Source: Hyaloraphidium curvatum SAG 235-1 (lineage: Eukaryota > Fungi > Monoblepharomycota). From it: 64,000 nucleotides of DNA. The DNA is taken from positions 372,001 through 436,000 of the forward strand of contig JAIVFI010000043.1 of the NCBI GenBank assembly GCA_025558095.1, in the 5' to 3' direction. The stretch's first letter is position 1. Every line of letters starts with the position of its first letter. Positions 1 to 64,000 of this stretch are shown one piece after another. The notes under the pieces were generated by a model, which saw only the letters and a list, made by a program, of their open reading frames with translations, was not told where the DNA came from and searched no databases. Position numbers and translations under genes: made by a program.

Positions 1-2553
1 TCCAAGCGCTTCGTCTTGTTCACGGATGCCAGCGATATCGGCCTCGGCGCGGTGCTCAGCCAGCGGGACTCCGATGGCAAGGAGTACGTCATCGCCTACG
101 CCAGCCGCGCTCTGCAGCCGAACGAGCGCAAGTGGGACACTCGGGAGCGCGAAGCCCTGGCCGTTGTTTGGGCATGCGAGCATTTCCGGGCGTATTTGAT
201 CGGGGACGAGTTTGAGGTGGTCACCGACCATAGCGCCCTCAAATGGCTCTTGGAGACCTCCAAGCCGGGCCGCCTACAGCGCTGGATCCTCCGGCTCTCG
301 GACTTCAGGTTCCAGATCATCCATCGCTCGGGCAAAGCGAACTCCAACGCCGACTTCCTGTCTCGTCAGCTCGTGGCGCCGTCGCCCGACGAGGACGTGC
401 CTATGGGCGACCCCGAGGAAATCTTGGACATCCCTGCCTTTTGGCCCCCAAACCCTCCCGACCCCTTGCCTTTTTCTTCTTTTTCTGGGGGGGGACGGGC
501 GCCCGGATTCCTCTCCGGGAGTGATCTCGGTCAGACTTCCCGTTCTTCGTCAACCCCAGTCACCGAGTCAGACTCGGGACGAGCTACTGCGGGTTCCTCA
601 GTCAATTGTGAATCAATGGAGCGAGTGCTGTCTGGCACGGAGTTCCCGGCCACGGTTGCCGCAGTGGAGGGAACCCTGTGGAGCGATCCGGGGACCCTGC
701 CCGAGGCTGCGGCACCGGAGACGCAGATCCTCCTGCCGATCCCAACGACGAACGCACAGGTCGACCCGGCAGACGTGCCTGAGCGAGACCTGGCGTTCCT
801 TCATCCGGCACTGCTTGAGGTGCTACCCGATGTCGGGGGCATCAGTGCTATTGACCTTGCCGACGTCAGATCCCGGGATGCCCTGCGCAAAGTGCAAGAA
901 GCCGACGTCGAGACCAGCGCGCTGATCCGCTTCGTACGAGACGGGGAGCTCCCTCCCAACGTGAATCTGGCCAAATTCTGCAAGAAGTACGGCGAGCAGT
1001 ACTTCCTCGCTACGGACGGCGTGCTCTGCCGGCGCGATGTACTCGCGACTGGTACCCGTCGTATCCCGGTCACCCAGCTCGTGATACCGCACGAGCTGAG
1101 GGAGGCCTACCTGCAACGTGCGCACGACGATCCCCTGAGCGGGCACGTCGGGCGACACCGGGCGTACAGCAATCTGCGGCGCCGCGTATATTGGGTCGGC
1201 ATGGCGCACGACGTTCGCCGCTGGACGCGAGCCTGCCTTACATGCATGACCCGGAAGATGCCTTCGGTATCGAACCAGGGCTTACTGAAATCGGTTCCTC
1301 TCACAGGTCCCAACGAGGACATCTACATCGACTACATCGGCGAGATCAATCCGGCCACGCCCCGCGGCAACAAGTACCTTCTCGTCGTCTACGATCCGTT
1401 CACTAAATGGGTCGCGGCGTATCCGACTCCGGACCTCTCTGGGCCGACGACGGCGAAGCTGCTCTATACGCGATGGATTCTCGAGCACGGTCTTCCGAAG
1501 CGGATTCACCACGACAACGCCTCGAACCTGGACAACCATTACATGGAGTACCTGCTCAAGCTACTCGGCATCAACCGGGGCCTGGTCACGGTTGGGCATC
1601 CCAGGGCTTCCCTCGCGGAGCGCCCGAACCGGTGGATCATCGACGCCCTGAGCGCAGCGGTCTCCAAGAACTACCAGACATGGGACGAGGACATCGTGGG
1701 GGTCATCTTTGCCTTCCGGACCTCCATCCACGCGACGACCGGCGAAACTCCGTTCTTTCTGATGCATGGTCGGGATGCTCGTATTCCGCTCGACCTACTT
1801 TACGACGAGACCGAGATTCGCGAGCCAGTGCACCTGCGGGCCAGCGACGAGGAGGACAAGAAGACAGAGGATGAGCGCCGGCGGACCTACGTCGTGGAGC
1901 TCGTGGCGCAGCTTCGTGCGGCCTACGACCTGGTGGCCGAGAAGATGGCCGCAGCGGCGGAGACTCGGAACGCCAAGGCCAACGCTACCCGGCTTCCGAT
2001 TACCTTCCGCCCCGGCGACCTCGTGCTCATCTGGGGACCAGAACGACCGCGCAAGGGCGAGCCGGGCAAGTTCGTCTCTCGTTATCTTGGGCCCTACCGC
2101 ATCGAGGAGTCAGGCCACACCGAGCTCACCTGGAAGTGTAGACACGTCTACGAGACCGACCACGTCACCACTGTGCATGTGGACCGGCTGGCGCGCTACA
2201 AGCCTTGGGAGTCGGCCACCTTCAACGCGCGCTCGTGGAACGCACGCGCCCCGGAGCTCGCCGCCGGTGAAGAGCTCGATCTCTCGGAACCGGTGAACGA
2301 GTTCGAAGAGGAAATCGAGGTCGAGAACGCGCTTGGGAACGAGCAGGAGTACACCGTCGAGGACATCGTCGGCCACGAGGGCCAGGGTCACGGACTCAAG
2401 TTCGAGGTCAAGTGGCGGGGCTTCGCTCGCACGACCAAGCTCCCTCTGGACATGTTGCACGGCGCCATAGGGATCGTCCGCGCCTATGCCGATCGCGTTG
2501 GTCTCCAGCTCCCGACGGGTCTCCCCAGGCGCATGCGGACTCGGCGTCGCTAG
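1..2553 (+). CDS. pol: pol polyprotein, partial: RNase H, HHCC zinc finger, rve integrase, GPY/F motif, chromodomain
   Basis: TDASDIGLGAVL and EREALAV..TDH (RNase H); HDDPLSGH...CLTC; IDY..D, HDN, ERPNR (DDE); YLGPYRI; EYTVEDIVGH..FEVKWRGF chromodomain; uninterrupted ORF. Confidence 0.96.
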   Translation, partial: SKRFVLFTDASDIGLGAVLSQRDSDGKEYVIAYASRALQPNERKWDTREREALAVVWACEHFRAYLIGDEFEVVTDHSALKWLLETSKPGRLQRWILRLSDFRFQIIHRSGKANSNADFLSRQLVAPSPDEDVPMGDPEEILDIPAFWPPNPPDPLPFSSFSGGGRAPGFLSGSDLGQTSRSSSTPVTESDSGRATAGSSVNCESMERVLSGTEFPATVAAVEGTLWSDPGTLPEAAAPETQILLPIPTTNAQVDPADVPERDLAFLHPALLEVLPDVGGISAIDLADVRSRDALRKVQEADVETSALIRFVRDGELPPNVNLAKFCKKYGEQYFLATDGVLCRRDVLATGTRRIPVTQLVIPHELREAYLQRAHDDPLSGHVGRHRAYSNLRRRVYWVGMAHDVRRWTRACLTCMTRKMPSVSNQGLLKSVPLTGPNEDIYIDYIGEINPATPRGNKYLLVVYDPFTKWVAAYPTPDLSGPTTAKLLYTRWILEHGLPKRIHHDNASNLDNHYMEYLLKLLGINRGLVTVGHPRASLAERPNRWIIDALSAAVSKNYQTWDEDIVGVIFAFRTSIHATTGETPFFLMHGRDARIPLDLLYDETEIREPVHLRASDEEDKKTEDERRRTYVVELVAQLRAAYDLVAEKMAAAAETRNAKANATRLPITFRPGDLVLIWGPERPRKGEPGKFVSRYLGPYRIEESGHTELTWKCRHVYETDHVTTVHVDRLARYKPWESATFNARSWNARAPELAAGEELDLSEPVNEFEEEIEVENALGNEQEYTVEDIVGHEGQGHGLKFEVKWRGFARTTKLPLDMLHGAIGIVRAYADRVGLQLPTGLPRRMRTRRR

Positions 2554-2623
2554 TAACACCAACGACGTCTATCCGGTCACAGCACTACCATCTCTGTGCT
2601 CCGATCCCCGGCTTTTCACTGAC

Positions 2624-3609
2624 TCAAACCCGACGTACTACCTCGAGCCTATCCTCGACCCCCTCGAACGCCAACTTGTGATACCCGGACTGAAAATGCG
2701 TGTTCAGATTGCCCAGGAGGCCCTTAGCCTTGTGCTTTACCAGATGGCACCACGGGAACGAGCATACCGCCACTTCGCCCTTGGTGGGGCTCCGGTACAG
2801 TTCGCCGGCGTACGTTCCGGCAATCTTCCATCGGAGGAAGGAGCCTGCCGGCACGGCATCAGGGACCTTCTTCGTCACCCGTTCCGCCTTCAAGCCCCAG
2901 ACCGGCGACGACTTCTTCATCTGGCACATTCAGTGACGATCAGCGCTTGTGGGGCGTACTCCCGTCGAGCCGTTCACCTGCGCAATCTGCTCCCGGGCCT
3001 CCCCGCGCTGCACCACATGCCCCTCGTCTTTACCTGAAGTTGCCGTTTGGGCCGTCTGGAAGGCGCTCCCTTGTTCAGTGGCGGCCTCGAAGTCGCCTAA
3101 GTGGTCCAGCTCCCAAGAGGGCGCATGAAGCGTGACTGACAGCACGGGGACTTCGTCGGCCGCCTCGAGCTCCTCCCTCGAGTCCGCCGCCGACTCGCCC
3201 TCGCCGACGGAAGGCGCACCCTTCGACGACATCGCCGGCAGGAAGACGCCGGAGGTCCGGGTTGCGGCCGCGGCCGCGATCGGGTCGTTGCCTCTGGCCC
3301 CGCCAGCCTCGCGCAGCTTGGCGGTCCCGCCGGCCTCGCGCAGCTCGGCGACGAGCCGACGGAGCACTCGGACCTCGACAACGACGTTCCCAGCCTCTTC
3401 GGCCAGCGGCAACATCCCGCGCATGGCGGCCAGACGCACCAGTTGCAGGAAGCAGTCGACCACGTCGTCCTCCTGGCGCGGCGCTGAGCTCCCGTTCGAG
3501 GACCACGCCGCTACGCTCTTACCTTGGTGCACAGCAGGACGTCGAAGGTCGGCAACCGAACCTCGAACCACGAACTCGGCGGGACGACGTTCGGCAGCTC
3601 CGCACTCAT
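2624..3609 (-). CDS. Antisense spliced accessory gene of the retrotransposon (~292 aa) with a C-terminal C2H2 zinc finger
   Basis: ATG 3609; exons 3609-3523, 3472-2978, 2920-2624; introns AAG|GTAAGA...GCCAG (50 nt) and CAG|GTGAAC...CTGAT...GCCAG (57 nt), both phase 0, join three track ORFs in frame; C-x4-C-x16-H-x5-H at 2764-2678. Confidence 0.7.
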
Positions 3610-3749
3610 GACAGGCGCGGAGATCCCCCCAGCTCTTCTGGACCCTACGTCGCGATCCCCCGCGAGCGCTTTCGTCGACGCAATGGCGTACGGCCCTCGC
3701 TCGCGCCCCGTCCCCCGTGGCGGGGACTGGTGACCCGGTGTGCGGGCGA

Positions 3750-3886
3750 ACTCGCGGTCGACTCGACTCGCAGTTGACTCGCGGTTGACTCGCGGTTGGC
3801 TCGCGGTTGACTCGCAAGTGACTCGCGAGTCACTCGCGAGTCGCTCGCAAGTCACTCGCGAGCGACTTGCGATGCACTCGCGAGTT
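3750..3886. repeat. Internal tandem array of ~12 x 11-bp units, consensus ACTCGCG(A/G)(G/T)T(G/C), palindromic core ACTCGCGAGT
   Basis: Directly visible: actcgcggttg, actcgcaagtg, actcgcgagtc...; CATATAAG at 3902-3909 just downstream. Confidence 0.95.
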
Positions 3887-3977
3887 GCCTGCGCTTCGCA
3901 CCATATAAGCGGCGGACCACAGGAGGCCGCGGCCGCGGACTACGCACCCAACGTCGACCTCGCCGCTACCGTCTCCC

Positions 3978-5243
3978 ATGGCGACCCCCACGACTGCCGG
4001 CCACAACCTGCGGCCCCGCCGGCCGCATGTGGCCACGGCGCCGCCGCCGGCGACTGCGCCCGTCGCTGCGTTGCCTGGCGTCGTACCCCCGGACTATCGG
4101 TCGGCGCTTGCCTCCCTCTCGACCCGGCTGGACGACCTCCGGGCCGACCTCGACGTCAGACACTCCCAGACGACGGCCCACTTGCACAAGGTCGAGCAGG
4201 CCGCCTTCTCCGCGGTCATGCCCATCCGCGCAGCCCTCGACGCACTCCACCCGGTGCTCAACACCCTCGTCAATGTCGGCAACCTGGAGCAGCACGCTCT
4301 TGACCGCGTAACGGCGACGCTCGAGCAGCAAGAGGCCCGCCTGGACGCCCAGATCCGCCAGCAGCGTGACGAGCTCCAGGTGGTCCTCAGTGGCCGCCAC
4401 CGCGAACTTGAGTTCGCCGTCACCGCCTTGCGCCGGACCGACGACGCTCGTCTCGGTGCCATCGAGACGCAGCTCGACCGGCTTGCGTTGGTGCTCGAGG
4501 CTCAACGTCAGAACTTCAACGGCATTCTCCTGGTGGACGAAGCTACCATCGAGGAGTTGAGGGAGTTCGGCTCTTCCCTCGCCGGGCTGGTTGCTCAGAC
4601 CGGGACCAACCTCGAAACCACCATCGAGACCGTCGTCGAGACCAATCTCGCCCGTCACAACAATGGCCCCATGGCGGAGTTTGCGGCCGACCTCAAGAGC
4701 GTCCTGGCGGCCCATCTGCAGCGATTTGGGTCGGAGCAGCACAAGCAGCTCATGCTTTCAGCTCAAGACCACACCACGCTCCTCACGGCCGGCCTGAACG
4801 CGCAGCGCGAGCACTTCACCAAGACCGCCGACGAGCAACGGGCCCTCCTGCGTCGCTTCCTCGGCAATCAAGTGGCTCCCCTGGCGGGGCAAACGACGCC
4901 CGCCGTGGTCACCTCCACGCCGGTCGGCCGCGTCAAGGACGAGGACCTCGTCACCTCCGACGATGAGGCTGGGGATATGCAACCTCCAGCTCCTCGCCCC
5001 GAGAGCGTGTCCAGCAGCGACGCCTCCTCCATCGTCTCGCAGGACGACGGCCTCTTGGCCGCCCTGTACGACGACATCCCGGCCGCTCCCTACAAGTCGA
5101 CCATGCCCCCGGTCTACACCCCCTCGGCCGCGGACGGCTCAGCCGTGCATGCCGCCTTCGCTCTCGGCTTTACCCGCCGGCTCCGCGCCCCGCCGCCGAG
5201 CGACGACGAGGCGGACGCCGACGTCGACTTTGAGGACGCCTAA
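3978..5243 (+). CDS. Retrotransposon accessory sense ORF, 421 aa, long predicted coiled coil, acidic/Pro-rich C-terminus
   Basis: Intronless ATG-TAA ORF inside the element; L/Q/E heptad-like composition; no signal peptide or TM segment. Confidence 0.75.
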   Translation: MATPTTAGHNLRPRRPHVATAPPPATAPVAALPGVVPPDYRSALASLSTRLDDLRADLDVRHSQTTAHLHKVEQAAFSAVMPIRAALDALHPVLNTLVNVGNLEQHALDRVTATLEQQEARLDAQIRQQRDELQVVLSGRHRELEFAVTALRRTDDARLGAIETQLDRLALVLEAQRQNFNGILLVDEATIEELREFGSSLAGLVAQTGTNLETTIETVVETNLARHNNGPMAEFAADLKSVLAAHLQRFGSEQHKQLMLSAQDHTTLLTAGLNAQREHFTKTADEQRALLRRFLGNQVAPLAGQTTPAVVTSTPVGRVKDEDLVTSDDEAGDMQPPAPRPESVSSSDASSIVSQDDGLLAALYDDIPAAPYKSTMPPVYTPSAADGSAVHAAFALGFTRRLRAPPPSDDEADADVDFEDA

Positions 5244-5366
5244 GCCACCCTTCGGCCCTACACTCTCCAACATCTGTTGTCTCCACCTCGGCCTTCAACA
5301 TCTTCTACTGCAAGCATGACGTCACTCCGCGGAGGATCTTCGATTTCGTGGCGCCGAGGGCGGCGC

Positions 5367-5385
5367 CTTCTTTTGGGTGGGGGCG
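5367..5385 (+). promoter_or_regulatory. U-box plus polypurine tract (PPT)
   Basis: CTTCTTTTGGGTGGGGGCG immediately before the LTR-opening TG at 5386. Confidence 0.7.
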
Positions 5386-5861
5386 TGCGAAGGTACAGGA
5401 CGTCTGACATTCGGACAAGGGTATTTTCATTTTCGGTTCGGAGGCGTGGAGGCGTCGGTCCTCGCGATCGACTCGTGATCGACTCGCGATCGACTCGCGA
5501 GTGACTCGCGAGTCACTCGCGAGCGACTCGCGAGCGACTCGCAAGTGACTCGGCACAGCCACCCTCCTGGGATATATAAAGAGCGGGACATGTAACAGTA
5601 CAATCTTGATCGCCAGTTGACTCTACGTGCTCTCCGTGTCGTTCGACCACCGTGCGGAACCCCGCCCGGCCGGATCCTCGTTCTGAGAGCCCTTGGGACG
5701 CACCCCGGGAGACATCCCGTAACCTCTTTCCCCCGGCTACAGTCAAGTATCTTCAGCGCTGTTCGCTTATTCATATTCAGGGCCTATCCGACCCGAAGAG
5801 CCGAGCGGGATTCGCGCGCCGGGTTAGAGCTTCAGGCCCGGTTCCGACCCGGACCGTCGCA
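5386..5861 (+). repeat. 3' LTR (476 bp)
   Basis: Starts TGCGAAGGTAC, ends GGACCGTCGCA (9/11 inverted match); contains the 11-bp array and TATATAAA at 5573-5580; partner 5' LTR not in window. Confidence 0.75.
5460..5552. repeat. LTR U3 tandem array of ~8 x 11-bp ACTCGCGA(G/T)NN units
   Basis: Directly visible; same unit as 3750-3886; ends ~20 bp upstream of the TATA box. Confidence 0.95.
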
Positions 5862-6657
5862 CTTACTTGTACGCTTCCGGCTTTGCCTCCCGCTCCTGCA
5901 CGAGGCCGACTACCCTGGTCTTTCCTTGCCCTGCCGGCGGGGCTGCAAGCGATCGGCCATGTCGCTGACGGGGGAGCACGCGTTCTCGGGCTGCTATGGC
6001 CGGGATCTCTTCAGTCCTGGTCACGACGACATTTGCGCGGCCATCCGCGCGGCGCTTCGCTCCATCCCGCTCCTCCGCGTGCACCCCATGCCGCCAAACC
6101 TCCTTGCGCATGGCTACGAGACTGTCACCCCGCCCACGCCTGCGGATGCTGGCCGCCTTGGCGACGTTCTCATCACGCACCGCGAAACCCGGAAACGGTG
6201 GTTGCTCGAGATCAAGACCCTCACCTCTATGGCCCATTTGCACACGGGCCTGGTCTTCTCGGTCCCGGGCCACGCAGTCGGACGGCGGGTCGAGGCCGCC
6301 AGGAAGGACTACTCCCGTTTCGTCTTCAACGCCAACTTCTACCCTCTGATCGTGCTTGCTTTTGATTCGTACAGCGCTGTCTCTGCCACTTTCTCGCGCT
6401 TCTCCTCGGAGATGGGGCGCATCCAGTATCCCGGGATCGTCGGCCGCGATGGACAGCCCGTGGACCTCGATGGCCTTTACTCTCGTTTTGTGCGGCGCTT
6501 CCGCGAACGGATCGCGGTGGCCTGGGCTCTTGGCTTCGCGGCCCAACTCCAACACTGGCTTCAGCTGTGCACCGAAGCCGCCGCTGTCAACGCTCCGGCC
6601 CCCGCGCCGGTCGCATTTGGTTTGAATGTAGATGAGGAGCTGATTCTTGGGGCGTAG
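5862..6657 (+). mobile_element. 3' end of a CRE/R2-type non-LTR retrotransposon ORF (zinc knuckle plus restriction-like endonuclease), interrupted by the Gypsy element
   Basis: VRFRLCLP (RLGLP-like); CRRGC-x10-H-x4-C knuckle; GHDDI (RHD-like); RLGDVLI...LLEIKT (PD-(D/E)xK); ARKDY; FYPLIVLAFDSY. Confidence 0.7.
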
Positions 6658-6715
6658 GGGGATTTCTAAGTGTACGGTGGGATTGCTAGCTCCTCATTAC
6701 ACATTGCGCGCAGCA

Positions 6716-9082
6716 ATGGCGTCCGACGGCGAGCGGGGCCGCGATGGCGACCGGAAGGGCGAAAAGAAGGACAAGAAGCGGCGACGCTCGCGGTCGTCGA
6801 GCGGCTCGTCGGACTCGGACGCCGAGCGGCGACGGCGGAAGCGGAAGGAGAAGAAGGAGCGGCGGCGCGACCGCCACAAACACGCCGACGGGCAGCGCGG
6901 GGGCGGGGAGGAGCTCTGGGTCGAGAAGGCGCCGGCGGCGCCCGCAGCGGCGGGTGGTGCCCAGGCGGGGAGCCGGGAGGCCCCGAAGGAACCAGAGGAA
7001 CGCCCGACGGACACGGCCCCTGCGCCGGCTCGGCCCGCAGACGCCGGCTGGATGTCGTTTTCTGCTCCGAAACGGGACGACGATGCCGCCGAGGACGAAA
7101 ACACCGGGGCAGCAGCGGCGGTCGACTCGGGCCGACCGTCGGACCCATTCGCGGCCATGTTCGACGCCTCGACCACGCAGCGCAAGTCCAAGGCCGAGCT
7201 GCAGGAGGAAAAGCGCGCAGCCGAGGCGCGCCTGCGCGAGCCCGGCCGCTCGGACCGCGAGCTGAACCCGTACTGGAAGGACGGCGGCGACGGGCTTCCG
7301 TCCGACCAGCGGAAAAGGAAGCACGAGTACGGCGACGCCGGCTCCGCTTGGCGGATGCTGAAGCTGCGCAAGGCGAGGGAGATGGCTGAGGAGGAGGGGC
7401 GGAGCATCGAGGAGGTGGCGCTGGAGCGGTTCGGGTCGATGGAGGAGTACCTGGACGCCGTGGAGGAGCGGAAGTACCTCGACGCCCGCGGCAGGGGCTC
7501 GTCGGGCGGCCGCGACCGTGACAGGGACAGGGACCGCGATAGGGACGGGCGGCGAAGGGTGGAGGACCGCGACGTGGCCGGCCGCGCCGTGCTGGCCGCC
7601 CGGGGCGAGGCCTTCAGGCGGGCCGGCGACGACGGCGGGCGGTGGTCGCCCGCCCAGGGATCCCGCTCGGGCGGCACCCCGAGGACGGATACCCCGGGCT
7701 CGGACGCCGATCGTTGGCCCAACGACGGCACTTCCAAGCCCGCCGCGCCGACATCCGCCTCCCGCTACCCCCCCGTCTCCATCCCCTCCGCCATCCCCAC
7801 CCCGCCGCCCGGCACCCCGCCGCCCGGCCGCCCCGTGCTCACCACGGACCAGCTCAACAAGCTCCAGGCCCGCATCCTCAAGGCCCGCATCTCCAAGGAC
7901 CCCAACCTGCCCGCGCTGGAGCGCGAGTACGCCGAGGAGAAGCGCCGCGCCGCCGCGGCGCCCCCGGACGTCGTCGTGCTGCCCACCGTCGACTCGCGCG
8001 GCAGGCTGCAGGACCTCCCTTCTGGCTCCGCTTCGGGACCTCCGCGGTCTGCGGGACCGGCCAAGCGCGCCAAGCCGTGGGCCGCGGACAAGGCGCAGGG
8101 CGACGCCGAGGCCGACCCGTCCCGCGCGCCCGATCTTATGGAGCTGCTGCGGAGGGAGAAGATGGGCGTGGGGGAGGGGTACGACCGCGAGCTGGCGGAG
8201 CGGATCGCGCGGGACTCGGCGTTCCGGGACAACCTGGACTACATGGACGAGCAGTCGGACCGCATGGCCCGGCAGGTCGGGAGGTCGGACGACAAGAAGA
8301 GGCAGACGGCGGTGGACGACCACCGGAGGATGCAGACGGCGCTGGAGCGGTGCGCGTACTGCTACCAGGACGAGGGCAAGACGGCGCCCAAGGTGCCCGT
8401 GGTGTCGCTGGGGAACAGGACCTACCTGGGCCTGACGCAGACGGTGGAGATGGCCAAGGGGCACTGCGCGATTGTGCCGGTGCAGCACGTCAACAACTCG
8501 CTGGAGCTGGAGGACGACGCGTGGGAGGAAGTGAGGGTACGTCGCTCAAAGTGTTGTCTGGCCCGACTGCCGCTCATCCCTCCCCTCTTTCAGAACTTCA
8601 TGAAGTGCCTCACCCAGCTCTACGCCACCTTCGACCCGCCCTGCTCCCCCATCTTCATCGAGTCCTTCGCCAACCCCAAGCACCGCCGGCACTGCGTCAT
8701 CGAGGCCATCCCGGTCCCGCAGGACCTCGCCGCCGACGCCCCCGCCTACTTCCGCGACGCCCTCCAGAGCGCCGAGGAGGAATGGACGGTGCACCGCAAG
8801 GTGATCGACACGCGCGAGGGCGGCATCCGCCGGCACATGGTCAAGGAACTGCCCTACTTCCACGTCTGGTTCGGGCCCAACGGCGGCTTCGGCCACGTGA
8901 TCGAGGACTCGGCGTCGTGGCCGGACTGGTTCGGCAAGGAGGTGGTCGCGGGGATGATGGACCTGCCGCCGGAGCTGTGGAGGAAGCCGCGGTGGGCGGA
9001 CCGCAGGGACGAGGCGGGGAGGCTGAAGAGGTTCAGGGAGGGGTGGGACGCGTTCGACTGGACCAAGGCGCTGGATGAGTGA
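6716..9082 (+). CDS. CWF19L2: CWF19-like protein 2 (CwfJ C1/C2 domains), spliceosome/lariat-associated
   Basis: LNPYWKDGGDGLP, GDAGSAWR, CAYC, GHCAIVP, HCVIEAIP, PYFHVWF, GFGHVIED; in-frame 57-nt intron 8537-8593. Confidence 0.92.
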   Translation: MASDGERGRDGDRKGEKKDKKRRRSRSSSGSSDSDAERRRRKRKEKKERRRDRHKHADGQRGGGEELWVEKAPAAPAAAGGAQAGSREAPKEPEERPTDTAPAPARPADAGWMSFSAPKRDDDAAEDENTGAAAAVDSGRPSDPFAAMFDASTTQRKSKAELQEEKRAAEARLREPGRSDRELNPYWKDGGDGLPSDQRKRKHEYGDAGSAWRMLKLRKAREMAEEEGRSIEEVALERFGSMEEYLDAVEERKYLDARGRGSSGGRDRDRDRDRDRDGRRRVEDRDVAGRAVLAARGEAFRRAGDDGGRWSPAQGSRSGGTPRTDTPGSDADRWPNDGTSKPAAPTSASRYPPVSIPSAIPTPPPGTPPPGRPVLTTDQLNKLQARILKARISKDPNLPALEREYAEEKRRAAAAPPDVVVLPTVDSRGRLQDLPSGSASGPPRSAGPAKRAKPWAADKAQGDAEADPSRAPDLMELLRREKMGVGEGYDRELAERIARDSAFRDNLDYMDEQSDRMARQVGRSDDKKRQTAVDDHRRMQTALERCAYCYQDEGKTAPKVPVVSLGNRTYLGLTQTVEMAKGHCAIVPVQHVNNSLELEDDAWEEVRVRRSKCCLARLPLIPPLFQNFMKCLTQLYATFDPPCSPIFIESFANPKHRRHCVIEAIPVPQDLAADAPAYFRDALQSAEEEWTVHRKVIDTREGGIRRHMVKELPYFHVWFGPNGGFGHVIEDSASWPDWFGKEVVAGMMDLPPELWRKPRWADRRDEAGRLKRFREGWDAFDWTKALDE

Positions 9083-9472
9083 TCCAATCGGACCGTGGCT
9101 GTTTTGCTGCTGTGGTGCTGTGGGCTTGGTCAGTCCGGTTTCGCCCGGAAATGTGGGGTGAACGAGCCCGATGACGTCTGTCGGAGGGCGGCTGGCCCTC
9201 TCCGAAAACCTCTGTTCTTGACCTCCGGGCCCAACAGCTGTATCTGCAGAGCCATTGCTGCTCTGCGATTATAGCACGTGCGCCTCGCTGCGTTCGGATG
9301 CGCCGGGCGGCCGGAAGTGCAAAGGACCGACGAGTGTGTCATTTCCCAGGGACGCTCAGGGACCGACCTGTGGCGGTGCTCCTTGGCCTCAAAATGGGCG
9401 ACGACGGAGTCACCCGAAATCCAACTTCACTCACACCAAACACAAGCGAATACCAACCCCAGCTCTGCGGAC

Positions 9473-12400
9473 ATGCGCTGTTGTGCGGAGCTTTCCACGG
9501 ACGACAAGGGCGGCCGGCGCCCGCGCGGGCGCGGCACGCGGATCCTCCTCGCGGCGCTCGCCGTCTGCGCGGCAGCGGCGCCGTTCCTCCTCGCGGGCGC
9601 CGACGCGTACGCGATCCCGGTGCACCCGCTGCGCGGCCGTGCCGAGCGCCGCGGCCTGACGGCGCCCGCGCGGCCGGGCCCGGGCACCGCGCCGCCAACA
9701 ATCATCGGCGGCGGCCCGGCCTCCAACGCCCAGGCCTACCCGTTCCTCGGCATTCTCATGATGGAGCCCTACGGTGCGCCCTCCTGTCCCCGCACTATTG
9801 CCGCACTTGCTGACCTGGCGGCCCTCCCCATCCTCCGCTGTTAACCGGCCGACCTACCCGCACCCAGGCTTCAGATGTGGGGCCACCATGATCGGCCCCC
9901 TGACCGCCATGACCGCAGCCCACTGCGTCACGACGGACAGCTATTACAGCAGCAGCTCCTCGCGCCCCAACGACCCCAAGCGTCCCAAGACGCATTTCCC
10001 CATCGAGTCGCAGCTCTTCAGCCTGCACACGTACCGCTACAACCAGTCCAAGACCGCCGAGGAGGAGGGCGCGATCATCTACAACGTCACGGCCTTCGAG
10101 TACCATCCCGATTACGATCGCACCGGCAACCTCGAGAACGATGTCGCCGTGCTCTTCCTCTCGCTCTTCAACAACTACGGCTCGAACGAGGCCAAATACG
10201 TGGCCCTGAACCGCGAGCCGTCGGAACCCGTGCCGCCGGAGCCGCTGCGCGCCATTGGGTGGGGCGTGTCCGACATCTACGAGTCGTGGTGGGGAGGCGC
10301 CGGTTACTACTATCCCGACGTGAGCCATCCCGGTCTCCTTCCCTTCGTGCCGTCCTGAAGTAGATTTGGACATCCACAGATCCTGCAGCAGGTCGACCTA
10401 CCTGCGGTTGCCAGCGAAACGTGCGAGGACTACTACAATGAACTCTTCAACGACACCTGGGCCATGGATGCCTCGCAGCTATGCGCCGGCGAGCGTGGAA
10501 AGCAGCCCTGCTACGGCGACAGCGGAAGCGCTCTCCTCCGAGACCTCGGCGGCGGCGAATGGGAGCAGGTCGGCATCACCAGCTTCGGCATGCTCGGGTG
10601 CAAAGACCCCGCCTCGCCCTACAGCTTTTTCTCGCGCGTCTCGGCGGTCCTGCCCTTTGTCGAGACCTGGCTGTCGTTCCAGAACGGGTCGATGACCCGG
10701 ACGACCACCCCGACGGCGACGACCACGGCGTCGGTGACGAGGACTACCATGACCTGGGTTGGTAAATTGCTAGCCCAACCCGGCTGCCGGCCACTAACGC
10801 TCGCTCTCCGCAGGCGACTCCGACCATCGAGTACGGCAGGGTCCGCGTTTGCAGCAACAAGTATGAGCAGATCCCGCACGTCGACTCCCTGGTCCAGTCG
10901 ATTGACGTGGTCGGGCTGGGACCAGTCGGGGACGTCGACATTGAGCTGTTCATCGAGCATCCCTACCCGCAAACGCTCCAGGCGGAGGTGTCCTCGGTGA
11001 ACGGCGACGGAGTCTACGCCTACACCTTGCTCTTTTCCGGCCCTGGCTGCGATGACGGGGGCTTCGCGGGGCAGCCCATCACGTTCGACGACTCGGCCGG
11101 GTACATATTGGGCGAGGTCGACTGCAACGGCACTCGCTACAGGCCATGGAGCGGCATAAACGAGGAGTTCCGCAGCATCGGACGCCTGGACGATCCCAAC
11201 GGGCAGTGGAACCTCTCGGTGGTCGACATGGCGGGCCTGGACTATGGCTCGGTCGGGCAGTGGTGCCTCAACTTCCTCCCGCGCTCGGCCATGACGAGCA
11301 CGACCTTCATCCCCACGCCTACGTGCGAGCCCGTGACCGTGACCGAGACGACAACCGTCGGGGCGGCGCCGACGCCCGGCTGCGGGAGCGGCGTTGGTTA
11401 CTCGAACAACCTCGTCCACCGCTGGGTCTACGACGCTAGCCGCTCGACGACCACCTTCCCGGACTGTGTGGGCACGGCCGACACCACGGTGACGGACCCG
11501 TCCAAGGTCGCCTTTCCGCAGGAGATCATCAACGGCACCCTTCACCAACCCATGGAGGTCAATGGCACGCGCGACGGCCTGATCGCCCCGGCCGAAGTCG
11601 GCGCCATCGGGACCACGGACTTTACCATCACCATGTGGACCAAGATGCGCCTCGACTTCCCGTGGAACGGGACGGATGAGAGCTGGCAACGCTGGGAACT
11701 CTTCTGCAACCGCGGGGCCGACGACGGCGGGCCGTATGTCTGCTCGAGGGTGCGCAACTACGACAACACCGTCTCGCTCGAGATCGCCAACGGGGGCCAC
11801 GGCATCGGGGTGGTCGCGCAGAGCACGGACCAGCTACCCTTCCTGGACAACGAGTGGCACTTCCTCGCCCTGGTCCGCAAGGGCGCCGACGTGTCGATCT
11901 TTGTCGACGGCCTTCCCGTGGCGACCGAGACCGAGGTGCACGGGCACACCATCGACCTGCCGGCCAGCACGCTGCCCGTGGGCATCGGCTACTCGCCATA
12001 CTGGGGCGACTGGCCCGTGGGCCCCTTCCGTTTCAAGGGGCGGATGGACGACGTGCGGGTGTACTACGAGGCCCTCGACACGAGCGCGCAGGGGGCGATC
12101 ATGGATGCGTGGCGCGCTGCCGGCCCTTGGGTGGTCACGACTGTGACTTCCACGGCAATTTCCACCACAACGGCGACGGTGCCGACCACCCTCACCTCCG
12201 TTTCGACTACGACTGCTGTTTCCACTTCGACGGATGTTTCAACGACGACGTTTGTTTCCACTCTCACCACGACCTCCGTTTCTACGTCGACGCAGCTTTC
12301 CACGACAACGGAGCGCTCGACCGTGACGAGCACGAGCAGCATCACTTTGCCCCCCGTCACCGAAACGCAGACGCAGTGGTCGACGACCACACTCACCGTA

Positions 12401-12691
12401 GCGCAGCCAACCACGATCATCAACTACGTGCCGACGACCGTGACCTCCGTGAGCACCTCGGTGACCACGAGCATGGTTCCGACCACCACGACCTTCGTCT
12501 CGACGGCCGTGAGCTGGAAGACCAAGACGACCATCGTCAAGGCCTGCACCAAGACGCAGTTCCGCACGACCACCCAGAAGGTGTCGGTTACGACCACGAA
12601 GAGGATCCTCTCTACCGTCACCAAGACGATCCGCACTACCGCGACGAAGACGATCCGCACCACGGTGACGAAGGCGGTCAAGCGGAAGTGA
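9473..12691 (+). CDS. Secreted S1A serine protease with proprotein-convertase P-like domain, LamG/ConA-like domain and Thr-rich tail
   Basis: Hydrophobic leader; IIGG, TAAHC, NDVAVL, CYGDSGS; introns 9774-9867, 10320-10379, 10758-10813; GQWNLSVVD..GSVGQWCLNF; NEWHFLALVR..FKGRMDDVRVY. Confidence 0.88.
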
Positions 12692-12873
12692 TGGGTGCCT
12701 TGGCTCCGGACAGTCGTCGGCCCGATACCCTCGACATGTAAATATGTTGTCTGTCTCTGATGTATGTGGACTGGAAATGGAAAGCTGCTGATGATCATGG
12801 AAGGAGATTCGGAAAGTCGGGGATCCGCGTCACGAGGTGACGCGTTTTCGCATTGCCGCGGTCCGTAATACAA

Positions 12874-14360
12874 TCAGGCAACCTTAACCATCATTTTTCC
12901 CTTGTTTTTGCCTTCGAAGAGCTGATAGAAATAGTCAGCATCGGGTGGCAGGCCGCCGCGAGCGCGCCCACCTCCTTGAGCCACTTGCCAGCGTTCTCGA
13001 GACCCGGGCGGACGTCGTTCTCGATCCTCAGCTTGCCCGACAGCTTCATCTCGATCATCTGCTTCATCATGGGGCCGAACTCTGCGGCGTAGTCCGTGAA
13101 AATGAAGCCCTGTCCGAACCGTTAGAAATGAAAAGGCAAAAGGGGCGTGGCGCTGACCTCCATCCGGCACCGCTTGATGACCAGGGACATGTAGTTCGAA
13201 GGTCCCTTCGGGGCTGCACTGTCGTCTGCCGTGCCAACGTTGTCAACGGATGTTCTCCGACGGACCAGAGGCAACCAACATTGCGAAATGCCGCCGCAGA
13301 GGACGACCCGGCCGTTCAGGTTCATGAGGTCGAGCGCGAGCTCCAGCGTCCGGCCGCCGACTGTTCAATGTTGTCCGTGAGTGCCGGATTATGGCCGCTG
13401 GTGCGGCGTCCTACCGTTGTCGTAGTATTCCTCGATGCCTTTGGGGCACGCCGCCTTGAGCTTGGCCTCGAACTCGGGGTCCTTGTCTGGGCGTCCAATA
13501 AGCTGTGCTTCGAAATTCGAGGTCGATGGCACCCACAGTCAATGCATTCATCGAATCCGAGGGTCTCCTTGACGAACTTGCACTTCTCCGGTCCGCCGGC
13601 AGTCCCGACGACGCGGCACCCGAGCGCGTGCTTGTAGATCTGCCCGGCGAACGAGCCGGTCGATCCTGCAGCGCCCGAGACGAGCACAGTCGCGCCGGGC
13701 TCGAACTTGGCCTTGCCGATCTTGTAGATGCCGACCTGGAGGGCGGATCAGCGGCACCCAGGCGGGAGACCGTCAGACGGTACCATCGCGGTGAGACCGG
13801 TGAGCTGCATCGAAATCTGGTCCGCGGGAGTGATCCCCTCGGGTAGGCTGGAAGGAACAAGTTACAAGGACGAAGATGTATCGAAACGGGCAAGACCGAC
13901 TTCAGCTTGGTAGGACCCATGGGCTGGCTGTCGTTGACGAGCGCGTACTCCTGCCTGCGCAACGTCAGCTCAATCTAAAAGCTCAATCGCAAGTGCCCAC
14001 CATCCGATGAAGGCCTGGACCAGGTCGCCGACCTTCAGCTTCTCCGACTGGCTTTCGACAACCTCGCCGACCGTGCCGCCCCGCATGACGTCGCCGAGCG
14101 GCACCTTGGGCAGGTACGTGTCCTGTGGTACCCTCCCCAATGAGCGTCTTTCGCGCGCAAAGGAGGCGGGAAGAGCCCACGTAGGTCATCCAGCCCCTCA
14201 TCGTCGGGTCCAGCGACAGGTAGAGCGTCTTGACGACGACGTCGCCCGGCTTGGAGCACTTCGGGATCGGCGACTCCTTGAGCTCAAAGAGCTTTTCGGG
14301 CGCGAGCGGCCCGGGCTCGGGACGCGAGACGAGGATCATCTGGCGGTTGACGGTGGCCAT
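12874..14360 (-). CDS. NADP-dependent MDR oxidoreductase (prostaglandin reductase / CurA-like), multi-exon
   Basis: YLSLDPTMRGW, VSGAAGSTGSFAGQI, AGGPEKC, GRVVLCGGISQ, LFEGKNKGKMMVKV. Confidence 0.9.
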
Positions 14361-14971
14361 CGTTGGCGTGTCGGGTTGGGAGAGTCGGAGCGGGCGTGGC
14401 GGGAGCGCGGCGCGGGCGGAAGACGCGGGAATCGACTCGTGCGAAGCGAGAAAACGGGGGTGGAGCGCGATGGAGTGCGATTCGGTTGTCTCCCGGAAAG
14501 AGCCGCACGCCGATCTGTTTGGCGACTCGGGGCGGGGGGAGGAGGTTTTGCCGACCGATCCCAAACTCCCTCCGCACCCTCGCAGTCGTCGACTGCATGT
14601 AATCCTAACGGAAAACAAACAGACAAGCAGGAGCAGAGCAGAATGCTCACGGCTCCCCTGCCGTCTACCGAGCCGATCCAGCTCGCGACAGCATGCCCGC
14701 ATGGAAAGAACACACAAGATGTGAAGCATAGGTCCACTAGTCCAGCCGAAGACGCTGGGCTGCACTTCAGCTGGGGCAGTCCACGTCCGCGATCAAGAGT
14801 CGGCGCTAGCTCCAGTTCAGCACCTCCACACCACGTCATCCGATCCCGCGACCGCTCCCATCTTCCGCCACGCTTCGATCTCCTCGAGACATGCGCGTGC
14901 TCGCTCCGGCGCCCACGAGCCGGGATCCTCGAACCTCAGCTGTCGGATAGCTACCCGCACGGGGGTCGGCT

Positions 14972-15367
14972 TTAGACACTGTAGCTCAGCCGGAGCAAAC
15001 CAGGACCGAGCAGGCCAAGCAGCCGCCTTGCTTGCGCTAGGACCACATTCCCAAATGGCCGCTGCACGGCCGGTTCCGACAAGACGAGGTCCAAATCACT
15101 GACGTGGTTCAGCGCCCCCGCGCGTTCCAAAGCGTCTATGGTCTCCCCCGCGCGATACGGTTCGACCCAGGCGAGCGAAAAACGCGCGTATAGCACCGGC
15201 ATCAGACACTCGCGCATGGTGCGGCACGTGAGGGACAGCTCAAGGAGGGTCCGCGATCCGGGTTGGAGGAACGAGGCGACGGCGAGGAGGACCTCGGGCG
15301 GGAGGGCCAGGCCGGGTTCATCGGCAGAGGATGGTTCGGGGGCAGCATGACTTCCGACCGATTCCAT
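14972..15367 (-). CDS. Short F-box-like protein (possibly truncated)
   Basis: LPPEVLLAVASFL...TLLELSLTCRTMR..P.LY; only ~131 aa. Confidence 0.55.
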   Translation of the reverse strand: MESVGSHAAPEPSSADEPGLALPPEVLLAVASFLQPGSRTLLELSLTCRTMRECLMPVLYARFSLAWVEPYRAGETIDALERAGALNHVSDLDLVLSEPAVQRPFGNVVLAQARRLLGLLGPGLLRLSYSV

Positions 15368-15573
15368 GTCGTTTCGCCGGTTCCCGGGGTTTGTGACGGA
15401 CGCGTCCTCGGGCGCGCGTGGGCGAGGGCGCGGGTGACAAGTCGGCCCGGGCCACTTCCGAAGCGTCCCAAACACACCCTCGCCGAGCCTCCGGAAAGAA
15501 AGTGCGTGCTCTCCGGCATGTCTCCGTCTCCCCGAACGCGCGCTGACCGGCTTCCTTCCGTCCAGACGCCGAG

Positions 15574-16826
15574 ATGCCCCCCGTCGACCTCTCCAAGCTC
15601 CCCGTCTCCCGCTCGCCCTTCCAGTACACCCGCCGCGACGTCATCCTCTACGCCGTCGCCGAGGGCGCGTCGTGGGACGACCACAAATTCGTCTGGCAAG
15701 TGGCACCTCGGGCTTCGCGCGCTCGACGCGGTCTGACTTTTCGCCCTCGCGCTTTCCCTCTCCCCTCTCTCCCCTTCCTCCCGCAGGGAGCGCCACCCGG
15801 AGTTTGAGACGCTTCCAACTTATCCGACGGTGTTGGGACAGAAGGGGGATGGTTTCGAGCTCCGCAAGGTGGGCCGAACCCCCCCGTCCCCTCTCCGCTC
15901 CTCTGACTCCGGTCCAAGTGGGAGGACATGTCCCGCGGCGGCTTCAACATCCCCGGGGTCAAGCTCGACCCCCAGCTCTTCCTCGACGGCGGCCGCACGA
16001 TCGAGTGGCTCGCCCCGATCCCGACCTCGGGCAAGGGCGAGATCGTCGGGCAGACCACGGGTGTCTACGATGTGGGGCAGGCCGCGGTGATCGAGACCAC
16101 GAGCACGGTCATTGTGGACGGCGTCGAGGTGTGCAAGATCATCGGGCAGCTCTTTGGTGGGTGCGCTCGGCGTGGTGGTTGTCAGCTCCCTGATCCGCGC
16201 CCAAGCCCGCGGAGGTGGCGGCTTCGGCGGACCCAGGCCCCCCAAGGACCCCAACCCGGTCGAGATCCCCAAGGACAGGTGGGAGAGCGCTGATGCGGTC
16301 ATTATTTTGGCATCTGACTGGCCGGCATTGGCAGGGCCCCTGATGCCATCCAGGAGATCCCGATCCCGCTCAACCAGACCCTCATCTACCGCCTCTCGGG
16401 CGACACCATGCCTCAGGTGCGTGTCCTCTCGTCGTGCCTGTGCCCCCTCGATCAACCCTGAGCCCCTTTGCCCGGCAGCACGTCGACCTCGAGCTCGCCA
16501 AGCGGATGAACTGGCCCCGTCCCATCGTCATGGGCCTCGGCACCTACGGCATGACCGCCCGCGCGGTGCTCAGGCACTTTGCCGCCAACCAGCAGACCCG
16601 CATGCAGAAGATGAGCGGGCGGTTCGCCGCCGTCGTTTACCCCGGCGAGACGCTCTACGTCGAGATGTGGAAGGTGCGCGAGGACGCCGACACGGTGACC
16701 GTGGCGTACCAGAGCCGCGTCAAGGAGCGCAAGGGGCCCGACGGGAAGGACCTGGTGGTGATGAGCCAGGGTTCGGCGGTGTGCAGGAAGAAGGGGCTCA
16801 AGGACACCGTGCCGGCCAAGCTCTGA
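15574..16826 (+). CDS. MaoC/HotDog enoyl-CoA hydratase 2-like protein, multi-exon
   Basis: YTRRDVILYA, LPTYPTVL, LDGGRTI, YRLSGD-x4-H, GRFAAVVYPGETL; first intron has a GC donor (15696-15786). Confidence 0.85.
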
Positions 16827-16965
16827 GGTCAACCTGTCAAAGGCCGCACCGGCAGCGAGCTGTAGCTTCAGCAGCAATAAGAAAATTCTCTCCAGAAAGT
16901 TGTTCGTACGTTCGCGACGGCATGCACGCAACGGCCCGACTCCCCGCCGCCTCGACCTAAAAACA

Positions 16966-18060
16966 ATGTCCCCCGAAGTCCTCTCGCCCGAGCTCTCCGC
17001 GCTCCGCACCAAGGCCGGCGAGCTCGCCTCGCTGATCGCCAAGCTGCGGGACGATGCCGCGCTCAGCGACGCGCAGCGCCTCGCGGCCACCCGCGACGCG
17101 TCCAAGGCCGCGGGCATCTTCCCGCTGATGCGCGGCGGCACCGCGCTCCAAATCGTCGTCGCCCGCGAGGAGTTGGCGCGTCAAGGCGTCGGCCACGCGG
17201 CGGGCATCTTCGGCCCCGACGAGGGGATGCTGCGCGGCGCCGCCGAGCCGCTGCGGTCGACGCACCTGAACCCCATGCTGGACGGCCTCAAGAGGGGCAG
17301 CCTGGGCATCACCGAGCCAAAGGGCATGCCGCGGCCGACGTACGCCACGATCGACGGCGATCACTTCGTCGTCACGGGCAAGAAGAGCTACATCACGGGC
17401 GGGCAGGAGGCAGACTTCGTCGTCGCCCTGGTCGAGGTCGAGGGGCAAGGGCCGGCCATGATCGCCATCGATCTCGACTCGCCCGGCGTCTCGGTCGAGC
17501 GCCGCTTCGAGTCCATCGACGGCTCGAGGCACGCCGCCTTCTCCTTCACCAACGTGCGCGTGCCCCTGGCCAACCGCGTCGGGCGCGCCGGCGAGGGCCG
17601 CTCCCAGGCCCTGCAGCGCATCAGCGCCGTCCGCCGCGCCGTCTCGGCCGACTGCGTAGGCACCATGATCCACCTGATCGACCTCGTCGCGGCCGACCTG
17701 AAGCGCCCGCGGCGGGGCGGGCCGCTGGCCAAGAGCGAGCGCGCGCGGCTGCGGTTCGGCGAGATGCGCGTGCTGGCCTACGCCGCGAGGTCGATGCTGT
17801 ACCGCACCGCGGTGCTGGCAGACGCCGGGGAGGACGCGGTCAACGAGACGATCGCGACCAAGGTGTTCTGCACCGAGGCCGCGGGCAAGGTGGCCGACAT
17901 GGCGATGCAGATGGTCGGGGGCGACGCGACGGTGGTTGGACACCCGGTGGAGAAGGCGGCGCGGGCGGTGCGGGTGCTGAGGTTGGCCGAGGGGGAGACG
18001 GACACGCTGCGGGTCAACCTCGCACGCGGGTTCCTGGACCTCAACAAGGGTAGGCTTTGA
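16966..18060 (+). CDS. Acyl-CoA dehydrogenase, intronless, bacterial-like
   Basis: GITEP, GKKSYITGG, FTNVRVP..VG..GEG, TKVFCTE, AMQMVGG, RLAEGET. Confidence 0.9.
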   Translation: MSPEVLSPELSALRTKAGELASLIAKLRDDAALSDAQRLAATRDASKAAGIFPLMRGGTALQIVVAREELARQGVGHAAGIFGPDEGMLRGAAEPLRSTHLNPMLDGLKRGSLGITEPKGMPRPTYATIDGDHFVVTGKKSYITGGQEADFVVALVEVEGQGPAMIAIDLDSPGVSVERRFESIDGSRHAAFSFTNVRVPLANRVGRAGEGRSQALQRISAVRRAVSADCVGTMIHLIDLVAADLKRPRRGGPLAKSERARLRFGEMRVLAYAARSMLYRTAVLADAGEDAVNETIATKVFCTEAAGKVADMAMQMVGGDATVVGHPVEKAARAVRVLRLAEGETDTLRVNLARGFLDLNKGRL

Positions 18061-18250
18061 GTTGGTGGGGGATTGGAATCAGCGATGTAAGTAAGTGCAG
18101 ACAGAAACCGACTCTCCTTGACTTAAAGAACTCGCACTATTAGATTGTTGTAGAGGGGCGAGCAGATCAGTTTGCTTATGTTTTAGGGGATTGTAGCGGG
18201 AGGAGCGTCCCTAATCGCAGGCCCGCCACGCCGCCGCAACGAAGTCCCCC

Positions 18251-20577
18251 ATGTCGAAGTTCGAGCAGTTTTTCGAAGCCGAGCTCGTCCCCGAATGGCG
18301 CTCGCAGTACGTGGACCTTGCGCGCCTCCGCGCGGGCGTCGAGGGCCTCGAGGCGGCGCTGCCCCGGCAGGGACGCGGCATGCTGCGTGAGCCCCACGCG
18401 GCGCTCCTCGCGGCGCTCGACGCGGAGCTGGCAAAGGCCCAGGAGTTCTACGCCGCGCGTGAGGCGGAGGCGGTGAGGCGGTGGGAATCTCTGAGGGCGC
18501 AGACCAGGCTCGTGGAGGACCTGGACCGCGAGCTCCGGGGCGGTGTTGTCCTGCCGGACGCCGCCCTCGGCCCGGACGGGGCGCCGCATGTGGCTGAGGA
18601 TGCCAAACGGACAGGTTCTGCCCCGCGGCAGGTTTTTCCATCCTCTCAAAGGGCTACTACGGAACCGAACGACGTCTCTAAGGCCTGGAAGGCGCTCACG
18701 CGTTACACACTGGAGTTCTACCGCTACCTCGTTCTCGTTCGGAACTTCCAGACGCTAAACCGTGGAGCGCTGGAGGGCTTTGCTGCCAGGATCGACGAGG
18801 TGATGGAGGCGGCAGCCGGCAAGACAAACAAGCATGCGGCCCTGAGCTTGGCGACGCTCCGTAGATCTCTAAGCCTGAAGAGTATCGCAATCGGGGATGG
18901 GATGGCATTGGACACCGAAGCTGGGAAAAGGTGGTTCAGAGGAAAAGCGGACTCGAGCTCCTTGGCCTCGAGCGACTCCATCGTCGAACTCATGGCTTCG
19001 ACCGAGGAATTCTACGTGGAGCTCTGCACGCATCCGCCCTACCCGGGTCAGCCAAAGCTCCCTACCCCCTCGGAGCGCCGTGCTCTGCTCCGCGAGCTGC
19101 ACCTGCCCCGTCAGCACATCGCCGTCGCGGCGCACTTCAAGACCGAGCTCGGGACGACCTACCGCAGCGGGCTGCTCCTGGGCCTCGCGCTGCCAGCCTA
19201 CGCCGCAGCCATCTTCTCCGTGGTCCTCGCCTCCATCCGCGAGCCCGACATCCCCTACAACACGCGGGTGCTAGTCCAGATCCACGGAGGCTTCTTCATC
19301 CCGTGCCTTCTGATCTACGCCTTCGGGGTCAACGCGATCGGCTACACGCGGGCGCAGATCAACTACGCCTTCGTTCTGGACCTCGACCCGCGCAACCACC
19401 TGGCCCCCCATCAGATCCAGGAGCTCGCCCTCTGGGGCATCCTGCTGACGGGTTACTCGCTCTTCCTCTCTGTCGGGTACAACTTCCTCCCCTTCATCCC
19501 CAGCACCCTCTACCCGGCCATCCTCGCGTGCCTCCTCTCCGCCATGGCCTTCTGGCCCTTCGACCACCTCTACCGCTCCGCGCGGTTCTGGGTGCTCCGC
19601 TCACTGCTCCGCATCTGCACACTAAGCAAGCTCGGCACCCTGTCCGTGCCCTTCTGCGACACCTTCGTCGCCTCGGCGCTCACCAGCGCGACATACAGCT
19701 TCACCGCCATGCAGGCGTTTGTGTGCGCGTACGCCTCGGGGTGGAACGGGATGGCGACGAACTGCGCCATGGGGGCCTCTTACTACGTCGCGCTGCCGAC
19801 GTGCCTACCGCCCTTGTTCCGCATGTCGCAGTGCCTGCTCAAGTTCTGGGACAAGGGACAGCGGAAGGACCTGGTCAACGCGGCAAGGTTCGCTTTCTCG
19901 GTGACGGTGGTCTGGTTCGCGGCGTGGTCCGCGATTTCCGGGCTGCCCGAGGCTCACATCCTGTGGATCGTCGTGGCGGCGGTGTCGGCAGCGTACAGTT
20001 ACTGCTGGGACATATACATGAGTGAGTGATCCGACGCGCTCGCCTACGTGTGGCCCTAGCCGTTGACCACCAACCCGACCAGGCTTTTCATTGCTGAGGA
20101 TCCGCGACCCCAAGGACCCGCACTTCCTCCTCCGGCCGGAGCTCCGTTACTCCCCCCAGGCGGTCTACTACTTCGCCATGGTGTCGAATCTGCTCCTCCG
20201 CGTCTCGTGGATCGTTACGGTTTCGCCCAGCTACTGGGGCATTCTCGTCGACGGCCGCATGCTCGCGCTGGTGTTTGCGCTGCTGGAGGTGGCGAGGCGG
20301 TTCCAGTGGAACTTGTTGGTCGCACGTCGCAGGCATTTGAAGAGGGTTTCGGCGACTTATCGGTGCCATCCGCAGCTTCCGGATCGAAACCGAGCACGTG
20401 GGGAACAGCGAGTCCAACCGGGCCGTGCGGGACGTTCCGCTGCCGTTCCGCATCCTGGAAGCCACGGGCGACGACCGCTCGGAAATGGGAATGGACATGG
20501 CGATCGCGGATCGCGCGGACGGGTGGGCTTTTGCGATGCCGCCGGTGCCTGGGACCGAGACCAGCACAGGGGTATAA
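18251..20577 (+). CDS. SPX-EXS phosphate exporter family protein (SYG1/XPR1/PHO1-like)
   Basis: MSKF...VPEWRSQY; INYAFVLDLD; WDIYM; splicing restores RRFQWNFFRIETEH..RAVRDVPLP; introns 20022-20082 and ~20315-20374. Confidence 0.88.
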
Positions 20578-20929
20578 GGGTGTAAACCGTGCTGTGTTAA
20601 CGTGCTTGAAAAGATTCGCCAAAGACCATGGCTGCCTTACAGAGCCCGAACACGCTGCCTCGCGCGAGATCGAAGAATGGCAGTCAGGGTTCATGCGGTC
20701 ACTCCTGCGTGCGTGCGCTGAAACAGTGCACCCCAAGGGCAGACAGGGTTCATGTATGCCTCGAGCGCCACCTTCCAGCGGATGGCATCCTTTCCGTGCT
20801 AGGTTGGACCGAAGCCCCATCGGGGACGCAGAGGAATCCTTGTGTGTAGTTGAGGTGATGCATCCGGTGATGTACGGTTCCGCGGCGCACGGTCCGTACC
20901 CTCCGCCGCCCCCAGTCTGAAGAACTGCA

Positions 20930-21882
20930 ATTGGTGGCTCTACCCGCCCGCCTCCGCAAAGGGCATCCGGTCGCCCGGCCGCGCGATGGTGCTGCTCCGC
21001 GGGAACCGGCTCGGCACGCGCGAGGGGATGCTGATGACCGGAGACGCCCCCGCGGGGAAGCCGTCTGGGGTGTGGTGGACCCGTCGGCGCCGGCCATCGC
21101 CGCGGGGACCAGGGTGCGGATCGACAGGTCAGCGATCCAGAAGGGCCCGGGCGTGCCGATGCCGGGCGACTTGGTGGAAAAGAAGACGTTCAGGGAGCTC
21201 AAGGGGTGAGAAGCCTAGTGGATGGAGCTCGAGGGGCCGCGGACGGTTGGGAGCGTCATCAACGGTGGGCTTCTCTTGCAAACTGCTCGCACGGGTCTTC
21301 ACTACCGCGCCCCACAGCGCTCGCCAACATCGAGTACGGCTGCACCGACGTCGAAAAGAAGTGGACTGCCGAGGATTTCGACCACCGCGACGACTGCAGC
21401 GACTGCCCGCGCAACGGTTTCATCGGGTTTGAGCGAATCGTTCTGCCCGCCGGATCCTCCGCCGGCATCGAGCACTGGAAGGCCGTCTGGTCGAGGTAGA
21501 TATCTCTCTTGTTGCCCCTAGGCTACCGTCGTTGAAGGACCCCCGTCACCGCAGGCCTTTTCGTCACTTAGGAGTCGACCTGTACGGCTCGTACGTACTC
21601 TCGCCCCCCGTCTCCGAGAAATTCTTCGACCCCCGCGTGCCCGGACAGAGCCAAGCCGAGGTGGATGCGACCCTGGAGGCGTACAATCGGGCGGTGAATC
21701 AGCTCGCGAGCGCGGATCCCGAGGTGCTCGAAGGCCTCGGAGCCAAGGTGGACGCGCTTTTGCGGGACCCCGCCGCGTTCTTCGGAGCCGGTACAGCCGG
21801 GGTGGCAGACGGGACAGCGGGCGGCTCGGAGGAGGAGGAAGAGACCATGGCGAGCCTGTTCGATCCTCGCGATCTGGACTAG
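20930..21882 (+). CDS. Hypothetical multi-exon protein; 5' end unresolved
   Basis: Coding-like exons (GTRVRIDRSAIQKG; CTDVEKKW..DDCSDCPRNGF; HLGVDLYG..acidic end) separated by GT-AG-like segments. Confidence 0.4.
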
Positions 21883-22314
21883 CGTGACCGCGCCTCCGAC
21901 GGCGCGAGGTTAGCGACACCGAGGTCAACGACAGACTGCCTTGCTGGTTGCAACCGATGTAGCCGAGTAATCAATTGGCATCTTCACCATCATTCGTTGG
22001 TCTGCTGCGCCCTAGCAGTGTCGCTTCTCCATCACCGTGCGGTCGATCGGCTCGGTGGGCCGCGTCTCGCAACCAAAACAGACCGGACGGCGCGCACATG
22101 GAGCGCAATCGGTCCCGCAGGAGCCGGTGGCCATATGAATCCGGATCCCAAGACATTGTTTAGGTGGTGGCCGTGTGGGAGATGCGGACGTTCGATCAAA
22201 ACGCCGTGGTGTGTCATGGTTCCAGACCAGGGCCCTGATCAGCACCGGCCCCTGTCCCGCGATGCCGTGGGATCCCGAAGGCCGGCCCCGCTCCCCGGGG
22301 CGCCCCAAGGACCG

Positions 22315-23579
22315 ATGAGCACGAGCGGGGTGCGGAAGCCGCGGCGCCGGCCCCGGTCGCGGGACGCCGGCGCGGTGCCGCTGCCGTCCCCGCCGCCGAG
22401 TTCCCCCGCCGCGCCGAGCGCCGTGGCAGCCGGCCACGCGCGCCGCAAGCAGTACCGCGTGCTGCACGGCGTGCTCGGCGCCGGCAGCCAGGGCGCCGTG
22501 CGGCTCGCCGTGGGGCCCGCGGGGCTGTGCGCGATCAAGACAGTGGGGGTCGCGCCGGGGAACGCCGACGCTGCGGAGGCCGTGCGGAGGATGAAGGCCG
22601 TGTGGGGCATCGTGCCGGAGCATCCTGGGATCGTGCGGCTGCTCGATTCGTTCCGGACGCGCAGCAAGTTCTACTTCGTTAACGAGTTCTGCGAGGGAGG
22701 GGTGGGTCCAGGCGGATAATCCGAACTCGAAGCCCGCCTCACCGCTTCCCTGCCCACAGGACCTCGCAAAATACCTCGAGCGGCACGCCGGCGAGATCGA
22801 AGAGGGCGAGTCCCGGGAGATCGTCCGCTCCCTGCTTGTTGCAGTGGACTGGCTGCACTCGCACTGCATCGTGCACCGCGACTTGAAACCCGCGAACGTG
22901 CTGCTGCGGGACGCATCCCGGCCGGCCGGGACGCTCTGCCTCGCGGATTTTGGGAGCTGCTTCGTGGAGGATCCCGCACGGACGGCAGACGGCCCGGGCG
23001 GGTCGGACTCGCCCATGAACACCATCTCCTCGATGCGCTCACTGTCTGACAGCCTCCGTGCCGGCTCCAGCACCCGCATGGACGCCATGAGGACTATCGC
23101 AGGTAGCCCGATGCGCGCTCGGCTCAAAGCCTCCCCTGATCAATCCCCGCCTCCCAGGTACGCCGTCCTACCTAGCCCCCGAGCAGATCCGCGGCATCCC
23201 TTACGGCCCCGGGGTCGACCTGTGGTCCCTGGGCTGCATCACCTACGTCCTTTTCTTCGGCGTGCACCCTTTCTCCCATGCGGGTTCGTTCCAGGACCTC
23301 TACGGGCGCATCGTGCGCGCCGAGTACCCGGTCCCCCAGGAATCCCCGGCCCCGGACGCGGCGCTGGAGTTCCTGGCATCACTGCTCACCGCCGACCCCG
23401 CTGCGCGACCATCGGCCGCAGACGCGCTGCGGGATCCGTGGATGCTGGCGCCGCGAACCGCGCCACCGCCGAGGCCGCGGGATGACGGCGGGGGATACGA
23501 GGTGCTGCTAAACGATTTAGGAGAGCTAGTGCTGGCGGATCTGGAAGTGGCGGACGACAGCGGGATGTTGCCTGCTTAG
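22315..23579 (+). CDS. CAMK-like Ser/Thr kinase, paralog K1 (subtype A)
   Basis: GAGSQG, CAIK, HRDLKPAN, DFG, SPE, DLWSLG; two introns (~22702-22759, ~23103-23157). Confidence 0.9.
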
Positions 23580-23771
23580 GCTGCGGACGCGGATCGCTCG
23601 CCAGTCGCGGGGAGTCCGCGGTCGAAGGAAGGGGGGACTGGCGGGGGGCCAGAAGCAGCGCGGCAAGCGGCGCCGCTCCAACTGAAGCCGGATCCCGTAC
23701 GAGGAAGTTCTTAGCTTTGACTTCGGACATCAGCAGGGGTCATCTTCCTCATCCGAACCATGGACAGCGCG

Positions 23772-25099
23772 CTAACTCCCCTTGCGTGAAAGGTACGTGC
23801 TGTCGTGTGACGCGTCCACGTCGGCGAGCACTAGCTCACCCAGCTCGTTCAGGGTGACTGCGTAACCCTCCTCGGGTAAGCCACCGTTCGGCGGGGATGC
23901 CCCCGCCATCCAGGGATGCGACGCCGCGTCCTCGGCGGACATCCGTGACTCGGGGTCGACAATCAACAGCGATCGGATGAAGCAGGCCGCCTGAGGGGAT
24001 ATAGGTCGGTCCGGAGGGAGCTCGTAGTCCGCCCGGCCGATGCGCGAGTACAGTTCCTGGAAGGAGCCGACAACCTGGAAGGGGTGTCGCCCGAAGAGCA
24101 GCTCGTAGACGATGCAGCCCAGGGACCACATGTCGACGCCGGGGCCGTAAGGAAGGCCACGGATGATTTCGGGTGGAAGGTAGAACGGTGTCCCTAGATG
24201 AAAGCCAAACGTGAGAGTTATGGACAGCTGGAGCTCGACGCGACGTACCAGCCAGCGTCTGCATCGCAGTGATGCTCGAGCTCGATCCGCGCCGTGTTTG
24301 ATTGCCGATCAGCAGGGGAGGGTTTGGCCTGTCGTTCGGGGACGTGGCCGCGGAGAAGAGGGTGACCGGCGAATCCGGCTCTCCCGGAGTGTTCCTCCCC
24401 GAGCCGTCCTCGTCCTCTCCCGCACCATCCACAAATGAACTGCCAAAGTCCGCCAGGCACAGGGTTTCGGCCGGGCGTGAAGAGTCTCTGAGGAGCACAT
24501 TGGCCGGCTTCACATCCCGGTGCACAACTCCGTGGGCGTGCAGCCAGCGCAGCGCCGACAGGATCGCAAAGGCAATGTTACGGGCCTCCTCCTCGCCGAT
24601 GGCACCCGCGTGACGCTCCAGGTACAGTGCCAGGTCCTGCAAACAGCTCGGTCAGTCAAAATGCCTGCCCTCGTAAAGACCGGCGTCCACCAACCCCGCC
24701 GGCGCAGTACTCGTGCACAAAGTACGCCTTGCCGCTCGTCCGGAAAAAGTCGAGCAGCCGCACAACACCGGGGTGGTGCGGCCGAATGGCAAACACCGCC
24801 CGCATGCGACGCACCATCTCGGCCGCGTCGGCGTCGCCCGGCAGCGTCTCGACGGCCTTGATTGCGCACACGCCCGGCGGCCCCACGGCGAGCCGTACGA
24901 CGCCCTGGCTGCCAGACCCCACGACGGGTTGCAGCGTGCGGTAGAGCCTCCGCCGTGCCCGGCCGGCTGCGAACGAAGACCGGGAGCTGGGCGACCGCGG
25001 CGGGGTGGTCGGTGGGCGGACCGGCGCCGCCGAGGGCGGAATCTCGAGGCTGTCCACAGACGGAGAGGGAGAAGGCACTGGTATTGGCGAGCGTTGCAT
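23772..25099 (-). CDS. CAMK-like Ser/Thr kinase, paralog K2 (subtype B)
   Basis: GSGSQG, CAIK, HRDVKPAN, DFG, PPE, DMWSLG; same two intron positions as K1. Confidence 0.9.
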
Positions 25100-25786
25100 G
25101 TCCAGCTGGTGGTTGGTGGCGAATCGGGCCGCCTGTCCGCCCGGAGACCCTTAGCCGCGTGGCTTCCTCAACGGCACGGTTCCACAGCGGCCAAAAGACG
25201 TGCATCGCTCACCGACGTGAGAAGTGGCCGTTCCACCATGATGTCGTATTTGTCAAGGAAGCCCTCCCGGCACGGTACCCCTGAATGCGTCAAGTCGGGG
25301 TTTTGGAACCGCGCCCAGATTGACGGGACGGGCTGACGAAAGGCCCCCAAAACCGAACGCGGCCACCCTGATCACATCGCCGCCCCGGTCCGCAGCGCTC
25401 ACACTCGCTAGGCGGATGCATGAATACCGAGCGTAGGGAGAAGAGCCGCCCCCTTAAGACCGGGTTCTCAAACCGAGGCGGGAAAATGGTCGAGTAGCAC
25501 CGCCCTTCCTGGGGCTTCCGTCCTGCCGCTGCATTGCCTCCCTGCACACCCCGCTCTGTTTACGCAAGTAGGGTGTTCCATTCGTGCGAGTTTACTGCGC
25601 AACTCCGGTGCCCCAGTCCACTGCAGGTCGCCCGGATGCGACTTGGCGGCGGGCCACAGAGTCGGACCCTTCGAAGTTTCCCGCGATCTGCGCAACCGGC
25701 CGAACCGGCCACGAGCTCGCCATCGGCGGCTTGTCCGCGAGGCCGCAACCCGATCATCGCATGCATACTGCCAAGCCGCTCCTGAA

Positions 25787-27286
25787 TCACAGCGGCATTC
25801 CACCAGGGGGCCCGAGCCGCCTCGCGACCTGCGCGGCATGCACCTCCGCCGGCTCCACCCCCTCGGGCCCCGCCGCCTCCAGCCACCACCCCACTTCCGG
25901 CGTCGCCGACGGTAGTTCGGTGCGCAGCCCCACCATCGCCAGCTCCGGACCCGCCCAACCCGCCGGCGGCGGACACAGAGGCCTGCCAGCGCAGAGGTTC
26001 CAGAACAGCCCTCTGGCGCCGCAGAACCGCCCGAGGTCGGCGCCGCCGCCGCACCGCCATATGCGGTTCCCGGCGCCGCAGTCCAGGTCGGAAAAGAGGT
26101 TGGCGTGGTTGCACTTTCTGTGGTGGTCGAAGCACAGGTCGTTCCCCCGGCCGCGCGAGAAGACGTTGCCGGCCGCGGAAGCGCCCTCGACGGTCAGGTC
26201 GTGAACGTAGTTCGCGCGGAAATCGAACCGCGTGACGAGGTTATCGGACCCGTTGGCCGTGAGCCCGTGGTGTCCCACGCACCCGCCCTCGGCGAGGTAG
26301 GAATTGGAGGTCTCCACCGGCCTGTCCGCCGTGAGCACGATCCCGTCGAGGGTGCAGTGGATCCCGTTGGCGTAGACCCCGCTGTCGGCGTTGTGTATCG
26401 CGACATCGCGGATCCAGCAGTGCGCCGCGCCCGAGATGGCCGCGGCGTTGTGCCCCAGCTCGGTGAACTCGCCGCGCCACGGGGCGGGGGGGAATTCGAA
26501 CCGGAGGGACTCGATGCCCGAGTCGGTCACGGTGGGAGCGAGGGCGGCGAGGCGGGGGGCCCAGGATGGGCGGAGGTCGTTGCGGAGGGGGCGGTCCAGG
26601 CGGATCGTTTTGGTGTGCGCGTCGACGGAGGCGATTCGCGCGGGTTGTCGCGTGGTCGGCGGAGGCAGCTTGAAGAAGCCGCCCGGGTCGCCGCCGTGGA
26701 GGTACGAGGTCAAAGTGCGGGAATCGTCGTCTCGGATGCTGATTTCGACCCAGCGCCCGGGGCTCAGGCCGTCGACAGAAGATAGCGCTATCTCGAGGTC
26801 CCCGCGCCGGGCCTCTCCGACCACGTCCGCGACGTGTTGGGCGCCCATCGACGACCCCTTGATGGTGAGAAACCCGCCACTCCACGAGTAGTTGCTCGTC
26901 CGCAGCCCCGTCGTCGTCGCGCCCCAGTTTGGCTCCACGTCCGTCAGCGGCCGGTCGAACACGAGAACCGAGCGGCCCGGGCCCTCGCCGCGGAGCACCA
27001 CCCGCGGCCTCGATATGGTGACGACGCCCGTGATCCTGTACCGTCCCGCGGGAACCAACACGGCGCCCTCGGGGGCCTCGGCCAGGCCCGCGTTGAACGC
27101 GGCGGTGTCGTCCGAAAGGCCATCGCCCTTTGCGCCGTAGTCGACGACGCTGGCGATCACCGGCGGTTGCGGGATCGGGAGCTCGCCGCAGCGGTAGCCT
27201 GCAAAGGAAAAGTCGGGCACGCGGCCGGCGGGGTGCCACAGCTCGCCCGAGGCGCCCCACAGGAGGGAGCGCTGGGGCCCAGGCAT
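25787..27286 (-). CDS. Pectate_lyase_3-like right-handed beta-helix protein, intronless, bacterial-like
   Basis: PDFSFAGY, SVVDYGAKGDGLSDDTAAF, VPAGRYRI, VLRGEG. Confidence 0.85.
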   Translation of the reverse strand: MPGPQRSLLWGASGELWHPAGRVPDFSFAGYRCGELPIPQPPVIASVVDYGAKGDGLSDDTAAFNAGLAEAPEGAVLVPAGRYRITGVVTISRPRVVLRGEGPGRSVLVFDRPLTDVEPNWGATTTGLRTSNYSWSGGFLTIKGSSMGAQHVADVVGEARRGDLEIALSSVDGLSPGRWVEISIRDDDSRTLTSYLHGGDPGGFFKLPPPTTRQPARIASVDAHTKTIRLDRPLRNDLRPSWAPRLAALAPTVTDSGIESLRFEFPPAPWRGEFTELGHNAAAISGAAHCWIRDVAIHNADSGVYANGIHCTLDGIVLTADRPVETSNSYLAEGGCVGHHGLTANGSDNLVTRFDFRANYVHDLTVEGASAAGNVFSRGRGNDLCFDHHRKCNHANLFSDLDCGAGNRIWRCGGGADLGRFCGARGLFWNLCAGRPLCPPPAGWAGPELAMVGLRTELPSATPEVGWWLEAAGPEGVEPAEVHAAQVARRLGPPGGMPL

Positions 27287-27488
27287 CGCCGTTCCATGGG
27301 ACCACGACAGGGCAATCGAGAAACCGCGCGCTCGAATCGCAACTTCCTAGATTTCTGGGACCGTAGCCGCTCTAGAGAATCCGTGCTGGAGGACTGGAAC
27401 TGAACAGATGGGGCAAGGGCTTGACGTTCCCCCGTTCACATCCTTCTGTGGCAACGTCTCCCAGGGAGCGCCGCTGGCTATCGCCGCC

Positions 27489-28454
27489 ATGCAGACGGCC
27501 GCCGCGAGCTCCTCCGCCGCCGGTGTGCCCGGCGTGGCGCCGATGCTCCGCGCGGGCGCTTCGCCCGCCGAGGTCGCCGCCGCCCTGCGCGAGAACGGCT
27601 TCTGCGTGCTCCCCGACGCCGTCCCGCCCGCACTCGTCTCCAAGCTCCTTTCGCACATTGACCGCTACATGGCCGGCGCGTGGCCGCGGTCGCTGGAGAA
27701 CTACTTCCACGGGCACAACACGTACCGCTACTTCGACCTGCTGAACGCGGACCCGGAATGGAGGCAGCTGACGATCCTGCCGGGGGTGCTGGGGGCCGCC
27801 AAGGAGATTCTGGGGAAGGATCTGCAGCTGGCGACGTTCGGGACGGTGTCGATCGGGCCGGGCGAGGAGGTGGGCGGCCGGCCTCGGGAGGTCAGACGAG
27901 TGGTCTGACGTACAACCTTCGACGTCGCCCACAGGCGCAGAAGATCCACGTCGACGACATCATCTACCACCTCCCGCGGCCGCACCCCGAGGTCTACCTG
28001 AACGTCATCTTTTCCCTCTCTGAGTTCTCGTGCGAGAACGGCGCGACCCACGTCGTGCCGGGCTCGCACCGCTTCCCCGACGAGTGGGTCCGCCGCTTGA
28101 CGCCTCCAGATTGCTCCTGACACTTCCCCACGCGACAGCCCCGATCCCGAGCACCCCCTCGCCACCCTGCAAGCCGCCATGCCCCCCGGCTCCGCGCTCC
28201 TCGTCCTCGGCTCCACCTGGCACGGCGGCGGCGCCAACCGCACCCCCAGCATCCGGCACGGCGCCACGATTGCCTACTGCGCGGGGTGGGTCCGGCCGAT
28301 GGAGAACTTCATGGTGTCGGTGGAGCAGGAGAAGGCGGCGGGGTTCGAGGAGGAGGTGATCGGGCTGATGGGGTACAGGCTGTGCAGGGGGAGGCTGGGG
28401 ATGGTGTTTGCGAGGAAGGATACGGGGCCGCTTATGGAGAGGGTGAAGCTGTGA
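27489..28454 (+). CDS. PhyH-family 2OG/Fe(II) dioxygenase
   Basis: GFCVLPDAV, QKIHVDD (HxD), ENGATHVVPGSH, WHGGGANRT..R; two introns; alternative upstream ATG at 27408. Confidence 0.88.
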
Positions 28455-28727
28455 GGGTGCAGCGGCGTGGGCTTTGGTTGTAGTCGGCTAATTGCGATTC
28501 ACTGATGCTTTCCAGTTGAAATTCGATCCTTCTTCTTTCCTTGCCGCATTTCCCTTCTCCATTTTCTGCCCCCGCGCCTCCTCTACTTCTCCGAGCCGCG
28601 AAGCCTTAGCGGGGGTGGGCCTAGTAGTCGGTGGCAAAGCAACCGCCGGTTCGAACGCTGCAACTTCCTGGTTGCCTGCGGGCAGCAACGGTACCGCCGG
28701 GAGCACTCCTGCCCCGCGGAGCACACG

Positions 28728-30261
28728 ATGGGCGATGCGGCACCGGAGGCCGACGTGGACGACTTCAGCGGGGCGGAATGGCTCGCCATCCTCCCCGCGC
28801 CGACACCGCCGAACGGTGCGCTGTTCAGCGGCGACGTCGGCGGCGGCTCGTCCACGGCGCGCCTCGACGGGAGCGAAGTGCTGCGCGAGATGCGCCGCGT
28901 GAGCGCGCCGCTGGCGTTCTTCTTCCGCGTCACCGTCTTCGCGGCGCCGTGGGCGCGGCGCGTGGCCGTGCGGGCGGTGCTGAGCGCCGTGCCGGTCACG
29001 TGCGTGATCGCCGCCGCCGCGGTGTTCGACGACGGCGCGCGGGGCACGGCGCGGCTGGCCGCAGGGATGGCCGCCGCGTTCATCGCCATCGCCGCGTCCG
29101 TCGCCGTCGCCCTGTTCGGCTCCGTGGCACGGCTGTACGGGCGGTTCGCGGCGGGCGGCAGGGCCGACCCGGGCAATGGCCCCGCGGCAAAGCCCGGCGA
29201 GCCGGACTACAGCTCGCACGCGCTCGCCGGCCTCGTGCGCTGGTCCGAGCTGGCTCACGCGGAGGGCGCTACAAGGAAGGACGGGCATGTCGAGGCAGGG
29301 AAGGAGGGGGCCGCCGAGAACGCAGGGCACTCGCGCCTCCTCGAGCACTGGCCCGACGACGCCTTCTGCCCGTGCCCCGCGAAATCCTGCGCCGGCCACC
29401 TCATCGGCAGCACAGCGGCGCTGGCCGTGCTCGGCCCCGTATCGCGCATGGTCCCGCTCACGGCGGCCCAGTTCCTGATCGTCTCCAACCCCACCTTCCT
29501 CTACGCTGCGCGCTTCTGGGCCTCCCCTTGGGCGCTCGCCGGCGCCGTCGCCCTGGTCGGCATCCTCGACTACGTCCCCGTCAATTTTGCCAGCACCTTC
29601 AGCCCCAACGTCGCGCTGCTCCGCCTCGCCATGCGCGTGCAGCGCCGCGCGACGTTCCTCGCCCTGCGCGGTTTCCTCGACCGCGCCGCCGCGGCGCTCG
29701 ACGGCCGCGGCGCTGCCTCGTTGGACGGCCGCACGGAGCTCTACGCGCGCCTGCACTACCGCCTGACCCTGTCGTGGGAGCGCCGCGCGACGTTCGGCTT
29801 CCTCGTCTCCAACCGCGTCCTCGTTGCCACCGGCATCACCTGCACGGCGATCCCGCTGCTGATCAACCTGGCCGCGGGCCCGTGCGTGCCCGCCTACGTG
29901 CTATGCTTCGCCGCCTGGACTGTGCTGATGGTGATCACGGATCTGGTGCACGTGGCCCTGGCCAACGAGCAGATCGAAAGGGTGACGGAGCTCTACGCCC
30001 AGGCGCAGGCCGAGATCCGCGACGCTCTTTCGCGCCTTCCCCGCGGGACAGGGCACCGCGGGGACGCGGCCGCGGTCCTGGTGCTCGAGCGGCACGACCG
30101 CCTGCTGGACTCGTTCCGCGCCGAGGTTCTTCGGCTTCGTCGCCTCGTTCGGCGTGCTGCGGACCTTTTGCGCGACCCTGCTGACCGTCGCCGTCGCGCT
30201 GTGGTCCGTCATGCGGGGGACGGTGGTGCTCACGGTGGATTCGATATGCCCGGGGCCTTGA
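28728..30261 (+). pseudogene. Multi-pass membrane protein, paralog of 39867-41342, frameshifted near 30120
   Basis: Shares CPC..C, LRL..R, DL..vA.aN and DRLL with the paralog; the paralog-like C-terminus (RFFGFVASFGVLRTFCATLLTVAVALWSVMRG..ICPGP*) is in another frame. Confidence 0.7.
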
Positions 30262-30916
30262 AGACGGGGGACGGACGGACGTCGGCGTTCGTTGCCCTGG
30301 TACTGCGGTCCTTGTATTCGATTGACCCAGCCCACCCCTTTCCCTCGTCCCTGCCATTGCGTTGTCGAGGGACGCGCCCTGGCTCGCCCCAGAAGCCAGG
30401 CATCGCATGAATCCGAATCGCCTGCTCGCATTGCCACAATCCGGAATCGCCCGTGATTGACCGCTTTCCCGGGTTGAGAGGGGCGGCAAGAGTCCGGCCC
30501 GACGCCGGCCATGTGCGGGGCCCCCGTTTTCGTGGGGGACGGCCCGGCAACACCTACTGAGATTGACGGCAGGTCGGGAAGCATGCCGTCGTCGGCCCGC
30601 CACTCGGTGGCAAAGCGGCCGCAAATTTGGCCGGTCGGGTTCGGGTCGGGTCGCCCGTCGGATCTGGTTCCGATGAACTGGGAAGGTTGCGTCATCTCAC
30701 TCTGTCTCATCGTTTGGGGAATGCATTCCTGCCCTCGCGGGTGGATGAGGGTAACCTGGAATGAAGTCTAGAGAGTGTGCGGATGGTCGGTTGCCCGAGG
30801 CGTTGTCTGGCTGCGCTTCCTCGAGCGGCCGACCGGCATCACGGGCAAGGGACGTGAGGGACGTTTGCCGCCCGGTGGGTGCGGCCACCGCCGAACTCAA
30901 CCACCGACAGGATCCC

Positions 30917-32235
30917 ATGAATCGCACTCCAATATCCGCGGCCGAAGCCGCCATGCCGCCGCGCAGGCGGGAGACGCTCCCCGCGGGGGCTCCGTCCCGC
31001 TCGCCGCCGGCGGCACCGCCCTCCCCGGTGTCCGCGCCCGCCGAGGGCCGCGCCCGCCGCAAGCTCTACCGGACGCTGCAGCACTCGATCGGCTCCGGCA
31101 GCCAGGGCGCCGTGCGGCTCGCGATGGGCCCGCCCGGCGTGTGCGCGATAAAGTCCGTCGAGACGCCGGCGGGCGACGCCGATGCCGACGAGGTCGTGCG
31201 GAGGATGCGGGCGGTTTTCGCAATCAGGCCGGAGCACCCCGGCGTCGTGCGGCTGCTCGACTTCTTCCGGACGAGGAGCAAGGCGTACTTTGTCCACGAG
31301 TACTGCGCCGGCGGGGTGGGCGGTCCCCGGTTGCGGGAAGTGGCAAGCATGTGACTGACGCCGGAGTTGCAGGACCTGGCGGCCTACCTCGCCCGCAGCG
31401 CGGGGCCCGTGGGCGAGGAGGAGGCCCGCGACATCACCTTTGCCATCCTGTCGGCGCTGTGCTGGCTGCACGCCCACGGGATCGTGCACAGGGACCTGAA
31501 GCCGGCCAACGTGCTATTGAGGGACGCCGCCCGCCCCGCAGATACCCTGTGCCTCGCCGACTTCGGCAGCGCCTTTGTCGAAGATCCGGGAGACGATGAA
31601 GAGGACCCGGAGAGGACGGTGCCGGGCGAACCGGGTTCCCCGGCAACTGTCTACTCGGGGCTGGCGTCTCCCGGAAGCAGCTCCGGTCTTTCCGGGCCGT
31701 TCCCCAGGACACGCCGCGGTTCAAGCTCGAGCTTCACCGCGATGCAGACCCTAGCAGGCAAGCGCAGTCCCCGTTCTTGCCCTCCTTCAGCCCTGACCTC
31801 TGCCTTGCAGGCACCCCCTTCTACCTCCCCCCCGAAATCATCCGCGGCCTCCCCTACGGCCCCGGCGTCGACATGTGGTCCCTCGGCTGCATCGTCTACG
31901 AGCTCCTCTTTGGCCGCCACCCCTTCCAGGTCGTCGGCAGCTTCCGGGAGCTGTACCAGCGCATCGGCCGTGCGGACTACGAGATCCCCGTGGACCGGCC
32001 CGTCTCCCCGGACGCGGCATCCTTCATCCGCGCGCTGCTGGCAGCGGACCCCGAAGCGCGGATGTCGGCCGAGGAGGCGACCGCGCATCCCTGGATGGCC
32101 GGCGCGGCGGGAACGCGCGCGGCGGAGGGAGAGGAGGGCTACGCGGTGGTCCTGAACGAGCTGGGCGAGCTGGTGCTCGCGGACCTGGATGCGGCGGACG
32201 ACAGCGGGTACCTGTCGCGCAAGGGGAGCGGGTGA
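30917..32235 (+). CDS. CAMK-like Ser/Thr kinase, paralog K3 (subtype B)
   Basis: Start MNRTPIS matches K2 MQRSPIP; all core motifs; second intron is GC-AG (31758-31810). Confidence 0.9.
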
Positions 32236-32378
32236 TGGGTGCCGCGTCGGCGTGCGGCCGGGCTGCTGTTGGCCGGCGGGCAGGAAAGAGGGGGTGTCGC
32301 GCGCGGCATGGGACCGAGAGCGTGCGGGCGTGTGTTTGCCTGCGATAAAGGATGACCATACACATTCGATTTTCCAAG

Positions 32379-33694
32379 TCAGAGCTCTACCGTATTGCAA
32401 TGTCCCGGGACGAGATACCAGTAGCTATCCAAAACAGGGTATAGTACTGCTGTCTGGTCAGCGAGGGTGCACATGTTCGCACTCGCGACGCATAAGCAGT
32501 TGCCGATGACGGCCCCGGATGGATTCTGCGTCCAGGACGAGTAAGCGTAGTAGGGGACCGTCAGCCCATTGCCCTTGGCAAAGTTGTGGGGCAGGTTCGC
32601 ACATGCGGCTGCGCAGCGCTGCGCACAGGTGGACCGCGGGGTGCCCGTGTCGCAGACCCAATCCGGGGCACCCATGATGACGGGGAGGGCGCCAGAGAAG
32701 AGGCAGAGCTTGCCGGGGCCGAGGCCGAAAGAGGCAGTCTGGTCGACGGTGTTAGCCGCGTCGCCGCCGCAGGCGCTCGAGGGGCAGTCCGAGTCCTTGG
32801 TGCACGGGATGGCCACCGCCGTCGTGGAGGTGGCACGGCGGGTGGAGGTGGCACGGCGGGTGGTCGTGGCTTTCTTCTTGGACGTGGTCTTCAAGCTCTT
32901 CCCCTTGGTCGTCGTGCGCTTCCTTGTTGTGGGGCGCTTCCCGGCCGTCGTATACCGCCTGCCCGCGATGGGAAAATTGCCCAGGTCGCTCCTAACGACC
33001 GGGTGCTTGGCTGCATTCGCGGGTCAGGGAGGGGAATGTGCGGACGCGCGGGTATCCTACCGAGCGCATTGCGAATGGGGGCACATGCCCAGTAGCAGTA
33101 GATTGACGTCGTAGCTCCCGTTAGGTCGCACGTCGTCTCGAAGTGAATGTTGAGCGCGTTTGCCCAATCGGCGAGGTACCCGATCCTCGTGCTCTTGTCC
33201 CACGGGGTAGCGCAGCCGGGCACGCTCCCTGGCCTCGGTCCGTCGTAGCGGAAGCCCAGCGAGTTGATCGGCGTCGCCGTCGAACCAGACAGCTTGCTCC
33301 TCGGAACGGTGAGGGCATTGTAGAAGGCGTCATCGCCGTTGGGGACGCCGAGGATGCCCCTGTACGACGGCAGCCGCGACAGCGGCACGGCCACGCAGAA
33401 GGTGGTCTGGAAGTAGGCGATGGGGTTGGCCGAGGGACCGACCGGGACGCAGGAGGCCAGGGCGGCAGCGAAGGTGGCCGGCCCGCCGGGCGGGCACGGC
33501 AGACGCTCCGGCGGGCCGAGCCGGACGTCGATGTTCGTGAGCGTCGCGGGGCGGCAGCCGGGTGCGCTCGCCGGCGAGCTGAACGAGAGGAAGTACGCCG
33601 CGAGAGTCGCGGCAGACGCCGGGGCAGGTGCGCCGAGCGCGGCGAGCAGTGCGAGCGCGAGCGGCGCGAGCGGCGCGAGGCGGAGGGCGGCCAT
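32379..33694 (-). CDS. Secreted two-domain Cys-rich protein with basic Thr-rich linker
   Basis: Signal peptide MAALRLAPLAPLALALLAALG..ASA; one ~50-nt phase-1 intron near 33012-33060 joins two track ORFs. Confidence 0.7.
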
Positions 33695-34353
33695 ATCGGC
33701 CGTCGACCGCAGTGTTGAAAGGAGACCGTCGCGGGGCACCGCTGACGAGCTTCACGGCCGTGCCGAAAGGAGGGTGCTCCAAACTGCGCCACGCCAAGCC
33801 AGGTGGAAGATGATGCCGAGCCAGTTGAAAGAAAACCGAACCCAACCGACGAATCGGCAGAAGCTGACGTCTAAAACTCTCCGTGTCGAGTCTTCCGATC
33901 CATACACTGCGTTTGCGGAGACTTGGGCCGCGCCCACGGTAGTTCTTCGAAACACCAACCACCTCGAGTGCCGCGATCTCCGCTCTGCTCACCCGCGAAT
34001 AATAGCCGTTGACCCGGCTAACCCGTCCCCCCTATGATCGCTTGCGACCCATTTCGCCATCTGCGTTGTATTGCTGCTTGTCCTCCCGATGTCCTTCTCG
34101 ATGAACGCTGCCGCCGAAAAGTAGGGTCCCGCAGGCATTACCGCGAACGACAAGTTGCGAAGGAGGCTCACATGCACAAAGTGGAGCTTTGCCCTCCCTG
34201 CTTCGGGTGGCACGAAGTCGGTGAGCGGCGCGGCAGCGTCTACGGCCAAATATCCACGGATGCGTTGGACCTCGTCCTTTGCCACTAGGCGCATCTTCCC
34301 CAACCGGCCGACCCCAGCTCCTGTTTGAACTCGCCTCCGGCCCGCGCAGCACG

Positions 34354-35735
34354 ATGACCAGTAGCCTCCCTGCCGGTCTCGAGCAGCCCGCGCCCCTCCG
34401 CGAGGGCGAAGCCCCGCGCAACTGGGCCACCGTGTTGACCGGCACAAAGAAGATTGCAAAGGAGCCCCGCGCGTTCCCCGTGCGTCCGCCGCGGCCTCCT
34501 CTCGTTGAAATCGTTCTAAGATCGTTCCAGGATGATCCGCCGGAGGGATTCGTGCAGGTCAACATCAAGCGCTGCGGGATTTGGTGCGTGGCGCCGGGAG
34601 ACGCTGGGAGACACTCGTGACCTGACGGCGCGCGCAGCGGAAGCGACCTGCACGTTTGGGAGGGCGTTGACATGAATGCAAAGAAGTCCGGGTACCCTCT
34701 GCCCATGGGTGGGTGGCTCGGAAGGCGGTCCAGCGGCCCTTCGATTGAACTCCGCGCTCACCCAGTGATGGGCCACGAGGCCTCGGGGATCGTCACCAAG
34801 CTCGGCCCCAAGGTGGACACCCTCAAGGTCGGGCAGGCCGTCGCGGTGATGCCGTGGACCTACTTCGGCCTCCTGGCCACGCACATAAACCACCCCGCCG
34901 CGCTCTGCTTGCCGCTCCCCGAGGGCGTGTCGCTGGAGGAGGGCGCCTACACGGAGCCGCTCGCTGTCGGGCTGAACGCGGCGCGGAGGGCCAAGGTGGA
35001 GGAGGGGAGCACGGTGCTGATCATCGGCTCGGGGAGCGTGGGGCTCGCGGCGCTCGCCTGCTCGCTGGCCATGGGCGCGAAGAAGGTGGTCGTGACGGAC
35101 CTGTCGGAGTCGAGGCTCGAGGCGGCGAGGAACTGCGGTGCCACGGCCACGGTCAACACCACGGGACTGGATCCGATGGAGGCGGCTTACAAGGTCGCCG
35201 AGGCGGTGACGGGGAAGCCGTACGTCAAGGGCGAGGCGCCGCTCGGGTTCGAGGTCGGCGTCATGGAGAACGTCGTGGACTGCGTCATCGACGCGGCCGG
35301 GTTCTCGTCCTCCGTCATGGTGGGTTGCCCTGGCGTTGCGCGCACTGGATGGGAAGCTCAACCCGACCGCCTCGGACCAGACCGCCGTCTACGCCGTCAA
35401 GCCCGGCGGCTCCATCTCCATCGTCGGCCTCGGCTCCAGCCTCCCCACCGTGCCCATCCTCTCCGCCACCATCAAGGAGGCCAACATCTACGGCGCCTTC
35501 GGGTACGGGGCCACTGGCTACGCGGACGCCCTGAAGATGATCGGGGAGAGGAAGGTTGACGTGTCGAAGCTGGTGAGCCACAGGTTGCCGATGGACAAGG
35601 TGCAGTACGGATACGAGATTTGTCACGGGACCAAGGACGGGGCGGTCAAGGTGGGTCGCCGTGGACGCGCGTTTGGGGTGCATGTGGACTAATGGAGGCC
35701 GTCATTAGGTCATCTTCTCGACGGACGAGGAGTAG
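34354..35735 (+). CDS. Zn-dependent polyol (sorbitol/xylitol-type) dehydrogenase, multi-exon
   Basis: Spliced GICGSDLH, MGHEASG, TEPLAVG, GSGSVG, TDLSESRL, LVSHRLP, AVKVIF. Confidence 0.85.
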
Positions 35736-35917
35736 CTTGACAAGGCAAACCTTGAGACAGAACATGAATCGTGTTAGCCAGTCGCCCTTACATAGAGCCC
35801 GAAAGGCAGTTTCAATCAACGAGTATCAATACCCAAGACTTGTCTCCGACGCGAGCAAACCGCCCGGCCGAGCAACAGCACGTTCCCCTGCAGCACGAGC
35901 TCGGGAGAGTCCCGCTT

Positions 35918-36552
35918 TCAGGCGGTGCCGCCCTTCCCGTTCTGAAACGTCGGCGCAAGCCCCCCACCCGCCAGGCCGGCGGCCATCTTGTTGTCCATGA
36001 TGATCTTTACGGGTGAGTTTTGGTTGTAGCGCACTTCTACCCACACCCTGGACGGAGGCAGGTCAGCGACAGGCGGGCAGGTCAGCGACAGGCGGGCCAG
36101 CAAGGCGGCCGATCTCACTTCTCGACGACGCTCGGTTCCCTCGCCGCCTTTTCCCGGGCCCGCTCGGCCAGGACGTGCCCCGGAAGGTCCACCCTGCCGT
36201 TCCGCACCCCAGTCTTGATCCTAGCCGTGTCTCCGTGCCTCCTCGGCTTGAGCAGCGCCTGCACCGACGCCGCCACCGACTCGGCCAGCGACCTCGCGTC
36301 GTCGTCCCCGCCCTTCCACAGCGAGCGCCGGATCTTCTCGGCGAGCGTGCGCTCAATGTCCCCGTCCGATGCCGCGGCGAGCTCCGGCCGCAGCGTGCCC
36401 TCCCCGCGTGCCACTGCCCGCAGGCCGGAATCGACAACAATGTGCGCGTAGTCGTCGACAAAGTCGTCCACCGTCTCGGCGCGGGCCTGCGGGGGCGCGC
36501 CCAGCACGCCGTGCGACACCTCGCGGCGGTTGGAGGAGTGGGAGCCGGCCAT
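35918..36552 (-). CDS. Small hypothetical protein, paralog of 46933-47509
   Basis: Two exons; AETVDDFVDDY, LAERAREKA, KVWVEVRYNQNSPVKIIMDNK..APTFQ. Confidence 0.75.
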
Positions 36553-37228
36553 CGTGTCGGGAGACGGGGGTGGGTGCAAGGGCAGCGGCGGTGCGGCGTG
36601 CTCGTTTGACGCGGAGTAACCAACTCCCGAACCCTTCGATGAGGCGACAGGCACCGATGCACGGGCACAGACCAATGGAATTCGATGCAGATTAACAGAT
36701 TCTGGTATACGATCGGGATTCGGGGTGGGATTCGCGCGGCTGCCTTAATAGGGCAATTGCAGGACGCCCCGAGCTCCCGCACTGGATTCGATCGAAGCCA
36801 ACGGATAGGACCAACTAGGCATTTCGTTGGCGATGAACTAACAGCACATTAGTTTACGATCCTGAGTCCGATCGGGGTCTCTTGCGCGCCTTGTCGCCGT
36901 CAAGAGCAGTCGATACCGCGCGCCCAATCACCGCGCACCCTGCCCTAGCCAGTCGTATAGACTGCGGACGCTACCGCTCACTTCAAGGAGAAGTTGATGT
37001 TCATTCTCTCTGTCATCCATCCCAACTCGACAAAACCAGTTGCCTTTCTTGCCAAACATCTTCTCAGCAACGCAGCTGCAGATCGAACGTGCTCTTCAGG
37101 TGCGCGCCACCATCTACTCGGAGGGCGACGGCGGTGACCGAGTAAGATAAGACCGGCAAGGAATTCAGTCAGTCAGACATGGGCTGGTGGGGTTCCGCCC
37201 CGACGAAAAAGCACCCTCTCTCTCCCGA

Positions 37229-39499
37229 ATGGCCCTCGCGCGCGCCGTGCTGCATTCGCCTCTGCTTTTCGGCGTGGCCGTTCTGCTGGCAGCAGCCGTC
37301 CCGGCCGCGCGGGCGGCGTCGGTGGTCGAGGTCTCGTGCGGGCAGGAACACGCGCTCGCCCTGCTGGACAACGGGACCGCGCTCGCCTTCGGCGCCAACT
37401 ACGACACGCAGCTCGACGCGGGCAGGTCGCTGGACGGCGTCAGGCATGTCGCTGCTGGGGCGAACCACTCGATGGTGCTCTTCTCAACCGGCAAGGTGCA
37501 CGTGTGGGGCTACAACTTCGACGGCCAGACCATGATCCCGGCGGCGGTGCAGAGCGGCATCGTCAAGATCATCGCGACGGGCTACGGACACAATCTGGCG
37601 GTCACGACGGACGGCAATCTACACTGCTGGGGTTGGCAATCTAACGGCCAATGCACTTTCAACACCACGGGAAGCGACTTTCCACGGTGGGCGTACAATG
37701 TGCAAGACGTCGCCGGCGGGTCGCAATTCACCGTCGTGCGCATGCCGGAAAACAAGGTCAAGGCATGGGGCCTGCTTCCCGCGCCGGTGCCGGACAAAAT
37801 CATCGCCAAACCTGATGTGCTCAATGGCGACGTGGTGGCCATCGCCGCCGGCTACACGCACAGCCTGGCGTGGCTCAACGACGGGTCGATCGTGTCGTGG
37901 GGCGATCCAAAGGTGACCGACCTGAACGTGCCGGCGGACCTGGCGGTGCCCAACTCCAAGGTTATCTCGATTGGGGCCCGCGCGACCTCCTCGTGGGCGG
38001 TGCTCAAGGACGGCACTTTGCGGGTGTGGGGCGCGCTTTCCAATGTTCCGCCGGGGAAGTACACCGGTATGTGCGTCTCGGGACTCGGCTGGGCGCTGGG
38101 CATCACGGCCGAGGGCAAGCTCATGCCGTGGGGCGACCCGAACGCCAAGGTGCCACAGAGGATCCCTCGGGAGCTTGATGCCCGTTACGTCGCGCCGACA
38201 CCCACGCCGACCGTGGTAGATGGGGACAGCGGCGGCCCGCCGATCGGCGCGATCGTCGGCGGCGTGGTGGGGGGCCTCGTTACCCTCCTTGTGGCCGCCG
38301 GACTGGCCTACTACCTGGCCCGTCGGAACCGCACCAAGTCTTCAGCGGCGGCTGAACCAGGGGTAGATTACCCGATTAGCAACGGCGACGGAAAGCCCGA
38401 GGTTGCCACGCGTGAGTCCTTCATTTGCGATCACGGATTGGTGGATCGCTGACCTTGCCTTCCCCAGCTGTTTCGGCGGCTTCCGACGCCACAGCATACG
38501 AGACCATGGCCATGAACACGCTGGTCAAGCCGCCGTCCAAGGCGCCGGTGTCCAACGGCCCTCCGTCCAACGGACCCTCGACCCTCGCCGTTCCCACCGC
38601 CGGATCCAACGCATCCAACAATACGCCGAAGTCGCCCATGTCGCCGCGCCTGCGCATCGATCCCAAGGACCTGAACATCGACTACGGCGCCAAGCTCGGC
38701 GACGGCGGGTTCGGCGAGGTGTTTGCGGGGAAGCTGTTCATCACGACGCCGGTGGCGGTCAAGATCATGCGGGCGCGTGTGGACGACGCGACGCTCAGGG
38801 CGTTCGAGAGGGAGGTCACCACTTGGGAGAGCATGATCCACCCCAACGGTGAGCCGTGCTCGCGCTCTTTCGGCACCAGGCTCTCACGTTCCGATCGTGC
38901 CGCGCACAGTCATGCCTCTCATGGCCTACACCGTGTCCCCCCCGATGCTCATTTCTCCGCTCGCGGTCCAAGGCAACCTCCGGAAATACCTCGCCGCCCT
39001 CAACTGGCCGCAGCCCGACGGCATCCGCCTCCTGCACGGCGTTGCCCTCGGCATGTCCTTCCTGCACGCCCGCGGCGTCTTGCACGGGGACCTCAAGTCC
39101 CTCAACGTGCTCGTTGACGCCGGCGTGGCCAGGATCACCGATTTCGGGCTGGCGAGGTTCGCCTCGTGGGCGACGACGTCGGATGCGGGGCTGCGCGGGA
39201 CGCCGGCATTCATGTCCCCCGAATCGTTCGACAACGACCCGCCGAGGCCCCCGGCGGACGTGTACGCGTTCGGCATGGTGTGCTACGAGGTCGTGTCGCG
39301 GGGGAGGCACCCGTTCGAGGAGGCGGGGTCGCTGCCGGTGCTGATGAGGATGGTGCTGGAGGGGCAGAGGCCTGCAAGGCCCGCGGGGGTGCCGGATAGG
39401 CTGTGGAGGCTGATGCAGAGGTGCTGGGTCGAGAAGCCGGAGGATAGGCCGTCGTTCGTGGAGATCGTGGGGGAGCTGGGGACGATCATTGGAGTTTGA
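37229..39499 (+). CDS. Receptor-like kinase: signal peptide, RCC1/BLIP-II propeller, TM helix, TKL kinase
   Basis: Repeats (S/A)xGxxHxxxLxxDGxxxxWG; TM IGAIVGGVVGGLVTLLVAAGLAYYL followed by ARRNR; GDGGFG, VAVK, HGDLKSLN, DFG, SPE; introns ~38412-38467 and ~38849-38909. Confidence 0.9.
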
Positions 39500-39866
39500 C
39501 GGTACCCAGGAGCTGAAAGATTCTAGCTCGATTGCTCGGCATGGAAATAGAAACATCCCCGATGAGAGGAACTTCCATTAGTGTCGGGGCGCTCCAGAGG
39601 GGGATTCGCGCTACGGGTCGTAGCGTCGCCCCGGGCTGCAACGCGGTTGATTCCAACGAAGCCAACAAATGGGATTCATCTGGCACTATATTGGCGACGA
39701 ACTTGCAAACCATGAAGCAGCGATCCTGACTTCATCGTGGTCGGAGCGGATGGGGACCGAGACAAGCCATGCACCGAGCTTCCATTGGACGCGTCGTCGG
39801 GGAGACAGCACCAACACCTCTCGCCCTCCCGAGCGGCTCCTCCCGCGGTGCATCATCGCCGGCTCC

Positions 39867-41342
39867 ATGGCCCCCGCGCCGGACGCGCCGCTCACCTTCT
39901 CGCCGCGGGAATGGCTGGCCCTGTTCCCCGCGGCTCCCCCGAGGAATACGGGCGCGTGTGCCGTGCCGGGCGCCCCGCCGGCGGACCCGGCCGGGGCGCT
40001 GCGTGCTTCGGAGCCGCTGACGCGCGAGGCGCTGCTGGCGGCACTCTCGCCGTCGCCGCTGCTGGCGGGGATGACGCGCGCGCAGCTCTCCCTGGCGCGA
40101 TGGGCCGTCCAACGGATTCGCCTGCGGTACTACCTGCTCACGCTGTCGGGCGCCATGCTCCTCGCTGTTGTGTGGCCGGCCAACGCGGCGCTGGGCAGGT
40201 TCACGCCCGGCCAGCTCGGCGTCGGCACCGCTGTTGTTCTTACCAATACGAGCGTGTCCCTCGTGAGCCTGCTTTTCATTTTCCGGGGTATTGGCGCCCG
40301 GTTCGCCTCCCCTGTGGACCTTTCGACGCACCCGCTGGCCGTCTTTGCGCGCTGGGCGCAGCTGTGCTCCGCTGGGGATCCCGGGGGCACGCTCTCCCCG
40401 CTTGTGGCCCACGCAGCTGAAGACTCGCTGTGCCCGTGCTCAGATTGCTCCAGGGACTTGCTCGCCCGTGCGGGCGCGCTGCGTGTCGCCGAGTTCGTGG
40501 CCCGCTTTTCCGCAGCCGCATTCTGGCACTTCGTGTTCCACGCGTGGATGCCTGCCATAACCCTGGGCGCCTACACCTGGGCGACGCCGTGGGCCGCCGT
40601 CCTCTGCTGCATTTACTTTGCAATCAGTGTCGAGTTCCACGTGACCATGCTGGTCGCCGCGTCGCCCTCCAACATCGCCGCGCTTCAGCTCTCTCTGCGT
40701 CTGCACAACCGAGCCGCGGGGCTTGCGCTGAGTGACATGCTGGGCAGGTACGACCGGCTGCTCCTGGACGCCGCCAGCATCCCGGGTGACCCACGGGCGC
40801 CGGCTTCGGAGCCATACGCCCTGCTGCACGACGGCATCGCGGGCACGTGGCGACGCCGGATCAGCTCCCTCAACTCGGGCGCGACGGTCGTCTTCGCCTT
40901 CGGCATCATTATCGCCGGCACTTTCGTTGTAGGCCTCGCCTCGGGCAACTGCGTCCTCGGCCCCACCCTCTTCCTCCTCCTCTACACCGTCCTCCTGATC
41001 GCAATGGACCTCGCCAACTTCGCCGCCGCCAACTCGCACCCCTCCGCCATCGTCGCGCTCTACGCATCCGCGCGCACCTCCCTCCTCCGCATGGGCTGCG
41101 CCGCCGCCGCCTCGGCCGCCCCCCCACCCGCGCACGCGAGGGAGCTCGCGGCGGCGCAGGACAGGCTGCTGGGCGCATACGTCGCCACCGCGCCGTCCTT
41201 CTTCGCGTCGTTCATGGGGTTCCGGGTCAGCGCGGCGGTGTTGCGCAACGCGGCGGCGACGGCGTTCACGCTGGGGGTCGGGCTGTGGAGCGTGCTCAAG
41301 GGGGCCGGGGTGGGGTTCACGATGAACACGACGTGCGGGTGA
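39867..41342 (+). CDS. Multi-pass (~7 TM) membrane protein, candidate 7TM ion-channel (Gr/DUF3537-like) fold
   Basis: About 7 hydrophobic segments; C-terminal DRLLGAYV..SFMGFRVS..LRN..TLGVGLWSVLKG; intronless. Confidence 0.75.
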   Translation: MAPAPDAPLTFSPREWLALFPAAPPRNTGACAVPGAPPADPAGALRASEPLTREALLAALSPSPLLAGMTRAQLSLARWAVQRIRLRYYLLTLSGAMLLAVVWPANAALGRFTPGQLGVGTAVVLTNTSVSLVSLLFIFRGIGARFASPVDLSTHPLAVFARWAQLCSAGDPGGTLSPLVAHAAEDSLCPCSDCSRDLLARAGALRVAEFVARFSAAAFWHFVFHAWMPAITLGAYTWATPWAAVLCCIYFAISVEFHVTMLVAASPSNIAALQLSLRLHNRAAGLALSDMLGRYDRLLLDAASIPGDPRAPASEPYALLHDGIAGTWRRRISSLNSGATVVFAFGIIIAGTFVVGLASGNCVLGPTLFLLLYTVLLIAMDLANFAAANSHPSAIVALYASARTSLLRMGCAAAASAAPPPAHARELAAAQDRLLGAYVATAPSFFASFMGFRVSAAVLRNAAATAFTLGVGLWSVLKGAGVGFTMNTTCG

Positions 41343-41459
41343 CTTGGTCCGCCCTAATGACATGTGTATTGACGTCAACGCATTGCACAACGAGCAACAA
41401 CGGTTCCAACTGCGGTCTTCCAAAGGACCAGCCTCCAAGCCATGCACCGCTCCGCCCAC

Positions 41460-42874
41460 TCACGAGTCCGAGACGGAGCTGATGACCCCGCCGGAGCACG
41501 AGAAGGACGACACCTGGGTGCTGCTCCCCGCGCCCGCGAACGCCGGGTTGGACCACTGCGGCGCAAAAGTCAGCCCCGTCCTCCCGCGCATCGGCGGGCG
41601 ACCCACCCCAAAGTACACCCATCCGTTGAACTGCTGGTTGTTGCACGTGACATACAGCCTGAGCAGCCTCCCCCTCAGCGATGCCTGGAACCACGTCGGG
41701 GCGTGCGTCGAGCCCTGCGCCTCGGTGTTGCAGTTGCGCCGCTGCAGCACGTCCACGCCCTGCCGCGTGGCGTAAAAGTTCATCTCCGGTGCCTGCGACG
41801 AGTACTGAGAGGGCTGGCCCGCGGGGACGGTGTACAGGGAGGTGATCGGGGAGCTGGCGAACTGGTTGGTGTTGTTGTTCCAGATCTGGAACATGCCGTT
41901 GGAGTTGCAGGCCTGCCAGTTGTTGCCCGGGCTCATGGCGGTGCCGTTGGCAAAGGCAAGGTTGGCGATCGGGGTGTCGCAGCCGGTGCCGGAGAGGAAG
42001 GGGATGACGCGGGAGGGGGACGAGCCGGTCGGGACGGCGACGAAGCTCGGGCATTCGCGGCCGATAAGGGCCTGCCGGATGGGATCGGAGGCGGGGGCCG
42101 CGGCGGTCGTGGTGGTGGGGACGGGGGTCGTCGTGGTACGGGCCGCCGTGGTCGTGGAAGGTGCCGCCGTCGATGTGCGCACATCCGGGGACGGGAGCGG
42201 CGGGGGCGGAGGGGGCGAAGGTGGGGATGGCGGCGGCGGGGCGACCCCGGCAGGGAGGCAGCGGCACTGGAATGGCGACGGCTGGTCAGCTTTCGAGCTG
42301 CCTATGGAGGCAATCGGTGTCTCACGTTGCCGGACGAGTAATCCGGGTAGAACCCGCCGACCTGGCGCCGCAGCAGCACGTGGCGCTTGCTTCCCGCGTC
42401 GCCGTGCGGCTCGACCTCGACGTAGTACCGCGAAGTGCCGCCCTCCTGGTCGGCGAACACGCCGTGCTCGTCGGCGCCGGCGGGGGAGACGGAGATGTCG
42501 GGCAGCGCGGACCACGCGTTGCGGTAGTCGACGCAGAAGCGCACGCCGTCTGCGGTCTCGCCGGGCGCCAGGCTGCGGGTGCCCTCCACCAAAATGGAGG
42601 CGCCCTCTGCGGAGAAGGCGGCCCCGGAGGAGGACGAGAGGGCGGCGCCGTCCAGCTTGAGGCTGCCGCGCCACACGCCGGCGACCATCCCGGCGGGGTT
42701 CGTCACGCGCAGCTCGGCGCACTGCCGCCACCGCGAGCCCGGCGCCGGCGTCGGCCCGGAGGTCTTGACGATCTCCACCGCGGCCGGCCAGCTCGGCGAC
42801 GCCGCGCCGGCATCGCCCGCCGCCGCGGCACACAGCAGGGCGAGCAGCGCCGCGCACGATGTGCGCTGCGGCAT
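41460..42874 (-). CDS. Secreted protein: possible CBM2-like N-domain, Pro/Thr linker, unnamed Cys-containing C-domain
   Basis: Signal peptide; CAELRVTN..W..LAPGET..FC; intron 42267-42325; C-domain homologous to ~59330-59892. Confidence 0.75.
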
Positions 42875-43989
42875 CGTTGCGATGTGAGAAATCGCTGCTA
42901 GGGACCCGAACTTGGGTTGGTCGCCCGTTGCACGTTGAATCCCTGGCCTGGATCGGCCGTCGAAGGGACCGCCCTGACGAACACCTTCTACGGACACGCG
43001 AGATACGGAAAAACCGAGTCAGCGGGCGCGCCACCGTCGTCAGACCCGGCGCGTCAATGTTTTGGACCCCGATTGCACTGCTCTGCGGACGGGCGCGGCC
43101 CGGGAACGCCTCCCGATCGGTCCGCCTCCTCTATCCCATCGCACCCTTCTCCGGGCCAATCCAAGGTTCGGCGCGATCATTCCGGCCGGGAACTCCGATT
43201 CTCCGATATCTCCCACCACTTTCGATCGCAGGCCGAGCACCACAGCCTTCTGCGGGCCCAGCGACCGCTCGGATCCAGCGTTTCCGCAGTCCCTGCTCCA
43301 GCCGGGAGGGTCCGAAGACGGACAACCGCCCGGGGGAAAGCCCATGCGGCCGGAACGGGAGACGGGTTTCGTGCCACGGGACCGCGGACGGCCGAAGCGC
43401 AACTCGCTTTTCGAGCGTTTCTCGCGCGGGATGGAGCGTTCCGGAGGTTGCTGGGACCGGTTGGGCACGGCTGTCTTGGTTTCAGACAACCGGTCCGGGG
43501 TGGCTCCGGGTCGAGCAGCAGGGGTCGTTTCGCATCTGAATCATTGTCGGCTTCCCTGCCGGGTACCTTCGAAGCCTGCAAGGAGTCGCGCTTGTAACCA
43601 TAGTCCTTATGCCCATAGTCCTTATGCCGCGTCCACCCACTCGGCCGGAGATTCGGACTGCGCCTGCCAGGCGGCGGCGCAGTGCGGGCCTTCCGGGTCA
43701 ATCGGGGGGATCCTGCCCTGTTTCTGCACCTTAGACGCGGGGCGGCCTTTCTAGCGAAGGTCGGGGTCGCGCTTCCCCAGCGTGTCTCCGCAGAGTCTGA
43801 CGAGATCCAATCCAGCAACGTGCCGGACGGTAGGGCTCCGGCGACGTCCACGCCGAGGCCCTTGATCGAGGAAGTCATAAGGTGCTGTCTTTGATCGTGA
43901 GCGATAGAGATCTGATCCGTTGAAGCACGACGACTGGACCCTTCCAGACGGACCCTGACATCCCGAACTCACACTCTTCCCGCCAGAGG

Positions 43990-44922
43990 ATGAGCCTGCA
44001 CGAGGAGAACCCGCTGCCCAGCTGGCGGGACGGCCCGCGCCGCCGCGCCCTGCTCGACTTTGTGGCGGCCGTGACGGCTGAGGGCGGCCCGGAGTTCGTG
44101 CCGCCGGCCGGGCGCATCGCCGTCTTTGACAACGACGGCACGCTGTGGGTCGAGCAGCCATACTACGTGCAGCTCGCCTTCATCCTGGACCGCATCCGCG
44201 CGCTCGCCCCCGCGAATCCGGGCTGGCGGGAGGACGCCGTGTTCCGCGCCGCCGTCGCGGGGGACAAAGCCGCGCTCGCCGCCGCCGGCACGGCCGGGCT
44301 GCTGAAGCTGGCCGGCGCCGCCATGGCCGGCATGTCGCCCGAAGATTTCCAGGATCTCGCCGCGGGGTGGCTCGGCGAGGCGCGGAATGCTCGCTGGGGA
44401 CGCCCCCACACGGCCCTCGTCTACCAGCCGATGCTCGAGCTGCTCGCCCACCTGCGCGCCAGCGGCTTCACCTGCTTCATCGTTTCGGGCGGCGGCGTGG
44501 AATTTGTGCGCGCCTTTTCCGAGGAAACCTACGGCATCCCCCCGCACCGCGTGGTCGGCTCCAGCTTCGCGCTCACCCCGGGCGAGGCCGACGGCCGCAT
44601 CGCCCTCACCCGCGAGCCCAAGGTGGATTTCATCGACGACGGCCCCGGCAAGCCCGTCGGGATCGCCCGCCACATCGGCGCCCGCCCCATCGCCGCCTTC
44701 GGCAACTCGGACGGCGACTTTGAGATGCTGCGGTACGCGACCGAGGGCGGCGGCAGGCGACTGGGGATGATCGTGCGGCACGACGATGCGGAGCGGGAGT
44801 ACGCATACGACCGGCAGACCCACGTGGGACGGCTGGCGCGCGCGCTCGACGAGGCACCCGCGCGGGGCTGGGAGGTTGTCTCCATGCGCGAGGATTGGGT
44901 GCGGATATTCTCTGCCGATTGA
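43990..44922 (+). CDS. HAD-superfamily phosphatase (bacterial nonspecific acid phosphatase-like), intronless
   Basis: FDNDGTLWVEQP, VSGGG, GK, FGNSDGD, HDDAEREYAYD. Confidence 0.9.
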   Translation: MSLHEENPLPSWRDGPRRRALLDFVAAVTAEGGPEFVPPAGRIAVFDNDGTLWVEQPYYVQLAFILDRIRALAPANPGWREDAVFRAAVAGDKAALAAAGTAGLLKLAGAAMAGMSPEDFQDLAAGWLGEARNARWGRPHTALVYQPMLELLAHLRASGFTCFIVSGGGVEFVRAFSEETYGIPPHRVVGSSFALTPGEADGRIALTREPKVDFIDDGPGKPVGIARHIGARPIAAFGNSDGDFEMLRYATEGGGRRLGMIVRHDDAEREYAYDRQTHVGRLARALDEAPARGWEVVSMREDWVRIFSAD

Positions 44923-45528
44923 GAGCACAGACGGGGGGCTTCGCGGATGAAGGAGCTTCAGCAGCCCCGCGGGCAAATGGCGAACTCGCGGAATCAGGCC
45001 GGCCGAGATTTTAGGTGTTGGCCCGGGATGGAGCTCGACTGGCTCACTCCGTCTATTCTATTGTTGACAGGAATGATGAGTTGATGAGTACAAAGTCCGG
45101 CCGCCCCTAGTTTCCCCTGCGCCAGGTCCCTCTGACGTCACCCCGTACGGAACGTCCCGTCGTCATTGCGGGCGAAGGCCGGATCTGGAGGAAGGGGTTC
45201 CGAAAGACTTATACGACCCAGGGAGAGCGCTCCGCCGGCCCAGCTTCGCCTCGCTCGCCACACTTGGCGCTTGCGGGACTCACTCGATTCTGCCGTGGAC
45301 CCTTCGCGTCTCCGATCCCAACTTGGCGCGAAATCCCGGATTGGTTCCTGTCAAGATCCAAGTGTGACCGGGAGAGCCGGGGCGTAATTTTGCGCACGAT
45401 TGCACTGTCGCGGGAGGGACTCCGTGCCGCAGGGACTTGGGGCATGGGTCGCGCCGGAGGGCTGGTGGTTGAGCACGTCGGTGCGGAGAAACTTCGAAAC
45501 CGCCCCACTGTTTGGCCTCGTCAGCACA

Positions 45529-46791
45529 ATGAAGAGATCGGCCGGGCTCACGACCGCCGCCACTTTTGCCATCGCCGTAGCGCTCTTGCTGGCAACGCTG
45601 GTGCGGCCGGAGGCCGCCGCTGCGAGGTGAAATCCCGTCCCCTCCTTGGCACCGCCCCGGCGCTGAGGGACCTCGGCCAACCCCCTCGTATCGGCCCCTA
45701 GCCCCATTTCCTAGTAAGTTTCTCACGAGGAGCCGGCTCCGTGCTGGGAAGGCGAGCAGCCGGGCATCGACCACACGGTGTTCAGGCGCTCCTGCGGCGA
45801 ATGCGGGGAGGATGACTACTGGTGGGGACCCCCGCTATCCCTCTTGCGGTCCCGCTGACCCCCCTGCCGCTCGGCAACATCGACGTACCAAGGGGCATCT
45901 GCCTCGACTCGGCCGGGAACGTGTTCTTTACTCAGACCTCGAACTCGGCCGTGCGCAAGGTCAACATCGCCACGAACATCATAACCACCGTGGCGGGCAA
46001 TGGCACGTCGGGATACTCGGGCGACAATGGCCAGGCCACAGCGGAAAAGCTCAACAACCCCGTGGCCTGTGCCTTTGACGCCTCCGGCAATCTGCTGGTA
46101 GCCGATCAAAGCAATAACCGCGTGCGCAAGATCGACATGACCACTGGGGTGATCACCACTTTTGCTGGCAACGGGGGCACCGGCGTATCCGGAGACAACG
46201 GCGCACCGACGTCCGCAACGCTCGAGACCCCGTGGGGTATTGTCGTGGGCTCCGACGGCGCCGTCTACATCGCGCAGAACCTCCAGAAGACGATCCGCAA
46301 GGTGCACAACAACGTCATCACCACCGTCGCCACGTACGCAAGCTACTCAGCGACCTTCATGGCACGTTACGACGACAACAACCTGCTGGTTTCGACAGCT
46401 TCATCCGGACACAGGGTTCTCCTCCAGCCCGTCAGCGGCGCGACTGCATCCGTGTTCATCGGGGACGGCACGAACGCGAACACTGGTGACAACGGTGCCG
46501 CGACCTCAGCGCAGATCGCCGGCCCCCAGGGGCTGGCCAGGGACCCGGACGGAAACACCTTCATCGCATCCAACTTCGGCAGGATGGTCAGGGTCGTCTC
46601 GTCTAGCGGAACCGTCACCACTCTGGCTGGCAACGGGACGTCGGGGTACGGGGGCGACGGCCAGCCGGCTTCGAACACGATCACGACCTTTGGAAACTTG
46701 TGGGGCCTTGCATACGACTCCACGAGTGAGGCGCCTCTACATCGCGGACGCAAACTGGAGGATTCGGATGATCCAGTTCTCGTGGTCATGA
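45529..46791 (+). CDS. Secreted NHL-repeat beta-propeller protein; 5' exons uncertain, probable 3' frameshift
   Basis: Signal peptide at 45529; repeats ITTVAGNGTSGYSGDNGQA..LNNP..D..GNL.VAD; last blade (RRLYIADANWRIR) continues in another frame from ~46728. Confidence 0.65.
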
Positions 46792-46932
46792 CCTGGGGTG
46801 GGGTCCGTGGGTGCCATTCGGTCTAAAACATGTAACTCCAAACCAAGCAGGCAACATAGATATCACAAGTGCAACAAACGGCTGATCGGAAGCTGTTGCA
46901 TCCTAGCAGCAGGAGCCGGGATTCATTCTCCC

Positions 46933-47509
46933 CTACTTCTCCGCGCCTTGGAAGGTCGGCGCCTGCATCCCCCCGCCGAGCCCGTTGGCCGTCTTGTTGT
47001 CCAGCATGATTTTGAGCGGAGAGTTGATGTTGTACCGCAGCTCGTTCCAGATCCTGCCGGGGGTTGGGTCGGCATGCGGTCCCTGGCCCCTGCCGGGCGA
47101 CCCACTTCCGGGACAGCGTCGGCGGCCGCTCCGCCTTCTCCCTAGCCCGCTCCGCCAGCTCCGTCCCCGACATCTCCACCGCCCCGTTCTTGGGCTGCCC
47201 GGCGCGCAGCAGGCTCCGCACCGTCGACGCGCTCGATTTGACCGAGGCCGCGTCCCCGGTGGCCTTCCGCTCTGGCGCCGTCTTCAGCTGCTCCTTCAAC
47301 GCCCCCGCGACGTCCCCGGAGGCAGCGACACCGGGCCGCAGTTCTGCCTTGCCGAGGTTCACCTTGCGCTGCGCGGCCTCGGCGACGGTGCCGGCAAAGT
47401 CCGCGAGGAAGTCGTCGAATGTCTCGGCGGGCCGGACGGCCGGCGGGCGGACGACGGTGCTGCCCGTGGTCTCGCGCCGCTGCGGTGTGTCAACCCGGTC
47501 GCCGGCCAT
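46933..47509 (-). CDS. Small hypothetical protein, paralog of 35918-36552
   Basis: Same intron position; KIWNELRYNINSPLKIMLDNKTANGLGGGMQAPTFQ. Confidence 0.75.
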
Positions 47510-47680
47510 GGGATTTGGAGGGATAGGAACGCGTCGGCGCGCGGGAACGTGCGCGAGGATTCGAAAGTTCGGAGGTCGTCGGTCTGGGCTGAACCTATTC
47601 TTCCGATCTACCGATCGAGGAACGGCCACCAAAGGCTTCGCCGCGATGCGACTGCGACTCATTGGATGGCTCCGGGCCAA

Positions 47681-49135
47681 TCACCACCTCATCCTACCGC
47701 CCCCACCAAAGAGCCCCTTGACCTTCCCGAACGCCCCCTTGATCGAGTTCCCGGCGCTTTCAAGCGCCCCCTTGACCTTCTTGCCCGCGCCCTCCAATGC
47801 GGCCTTGGCCTTGCCCCCGGCCTTGCCCGCGGCCCCCTTGATCCCCTTCCCCAGCTCCTTCGCGTCCTCCTTGAGCCCCTCCCTGATCGGTATCGCCCAG
47901 TCGAACGGTATCTGCAGGTCATCGTCGAACCCGTTCGCCCCGCCCAGGGTGCCGCCGCCGACCCTGCGCACGCAGTCTTTGCGCGCCGTCTCGACCTCCT
48001 CAGCCGGCGCGATGCCCGAGAGGCACTGGTCTCGTTCCGCACCGGAAAAGGCCTGCTCGACGGTGCCGCCGTTCTGCTCCGCACCGCCGTTGGCCAGCAC
48101 CGCGGCGTCGTCGAACGAGAACCACTTCTTGATGATGGCGTCGGCCTCCCTCTGTGCGGCCTTGCTCCGGCCCGAGGATTTCACCGACCTCGCGCGGAGG
48201 AAGCCAGCCCACATGTCGCGCATTGCGTCCCGCGCCGCTGCCGCCTCGGGCTTCACATTGCCGGCACCGAAATCCGTCGCCACGTCCATCGCCGACGGGT
48301 CGAGCCAGATCACGTCTCCATGATCGTTTTTGACGGGCGGGCGGTGCGTGTGCTGCGCGCTGTCCTGGGTGCAGAGGTAGCTCTTGATCCCCAGCACGGT
48401 GCGGAAGCCGTCCGAGGCATCGCGGATGCCATGTTCAGTGGAGAACGAGTCCTGCAGCAGGTGCGCCGCGCGGCCGAGGAGGAAGAAGGGGCGTAGGGCG
48501 GTTCGCCGCACCGAGGCTGCGCCGCCGTCCCAGAAGTCGATAGGGGTGGCCTTGGCGGTCGCCGCGGCAAGGAAGGCGAGCTTGAACCGCAGCCGCACGG
48601 CACGGAGGGCCTTGAGAGCACCTTTTCCACCAACGTCGTCGGCTTGGCGCAGGAAATGGCTGTACTGCACGTGGGCCTGGCTCTGTGTAATGCTGTCCCA
48701 GCACACTTTGCCTCGCGGCCTGACGATGGAGAACCCCCCGATGTCGACCCATCGCTGGCCCATGACCGCCGACCAAACGGAAAAGTACTTTGCCCCGAAG
48801 GTTTGCAGCCCCAGTTTCCCCTGCGGGTCCCGCAGCATCGCCGCCTGCGCGTCCGTGATTTGCTGCCCCTCGCCCGGGTCCTCGGGCGGCGCCTCGGCGT
48901 CCAGCACGTCCGCGAGGCCCTGCAGCGCCGGCAGCCCCGCGTCGCCGGCGACTATCGAGTACGGCTCGCCGAGGAGGTCGAGCGCGGACGCCGCAGTGAG
49001 CCATTCGTGGCCGAGGGGCGTAATCGGAGAGCTCTGCGAGAACGCGAGCGCCGGCCGCGGGGCGCGTGCGGCAACGACGGCGAGGAGAAAGACGGAGAGG
49101 GCGAGGGCTCGCCGGACGCGCCGTCGACGCGCCAT
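47681..49135 (-). CDS. Secreted putative Zn-dependent phospholipase C/P1-nuclease-fold protein, intronless
   Basis: Signal peptide ending ALA|FSQ; GHEW, GQRWVD, SHFLR, GRAAHLLQDSFS.EH, QHTH; K/G/A amphipathic 11-mer tail. Confidence 0.65.
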   Translation of the reverse strand: MARRRRVRRALALSVFLLAVVAARAPRPALAFSQSSPITPLGHEWLTAASALDLLGEPYSIVAGDAGLPALQGLADVLDAEAPPEDPGEGQQITDAQAAMLRDPQGKLGLQTFGAKYFSVWSAVMGQRWVDIGGFSIVRPRGKVCWDSITQSQAHVQYSHFLRQADDVGGKGALKALRAVRLRFKLAFLAAATAKATPIDFWDGGAASVRRTALRPFFLLGRAAHLLQDSFSTEHGIRDASDGFRTVLGIKSYLCTQDSAQHTHRPPVKNDHGDVIWLDPSAMDVATDFGAGNVKPEAAAARDAMRDMWAGFLRARSVKSSGRSKAAQREADAIIKKWFSFDDAAVLANGGAEQNGGTVEQAFSGAERDQCLSGIAPAEEVETARKDCVRRVGGGTLGGANGFDDDLQIPFDWAIPIREGLKEDAKELGKGIKGAAGKAGGKAKAALEGAGKKVKGALESAGNSIKGAFGKVKGLFGGGGRMRW

Positions 49136-49622
49136 GCCGGCGGGAACGAGAAGCGATGGGTGTTCAGGCGGTGGACCCGCCGATGCCCCACCACCATCGA
49201 TCGCCGACAGCACATCTCGCAGCCAGGCCCCTGGGAACCGCAAGAGATCAGCGTCACAATAAAGCCAGCCCGCTATTAGCGTATCCTTGTGCCCGTGTTC
49301 CCTGTGTCTCGGTCCCCCATTATACCGCGAGTGCTGTGGGCCCTTCTCGCAGCCTCTACGGGAAGAACACGGTCCTGAAGGTCGCGGCTGGTCTCACGGC
49401 AGCATCGACGTCGTCTGCAGTCCCGCAGTATATGCCGGTGGCAAGGTGGGAGACGTCCGGGAACTGGTCGGAGCGGCATAGCCATGTTCTCCCAGGAGGG
49501 TCCGGACCAAGGCCTTCAGCCTTTCGGGATATCTTGCCGGCCGGTACCAACCGCGGAAGCCCTGGGCCGCCAAGATTACCGCTTATCGGAGCGGCCGGCT
49601 GCCTCGGGAGCGCGGGGGGTTC

Positions 49623-50961
49623 ATGAGCCTCCCCGCCCCGCAAACCCCTCGCACCCCGGGATCCCCTTGGCCGGTGGATGCCACGGCGGCCACCTGGCCG
49701 GGCTCGCCACCGCCGACTGATCCTGCAGCAGATGGCCACGCGCGGCGCAAGCTGTACCGCGTGCTCAACAGGCTTGGCGCCGGGGCCCAGGGCGGTGTCC
49801 GGCTGGCCGTCGGGCCGGCAGGCCTGTGCGCCATCAAGACTTTGGAAGCACCCGCCGGCGACGCGAGAGCGGCCGAGACAGTGCGGAGGATGAAAGCCGT
49901 GTGGAATATCGTGCCGGAGCATCCGCACATCGTGCGGCTCCTGGATTGCTTTCGGACACGGAGCAAGGTCTATTTCGTCAACGAGTTCTGCGCGGGAGGA
50001 GTGGGTCTTCCAGCCGAGGCTGCAAACCGGGCATTCCCGCTGACTGATGCTCATTCGCCACCTCCACAGGACCTTGCCAAGTACCTCTCGCAGCACGGCA
50101 GCCGGATCGACGAGGACGGAGCCCGCGAGATCTCCCGCTCCCTGCTCTCGGCGCTCGAGTGGCTCCACTCGCGCTCCATCGTCCACCGGGACGTGAAGCC
50201 GGCCAACGTGCTTCTGCGGGACGCGTCGCGGCCGGCCGAGACGCTCTGCCTCGCGGATTTCGGGAGCTGCTTCGTGGAGAACCCGGAGCGGGACGTGGAA
50301 GAGGGGCAGGGTCCAGAGACGCCGGCGACGGTCTTTTCGGGTTTCCGCTCCGTCTTCGACGGCCCGCGTGCTGGCTCCAGCACGAGCATGGATGCGATGC
50401 AGAGCCTCGCAGGTGAATCGATGATATGGCTCTGTTCCGCGCCTTCTCTCATTCCAATCCCCGCCTTCAGGCACACCCTTCTACCTCGCCCCCGAGCTGG
50501 TCCGCGGCATTCCCTACGGCCCTGGGGTCGACCTCTGGTCCTTCGGCTGCATCTTCTACGAGCTCCTCTTTGGCACGCGTCCTTTTTCCCTCACGGGCTC
50601 GTTCGAGGACCTCTACGGCGGCATCCTGCGCGCCGAGTACCGCGTGCCCGACGACAGCGCGGCATCCACGTCCGCACTGGAGTTTCTCGCTTCTCTGCTC
50701 ACGGCCGAACCCGCCGCGCGGCTCTCGGCGTCGGATGCCCTGCGATGCCCGTGGATGCTTGCCCGCACTGCATCGCTCTGCGCCCCGAGGCCGCGGGACG
50801 ACGGCGGTGGCTACGAGGTTTTGTTGAACGAGATGGGGGAGCTCGTGCTGGCGGATCTGGACGCGGCGGACGACAGCGGGCTGTTGCCAACGTGGACGGC
50901 GGTGGACGGGACGGCGAAGCCGGGGAAGGCGTCCGCAGGGGGCAGCCTGCCCACAAACTGA
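49623..50961 (+). CDS. CAMK-like Ser/Thr kinase, paralog K4 (subtype A)
   Basis: GAGAQG, CAIK, HRDVKPAN, DFG, APE; same two introns; tail PRPRDDGGGYEVLLNEMGELVLAD. Confidence 0.9.
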
Positions 50962-51334
50962 ACTTGGGTGGAGACTTTGACATCCGGATGCTGAATGGGT
51001 CCCGACGAGTTGGGCTTGTTGGAGCCTTCAAGTATGATTCTTGGTACTGCATGACGTTTTCCCTTGCAATCGCCCCCTCCCGTCCCGTCCTCCCACCACC
51101 TCTTGGCCTCGGTAGTGATCGTCTTGAACGAGATCACCTGCATCGTCTCGGTCGTCTTTACCGTGTCGGATCCCGCTTTGGGCTGTGCGCGATTCTTTGC
51201 GATGAGAACGCCCCCCACGTGAGCCCATCGGAACCTGTCGGACCCCCTTACCGCGACAACTGCTATGGTCGAGAAGAATTGGACGATCATTCCTCGTTGC
51301 ACCGCTCATTGTTCGCGGTCCACTCCATGTACAG

Positions 51335-51860
51335 TCATGGACCGAAGTCGTACTTCCCCTCGAGGTGCCCCGTTACCCGCGCCAGCAGCCCCGCCGCCAC
51401 AGCGGCATGACACTGCGTCGCCAGGTGGTTCTCATCCCACAGGTACCTCGCCCACGGATCCCCGCACAGCGGATCCTCGGGCTTCCTTTGCATAGACGTG
51501 CACCGCTCCTTCCCCGTGGCACCGAACGGGGCGCAGCCCGCGTCCATCCGGTGGAAAACGATCTCGGACCCCGGGAACAACGGGCGGAGGGAGTGCAGAG
51601 CTGCGGGAAGCAAGGAGTCGTGCAGCTTGATGGCGGCGACCTGCGAGTGGCCAGCGAGCCCGCGGGCGGGTCCTGGGGCGGGGGGTACCCGGCAAAGGGC
51701 GCAAAGTCGGTGGTGACGACGAGGATGCGGCACGAGAGGAGGGATATGAGGGAGGGAAGGACGGCGTCGCGGAGGTGCGCGACGTTGGACTCGACGGAGA
51801 ACGGGGAGGGGTGTCGGGCGGCAGAGTCGGGGGGAGAGGGTTCGGCGCCGCAGGGTAGTT
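51335..51860 (-). pseudogene. C-terminal fragment of an SGNH/GDSL esterase-like gene
   Basis: C.DP..RYLWDENHLATQCHAAVA (DxxH block V); apparent frame change near 51645; no GDS block before the divergent gene at 51960. Confidence 0.4.
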
Positions 51861-51959
51861 CGGCTGAGCGCGGCGGCGGCGACACCTGCTTTCGCCGCCT
51901 GGCCGCTCGGCCTCCGACGCCCGGAGTCCCCGCGAGGGCGTGCCGCGGGCGGCGGCTCG

Positions 51960-53612
51960 ATGACCCCGAAGGCCCTGCGCCGGTCGCGCCGGGTCCTCTC
52001 CGTCCTCGCCGTCGGACTCGGGTGCTTCTCGCTTCTAGGCCGGCCCGCCCCGGAGCCGCCCCCGCCGCCGCCCGAGCCGTGCCTGATTTTCGCACGCTGG
52101 CCCGGCGCCAAAATGCATTCGAACCAGGCGCTGTTCACGTCGCGGGCCGCGGGGCTGGCGCGGGCGCTGGGCTGCCGGCTTCTGCCGCCGCTGCTTTCGA
52201 TGGGTTCCGGCGGCTGGGCGGATTACTCGATCCCCCTGGCCGAGTTCTTCGAGCCTTCGCGGCTTTTTGTGGACATGGCCAACGCCGAAGACGCGGCGTT
52301 CGTGGCTCGAGCTGTTTCTTGGGCCGCAGGGGAACCCGTCTCCCCTTCCTCGGACCGGGCCGCCATGCGCGTCGCCCAGAGTGCCAACAAACGCCCGCTG
52401 GACGTGCCGTGTCTTGTCGACCGCCTTTCTCTGATCGACCCGCGGTTTTCCGGCGGGATGCCGGCTTTCCGTTGCTCCGCTAGGCTGTTGCTCGAGCCTT
52501 GGGCGACCCACGCGCCCCACGCGGCGGACAATCCCTCGGCCCGGCCCTCTCGGGAGCTGATCACCTTCCGCAGGGAGTTTGGCGGCGGGCTGGTCGGCGT
52601 GCCCGACCTCGTTGGTCTCAACGTCAGCTGCGCCACCGAGATCCGCGGCAGCGCCGAGATGCCTCCCCGGCAGGAGCTGCTCCGCGCGGCCAAGTTCGCC
52701 CTGTGGAAGTTCGTACTGGGCCGTGAGGATCCCTCGGACGCCGAGCGCCTGCTCGAGGCGTGGGGCGGCGCGCCTCCCGTGAGCTCCCTTGCCTACGCGA
52801 GGTACCCGGACCCCGCCCCGGCGCTCGTCACGGCGCACCTCCGCTCCGGGTTCAACCACCAGCAGTATTGCTACGCCCGCATGCGGTTCCCGCTCTGCGC
52901 CACCAGCGACGCCCTCTCCGCGCAACACCTGGCCCCGCTGCTGTCGGGCTGCGGATCGCAAGTGGTGGCTTTGCTGGCCGGGGATACCCTGACGGGAGCC
53001 TTCGGCAAGTCATCGCTCCCCTCCCTCCTCCCGCCTCTTCTCGAGCGCCCGCACCCCAGGATAGTCTACACGCGGGATCTCGCCCGCGCGTACCTCGCCG
53101 CCCTGCGGCACCCCTCCCTCAACTTCACCCACCACCGCACGACGACCTGGATCAACTACTACGGGACCAACGCGGAGAACGCCTACTACTCCCTCGCCGC
53201 GATCCTCATCGACCAGGTGCTCCTGGCCTGCGGCTCCGCGGTGCCGGGGGGGGCCTATTTCCGGACCCACATGTCCACCTTCTCCTGGCGCGCCGCGATC
53301 CTCGGCTCCGACGTCCTCTCGGCGGTGTGCCTCCCCTCCGGCACCCGCCTCCCCACGTCCTTCGACGCCGCCTCCACCGCCGCCGACGCGGACGCCGAGC
53401 TCCACGCGTTCGCAGAGGCGGGCGTGGACCTCGCCGCGGAGCACAAGGCGCCCCCGGGCAACGTCACCAGGCGGACCATGGGCCCCGGGGCCTGGCATGT
53501 CGGGTGCACGGCGACGGGGAGGTTCCTCCCGAGCCTGCCGTTCGAGGATCGGAGGAGGGGGGATCCCAAGGGGGCCGGCAAGTGCTCGTCCTGCGGGGAC
53601 TCGAGGTGGTAG
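51960..53612 (+). CDS. Type II membrane O-fucosyltransferase-like glycosyltransferase
   Basis: N-terminal anchor and Pro stem; SNQ; AHLRSG; IDQVLLAC..YFRTHMSTFS. Confidence 0.6.
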   Translation: MTPKALRRSRRVLSVLAVGLGCFSLLGRPAPEPPPPPPEPCLIFARWPGAKMHSNQALFTSRAAGLARALGCRLLPPLLSMGSGGWADYSIPLAEFFEPSRLFVDMANAEDAAFVARAVSWAAGEPVSPSSDRAAMRVAQSANKRPLDVPCLVDRLSLIDPRFSGGMPAFRCSARLLLEPWATHAPHAADNPSARPSRELITFRREFGGGLVGVPDLVGLNVSCATEIRGSAEMPPRQELLRAAKFALWKFVLGREDPSDAERLLEAWGGAPPVSSLAYARYPDPAPALVTAHLRSGFNHQQYCYARMRFPLCATSDALSAQHLAPLLSGCGSQVVALLAGDTLTGAFGKSSLPSLLPPLLERPHPRIVYTRDLARAYLAALRHPSLNFTHHRTTTWINYYGTNAENAYYSLAAILIDQVLLACGSAVPGGAYFRTHMSTFSWRAAILGSDVLSAVCLPSGTRLPTSFDAASTAADADAELHAFAEAGVDLAAEHKAPPGNVTRRTMGPGAWHVGCTATGRFLPSLPFEDRRRGDPKGAGKCSSCGDSRW

Positions 53613-53848
53613 GGTGGGCGGATCGCGGGGGATACGCGCCGGCGTCTTCGATGCGACTGCCTACATGTCCGGCGCCGGATTCCAGCAGCTCTCGGGCACG
53701 CTCCAGCTGCTCGACCATCGCCAAAGCCCCGAAGCGACTTCCTCGGTCCAAGCAAGAGCCGGCAATGGGAAGCAAAAGTTTCCACGAGATCAACGACGAC
53801 AGTAAACACGGACGCTATGTACAACGACCTTCCTGGTCCGCTGCGGCC

Positions 53849-55636
53849 CTAGGCGACCGCCGCCATCCTCCCCTCCTCCTCCTCCTCCCTCTCCAGGGCG
53901 AGCCCGCGCTCTTGCACCCTGGCCATCTGCTCCGCCTCCCCCCCCAGCTTCTCCAGCATCTGCCCCACCTGCCTCCACCTCCTCGCCCCCAGCACGTCCC
54001 TCCTCCCGTGCTCCAGGATCTCCCTCCCGATCGCCTGCGCCCGTTCTCTCGTCTGCTCGAAGAACCGCGCGAGGAACGGCGGCGTGCTCCCCCCCGTCCC
54101 CGCCGCGCGGGACATCCCCCCAACGGGCTGCTCCGCGTAGATCATCCGCAGCACGTAGCTCCCGTGCAGGCACCTGTGCGACGCCACCGCGCACGCGAGG
54201 CGGAGCCTGTGGAACGCAGATACCTCCCAGCTGCCGGCCATCCTCGGATCGCTCCGCGGGTCGATCAGGTGCGGCCGCGCGCGCACCGTCTCCGACAGGT
54301 CGGCGAGCATCCCCAGGTGCACCGCCGGCCGGGTCAGCAGGTCGAACGCCCTCTGCATCGAATCGATCGGGTCGCCGCCCATCCCCCCGGCGTCCTCCTC
54401 CCCAGCCACCACCCGTGCGATCCGCTCCCTCCCCTCCGCGTCGGGCTCGTACGCCGCGCGCGAGCCCGCGACGCCGGCGAGCACGTCGAACCACTTGAAC
54501 ATGGTCGAGTTGGCCCCCGTCTGCCCGAACTCGCGGTCCACGAAGCACCCCCTGCGCCCCTTCCAGGTGTCGGCGCCGCACCCCTCGTAGAACACGCCGT
54601 GGGGCGGGTACACGGTGCCGCACGCCCCGCGGACGCCCTTGATCGGCAGCCTCACGGCGGGGTACGAAGCGGCGGGGGTGCCGCGCATCATGGTGGCAAA
54701 CACCCTGTGTGCGCGCTCGGCAGCCGACGCGACGGCGTCCCACCCGGCCTCGATCTCCGCCAAAGTGGCCCCGGGGCGGGAGAGGGAGGAGAAGGCGGCG
54801 ACGGCGGGGGGCATCTGCAGCTCCATGAGGGTGTGGTTGAACCGGAAGTTGTGCTCGGGGGTGCCCCCCGCGACGTCGAGGAAGCCGACGGGGGTGCGGG
54901 TGCGCGCGACAAAGGCGAGGATCGAGGCCGGGTCGGAGTAGTCCACCTCGGCGGCGTGGGAGGGGAAGGCGGCGGCCTTGAGCGTGTAGTCGTCGTAGAC
55001 GAACTCGATCTGCCGGCGGCCCAGTGCGGCGTTGGACGCGTGCGCGAGCGCGGAAAGGGGGTACGGGACGTAGGGATGGGTGTGGCGCTCGCCGTGGAGC
55101 TTGCCCTCGAACAGCACACCGCGGATGAGCCACGCGCACCAGAACGCCACGTCCGAGATGGCGTGCGCCTTGTTGTCCGTGGGGGCGCGGGCAAAGTCCT
55201 CCAGGAGGGCGAGGAATCTGGGGAACGCCTGCCGCTTGGGCTCGCCGTGCACCACGCGCCGCCAGACCTCCCTCCGGAGGCGGTTCCCCGCAAGCAGCCC
55301 CGGCCTGCCGTCGGCGAGGCGCACCGCCTGGGCCCCGGCGATCTCGGAGAGCGCCGACCAGGGGGTGCCGGCCAGCGGCGCCGCGGCGCGGTTCGGCAGG
55401 AACCCGGCGGTGTTCCAGACGGCGCGCTGCACGCCCGCCAGCTGCTCGGGCGACCAGCGCCGGCCGAAGATGTCGAGGGAGAACGACAGGCCGCCGTTCA
55501 GGACGGTCGGGTACGCGGGGCCGGGCACCGTGCGGAGGTCGAGCAGGCGGACGGCGCACCGCGCGGGCGGCGTGTGCAGGCCGCGGCGGGCGGCGGGTGC
55601 GCGGGGCAGGGCGGGGCGCAGCGAGCGGGGCAGCAT
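53849..55636 (-). CDS. Indoleamine 2,3-dioxygenase-like heme protein with mitochondrial-type presequence
   Basis: EHNFRFNH, RLPIKG, GVFYEG, GQTGANS, HRCLHGSYVLRMI (proximal His), GTGGS. Confidence 0.75.
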   Translation of the reverse strand: MLPRSLRPALPRAPAARRGLHTPPARCAVRLLDLRTVPGPAYPTVLNGGLSFSLDIFGRRWSPEQLAGVQRAVWNTAGFLPNRAAAPLAGTPWSALSEIAGAQAVRLADGRPGLLAGNRLRREVWRRVVHGEPKRQAFPRFLALLEDFARAPTDNKAHAISDVAFWCAWLIRGVLFEGKLHGERHTHPYVPYPLSALAHASNAALGRRQIEFVYDDYTLKAAAFPSHAAEVDYSDPASILAFVARTRTPVGFLDVAGGTPEHNFRFNHTLMELQMPPAVAAFSSLSRPGATLAEIEAGWDAVASAAERAHRVFATMMRGTPAASYPAVRLPIKGVRGACGTVYPPHGVFYEGCGADTWKGRRGCFVDREFGQTGANSTMFKWFDVLAGVAGSRAAYEPDAEGRERIARVVAGEEDAGGMGGDPIDSMQRAFDLLTRPAVHLGMLADLSETVRARPHLIDPRSDPRMAGSWEVSAFHRLRLACAVASHRCLHGSYVLRMIYAEQPVGGMSRAAGTGGSTPPFLARFFEQTRERAQAIGREILEHGRRDVLGARRWRQVGQMLEKLGGEAEQMARVQERGLALEREEEEEGRMAAVA

Positions 55637-56118
55637 GGCGCGGAGGGCAGAGGGCGGGTTGGAGCCGCGGGTGCGCCCGGAATTCGCGGGTGTTGTGGTC
55701 ACGCGGCGTGTCTCCCGGTCGTCGACTCACGCAGGCTGTGCAGACCCCCGGTCCCCATCGCTGAGGAGGAGGCACGTTTGCCATGTCTGCCATGGAGTTG
55801 AAAGATGGATACCACTCGTCGTTGGAATGCGAGAAGCGGGGACAGGCGAACAGTAGGGATGCAGGAGCGGCAAGGGAGGTGGCCTATAGCTGGGGACCCG
55901 TTGCGAGAGGGGCACCGGTCCCCAGATTGCGGATTCGGGCGACGGGAACTAGGGCGCGGACGCGGATGCCGGAAGTGTGTTCCAGCGGATAACCGACAGC
56001 CCGTGTCGCGCCCCGGCCACCCGATCGGCGATTTGTAAGCCGCCCGGCGGAACGAGGGCGGGTCCTGGCCGGGTCCACTTTCCGGCCGAACACCGGTCTC
56101 CACCCATCCGCCACCGCC

Positions 56119-56657
56119 ATGCGACGCGCCCCCGCGCTCTCCGCGCTTCTCCTGCTCCTCGTCCTCGCCGTTGCCCCCTCCGCCGCGTCGTGGGTGCGCC
56201 GCCGCCCGCCCCGCCCGCCCTCACCTCCCGCCCCAATTGCAGCCCCGCCCCGCCCCGCCTAGCCCCGCGAGCCTCCAACGCCTTCTGCGACGGCACCGGC
56301 TCCTCCCGCGACCGCCTCTGCCGCTCCAACGCGGCCTACGGCGAGGCGTGCGACTACTCGACCGGCAAGGCCGTGGACGGCACTTCAAGCACCGGCATCT
56401 GCATCTGGGGCTGCTGCAACCCCGCGCAGTTCCAGCTCGATTACTGCCGCGACGTTTACGCGCGGGCGTGCACCGCGGGGACGGGCAAGCTGGCGGTGGT
56501 GGGCTCGTCCGGCACGCTGCCGAGGTGCAACCCGTCCACGGGGGCCGTGTCGACGAGCGGAACGTCGACGTGCAGGGGGCAGAGCGACTGGTTCGGCAAG
56601 GCGATGGTGTGGAAGGGGATGACGGCTGGGTGCTGCAAGGTGCCGGGGCAGGCCTGA
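56119..56657 (+). CDS. Small secreted cysteine-rich protein (12 Cys)
   Basis: Signal MRRAPALSALLLLLVLAVAPSAA; one intron (~56190-56242); two CC pairs. Confidence 0.75.
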
Positions 56658-57375
56658 CGACTGGGGCAAGGTGGCCGCGGGGGCGAGGTGACTGCGGGGG
56701 GCGAGGGACCCGGGATCCCACTACCCAGGGACCGCGGGGACAAGCGCGGCATTCCGGACCGGGCGCACAAACTACAACCGGTGTGCAACGTAACGGATTC
56801 CTGCCCTTTCCCGTCCGCGTTCCCGTGCCGGGGTCGCCCCAGGGTGGCGAAAGGGCTGGAGGTGGCAACTCCCCGTCTCTTGCGGCTGGGCGAAGGGCAG
56901 CCAACTTGACCTTCCATGCCCGGCTGCGCCTTGCCCACCTTCCTTGCGGAAACCGCGCGACGGCAGTTGCCGTTGGCGGCACCGTCCAACGCCTGATTGG
57001 CCCAGTGATACGGCACCGACCGGGGCTGCGTGCCTCGATGAGCATTAGATCGTCGAAGCCGGATTCGGTACATTGATTCGGTAGCACGATGAGCAGCGGC
57101 GTGAGACCGAGCTCGCTGCAGAAGCGTGAATCGGAGCGCCGAAAGCTGTGCCCCACTTCAAACTGACGTCGCACCCCGGATGAGACGGCGAGGATCGCCG
57201 GAGAAGGGAGATCGCGCACGGATTAGCAGTGCAAGGGCGCCTAGGGTCAGAAGTGTGGTTGCGCTCTTTTTTTCCTGCTCCGCCTCGGCCCTCCGCCAAA
57301 CGCCGGACCCTTCTCCGAAACACCGCAACAATGAGCTCCCCCCGCCGCCCGCGCCCTCCGTGCCCCGCGGCGACG

Positions 57376-59892
57376 ATGCGATCTTTTGCCACCTTGTCCG
57401 CCGCGGCTGCCGCGCTGGCCCTCGCGGCGCTGCTCGCCTGTGCGGGCGTCCCCCTCGCGGCCGCCGGCCCCGTGCGCCGGCAGCTGACGCCGGACTGGGC
57501 CGCCGATCTCTCCGCCGGTTCCGCCGCGGCACGCCAGCTGCCCGCCGCGCCCTCGGCCGCCTCGACGCCGTGCGCGGCGCTGCCCGTCGCGGCGGACTGG
57601 CGGTGCGGCCCGGACTTTGGCGCGCGCTGCCCCGACGGCCTGTGCTGCTCGCGCTTCGGCTGGTGCCAGGACAACGGCGGCGATTCCGATCCTCGGTGGT
57701 GCGGCGACGGCTGCCAGCTCGGGTACGGCAAGTGCCTGTTCCCGGCGGGCTCCCCCGTCCCGGACGCCGTGTGCCCGACCGCCTCGGCAAGGGCGCCGCC
57801 GACCACCGTGTCGGCCTCGACGACGGTTTACGCAGCCTGCACCACGGTCCCCGAGGCGGCGGACGGCCGCTGCGGGGCCGAGTTTGGCCGGCGGTGCCCG
57901 GACGGCCTGTGCTGCTCCCAGTTTGGGTACTGTCAAGGTGCGTTGGACCCCTCCCGGCCGATGATCTGCGAGCTCACCGGCATGATCTTCCAGACGACGG
58001 CAGCGACTCCGGGGCAGCCTGGTGCGGCGACGGCTGCCAGCTCGGCTTCGGCAAATGCTTCCTGCGCCCCGCCCCGCCCCGCTTCTCCTGCCCCACGCCG
58101 CGGCCCGACCCCACGCCGACCTACCAGCTGACCACCATGTCGTCGTCGACGCCGGTCTACATGGCGTGCCCGGATCTGCCCGTGACCGAGGACGTGCGCT
58201 GCGGACCCCAGGCCGGCAGGCGCTGCCCCGGCAACCTGTGCTGCTCGCAGTGGGGATTCTGCCAAGGTGCGTCGCCGCTCCGCCCCGTGCATCTGCCTGC
58301 CTGCTCATCTTCTGCTGCATGCTGCAGACGACGGCGGCGACTCTGGCGAGCCCTGGTGCGGCGCCGGTTGCGAGCTCGGCTGGGGCAAGTGCTTCCTCGG
58401 TACCGCGCCCTTTGCCTCGGATTTCGCATGCCCCACGCCGACCTCGGACGGCCCGCCGCCGACGTACCAGCTCACCTACGTGTCGGCCGCGACGCCCGTG
58501 TACATGGCCTGCCCGACGCTGGCGGTATCGACCGACGGGCGGTGCGGGGAGGGGTTTGGGACGAGGTGCAGGGACGGGTACTGCTGTTCGCAGTGGGGAT
58601 GGTGGGTAAATGCACCGCCGGGCTACCCAGCATCCGCTGACTTTGCTTTTGCCGGCTTCAGGTGCCAGGACAATGGGGGCGACTCGGGCTACTCGTGGTG
58701 CGGCGAGGGATGCCAGCTCGGCTTCGGCAAGTGCTTCGTCGGGTCGGCGCCGCTCTCGACCGCCTTTTCGTGTTCGGCGAGTCCCACGGCGGTGCCCGAG
58801 ACTGGCGTGCCGACGCCCCCGCCCGCTTCGACCTCGGAGGTAACACCGACGAGCACGGCCGCACTGCCGACCACCGAGACCTCGGCAACCGCTGCCTCGA
58901 CCACGGTCGCACAGCCAACTACAACCGCCACCCCCGCGCCGTACGTCGGCCTGCGCATGACGGCCGACTGCCCCTCGGGCACCTTCCGCGTGCGCAACGG
59001 CAACGCCTTCTCTGTGCCCTACAGATGGGACGTCTTTGGCGGCTCCCTGAACGGCAGCGGCGTCGCGGCACCCGGCACGACGATGGGCGCGATCGACGTG
59101 CGCCCGCTGACTGGGGTCACGGTGCGGCTGTTCGTGAACGGGACGGTGCTGCAGGATACCAAGGCTCAGAAGCCGGCGTCGGACTGCCCCGCGGATACCA
59201 CGGCTGCGGGGCCGACCAACACCGGGGCGGCATCGACAATCGTGCCGCCGGCCACGTCTTCCGTCACTCGTCCGGCCAGCACAACCGCTCAGCAGCCGGG
59301 AACGACGACGCGAACGACAGCCACCTCCACGCCCGTCGACACGATCCGCCAGGCCCTCACCTCGCAGACCCTGCCGTGCCCGGCCTTCTCCCTCGGCTCC
59401 GGCCTGTCGACGAACCCCATGTTCCCCTTCATCAGCAACCTCGCCTGCGACTCACCCCTCGCCACCCTGCGCTTCTGGAACGCCACCGCGTTCCCCCTCA
59501 ACTTCGGCGGCTGCAACTCCCAGGGCCGCTTCGACGTGCTCGCCTTGAACGGCACCTTCGTCCCCGCCCCCGACCGCTCGCAGATCGCCTTCCCCGCGGG
59601 CGTCGACCCCTCCGCCCCGCAGCTGGACATGGACTTTTACGTCACGGGTACCTCCCTGCAGCGCCGCAACTGCGGCACCGAAGCGCAGGGCAGCACCCAG
59701 GCGCCGTCGTTCTACGCCTCCGCGCTCCGGGGGCGTGTGCTCCGGCTGCAGGTCTCGTGCGCAAACGGGGCCTACGCGGGCCCGCTGTACTTTGCCTGGT
59801 CGGACCCGCAGTACTACGGAAGGCAGAACTCGACGATGGTGCAGCTGTTCAACTGCCTGGGCGGAAAGGTGGCCGGGGTCACCACGCCGTGA
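57376..59892 (+). CDS. Secreted protein with 4 CBM18 (hevein) chitin-binding domains, Thr linkers and an unnamed C-terminal domain
   Basis: 4x CG...C....CCSxxGxCQD.GGDS...WCG.GC.LG.GKC; introns 57938-57993, ~58267-58327, 58602-58661. Confidence 0.9.
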
Positions 59893-60744
59893 TCGGCGCC
59901 TCTGTGAGCGGGGCTGGCGGATCGGGACGGGGACGGCAGGGTGCCATCGCAGTCATGGGGCTTTCAGTAGATAGATGTGAGCTTTTGTCGCACCATCTTT
60001 GTCTTTGACCAATTCACCGCGCTCGAATCGCAATCGGCCCCGCCTGCCCAGGTCACCTTGACAGTCCTGGTCGTCTTGCCGTTACCTTTCCCACGCAGCG
60101 ACGGCGCCGACGCCGGCCAGGAGCAGCGCCGCGACTGCGGAGAGCGCGGCGCGGCCCGACATGATTCCCGGCGCGGACAGATTGCGGCAGACGGGGCGCG
60201 GCGCTCTCCTCCGCGGCCCGGCGGCGGCGTGCTCCAAAGCGGCAAAGTCGCTTGTGGGAGGACGGTGCTGCAGAAAGGAATCGCACTCGGGGTCGGCGCC
60301 TCCGCGGGTCCAGTACACTGCCAGCGTAGACACGGCGTTGGCGACTAGCTCCGGATCGGCGGGGGTAGTCTGACAGGAGACTATGACCCTAACTCATGGA
60401 AAGTGTAATCCAGGCGAGAGATGCGTGCCAATGTGCGATGACTTCGCGATGTGGGAACCGGCGGAGCCGGGCACGTGATTCCGCAAAGAGATCGACGAGG
60501 ACGAGCTATAGCTTCCGCCGACCATCGAGGCATCGCCCGGACCGGCGACAATACTGCGCTCCGTTACGATTCAATCGCCTCTTTTCTCTACCCGCCGCGG
60601 TATCGGCACTCCAAAACGGCGTCATCAGAGCGGCCGAGGTCATCGGGGCTGGTGCACCCCTCCTTGCTCGCTTTCGCGCCCTTGGAACCGCACCCCTTCC
60701 CGCCCGCATCGCCACCCTCCCCGCCCTCCCGCCCCGCCGCTGCG

Positions 60745-61482
60745 ATGAGCTACCCCGGCGAGACCGCCAGCCCGGTCTCGGGCGTCATCGACGTGCCCCT
60801 CGGTGCGCGCGCCGCGCCGCCGGCCGGCAATCTCTGACGGGTCCCGGGGCAGACAACAAGCAGTACGAGGTGTCGGCGCCGCCGTCGGGCGGCGCAACGA
60901 TCTTCTGGAAGGTCGCGGACCCGATTGCACTCGCGCTCTTCACCGTCGGCGTCATCCTGAGCTGGGTCTACATCCCGAGGTGGGCCGGCCGGAATCGCCG
61001 CGAGATGCCGGCGCTCACACGCGACCGACAGCATCCAGACCGTCTGCTGCGGTCTCGCCAACCTGTATGTCCTCCGCCCGGACCGCGACGGCCCGCGATT
61101 GACCCGACCCCGACCCCGCCCACCCGTCCGCAATGCCTCCCCGCCCTCGCTACCCCCTCCCGCCCCATTCGCCGCCCAACAGCGCCCTTCTCGGCCTCGT
61201 CGTCGCGCTCACCTTCAAAGCCCTCCCCTTCTTCACCTCGCAGCTCCCCGCGGCCAACCACACCGTCGGCCGCGGCGTGATCTTCGTCTACATGGGCTGC
61301 TTCGCGTGCCTCGGAAACGGAGGGCTGGCGCTGGGGATGGGGCTGCCGGTGGTGCTTTACGGGCTGTTTTACGTGCTGACCAAGTACATCAACGTGCCCG
61401 GTGGGTGGTTTCCGGCTCGGGCGGGGCCGGCGATTGGTGACGGGGTTCGTTCGCGGCAGCGCTGGTCTGGGCGCCTGCCTAG
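60745..61482 (+). CDS. Small multi-exon membrane protein, possibly COPI-associated/TVP15-like
   Basis: Hydrophobic exons; GRGVIFVYMG resembles the TVP15 GRG.FY..G motif; exon boundaries partly uncertain. Confidence 0.4.
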
Positions 61483-61851
61483 GCAGGACTGTGTGAGGGT
61501 GTCCGGCTCGAGCGAAGTGTCCGCGTTGGATACTGGGGTTATTTCCGGCATGGCGGGTCTGGGCGCCGACGTAGGCCGGCCTATGTGTGGTGTGGGGTGA
61601 TCAGAGGGACGTAGCTGTCTCCCCGTGGTGGACTTCCTCCCCCTTGTGCTGATCTCATCGGCGTCCTCTCGGTGTTTGGGGACGGCGCTCGGGCCCGACG
61701 CCGGGCCCGGAACCCGGTCGGCCTTGCTGGGTCCGCCGCGAGAACCCGGCCGCACTGCGCCACAATCCTCGGGGCCAGCCTCCCAAGCCCCGTGCCGACC
61801 CGACAACAAAAGCGCGCCCGGAAAGGCAACCGCCGCCCAACCGACACCGCC

Positions 61852-62848
61852 ATGTCCCGCGCAATCACCCTCGCCGTCGCGCTCGCGCTGCTGCTCGCCC
61901 CCGGCGCGCCCGCCGCGCCGTTCCCCAACAGCAAGGGCGTCGGGCGGCCGCGCTACGTGCCGTACACGCTCGGCGGCAGGCGGCTCGAGGACGTGTCCGC
62001 CGGCTGCGCGGCCGCCGCCAACGCCACCGGCCCCGTCGCGGAGCGCTGCGTCGCAACGGAGATGGGGAAGATCTTCCTCGCCGGGTTCGACAGCACGACG
62101 TGCTCGACGGGCTGCGCGAGCGCGGTCACCTCGTACTGGGACGGCCTCACCGCCGCCTGCGGTTCCGAGGTGGGCCTCCCGTGACTTTGTTCCTTCAAAA
62201 GTGGTCGCTAACCCCGCCCTTCCACGCCAGACGCTCGTGTCCATCGTGGCCCGCAACGCCTCGCTGTCGCGGAACCTGAGCGCCGCCGACCTCGCGCCCT
62301 CCAACCTGCTCGGCCGGGCGCTGTTCTGCGCCAAGGACGCCTCGGGAGCGTCGTGTATCCCCGGCGTGGAGTACATCAGGTCGGCGCCCAAGGGGGCGGG
62401 CTTCAACGAGACCCGCTGCAAGGAGGTGAGCATCACCGGTTGCGCCTTCGCCGGTCCGATTTCTGACCTCCCCCCCATCCAGTGTGCCGCCGCCGCCCTC
62501 GCTGCCGTCGACACCGTCGCCGGCGCCTACCCGTCGGCGACCTACTTCACGGGCAACTTCTTCCGCGCCGCCTCGTGGGCCGACGTCCGCGCCGAGCTCT
62601 CGGGCCGCTGCGCGCGCACCGCCGCCGCCGCCTCGAGCCGCTCCGCCGCCTGGGCGTCCAAGACCGTCTCCAAGGGCGCCAAGGGGACCAAGGGCGTCAA
62701 GGCCGTCGACCCCGTCAAGACCAAGGCGGGCGGGACCAAGACGGCCGGGACAAAGTTCCTCGCCAAGGCGACCAGGTCGGCCAAGTCCGCCAGGGCCAAG
62801 GGCACCAACAAGGCCTTTGCCACCCTGGTCGCCAAGAAGGCGCTCTGA
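61852..62848 (+). CDS. Secreted Cys-rich protein with Lys/Ala/Thr basic tail
   Basis: Signal MSRAITLAVALALLLAPGAPA; intron 62170-62230; helical Cys pattern. Confidence 0.75.
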
Positions 62849-63050
62849 GGGGGCGCACGTTGGACGGCCGCGGCCGATACCCGGATCCAAAAGCATACCT
62901 CTTTGTCGTCTGGACCTGCCATTTATGAATTAGATCCCGGGCTGCAGCCTTGACTCGAACAACTCCGCTTCCCATTACCCCGCAATACGTTACGTTGCCC
63001 CTACGTCCCTGGTCTAGTCCGTCTCTCTACGTCTCGGGGCCCGCATAGCC

Positions 63051-64000
63051 TCACACGGCCCCGCCAAAGTTGACCGCATCCGCAAACGCCTCCCCCTCGG
63101 CCTCACCCTCCTTCCCGCCGGCAAAGTACGCCACGCACTCGCCCCCCGGGTCAGATATCCGCAGCAGCTTGCCCTCGTCCTCCCTCCCGATCCCCGGCAG
63201 CGCGAACGGCAGGTCCGCGGCATCCACCACCCTTGCCACCCCCCTCGCCTGGTCCCCCGCGCGGTCGAGGTCGAACGCCTTGACGAGCTCGTACCGCTCC
63301 TGGCCCTCCCCCGGCGCCGTCAACGGGCGGCACCACAGCAGCACGTCGGCAAAGAGGATCAGCTCGTCGTCGCGGCCGGCCTCGCGGGGGGCCGCGGGGA
63401 TCACCGTCGTCGGGAGGAGGGGCACGGCTTCCTTGATCCGGGAGCCGAGGGGGCGCACCAGCACCGCGGGGGGAACCAGGTTGCTGTCCGAGCGCGGGGG
63501 GACGGGGGAAGAGAGCACGTCCTCGGGGGCCTGGGGCAGGCCGACGAAGGCGGCGACGGCGGCGTCGGGGACGTAGGCCCGCACGACGACCCGCACCGCG
63601 CGCCAGGGCGCCGCCTTGAGCAGCTTCCGCCGCGCGGAGAAGATGCGGAGCAGGCCCGCGCCCGTGGTCAAGGTCGTCAGCGAGGCCTGCGGGCTGCCGG
63701 GCGAGCCCGGCGGCGGCGACAGCGCGAGCGACGAGCCGCGCGCGGGGATCCCGCCCGACGGGCGCGCACGGTGTCCGGGCTGGTACCCAGGCGACGGCGA
63801 CCCCGGTACCGACGACGCCGGCGACGCGGACCCCGACGTCAAGGGGCTCGCGTCCTCCTCCGGCGCCCGGATCTGCCGCAGCACACCCTCCACTACCGAC
63901 GTGACCCCCTCCCACTCGCGCTTGCGCTCGTTGCACTCCCGCACCCGCAGCGCCAGCTCCTCCATCGCCTTCTCCAGGTCCTCGTTGTCGGGGTGCGACG
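63051..64000 (-). CDS. C-terminal part of a DH-PH RhoGEF (partial)
   Basis: PDNEDLEKAMEELALRVRECNERKREWE (DH end); LILFADVLLWC (PH-like). Confidence 0.65.
   Translation of the reverse strand, partial: SHPDNEDLEKAMEELALRVRECNERKREWEGVTSVVEGVLRQIRAPEEDASPLTSGSASPASSVPGSPSPGYQPGHRARPSGGIPARGSSLALSPPPGSPGSPQASLTTLTTGAGLLRIFSARRKLLKAAPWRAVRVVVRAYVPDAAVAAFVGLPQAPEDVLSSPVPPRSDSNLVPPAVLVRPLGSRIKEAVPLLPTTVIPAAPREAGRDDELILFADVLLWCRPLTAPGEGQERYELVKAFDLDRAGDQARGVARVVDAADLPFALPGIGREDEGKLLRISDPGGECVAYFAGGKEGEAEGEAFADAVNFGGAV

Follow-up and report, generated by a model that had tools for sequence, protein, structure and literature searches.

A chromodomain-bearing element and its borders

The window analysed here is a 64 kb stretch of the genome of Hyaloraphidium curvatum, an early-branching freshwater fungus, and opens inside a retrotransposon. 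The 3' part of pol (1..2553, plus strand) encodes RNase H, an integrase with H2C2 zinc-binding and DDE domains, a GPY motif and a C-terminal chromodomain. Pfam recovered RT_RNaseH (E 6e-40), Integrase_H2C2 (6e-18), rve (1e-6) and Chromo (0.008) in this ORF, and the top PDB match was the Gag-Pol protein of Ty3 (E 2e-36). The integrase catalytic residues are D444, D505 and E540 (window frame), and the D/D/E triad is invariant in the alignment made. The order of RNase H followed by integrase, with the H2C2, D,D35E and GPY/F motifs, is that of the Ty3/gypsy elements (Metaviridae), and by its sequence the element is a chromodomain-bearing member of that group.

The label 'chromovirus', given in the first-pass annotation, holds in one respect. 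A chromodomain at the integrase C-terminus is the hallmark of the Chromovirus group, and the aromatic cage of its group I reads Y-W-Y. Here a divergent chromodomain is found at that position (2350..2427, plus strand), with Y...W..F at the cage positions (thus Y, W and F in the cage columns), and with profile scores below the curated cut-off both for the isolated pol end (PF00385, E 4e-4) and for the whole ORF (E 0.008). The pol end also aligns with the strong chromodomain of protein P0003 (E 2e-17), of which the TWEP-like stretch is not kept downstream. The integrase tree did not join the element to the chromodomain-bearing cluster: among 44 rows, which contain no named reference chromovirus and from which 6 of 39 loci were left out as short, it formed a long unplaced branch with a best identity of 38%. 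Membership of the chromoviruses is assigned by the terminal domain only.

Behind pol, a G-rich PPT-like tract, GGGTGGGGGCG (5375..5385, plus strand), is preceded by a T run and followed by a 3' LTR of 476 bp (5386..5861, plus strand) with the ends TGCGA...TCGCA. The earlier LTR call is borne out by other copies of the element, which break off at both edges: one in sequencing run X1 departs from the window before 5384, and loose ends before 5862 occur in X1, X2 and X3. In X2, a further loose end, behind 5863, continues with TGG.., like a primer-binding site (PBS) after a 5' LTR. A PPT-like tract followed by a TG...CA LTR is present in the window, while the 5' LTR/PBS side is read from one other copy, the element's own 5' LTR and target-site duplication lying beyond the window, as would gag, protease and RT. 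The LTR has no self-priming match of at least 7 nt to the PBS-like loose end. The copies of the family are near-identical. A deletion derivative without 1351-3389, finger exon included, is present in X1 and X3; both deleted and rearranged copies of the element exist.

The insertion target (5862..6700, plus strand) is the 3' end of a multi-copy repeat outside the LTR element, as seen from the high summed depth and from the loose ends of copies before 5862. Its CCHC, HD and D..E-x-K motifs make it likely a non-LTR retrotransposon of the restriction-like endonuclease type; a Pfam search of the repeat gave no match. Searches for Rfam families and tRNA genes returned none, and a sigma-70 promoter scan was set aside, the host being a eukaryote.

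Two divergent genes between pol and the PPT

The 2.8 kb between pol and the PPT (2553 to 5375) had been proposed to hold two divergent genes, and it does. The gene on the minus strand begins at ATG 3609, the first minus-strand ATG below 3904. Unspliced, this frame is only 32 codons long, so that two introns are required. Exon 1 (3523..3609, 29 codons) is followed by an intron of 50 nt (3473..3522, GTAAGA...GCCAG), exon 2 (2978..3472, 165 codons), which encodes a short helix and then an acidic Ala/Gly/Ser-rich linker, an intron of 57 nt with an in-frame stop (2921..2977, GTGAAC...GCCAG), and exon 3 (2624..2920, 98 codons and the stop), which encodes a basic domain. The spliced frame is free of stops and specifies 292 amino acids.

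Both minus-strand GT..AG joints were found in X1, that of intron 2 as the joint 2920/2978, and an intron of a host gene was skipped in the same run. The DNA runs list no joint for intron 1, and intron 2 is retained in the DNA contigs X2 2808-3475 and X3 2853-2996. X1 was classed as RNA from its three GT..AG joints, no run being annotated as RNA. All RNA support comes from this single run, which belongs to a single study; joints in X7, with sides of 21-25 nt, were discarded as they derive from other organisms. The depths of the intron bins match the spliced contig alone (101.7 = 198.3 x 60/117; 349.9 = 611 x 67/117), so that over both introns the assembly contains no antisense form but the spliced one. 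In a codon model whose training set included pol, the annotated frame ranked best of six in all three antisense exons and in the sense ORF, and no frame was positive in 3610-3977. The gene on the minus strand is real.

The sense ORF (3978..5243, plus strand, ATG 3978) encodes 421 amino acids. A frame of this length is within chance, being reached in 36 of 500 order-2 simulations, and the support for the ORF lies instead in its codon bias, an NCBI database record and RNA cover. The latter is provided by the X1 contig 3522-5413, which spans the sense ORF and the internal repeat array described below unbroken, so that this cover gives neither a start site nor a strand for the sense ORF. Contig depth was higher over the sense ORF, and X1 contigs were absent over part of the LTR; neither was counted as evidence. 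The product is predicted, partly on a low-confidence model, to be a long helical orphan protein with long helices at residues 38-299, an acidic Pro/Ser-rich tail and no Cys. A transmembrane segment, as would be expected of an env-like protein, is absent (maximum 19-residue hydropathy 1.2). The homolog search returned its own cluster only, the best score in the Atlas was 0.79, a BFVD fold search had no match at E<=0.001, and NCBIfam, PHROGs and PDB searches gave nothing, as did scans of viral contigs with pol or the sense ORF. A match to Baculo_PEP_C was below cut-off and was read as helical composition.

A predicted orphan zinc finger with one paralog

The basic exon 3 (K+R 17, D+E 8) contains the motif C-x4-C-x16-H-x5-H (2678..2764, minus strand; residues 247-275 of the spliced protein). 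The best relative is P0012 (DFJ74DRAFT_753412), a paralog of the same species that is 43% identical to exon 3 over 90 residues and 31.8% identical to the spliced 292-residue protein over 239 aligned columns (E 4e-22). It shares the short helix of exon 2, and its finger, C-x4-C-x18-H-x5-H, keeps all four ligands, a conservation that rests on two sequences. The product is thus predicted from sequence to be a zinc-finger protein, which agrees with the first-pass proposal that the element encodes one, and the gene for it is spliced and expressed.

No Pfam, NCBIfam or PDB family could be assigned to the finger, and Pfam searches with the two large antisense exons and P0012 gave no match, TRP28 (transposase 28) included. 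A KLF5 finger was matched at E 0.42. The nearest named sets in the Atlas were zf-BED (12% of members, 0.92) and the Spin-doc/GT2D2 zf-C2H2_12 set (0.90). BED fingers bind transposon repeats, but considering the recognition of 2277, under the mark of 2300, the missing family assignment and the failed single-sequence fold model of the exon (pLDDT 40), the BED likeness is a weak lead. A comparison of the exon with longer proteins yielded 36 candidates and none at E<=1; among 50%-representatives there were two matches, the genuine P0012 and P0013, a bacterial Ig-repeat protein without the finger ligands that was rejected as a repeat artefact. The finger alignment found nothing in metagenome and viral contigs.

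In both paralogs the finger ends in H-x-x-S-x-x-H, which we take to resemble the RNA-binding fingers of the matrin/U1 type. This feature is the starting point for an alternative in which the finger binds RNA rather than DNA and the cassette acts post-transcriptionally, be it by suppressing the silencing of overlapping sense/antisense RNAs, by export of unspliced genomic RNA like CERV, or through an antisense RNA that limits copy number. The spliced form being the sole antisense form assembled over both introns would fit, CERV of Cer1 is, in the part of the literature available, an RNA-level accessory protein of an LTR retrotransposon, and regulation by antisense RNA has been discussed for such ORFs (PMC7264820). 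However, Pfam zf-met/matrin-type models did not match the finger even at E 5-10, and a role of the RNA only would need no frame of 292 codons with a conserved domain. We consider this alternative improbable.

A repeat array and ATATAA box shared with the LTR

Between the two genes lies an array of 11 units of 11 bp (3766..3886; degenerate edges 3750-3898) with the consensus ACTCGCGAGT(G/C), and the LTR carries the same 11-mer, as the first reading of the sequence had it, in eight units (5460..5547, with a part unit to 5552). The period-11 repeat was confirmed, but 'palindromic' was too strong a term: only 5 of the 19 units are perfect palindromes, and the left half of the unit is conserved at 91 of 95 positions versus 71 of 95 for the right half, which makes the array directional. 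The unit core is CTCGCG. With at most one mismatch, ACTCGCGAGT occurs 12 times in the window where 3.1 matches are expected. None of 100 shuffles gave as many, and 10 of these matches are inside the two arrays.

On the plus strand the internal array is followed by an ATATAA box (3903..3908), 26 nt past its last CTCG and 75 nt before the sense ATG. The LTR array is followed by TATATAAA (5573..5580, plus strand), which contains ATATAA 25 nt past the last CTCG. These are the only two occurrences of ATATAA on both strands of the 64 kb, each 25-26 nt behind an array. Given this repetition at near-identical spacing, the internal module is, on sequence grounds, a duplicate of the core of the LTR promoter, oriented towards the sense ORF, and the internal array and ATATAA likely act as an internal promoter; the remainder of the LTR has no match elsewhere inside the element.

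Two further readings of the array were rejected. Its folding score (z -4.3) is explained by the near-palindromic unit and was not taken as RNA structure. Each of the six deviations from the CGCG core is a CpG transition. At these positions, however, a transition could be of no other kind; the units have a common origin and no depletion of CpG is seen, and methylation was not inferred from them. CpG depletion is absent in element and host DNA alike (o/e 1.07-1.40), which gives no support to the anti-silencing role suggested in the first-pass annotation. Scans of viral contigs did not recover the exact array.

The arrays share one unit and precede ATATAA at similar spacing in both places, so one factor likely acts on both, as had been proposed. 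It might be a host factor that reads CGCG-type sites, in which case the accessory genes would merely be co-regulated with the LTR and their proteins would act elsewhere, for instance in chromatin or nuclear import. Enhancer repeats of LTRs are as a rule bound by factors of the host; the 21-bp repeats of HTLV-1 bind CREB, with Tax as cofactor. Furthermore, deleted copies without the finger still give RNA (X1 joint 1350/3390), although the protein could come in trans from intact copies, and in Sireviruses, with their like layout, motifs matched host stress-factor sites according to the available part of the source (PMC2829016). Against a host factor, there are only two near-matches to the 10-mer outside the arrays versus 3.1 by chance, so that no host promoter in the 64 kb uses it, and the retention of an orphan finger gene beside the array would be left unexplained. 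On balance we regard the host-factor explanation as rather unlikely.

Alternatively, the cassette could be cargo that is carried passively: a promoter remnant, left by a nested insertion or an old duplication of the LTR, would stand beside captured genes that are transcribed but of no use to the element, with P0012 as a host gene. That the sole homolog of the finger exon is this same-species protein is in line with such an origin, as are the short, host-like introns, the existence of deleted and rearranged copies, and the lack of homologs of either gene in the 39 related loci and in the metagenome and viral scans. These loci, metagenome relatives of the integrase with 25-38% identity, gave neither an accessory-protein match nor the array pattern. 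Yet antisense introns, unlike sense introns, survive retrotransposition, and here both are still spliced to give an open frame; the capture would be old at 32-43% identity, yet both frames are intact; and the spacing of array and ATATAA is kept while the rest of the LTR is unmatched inside the element. We consider idle cargo improbable.

The cassette was also compared with a sibling subfamily that is ~90% identical in integrase. The only cassette match at 80% was one block of 82 nt in the sense ORF, and since the match is limited to this block, the antisense gene may be absent from the sibling.

A proposed regulatory circuit

The reading that we prefer, tentatively and at somewhat less than even chances, is that the element's own finger protein binds both arrays and regulates the accessory genes together with LTR transcription. 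Points against it are the deletion derivative that lacks the finger exon, the possible absence of the antisense gene from the sibling subfamily, the missing family assignment of the finger and the host-factor reading of the like layout in Sireviruses. Four steps can be discerned. The internal module would start the sense mRNA near 3930, whereas the antisense mRNA would start TATA-less, in the opposite direction, between 3900 and 3610. One factor would then occupy both arrays, where the period of 11 bp would put the sites on about one helix face. That the internal module drives both genes and that one factor serves both arrays is, in our estimate, probable. In the third step the factor would be, or include, the finger protein, and the accessory genes would be expressed first and would then either activate full-length LTR transcription or restrain it; this step we hold possible, a little short of an even bet. 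Finally, and this is speculation, the helical acidic protein could be a cofactor or scaffold.

In its widest form the proposal would state that a fungal LTR retrotransposon independently built a circuit like that of complex retroviruses, with a duplicated bidirectional promoter, an antisense finger transactivator or anti-silencer on both arrays and a helical acidic cofactor, and that siblings carry fast-diverging finger/array pairs. To this we attach rather low odds.

Comparison with known systems

The first-pass annotation likened the element to HTLV-1 and to the VANDAL/VANC pair; brtn, gene23, Retand, the Sirevirus motifs and the foamy-virus internal promoter with Tas are closer precedents. 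The VANDAL likeness is that of a transposon accessory protein paired with a transposon-specific repeat. VANC targets tandem repeats of VANDAL transposons. As far as the available text describes them, VANC proteins are anti-silencing factors with a coiled-coil element and demonstrated demethylation (PMC13547354), and VANDALs are dicot DNA transposons with a MAIN-like fold; the H. curvatum cassette, in contrast, has no VANC family match.

The statement that fungal elements of this kind normally encode only gag and pol proved too strong, as Boty of Botrytis and Sclerotinia carries brtn in the source portions available. The original description of brtn is reportedly that of Zhao et al. 2011. [quoted passage not shown] Compared by description only, and within the excerpts available, Boty differs in being from ascomycetes and in having one extra gene, with no second gene or duplicated promoter described.

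Antisense ORFs in a long region between pol and the 3' LTR are also present in maize Grande (gene23), where the ORF has its own upstream promoter, and in rice RIRE2 (PMC7264820). For these elements and the Retand lineage, predicted nuclear or DNA-binding antisense products and tandem arrays in the same region are described in the parts consulted, and a regulatory role of the ORFs has been proposed (PMC7264820, PMC11963269). The long region, the antisense ORF and the tandem array are thus shared with Grande, RIRE2 and Retand. These, however, form a plant non-chromovirus lineage with a TRP28 domain, which Pfam did not find in the present antisense gene, and their arrays are not described, in the same excerpts, as common to the LTR.

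Sireviruses are known to have one repeat both in the LTR and ahead of an accessory ORF: in them, palindromic CpG-rich repeated motifs of ~10-20 bp form clusters upstream of the TATA box of the LTR and again upstream of the env-like ORF (PMC2829016). In the part of that paper available, an internal promoter was proposed but none identified, and host factors were held responsible for the layout (Bousios et al. 2010, PMC2829016). As described there, Sireviruses are plant Ty1/copia elements with one sense ORF, mostly dispersed RM boxes with the core CGG-CCG, multiple PPTs and no antisense gene mentioned, whereas the H. curvatum element has the gypsy order, a fungal host, head-to-tail 11-mers with the core CTCGCG, ATATAA boxes at near-equal spacing behind the arrays and two divergent genes. 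Lacking the Ty1/copia order, the CGG-CCG core and multiple PPTs, it is comparable in its working only.

Plants and Botrytis thus already provide examples of antisense ORFs in the stretch from pol to the 3' LTR, and reviews, in the portions available, call their function unknown (PMC7264820, PMC11963269). New to this known design are the two divergent genes and the duplicated LTR promoter core in a fungal gypsy element. Our literature search, with most subscription papers outside it, found none on H. curvatum retrotransposons and none on a layout of two genes and a duplicated promoter in fungi. The element offers an unusually clean test, as it combines a transcribed, spliced finger gene with one defined 11-bp candidate site at two promoter-like places.

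The working model closest to the preferred reading is the prototype foamy virus, in which two accessory genes (Tas/Bet) are under the control of an internal promoter 3' of pol, and the DNA-binding Tas acts on this promoter as well as on that of the LTR, according to the accessible part of PMC8670036. The likeness is one of working: an internal promoter 3' of pol, two accessory genes and one factor on two promoters. The foamy virus, in the same account, is a retrovirus with env, has both genes in sense and has demonstrated binding of Tas, whereas binding by the finger is proposed here. If the proposal is true, this retrotransposon would, like the foamy viruses, code for a regulator specific to its own promoters.

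Identity of the element and its insertion site

Hyaloraphidium curvatum is an early-diverging fungus (Monoblepharomycota), and the window opens with the 3' portion of its element's Ty3/gypsy pol (1-2553, plus strand), in which RNase H precedes an H2C2-DDE integrase carrying a GPY motif and, at the C-terminus, a weak chromodomain. Close relatives of the integrase are lacking (best matches ~30% identical), and it forms a long unplaced branch in a tree of 44 rows, for which 6 of 39 metagenome loci with related integrases were dropped as short and which holds no named references. By the domain criterion the element is classed as a chromovirus (for chromodomain definitions see excerpts of PMC3248453, PMC3605345 and PMC5006619), an assignment that does not include placement in a clade.

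The 3' LTR (5386-5861, plus strand) starts with TGCGA, ends with TCGCA and directly follows a T run and a G-rich tract. The LTR call of the first-pass annotation is upheld, as other copies in the public runs depart from the window sequence at both edges, one of them reading on as TGG, which is primer-binding-site-like. The insertion target was a separate multi-copy repeat (5862 to ~6700); three runs show its uninterrupted form through loose ends before 5862. By its motifs, this high-copy repeat, hit near its 3' end by the LTR element, is presumably a non-LTR retrotransposon with restriction-like endonuclease. In runs X3 and X4, LTR positions 5697-5699 were joined to the end of the repeat, which suggests that the reverse nesting occurs too. 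Depth in X3 (DNA) was 52-60 for the listed contigs of the accessory genes versus 4-6 for the neighbouring host gene, a ratio that corresponds to roughly ten element copies, depth itself being no copy number. In X2 and X3 the LTR had ~7-10x the summed DNA depth of the internal region; this excess over two LTRs per element possibly reflects many solo LTRs or short derivatives.

A spliced antisense gene for a predicted finger protein

An antisense accessory gene had been proposed to start at ATG 3609, and this gene is indeed real and spliced. Without splicing the frame stops after 32 codons; two introns are needed (3473-3522 and 2921-2977, GT..AG on the minus strand), and both are skipped in X1, one run of one study, which provides the support for splicing. 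The three joined exons encode 292 aa, free of stops. X1 likewise skips an in-frame intron (near 8537-8593) of the CWF19-like host gene next door (6716-9082, CwfJ domains), our control for X1 being RNA. DNA contigs read through the second antisense intron unspliced, and the joints listed for the DNA runs include none that skip introns of the gene. Across the two introns, binned depths equalled those of the spliced contig alone, so only the spliced antisense form was assembled there; since such contigs leave out less frequent paths, this form is likely commoner than the unspliced antisense one.

In the protein, a short helix and an acidic linker of low complexity precede a basic end of 98 aa that contains C-x4-C-x16-H-x5-H. 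Its sole real homolog, P0012 (DFJ74DRAFT_753412, 274 aa, named Hyaloraphidium curvatum at NCBI), shares 43% identity over 90 aa of the basic end, with 4/4 finger ligands kept, and 31.8% over 239 columns of the whole spliced protein. Searches of Pfam, NCBIfam and PDB yielded no family, structure or fold assignment; matches in the Atlas (a protein-cluster collection) were unnamed clusters (0.93-0.94), with zf-BED and zf-C2H2_12 as weak leads.

The sense accessory ORF

The sense ORF (3978-5243, plus strand) encodes 421 aa, with long helices predicted at aa 38-299 (structure model, mean pLDDT 53) and an acidic tail. Taken alone, its length is unremarkable at this GC content (36/500 simulations), and its frame ranks best of six in a codon model. 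As no membrane segment was found, the protein is not env-like. Homologs beyond its own cluster were not recovered in sequence, Atlas, fold and viral-contig searches. One X1 contig spans the ORF, giving no strand. The ORF is on record at NCBI, where an H. curvatum protein is identical over 338 aa. This protein, P0001 (DFJ74DRAFT_747442, from another contig), joins window 907-1202 (minus) to 4227-5240 (plus), that is, antisense integrase sequence fused to the final 338 codons of the ORF. It would stem from a rearranged copy, either a truly inverted one or one created in assembly, and the joint is absent from those listed for the runs.

A shared array and ATATAA module

Units of 11 bp with period 11, well above chance, make up an internal array (3766-3886, 11 units) and an LTR array (5460-5547, 8 units). 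The first-pass annotation described one palindromic array at both places; the sharing holds, the palindromy only in part, with 5 of the 19 units perfect and the half ACTCG kept at 91/95 positions versus 71/95 for CGAGT. On its two strands together, the 64 kb hold just two ATATAA boxes, at 3903 and 5574, lying 26 and 25 nt downstream of the last CTCG of the respective array. Because array and ATATAA recur at near-equal spacing, we read the internal module (the array plus ATATAA 3903-3908) as an old copy of the predicted LTR promoter core, directed at the sense ORF. The remaining LTR sequence has no match in the element interior (best 10 nt).

The module would likely drive the sense gene, which begins 75 nt downstream, and in reverse direction the antisense gene; the minus strand is free of ATGs between 3903 and 3610, so 3609 would be the first AUG for any start within the array, which an X1 contig crosses unbroken. 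Because both promoters bear the same unit, a single factor probably reads both. This factor may be, or include, the element's own finger protein, as with foamy-virus Tas, a tentative identification to which we give somewhat less than even weight, and the loop could be activating or repressing. The factor could instead be a host CGCG reader, which we consider unlikely. An anti-silencing role, suggested earlier, finds nothing in particular in its favour: CpG is not depleted, and no methylation literature naming the genus Hyaloraphidium with transposable elements was found.

Siblings, deleted copies and distant relatives

A sibling subfamily is present in the public runs as low-depth contigs matching 1464-1900, 2484-2553 and 4863-4944, with ~90% identity in the integrase, where 22 of the 26 listed differences assigned to it leave the amino acid unchanged (two further listed pol differences, at 550 and 936, were set aside as variation within the family). 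From the pol stop onward its contig no longer follows the window sequence, and the only match after pol at >=80% is an 82-nt stretch within the sense ORF with 11 differences, 1 synonymous among the 3 listed. In the sibling, the cassette of accessory genes therefore either diverges much faster than pol or is partly absent. That these genes are passive cargo seems to us very improbable.

A non-canonical joint, 1350/3390, with 2-nt microhomology and sides of 27-28 nt, occurs in X1 (RNA, depth 104) and X3 (DNA, depth 12). It likely marks copies deleted for 1351-3389, which would have lost the integrase core, chromodomain and finger exon and retained the array and sense ORF.

The 39 distantly related metagenome loci contained neither accessory gene nor the array. 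In three related loci, ORFs resembling gag (Retrotrans_gag, Ty3_capsid) are found downstream of pol (L009:3381-4829, L011:8624-10183, L015:9240-10274); circular permutation of the contigs or tandem copies probably account for this, not a new gene order. An unrelated gypsy lineage has a post-pol sense ORF (L010:7219-8568, L024:1211-2875, L033:6108-7094) with an N-terminal C2H2 (zf-met) finger, a charged or coiled-coil region and no similarity to the accessory genes of the window. An 850-aa ORF after pol (L030:5894-8446) weakly matches Baculo_F (env-type).

Comparison with known systems

The feature is real, and every single part of its design has precedent. In Sireviruses, as far as the excerpt of PMC2829016 goes, palindromic motifs precede the LTR TATA box and env, which resembles the repeated motifs ahead of both LTR box and accessory ORF here. 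An antisense gene served by a separate promoter is known from Grande (PMC7264820), antisense ORFs and tandem arrays from Retand (part of PMC11963269), and brtn from the fungal element Boty (PMC7264820 and PMC8365987, in part); VANC is treated in a portion of PMC13547354. CERV has an accessory protein for RNA export (excerpt of PMC10309623); action of the present accessory genes at the RNA level is, in our estimate, improbable. Foamy-virus Tas, in the portion of its literature covered, offers the model for an element-encoded factor on both promoters, its counterpart's binding here being hypothetical. No published account was found of two divergent genes with an antisense finger gene that contains introns and with an exact internal duplicate of the array-plus-ATATAA module, a statement on which surveys of extra ORFs in supplementary material may bear. 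In an early-diverging fungus, the combination of these three features would be new.

Follow-up and report, generated by a model that had tools for sequence, protein, structure and literature searches.

The window, a stretch of 64,000 nucleotides from Hyaloraphidium curvatum, opens within a Ty3/gypsy LTR retrotransposon that carries an antisense gene between pol and a putative 3′ LTR, and the features of this element are shown in Table 1. The interval between pol and the LTR measures 2,832 bp, and the antisense gene sits in it between the pol stop codon (2553) and the purine tract with the adjoining LTR. An internal array of 11-bp repeats lies between the divergent ATG codons of the antisense gene and of a second accessory ORF in the sense direction (3609 and 3978, respectively), placing the two genes head-to-head.

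Table 1. Positions of the element's genes, exons, repeat arrays and terminal structures in the window
Feature	Position	Strand	Description
pol, 3′ part	1-2553	+	codes for RNase H, integrase (H2C2 and rve core) and a weak chromodomain; frame still open at the first base of the window
Antisense gene, exon 3	2920-2624	-	98 aa plus stop; predicted beta-sheet, then Cys/His motif
C-x4-C-x16-H-x5-H motif	2678-2764	-	residues 247-275; nucleotide ends derived by hand from the residue numbers
Antisense gene, intron 2	2921-2977	-	57 nt, GT..AG, phase 0; in-frame stop inside
Antisense gene, exon 2	3472-2978	-	165 aa; short conserved helix-like stretch, then acidic, poorly conserved middle
Antisense gene, intron 1	3473-3522	-	50 nt, GT..AG, phase 0
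Antisense gene, exon 1	3609-3523	-	29 aa, ATG at 3609
Internal 11-bp repeat array and TATA	3766-3908		11 consecutive units, core TCGCGA; TATAA at 3904-3908; putative promoter
Sense accessory ORF	3978-5243	+	421 aa, intronless, no known family
Polypurine-tract-like G-rich run	5375-5385	+	after TTTT, directly before the LTR
Putative 3′ LTR	5386-5861	+	476 bp, TG..CA, 7 of 8 terminal bases inverted-complementary
LTR 11-bp array	5461-5552		8 units, inside the LTR; TATA box after
TATATAAA	5573-5580		within the LTR

As in other Ty3/gypsy elements, RNase H is found upstream of integrase in pol, and a purine tract is followed by a TG..CA terminal repeat. Pfam searches of pol gave RT_RNaseH at 1-102 (6e-40), Integrase_H2C2 at 362-420 (6e-18) and rve at 436-534 (1e-6), together with a weak Chromo match (E 6e-4, 20 bits against a cut-off of 25.1) over profile positions 1-27 of 53. 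One RNA contig has a different sequence ahead of 5862, which matches the expectation for an element inserted there. The 5′ LTR, primer site, target-site duplication, gag, protease and RT would all fall outside the window. In the integrase the second Asp and the Glu are 34 residues apart (pol residues 505-540), the usual distance being 35, and the approximately 235 residues between RNase H and integrase (376-1080, plus strand) are without a Pfam match and make up a longer stretch than the matching one of the nearest pol. A quick tree was calculated from RNase H and integrase, and 42 of 52 matches were kept, the remaining 10 having been dropped for short coverage. The element paired with P0004 (99) outside a clade of 17 rows (99) containing a row named Tf2. 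P0004 and P0058 (ENA), which hold the nearest pol, have, besides a chromodomain, a Dam adenine methyltransferase placed between protease and RT, and the DAM-LTR elements in the available text of bioRxiv 10.64898/2026.05.21.726589 resemble this layout; in the present element the corresponding part is not covered by the window.

When rebuilt from the sequence, the antisense gene model has 292 codons in three minus-strand exons joined via two phase-0 GT-AG introns, and the coordinates of the three-exon gene of about 292 aa proposed in a preliminary description of this DNA were found to be exact. The introns had there been called host-typical in length, which holds for the 57 nt of intron 2, equal in length to the host intron at 8537-8593, the one host intron on which the comparison rests. 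A frame of at least 292 aa arose in 1 of 300 dinucleotide shuffles of 2554-3760 (median 92) when any ATG-to-stop frame with up to two comparable phase-0 introns was accepted, and the best frame on the plus strand of the same stretch was 113 aa under identical rules. Three further ORFs of the window, namely pol, the 421-aa sense ORF and the CwfJ-like host gene nearby, served to train a codon model, in which each of the three exons scored best in the frame of the minus-strand gene (0.26, 0.39 and 0.26); the other five frames ranged from -1.16 to 0.05, and no frame of 3610-3759, upstream of the antisense ATG, scored above zero. The GC3 of the antisense gene is 0.82, against 0.78 in pol and 0.92 in the one host gene checked. 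The encoded protein is uneven in charge, exon 3 being basic (17 K+R, 8 D+E) and residues 96-194 acidic (6 K+R, 17 D+E). Exon 2 contains a 27-nt duplication, in frame, at 3299-3350, and no AATAAA-like signal is present in the roughly 320 nt that follow the stop codon.

Splicing of the antisense gene was followed in RNA data consisting of Logan contigs from one public run of one study, with a 0.95 share of the region. The RNA label of this run is presumed, and that it is RNA is argued because a host intron (8537-8593, GT..AG ends) is also skipped in its contigs. Both junctions of the antisense gene were seen there, intron 1 being skipped exactly by joint 3472>3523 (depth 611, shorter flank of 82 letters) and intron 2 by joint 2920>2978 (depth 198, shorter flank of 255 letters). 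The contigs are unstranded, pool near-identical copies and cannot give strand, start site or level; it is from the ends of the two joints, CT..AC on the plus strand, that antisense transcription is inferred. No intron-retaining contig was found in the run, where the bin depths of 164.5 and 486.2 match those calculated for empty introns, and since contigs drop variants this says nothing about the genomic RNA. A single long contig covers 3522-5413 gap-free and so spans the sense accessory ORF, which agrees with its earlier description as intronless, and a protein identical over all 421 aa is present in NCBI. Because this contig spans 3522-5413, a start of the antisense transcript in the 3′ LTR is possible. 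Low-depth variant contigs at 1494-1623, 2456-2520 and 4901-4909 suggest that relatives of the element which are more distant are transcribed in this run too.

The antisense protein was searched against 1.84 billion representatives, two of which matched at E 0.001 or better. The one homolog, KAI9034073.1 (P0001; 274 aa, E 4e-11), is also from Hyaloraphidium curvatum and is 45% identical to exon 3. The C-x4-C-x16-H-x5-H motif, located near the C-terminus as had been claimed, corresponds in the homolog to C-x4-C-x18-H-x5-H, with C, C, H and H all kept (2 of 2 sequences) and Trp, Gly and Asn positions conserved as well. It is this conservation, present in a single homolog, that carries weight; the motif alone proves little because a loose C2H2-like pattern occurs 9 times across the six frames of the window. 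Where exon 2 meets exon 3 the alignment has no gap, and the two proteins share a stretch of 20 residues in the early part of exon 2 (0 of 1000 shuffles scored as high). Similarity is weak for exon 2 as a whole (19 of 1000 shuffles as high) and none was found for exon 1 alone (534 of 1000), and the global alignment has 84 identities in 319 columns. The second match (P0002, E 4e-5), a protein with bacterial Ig-like repeats, was rejected as chance, covering residues 13-52 only and not the Cys/His motif. A word-indexed search of exon 3 against longer proteins scored 0 of 36 candidates. Scans for related loci gave 0 of 215 and 0 of 172 pattern matches in metagenome contigs, 0 of 49 and 0 of 6 in viral contigs and none by repeat pattern, and 2 of 46 in genome contigs, both put down to chance: L001 is the opposite strand of another ORF, presumably of an FKBP-type isomerase, and L002 is a 13-residue match. 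The antisense protein was absent from both protein searches and therefore seems unannotated, the sense ORF being annotated. Taken together, the antisense gene is very probably real and part of the element.

Further copies were met with in the RNA contigs and in the databases. A non-canonical joint from pol to exon 2, 1350/3390 (depth 104, shorter flank of 28 letters, 2 letters in common), removes 2,039 nt (1351-3389) and with them the integrase core, the putative chromodomain and most of the antisense gene, and is likely to come from a transcribed non-autonomous copy. In P0060, a gene model of H. curvatum that lies on a different contig, pol 907-1202 on the reverse strand is fused to the sense ORF from 4227 (4227-5240); the model is identical to the sense ORF in 337 of 338 residues and carries a silent G at 936, as does the RNA contig. 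Such a fusion fits an inversion of about 3.3 kb, in which case the antisense gene would face the direction of the LTR, or it may be an artefact of assembly; among the RNA contig joints listed for the run, none switches strand. Joint 1350/3390 and P0060 together indicate that the accessory region travels with pol and that the family is young.

The Cys/His motif had been described as matrin/U1-like, a label that was not upheld. Matrin/U1 fingers are spaced C-x2-C-x12-H-x5-H, and of C-x4-C-x16/18-H-x5-H only the H-x5-H fits. Pfam returned nothing for exon 3, for the motif alone or for KAI9034073.1 (E up to 1 or 10). The sole lead to a family, a weak one, is zf-BED: in Atlas, which uses language-model features, 12 of 30 matches fell in a set marked zf-BED, at a recognition of 2277, below the mark of 2300, and 12% of members in the displayed cluster carry zf-BED. 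No family is assigned to the top three Atlas matches, and full-length KAI9034073.1 gave no usable match there. BED fingers begin their helix with N-L/M-x-x-H, to which the antisense motif is similar. They also have a conserved Trp and Phe; in the antisense protein and its homolog Trp residues are kept ahead of the finger, and no match to the zf-BED profile was obtained in Pfam. The BED signature is given as C-x2-C-xn-H-x3-5-[H/C] in the available text of PMC9859435, from which the antisense protein and KAI9034073.1 both deviate by C-x4-C, their His spacing being in agreement. The motif is thus like BED and matrin/U1 fingers in its two Cys and two His and differs from both in C-x4-C instead of C-x2-C, in a predicted three-strand sheet before the finger and in the missing Pfam match. 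Sequence searches of the PDB gave nothing below E 0.09, the only row of one search being a KLF5 finger at E 0.77. AlphaFold2 models from two-sequence input reached pLDDT 43 and 63, and in the better one three strands precede the Cys pair, followed by a strand and by two helices carrying the histidines. With both models, fold searches returned no Z of at least 5 among 48,161 chains and no Foldseek E below 0.35; these searches are uninformative and hence no evidence for a new fold. The motif is best described as C2H2-type, unclassified and long-looped, and zinc binding is predicted for it.

A 19-nt pattern of two units matched 15 times in the window, all 15 inside the two arrays, and did not occur in 100 shuffles, and 10 of the 24 TCGCGA sites in the window fall in the arrays. 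The repeat core is palindromic and the period of 11 bp is close to one helical turn. An origin of the two arrays as inverted termini of a nested DNA transposon was rejected, the unit being near-palindromic, the TATA standing on the same side in both and the second array lying inside the LTR.

How a gene with introns can persist in a retrotransposon may be accounted for by its orientation. In genomic RNA, read in the pol sense, the introns would present CT..AC ends to the spliceosome and would be kept, and reverse transcription would then copy them into new insertions; minus-strand introns would be invisible to the spliceosome because this RNA is read in the pol sense. Reporter-intron cassettes apply the converse orientation rule, as described in the available part of PMC12786077. 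The orientation logic is standard, and we infer that the introns survived reverse transcription. That the sense ORF lacks introns is in keeping with this model, as weak evidence, many genes being without introns.

As to function, our tentative reading is that the 292-aa product is an element-encoded DNA-binding regulator of the 11-bp TCGCGA arrays, and hence of the transcription of the element. The Cys/His motif would bind zinc and the basic domain of exon 3 would bind DNA, the target being the repeat unit common to the internal promoter and the LTR. The antisense gene and the 421-aa sense ORF would be driven in opposite directions from the internal array, and activation might be the task of the acidic middle, so that a feed-forward or anti-silencing loop would arise. 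Such a regulator is favoured by three features read from the sequence, namely the basic charge of the finger domain, the acidic middle of the protein and the phased palindromic repeat at both likely promoters; against it counts that a single finger is a weak reader of DNA. More doubtful is the full circuit, similar to that of complex retroviruses, in which a spliced antisense long-loop C2H2 finger would read an 11-bp CpG-rich operator, present in the LTR and duplicated in the internal divergent promoter, and would activate, or shield from silencing, the genomic RNA, its own gene and the second accessory gene.

A different role for a genuine accessory gene, equally doubtful in our estimate, is post-transcriptional action via an RNA or protein partner, with the arrays read by host factors. 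The product might export or protect unspliced genomic RNA, suppress RNAi or take part in particle assembly with the product of the sense ORF. The H-x5-H followed by Lys resembles the RNA-binding matrin/JAZ fingers, but C-x4-C and a spacer of 16-18 residues misfit the matrin spacing, no matrin/JAZ match was found in Pfam and the sole family lead, although weak, is to a DNA-binding finger. A host factor could explain the arrays because fungal SBF/MBF recognise sites that also have a CGCG core (PMC4862756, in the part available). As precedents for an accessory protein of this kind, the extra ORF of a sunflower LTR element resembles dsRNA-binding proteins in the accessible text of PMC12844716, and CERV of Cer1 is reported to export genomic RNA.

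It is unlikely that the gene is captured cargo, that is, a host gene or nested element taken in reversed, which is expressed and of little use to the retrotransposon. Reverse orientation would by itself account for the retained introns, and the single homolog, KAI9034073.1, likewise comes from H. curvatum. Distant though this homolog is, the reading frame has stayed intact and both splice sites function, which argues for long selection, and the gene stands head-to-head on an array that copies a module of the LTR. An expressed variant does exist without 1351-3389, and so without most of the antisense gene, but the integrase core is missing from it as well, so that it would in any case be non-autonomous. 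The GC3 of the antisense gene, being intermediate between those of pol and the host gene, also speaks against cargo. Finally, a role of the antisense RNA itself, by transcriptional interference or as dsRNA directed at the genomic RNA, with the protein as a by-product, is very improbable despite the regulation of Ty1 by antisense RNAs and similar proposals for further elements in the available parts of the sources, because the coding bias in all exons, the frame-preserving splicing and the conservation of Cys/His, Trp and Gly residues in the 45%-identical homolog indicate selection on the protein.

Antisense genes between pol and the 3′ LTR have already been described in fungi and plants, which makes the idea less new. 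The closest case is brtn, the antisense gene of Boty-like Ty3/gypsy elements in Botrytis cinerea and Sclerotinia, which in the available text of PMC7264820, PMC8365987 and PMC4227169 is likewise an extra antisense gene between pol and the 3′ LTR of a fungal gypsy element, a chromodomain-bearing one there as against the weak chromodomain match here, and was likewise missed by annotation. The hosts of brtn are ascomycetes, whereas Hyaloraphidium is an early-diverging fungus (Monoblepharomycota, per NCBI), and the element described here differs further in having a sense ORF and a second, internal copy of the repeat module found in its LTR. Database searches with the antisense protein brought up no sequence link to brtn. 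The plant aORF-3R genes include gene23 of maize Grande, RIRE2 of rice and the TRP28 ORFs of Retand (PMC7264820 and PMC11963269, in the parts available), and the antisense coding region shares with them its place between pol and the 3′ LTR and its antisense transcription, the latter as read from both CT..AC joints of the one run. Grande gene23 is nuclear and has its own promoter according to the accessible text of PMC7264820, and for Retand antisense ORFs plus tandem arrays, with a proposed DNA-binding role, are reported in that of PMC11963269. The plant elements are, in the sources as available, non-chromoviruses with TRP28 or SMC domains, in contrast to the two spliced introns and the Cys/His finger motif found here; the words 'intron' and 'zinc' are not mentioned in the available Retand text (PMC11963269).

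Among animal retroviruses, an antisense-strand regulatory gene is known in hbz, which encodes a bZIP protein, and an internal promoter paired with the LTR promoter is known in foamy virus, where it works with Tas. No homology is implied by either likeness; the antisense start of HTLV-1 hbz is in the 3′ LTR (PMC5237517, available part). The principle of an element-encoded protein on the element's own short tandem repeats is that proposed here and is also represented by the VANC proteins, which bind tandem repeats of their own Arabidopsis transposon VANDAL (PMC12844716, in the part available). VANDAL is a DNA transposon, and binding and demethylation by VANC are experimental, whereas the binding proposed here is a prediction. 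No matching case was present in the available text of PMC12477816, PMC5408684 or bioRxiv 10.64898/2026.05.21.726589, and literature searches, largely of open-access papers, turned up no work that deals with this element, with retrotransposons of Hyaloraphidium or with a C2H2-type gene that is both antisense and spliced within an LTR element.

In a review of the extra ORFs of retrotransposons their functions are called unknown and a search for antisense and spliced transcripts is called for (PMC7264820, available part). The locus is an RNA-supported case in a young, intact element beyond plants and ascomycetes, and one that ORF-based annotation missed. It is distinctive in its RNA support, its early-diverging host, its finger without a family and the internal copy of the LTR repeat and TATA between divergent accessory genes. 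A candidate DNA-binding domain is here paired with a candidate 11-bp target at two promoters, which makes self-regulation testable. If the product is a self-regulator, LTR retrotransposons would have reached the transactivator and internal-promoter design of complex retroviruses independently, and if it is not, the locus is still a clear intron-bearing gene carried by a retroelement.

Beyond the LTR, the element seems to be inserted in a multi-copy, highly represented sequence (5862-6657, plus strand; depth about 2,100-2,900, several variants), and contigs have different sequence ahead of 5862 and behind 6654. Pfam gave nothing in the open frame of 5862-6657, which contains a motif that we take to be like the restriction-type endonuclease ending some non-LTR retrotransposons. 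Elsewhere in the window (22373-24993, 31001-32230 and 49686-50902; 57571-58751) there are four related gene copies with 65-83% identity, one of them inverted, and a separate gene with four Cys-rich repeats, which resemble chitin-binding modules.
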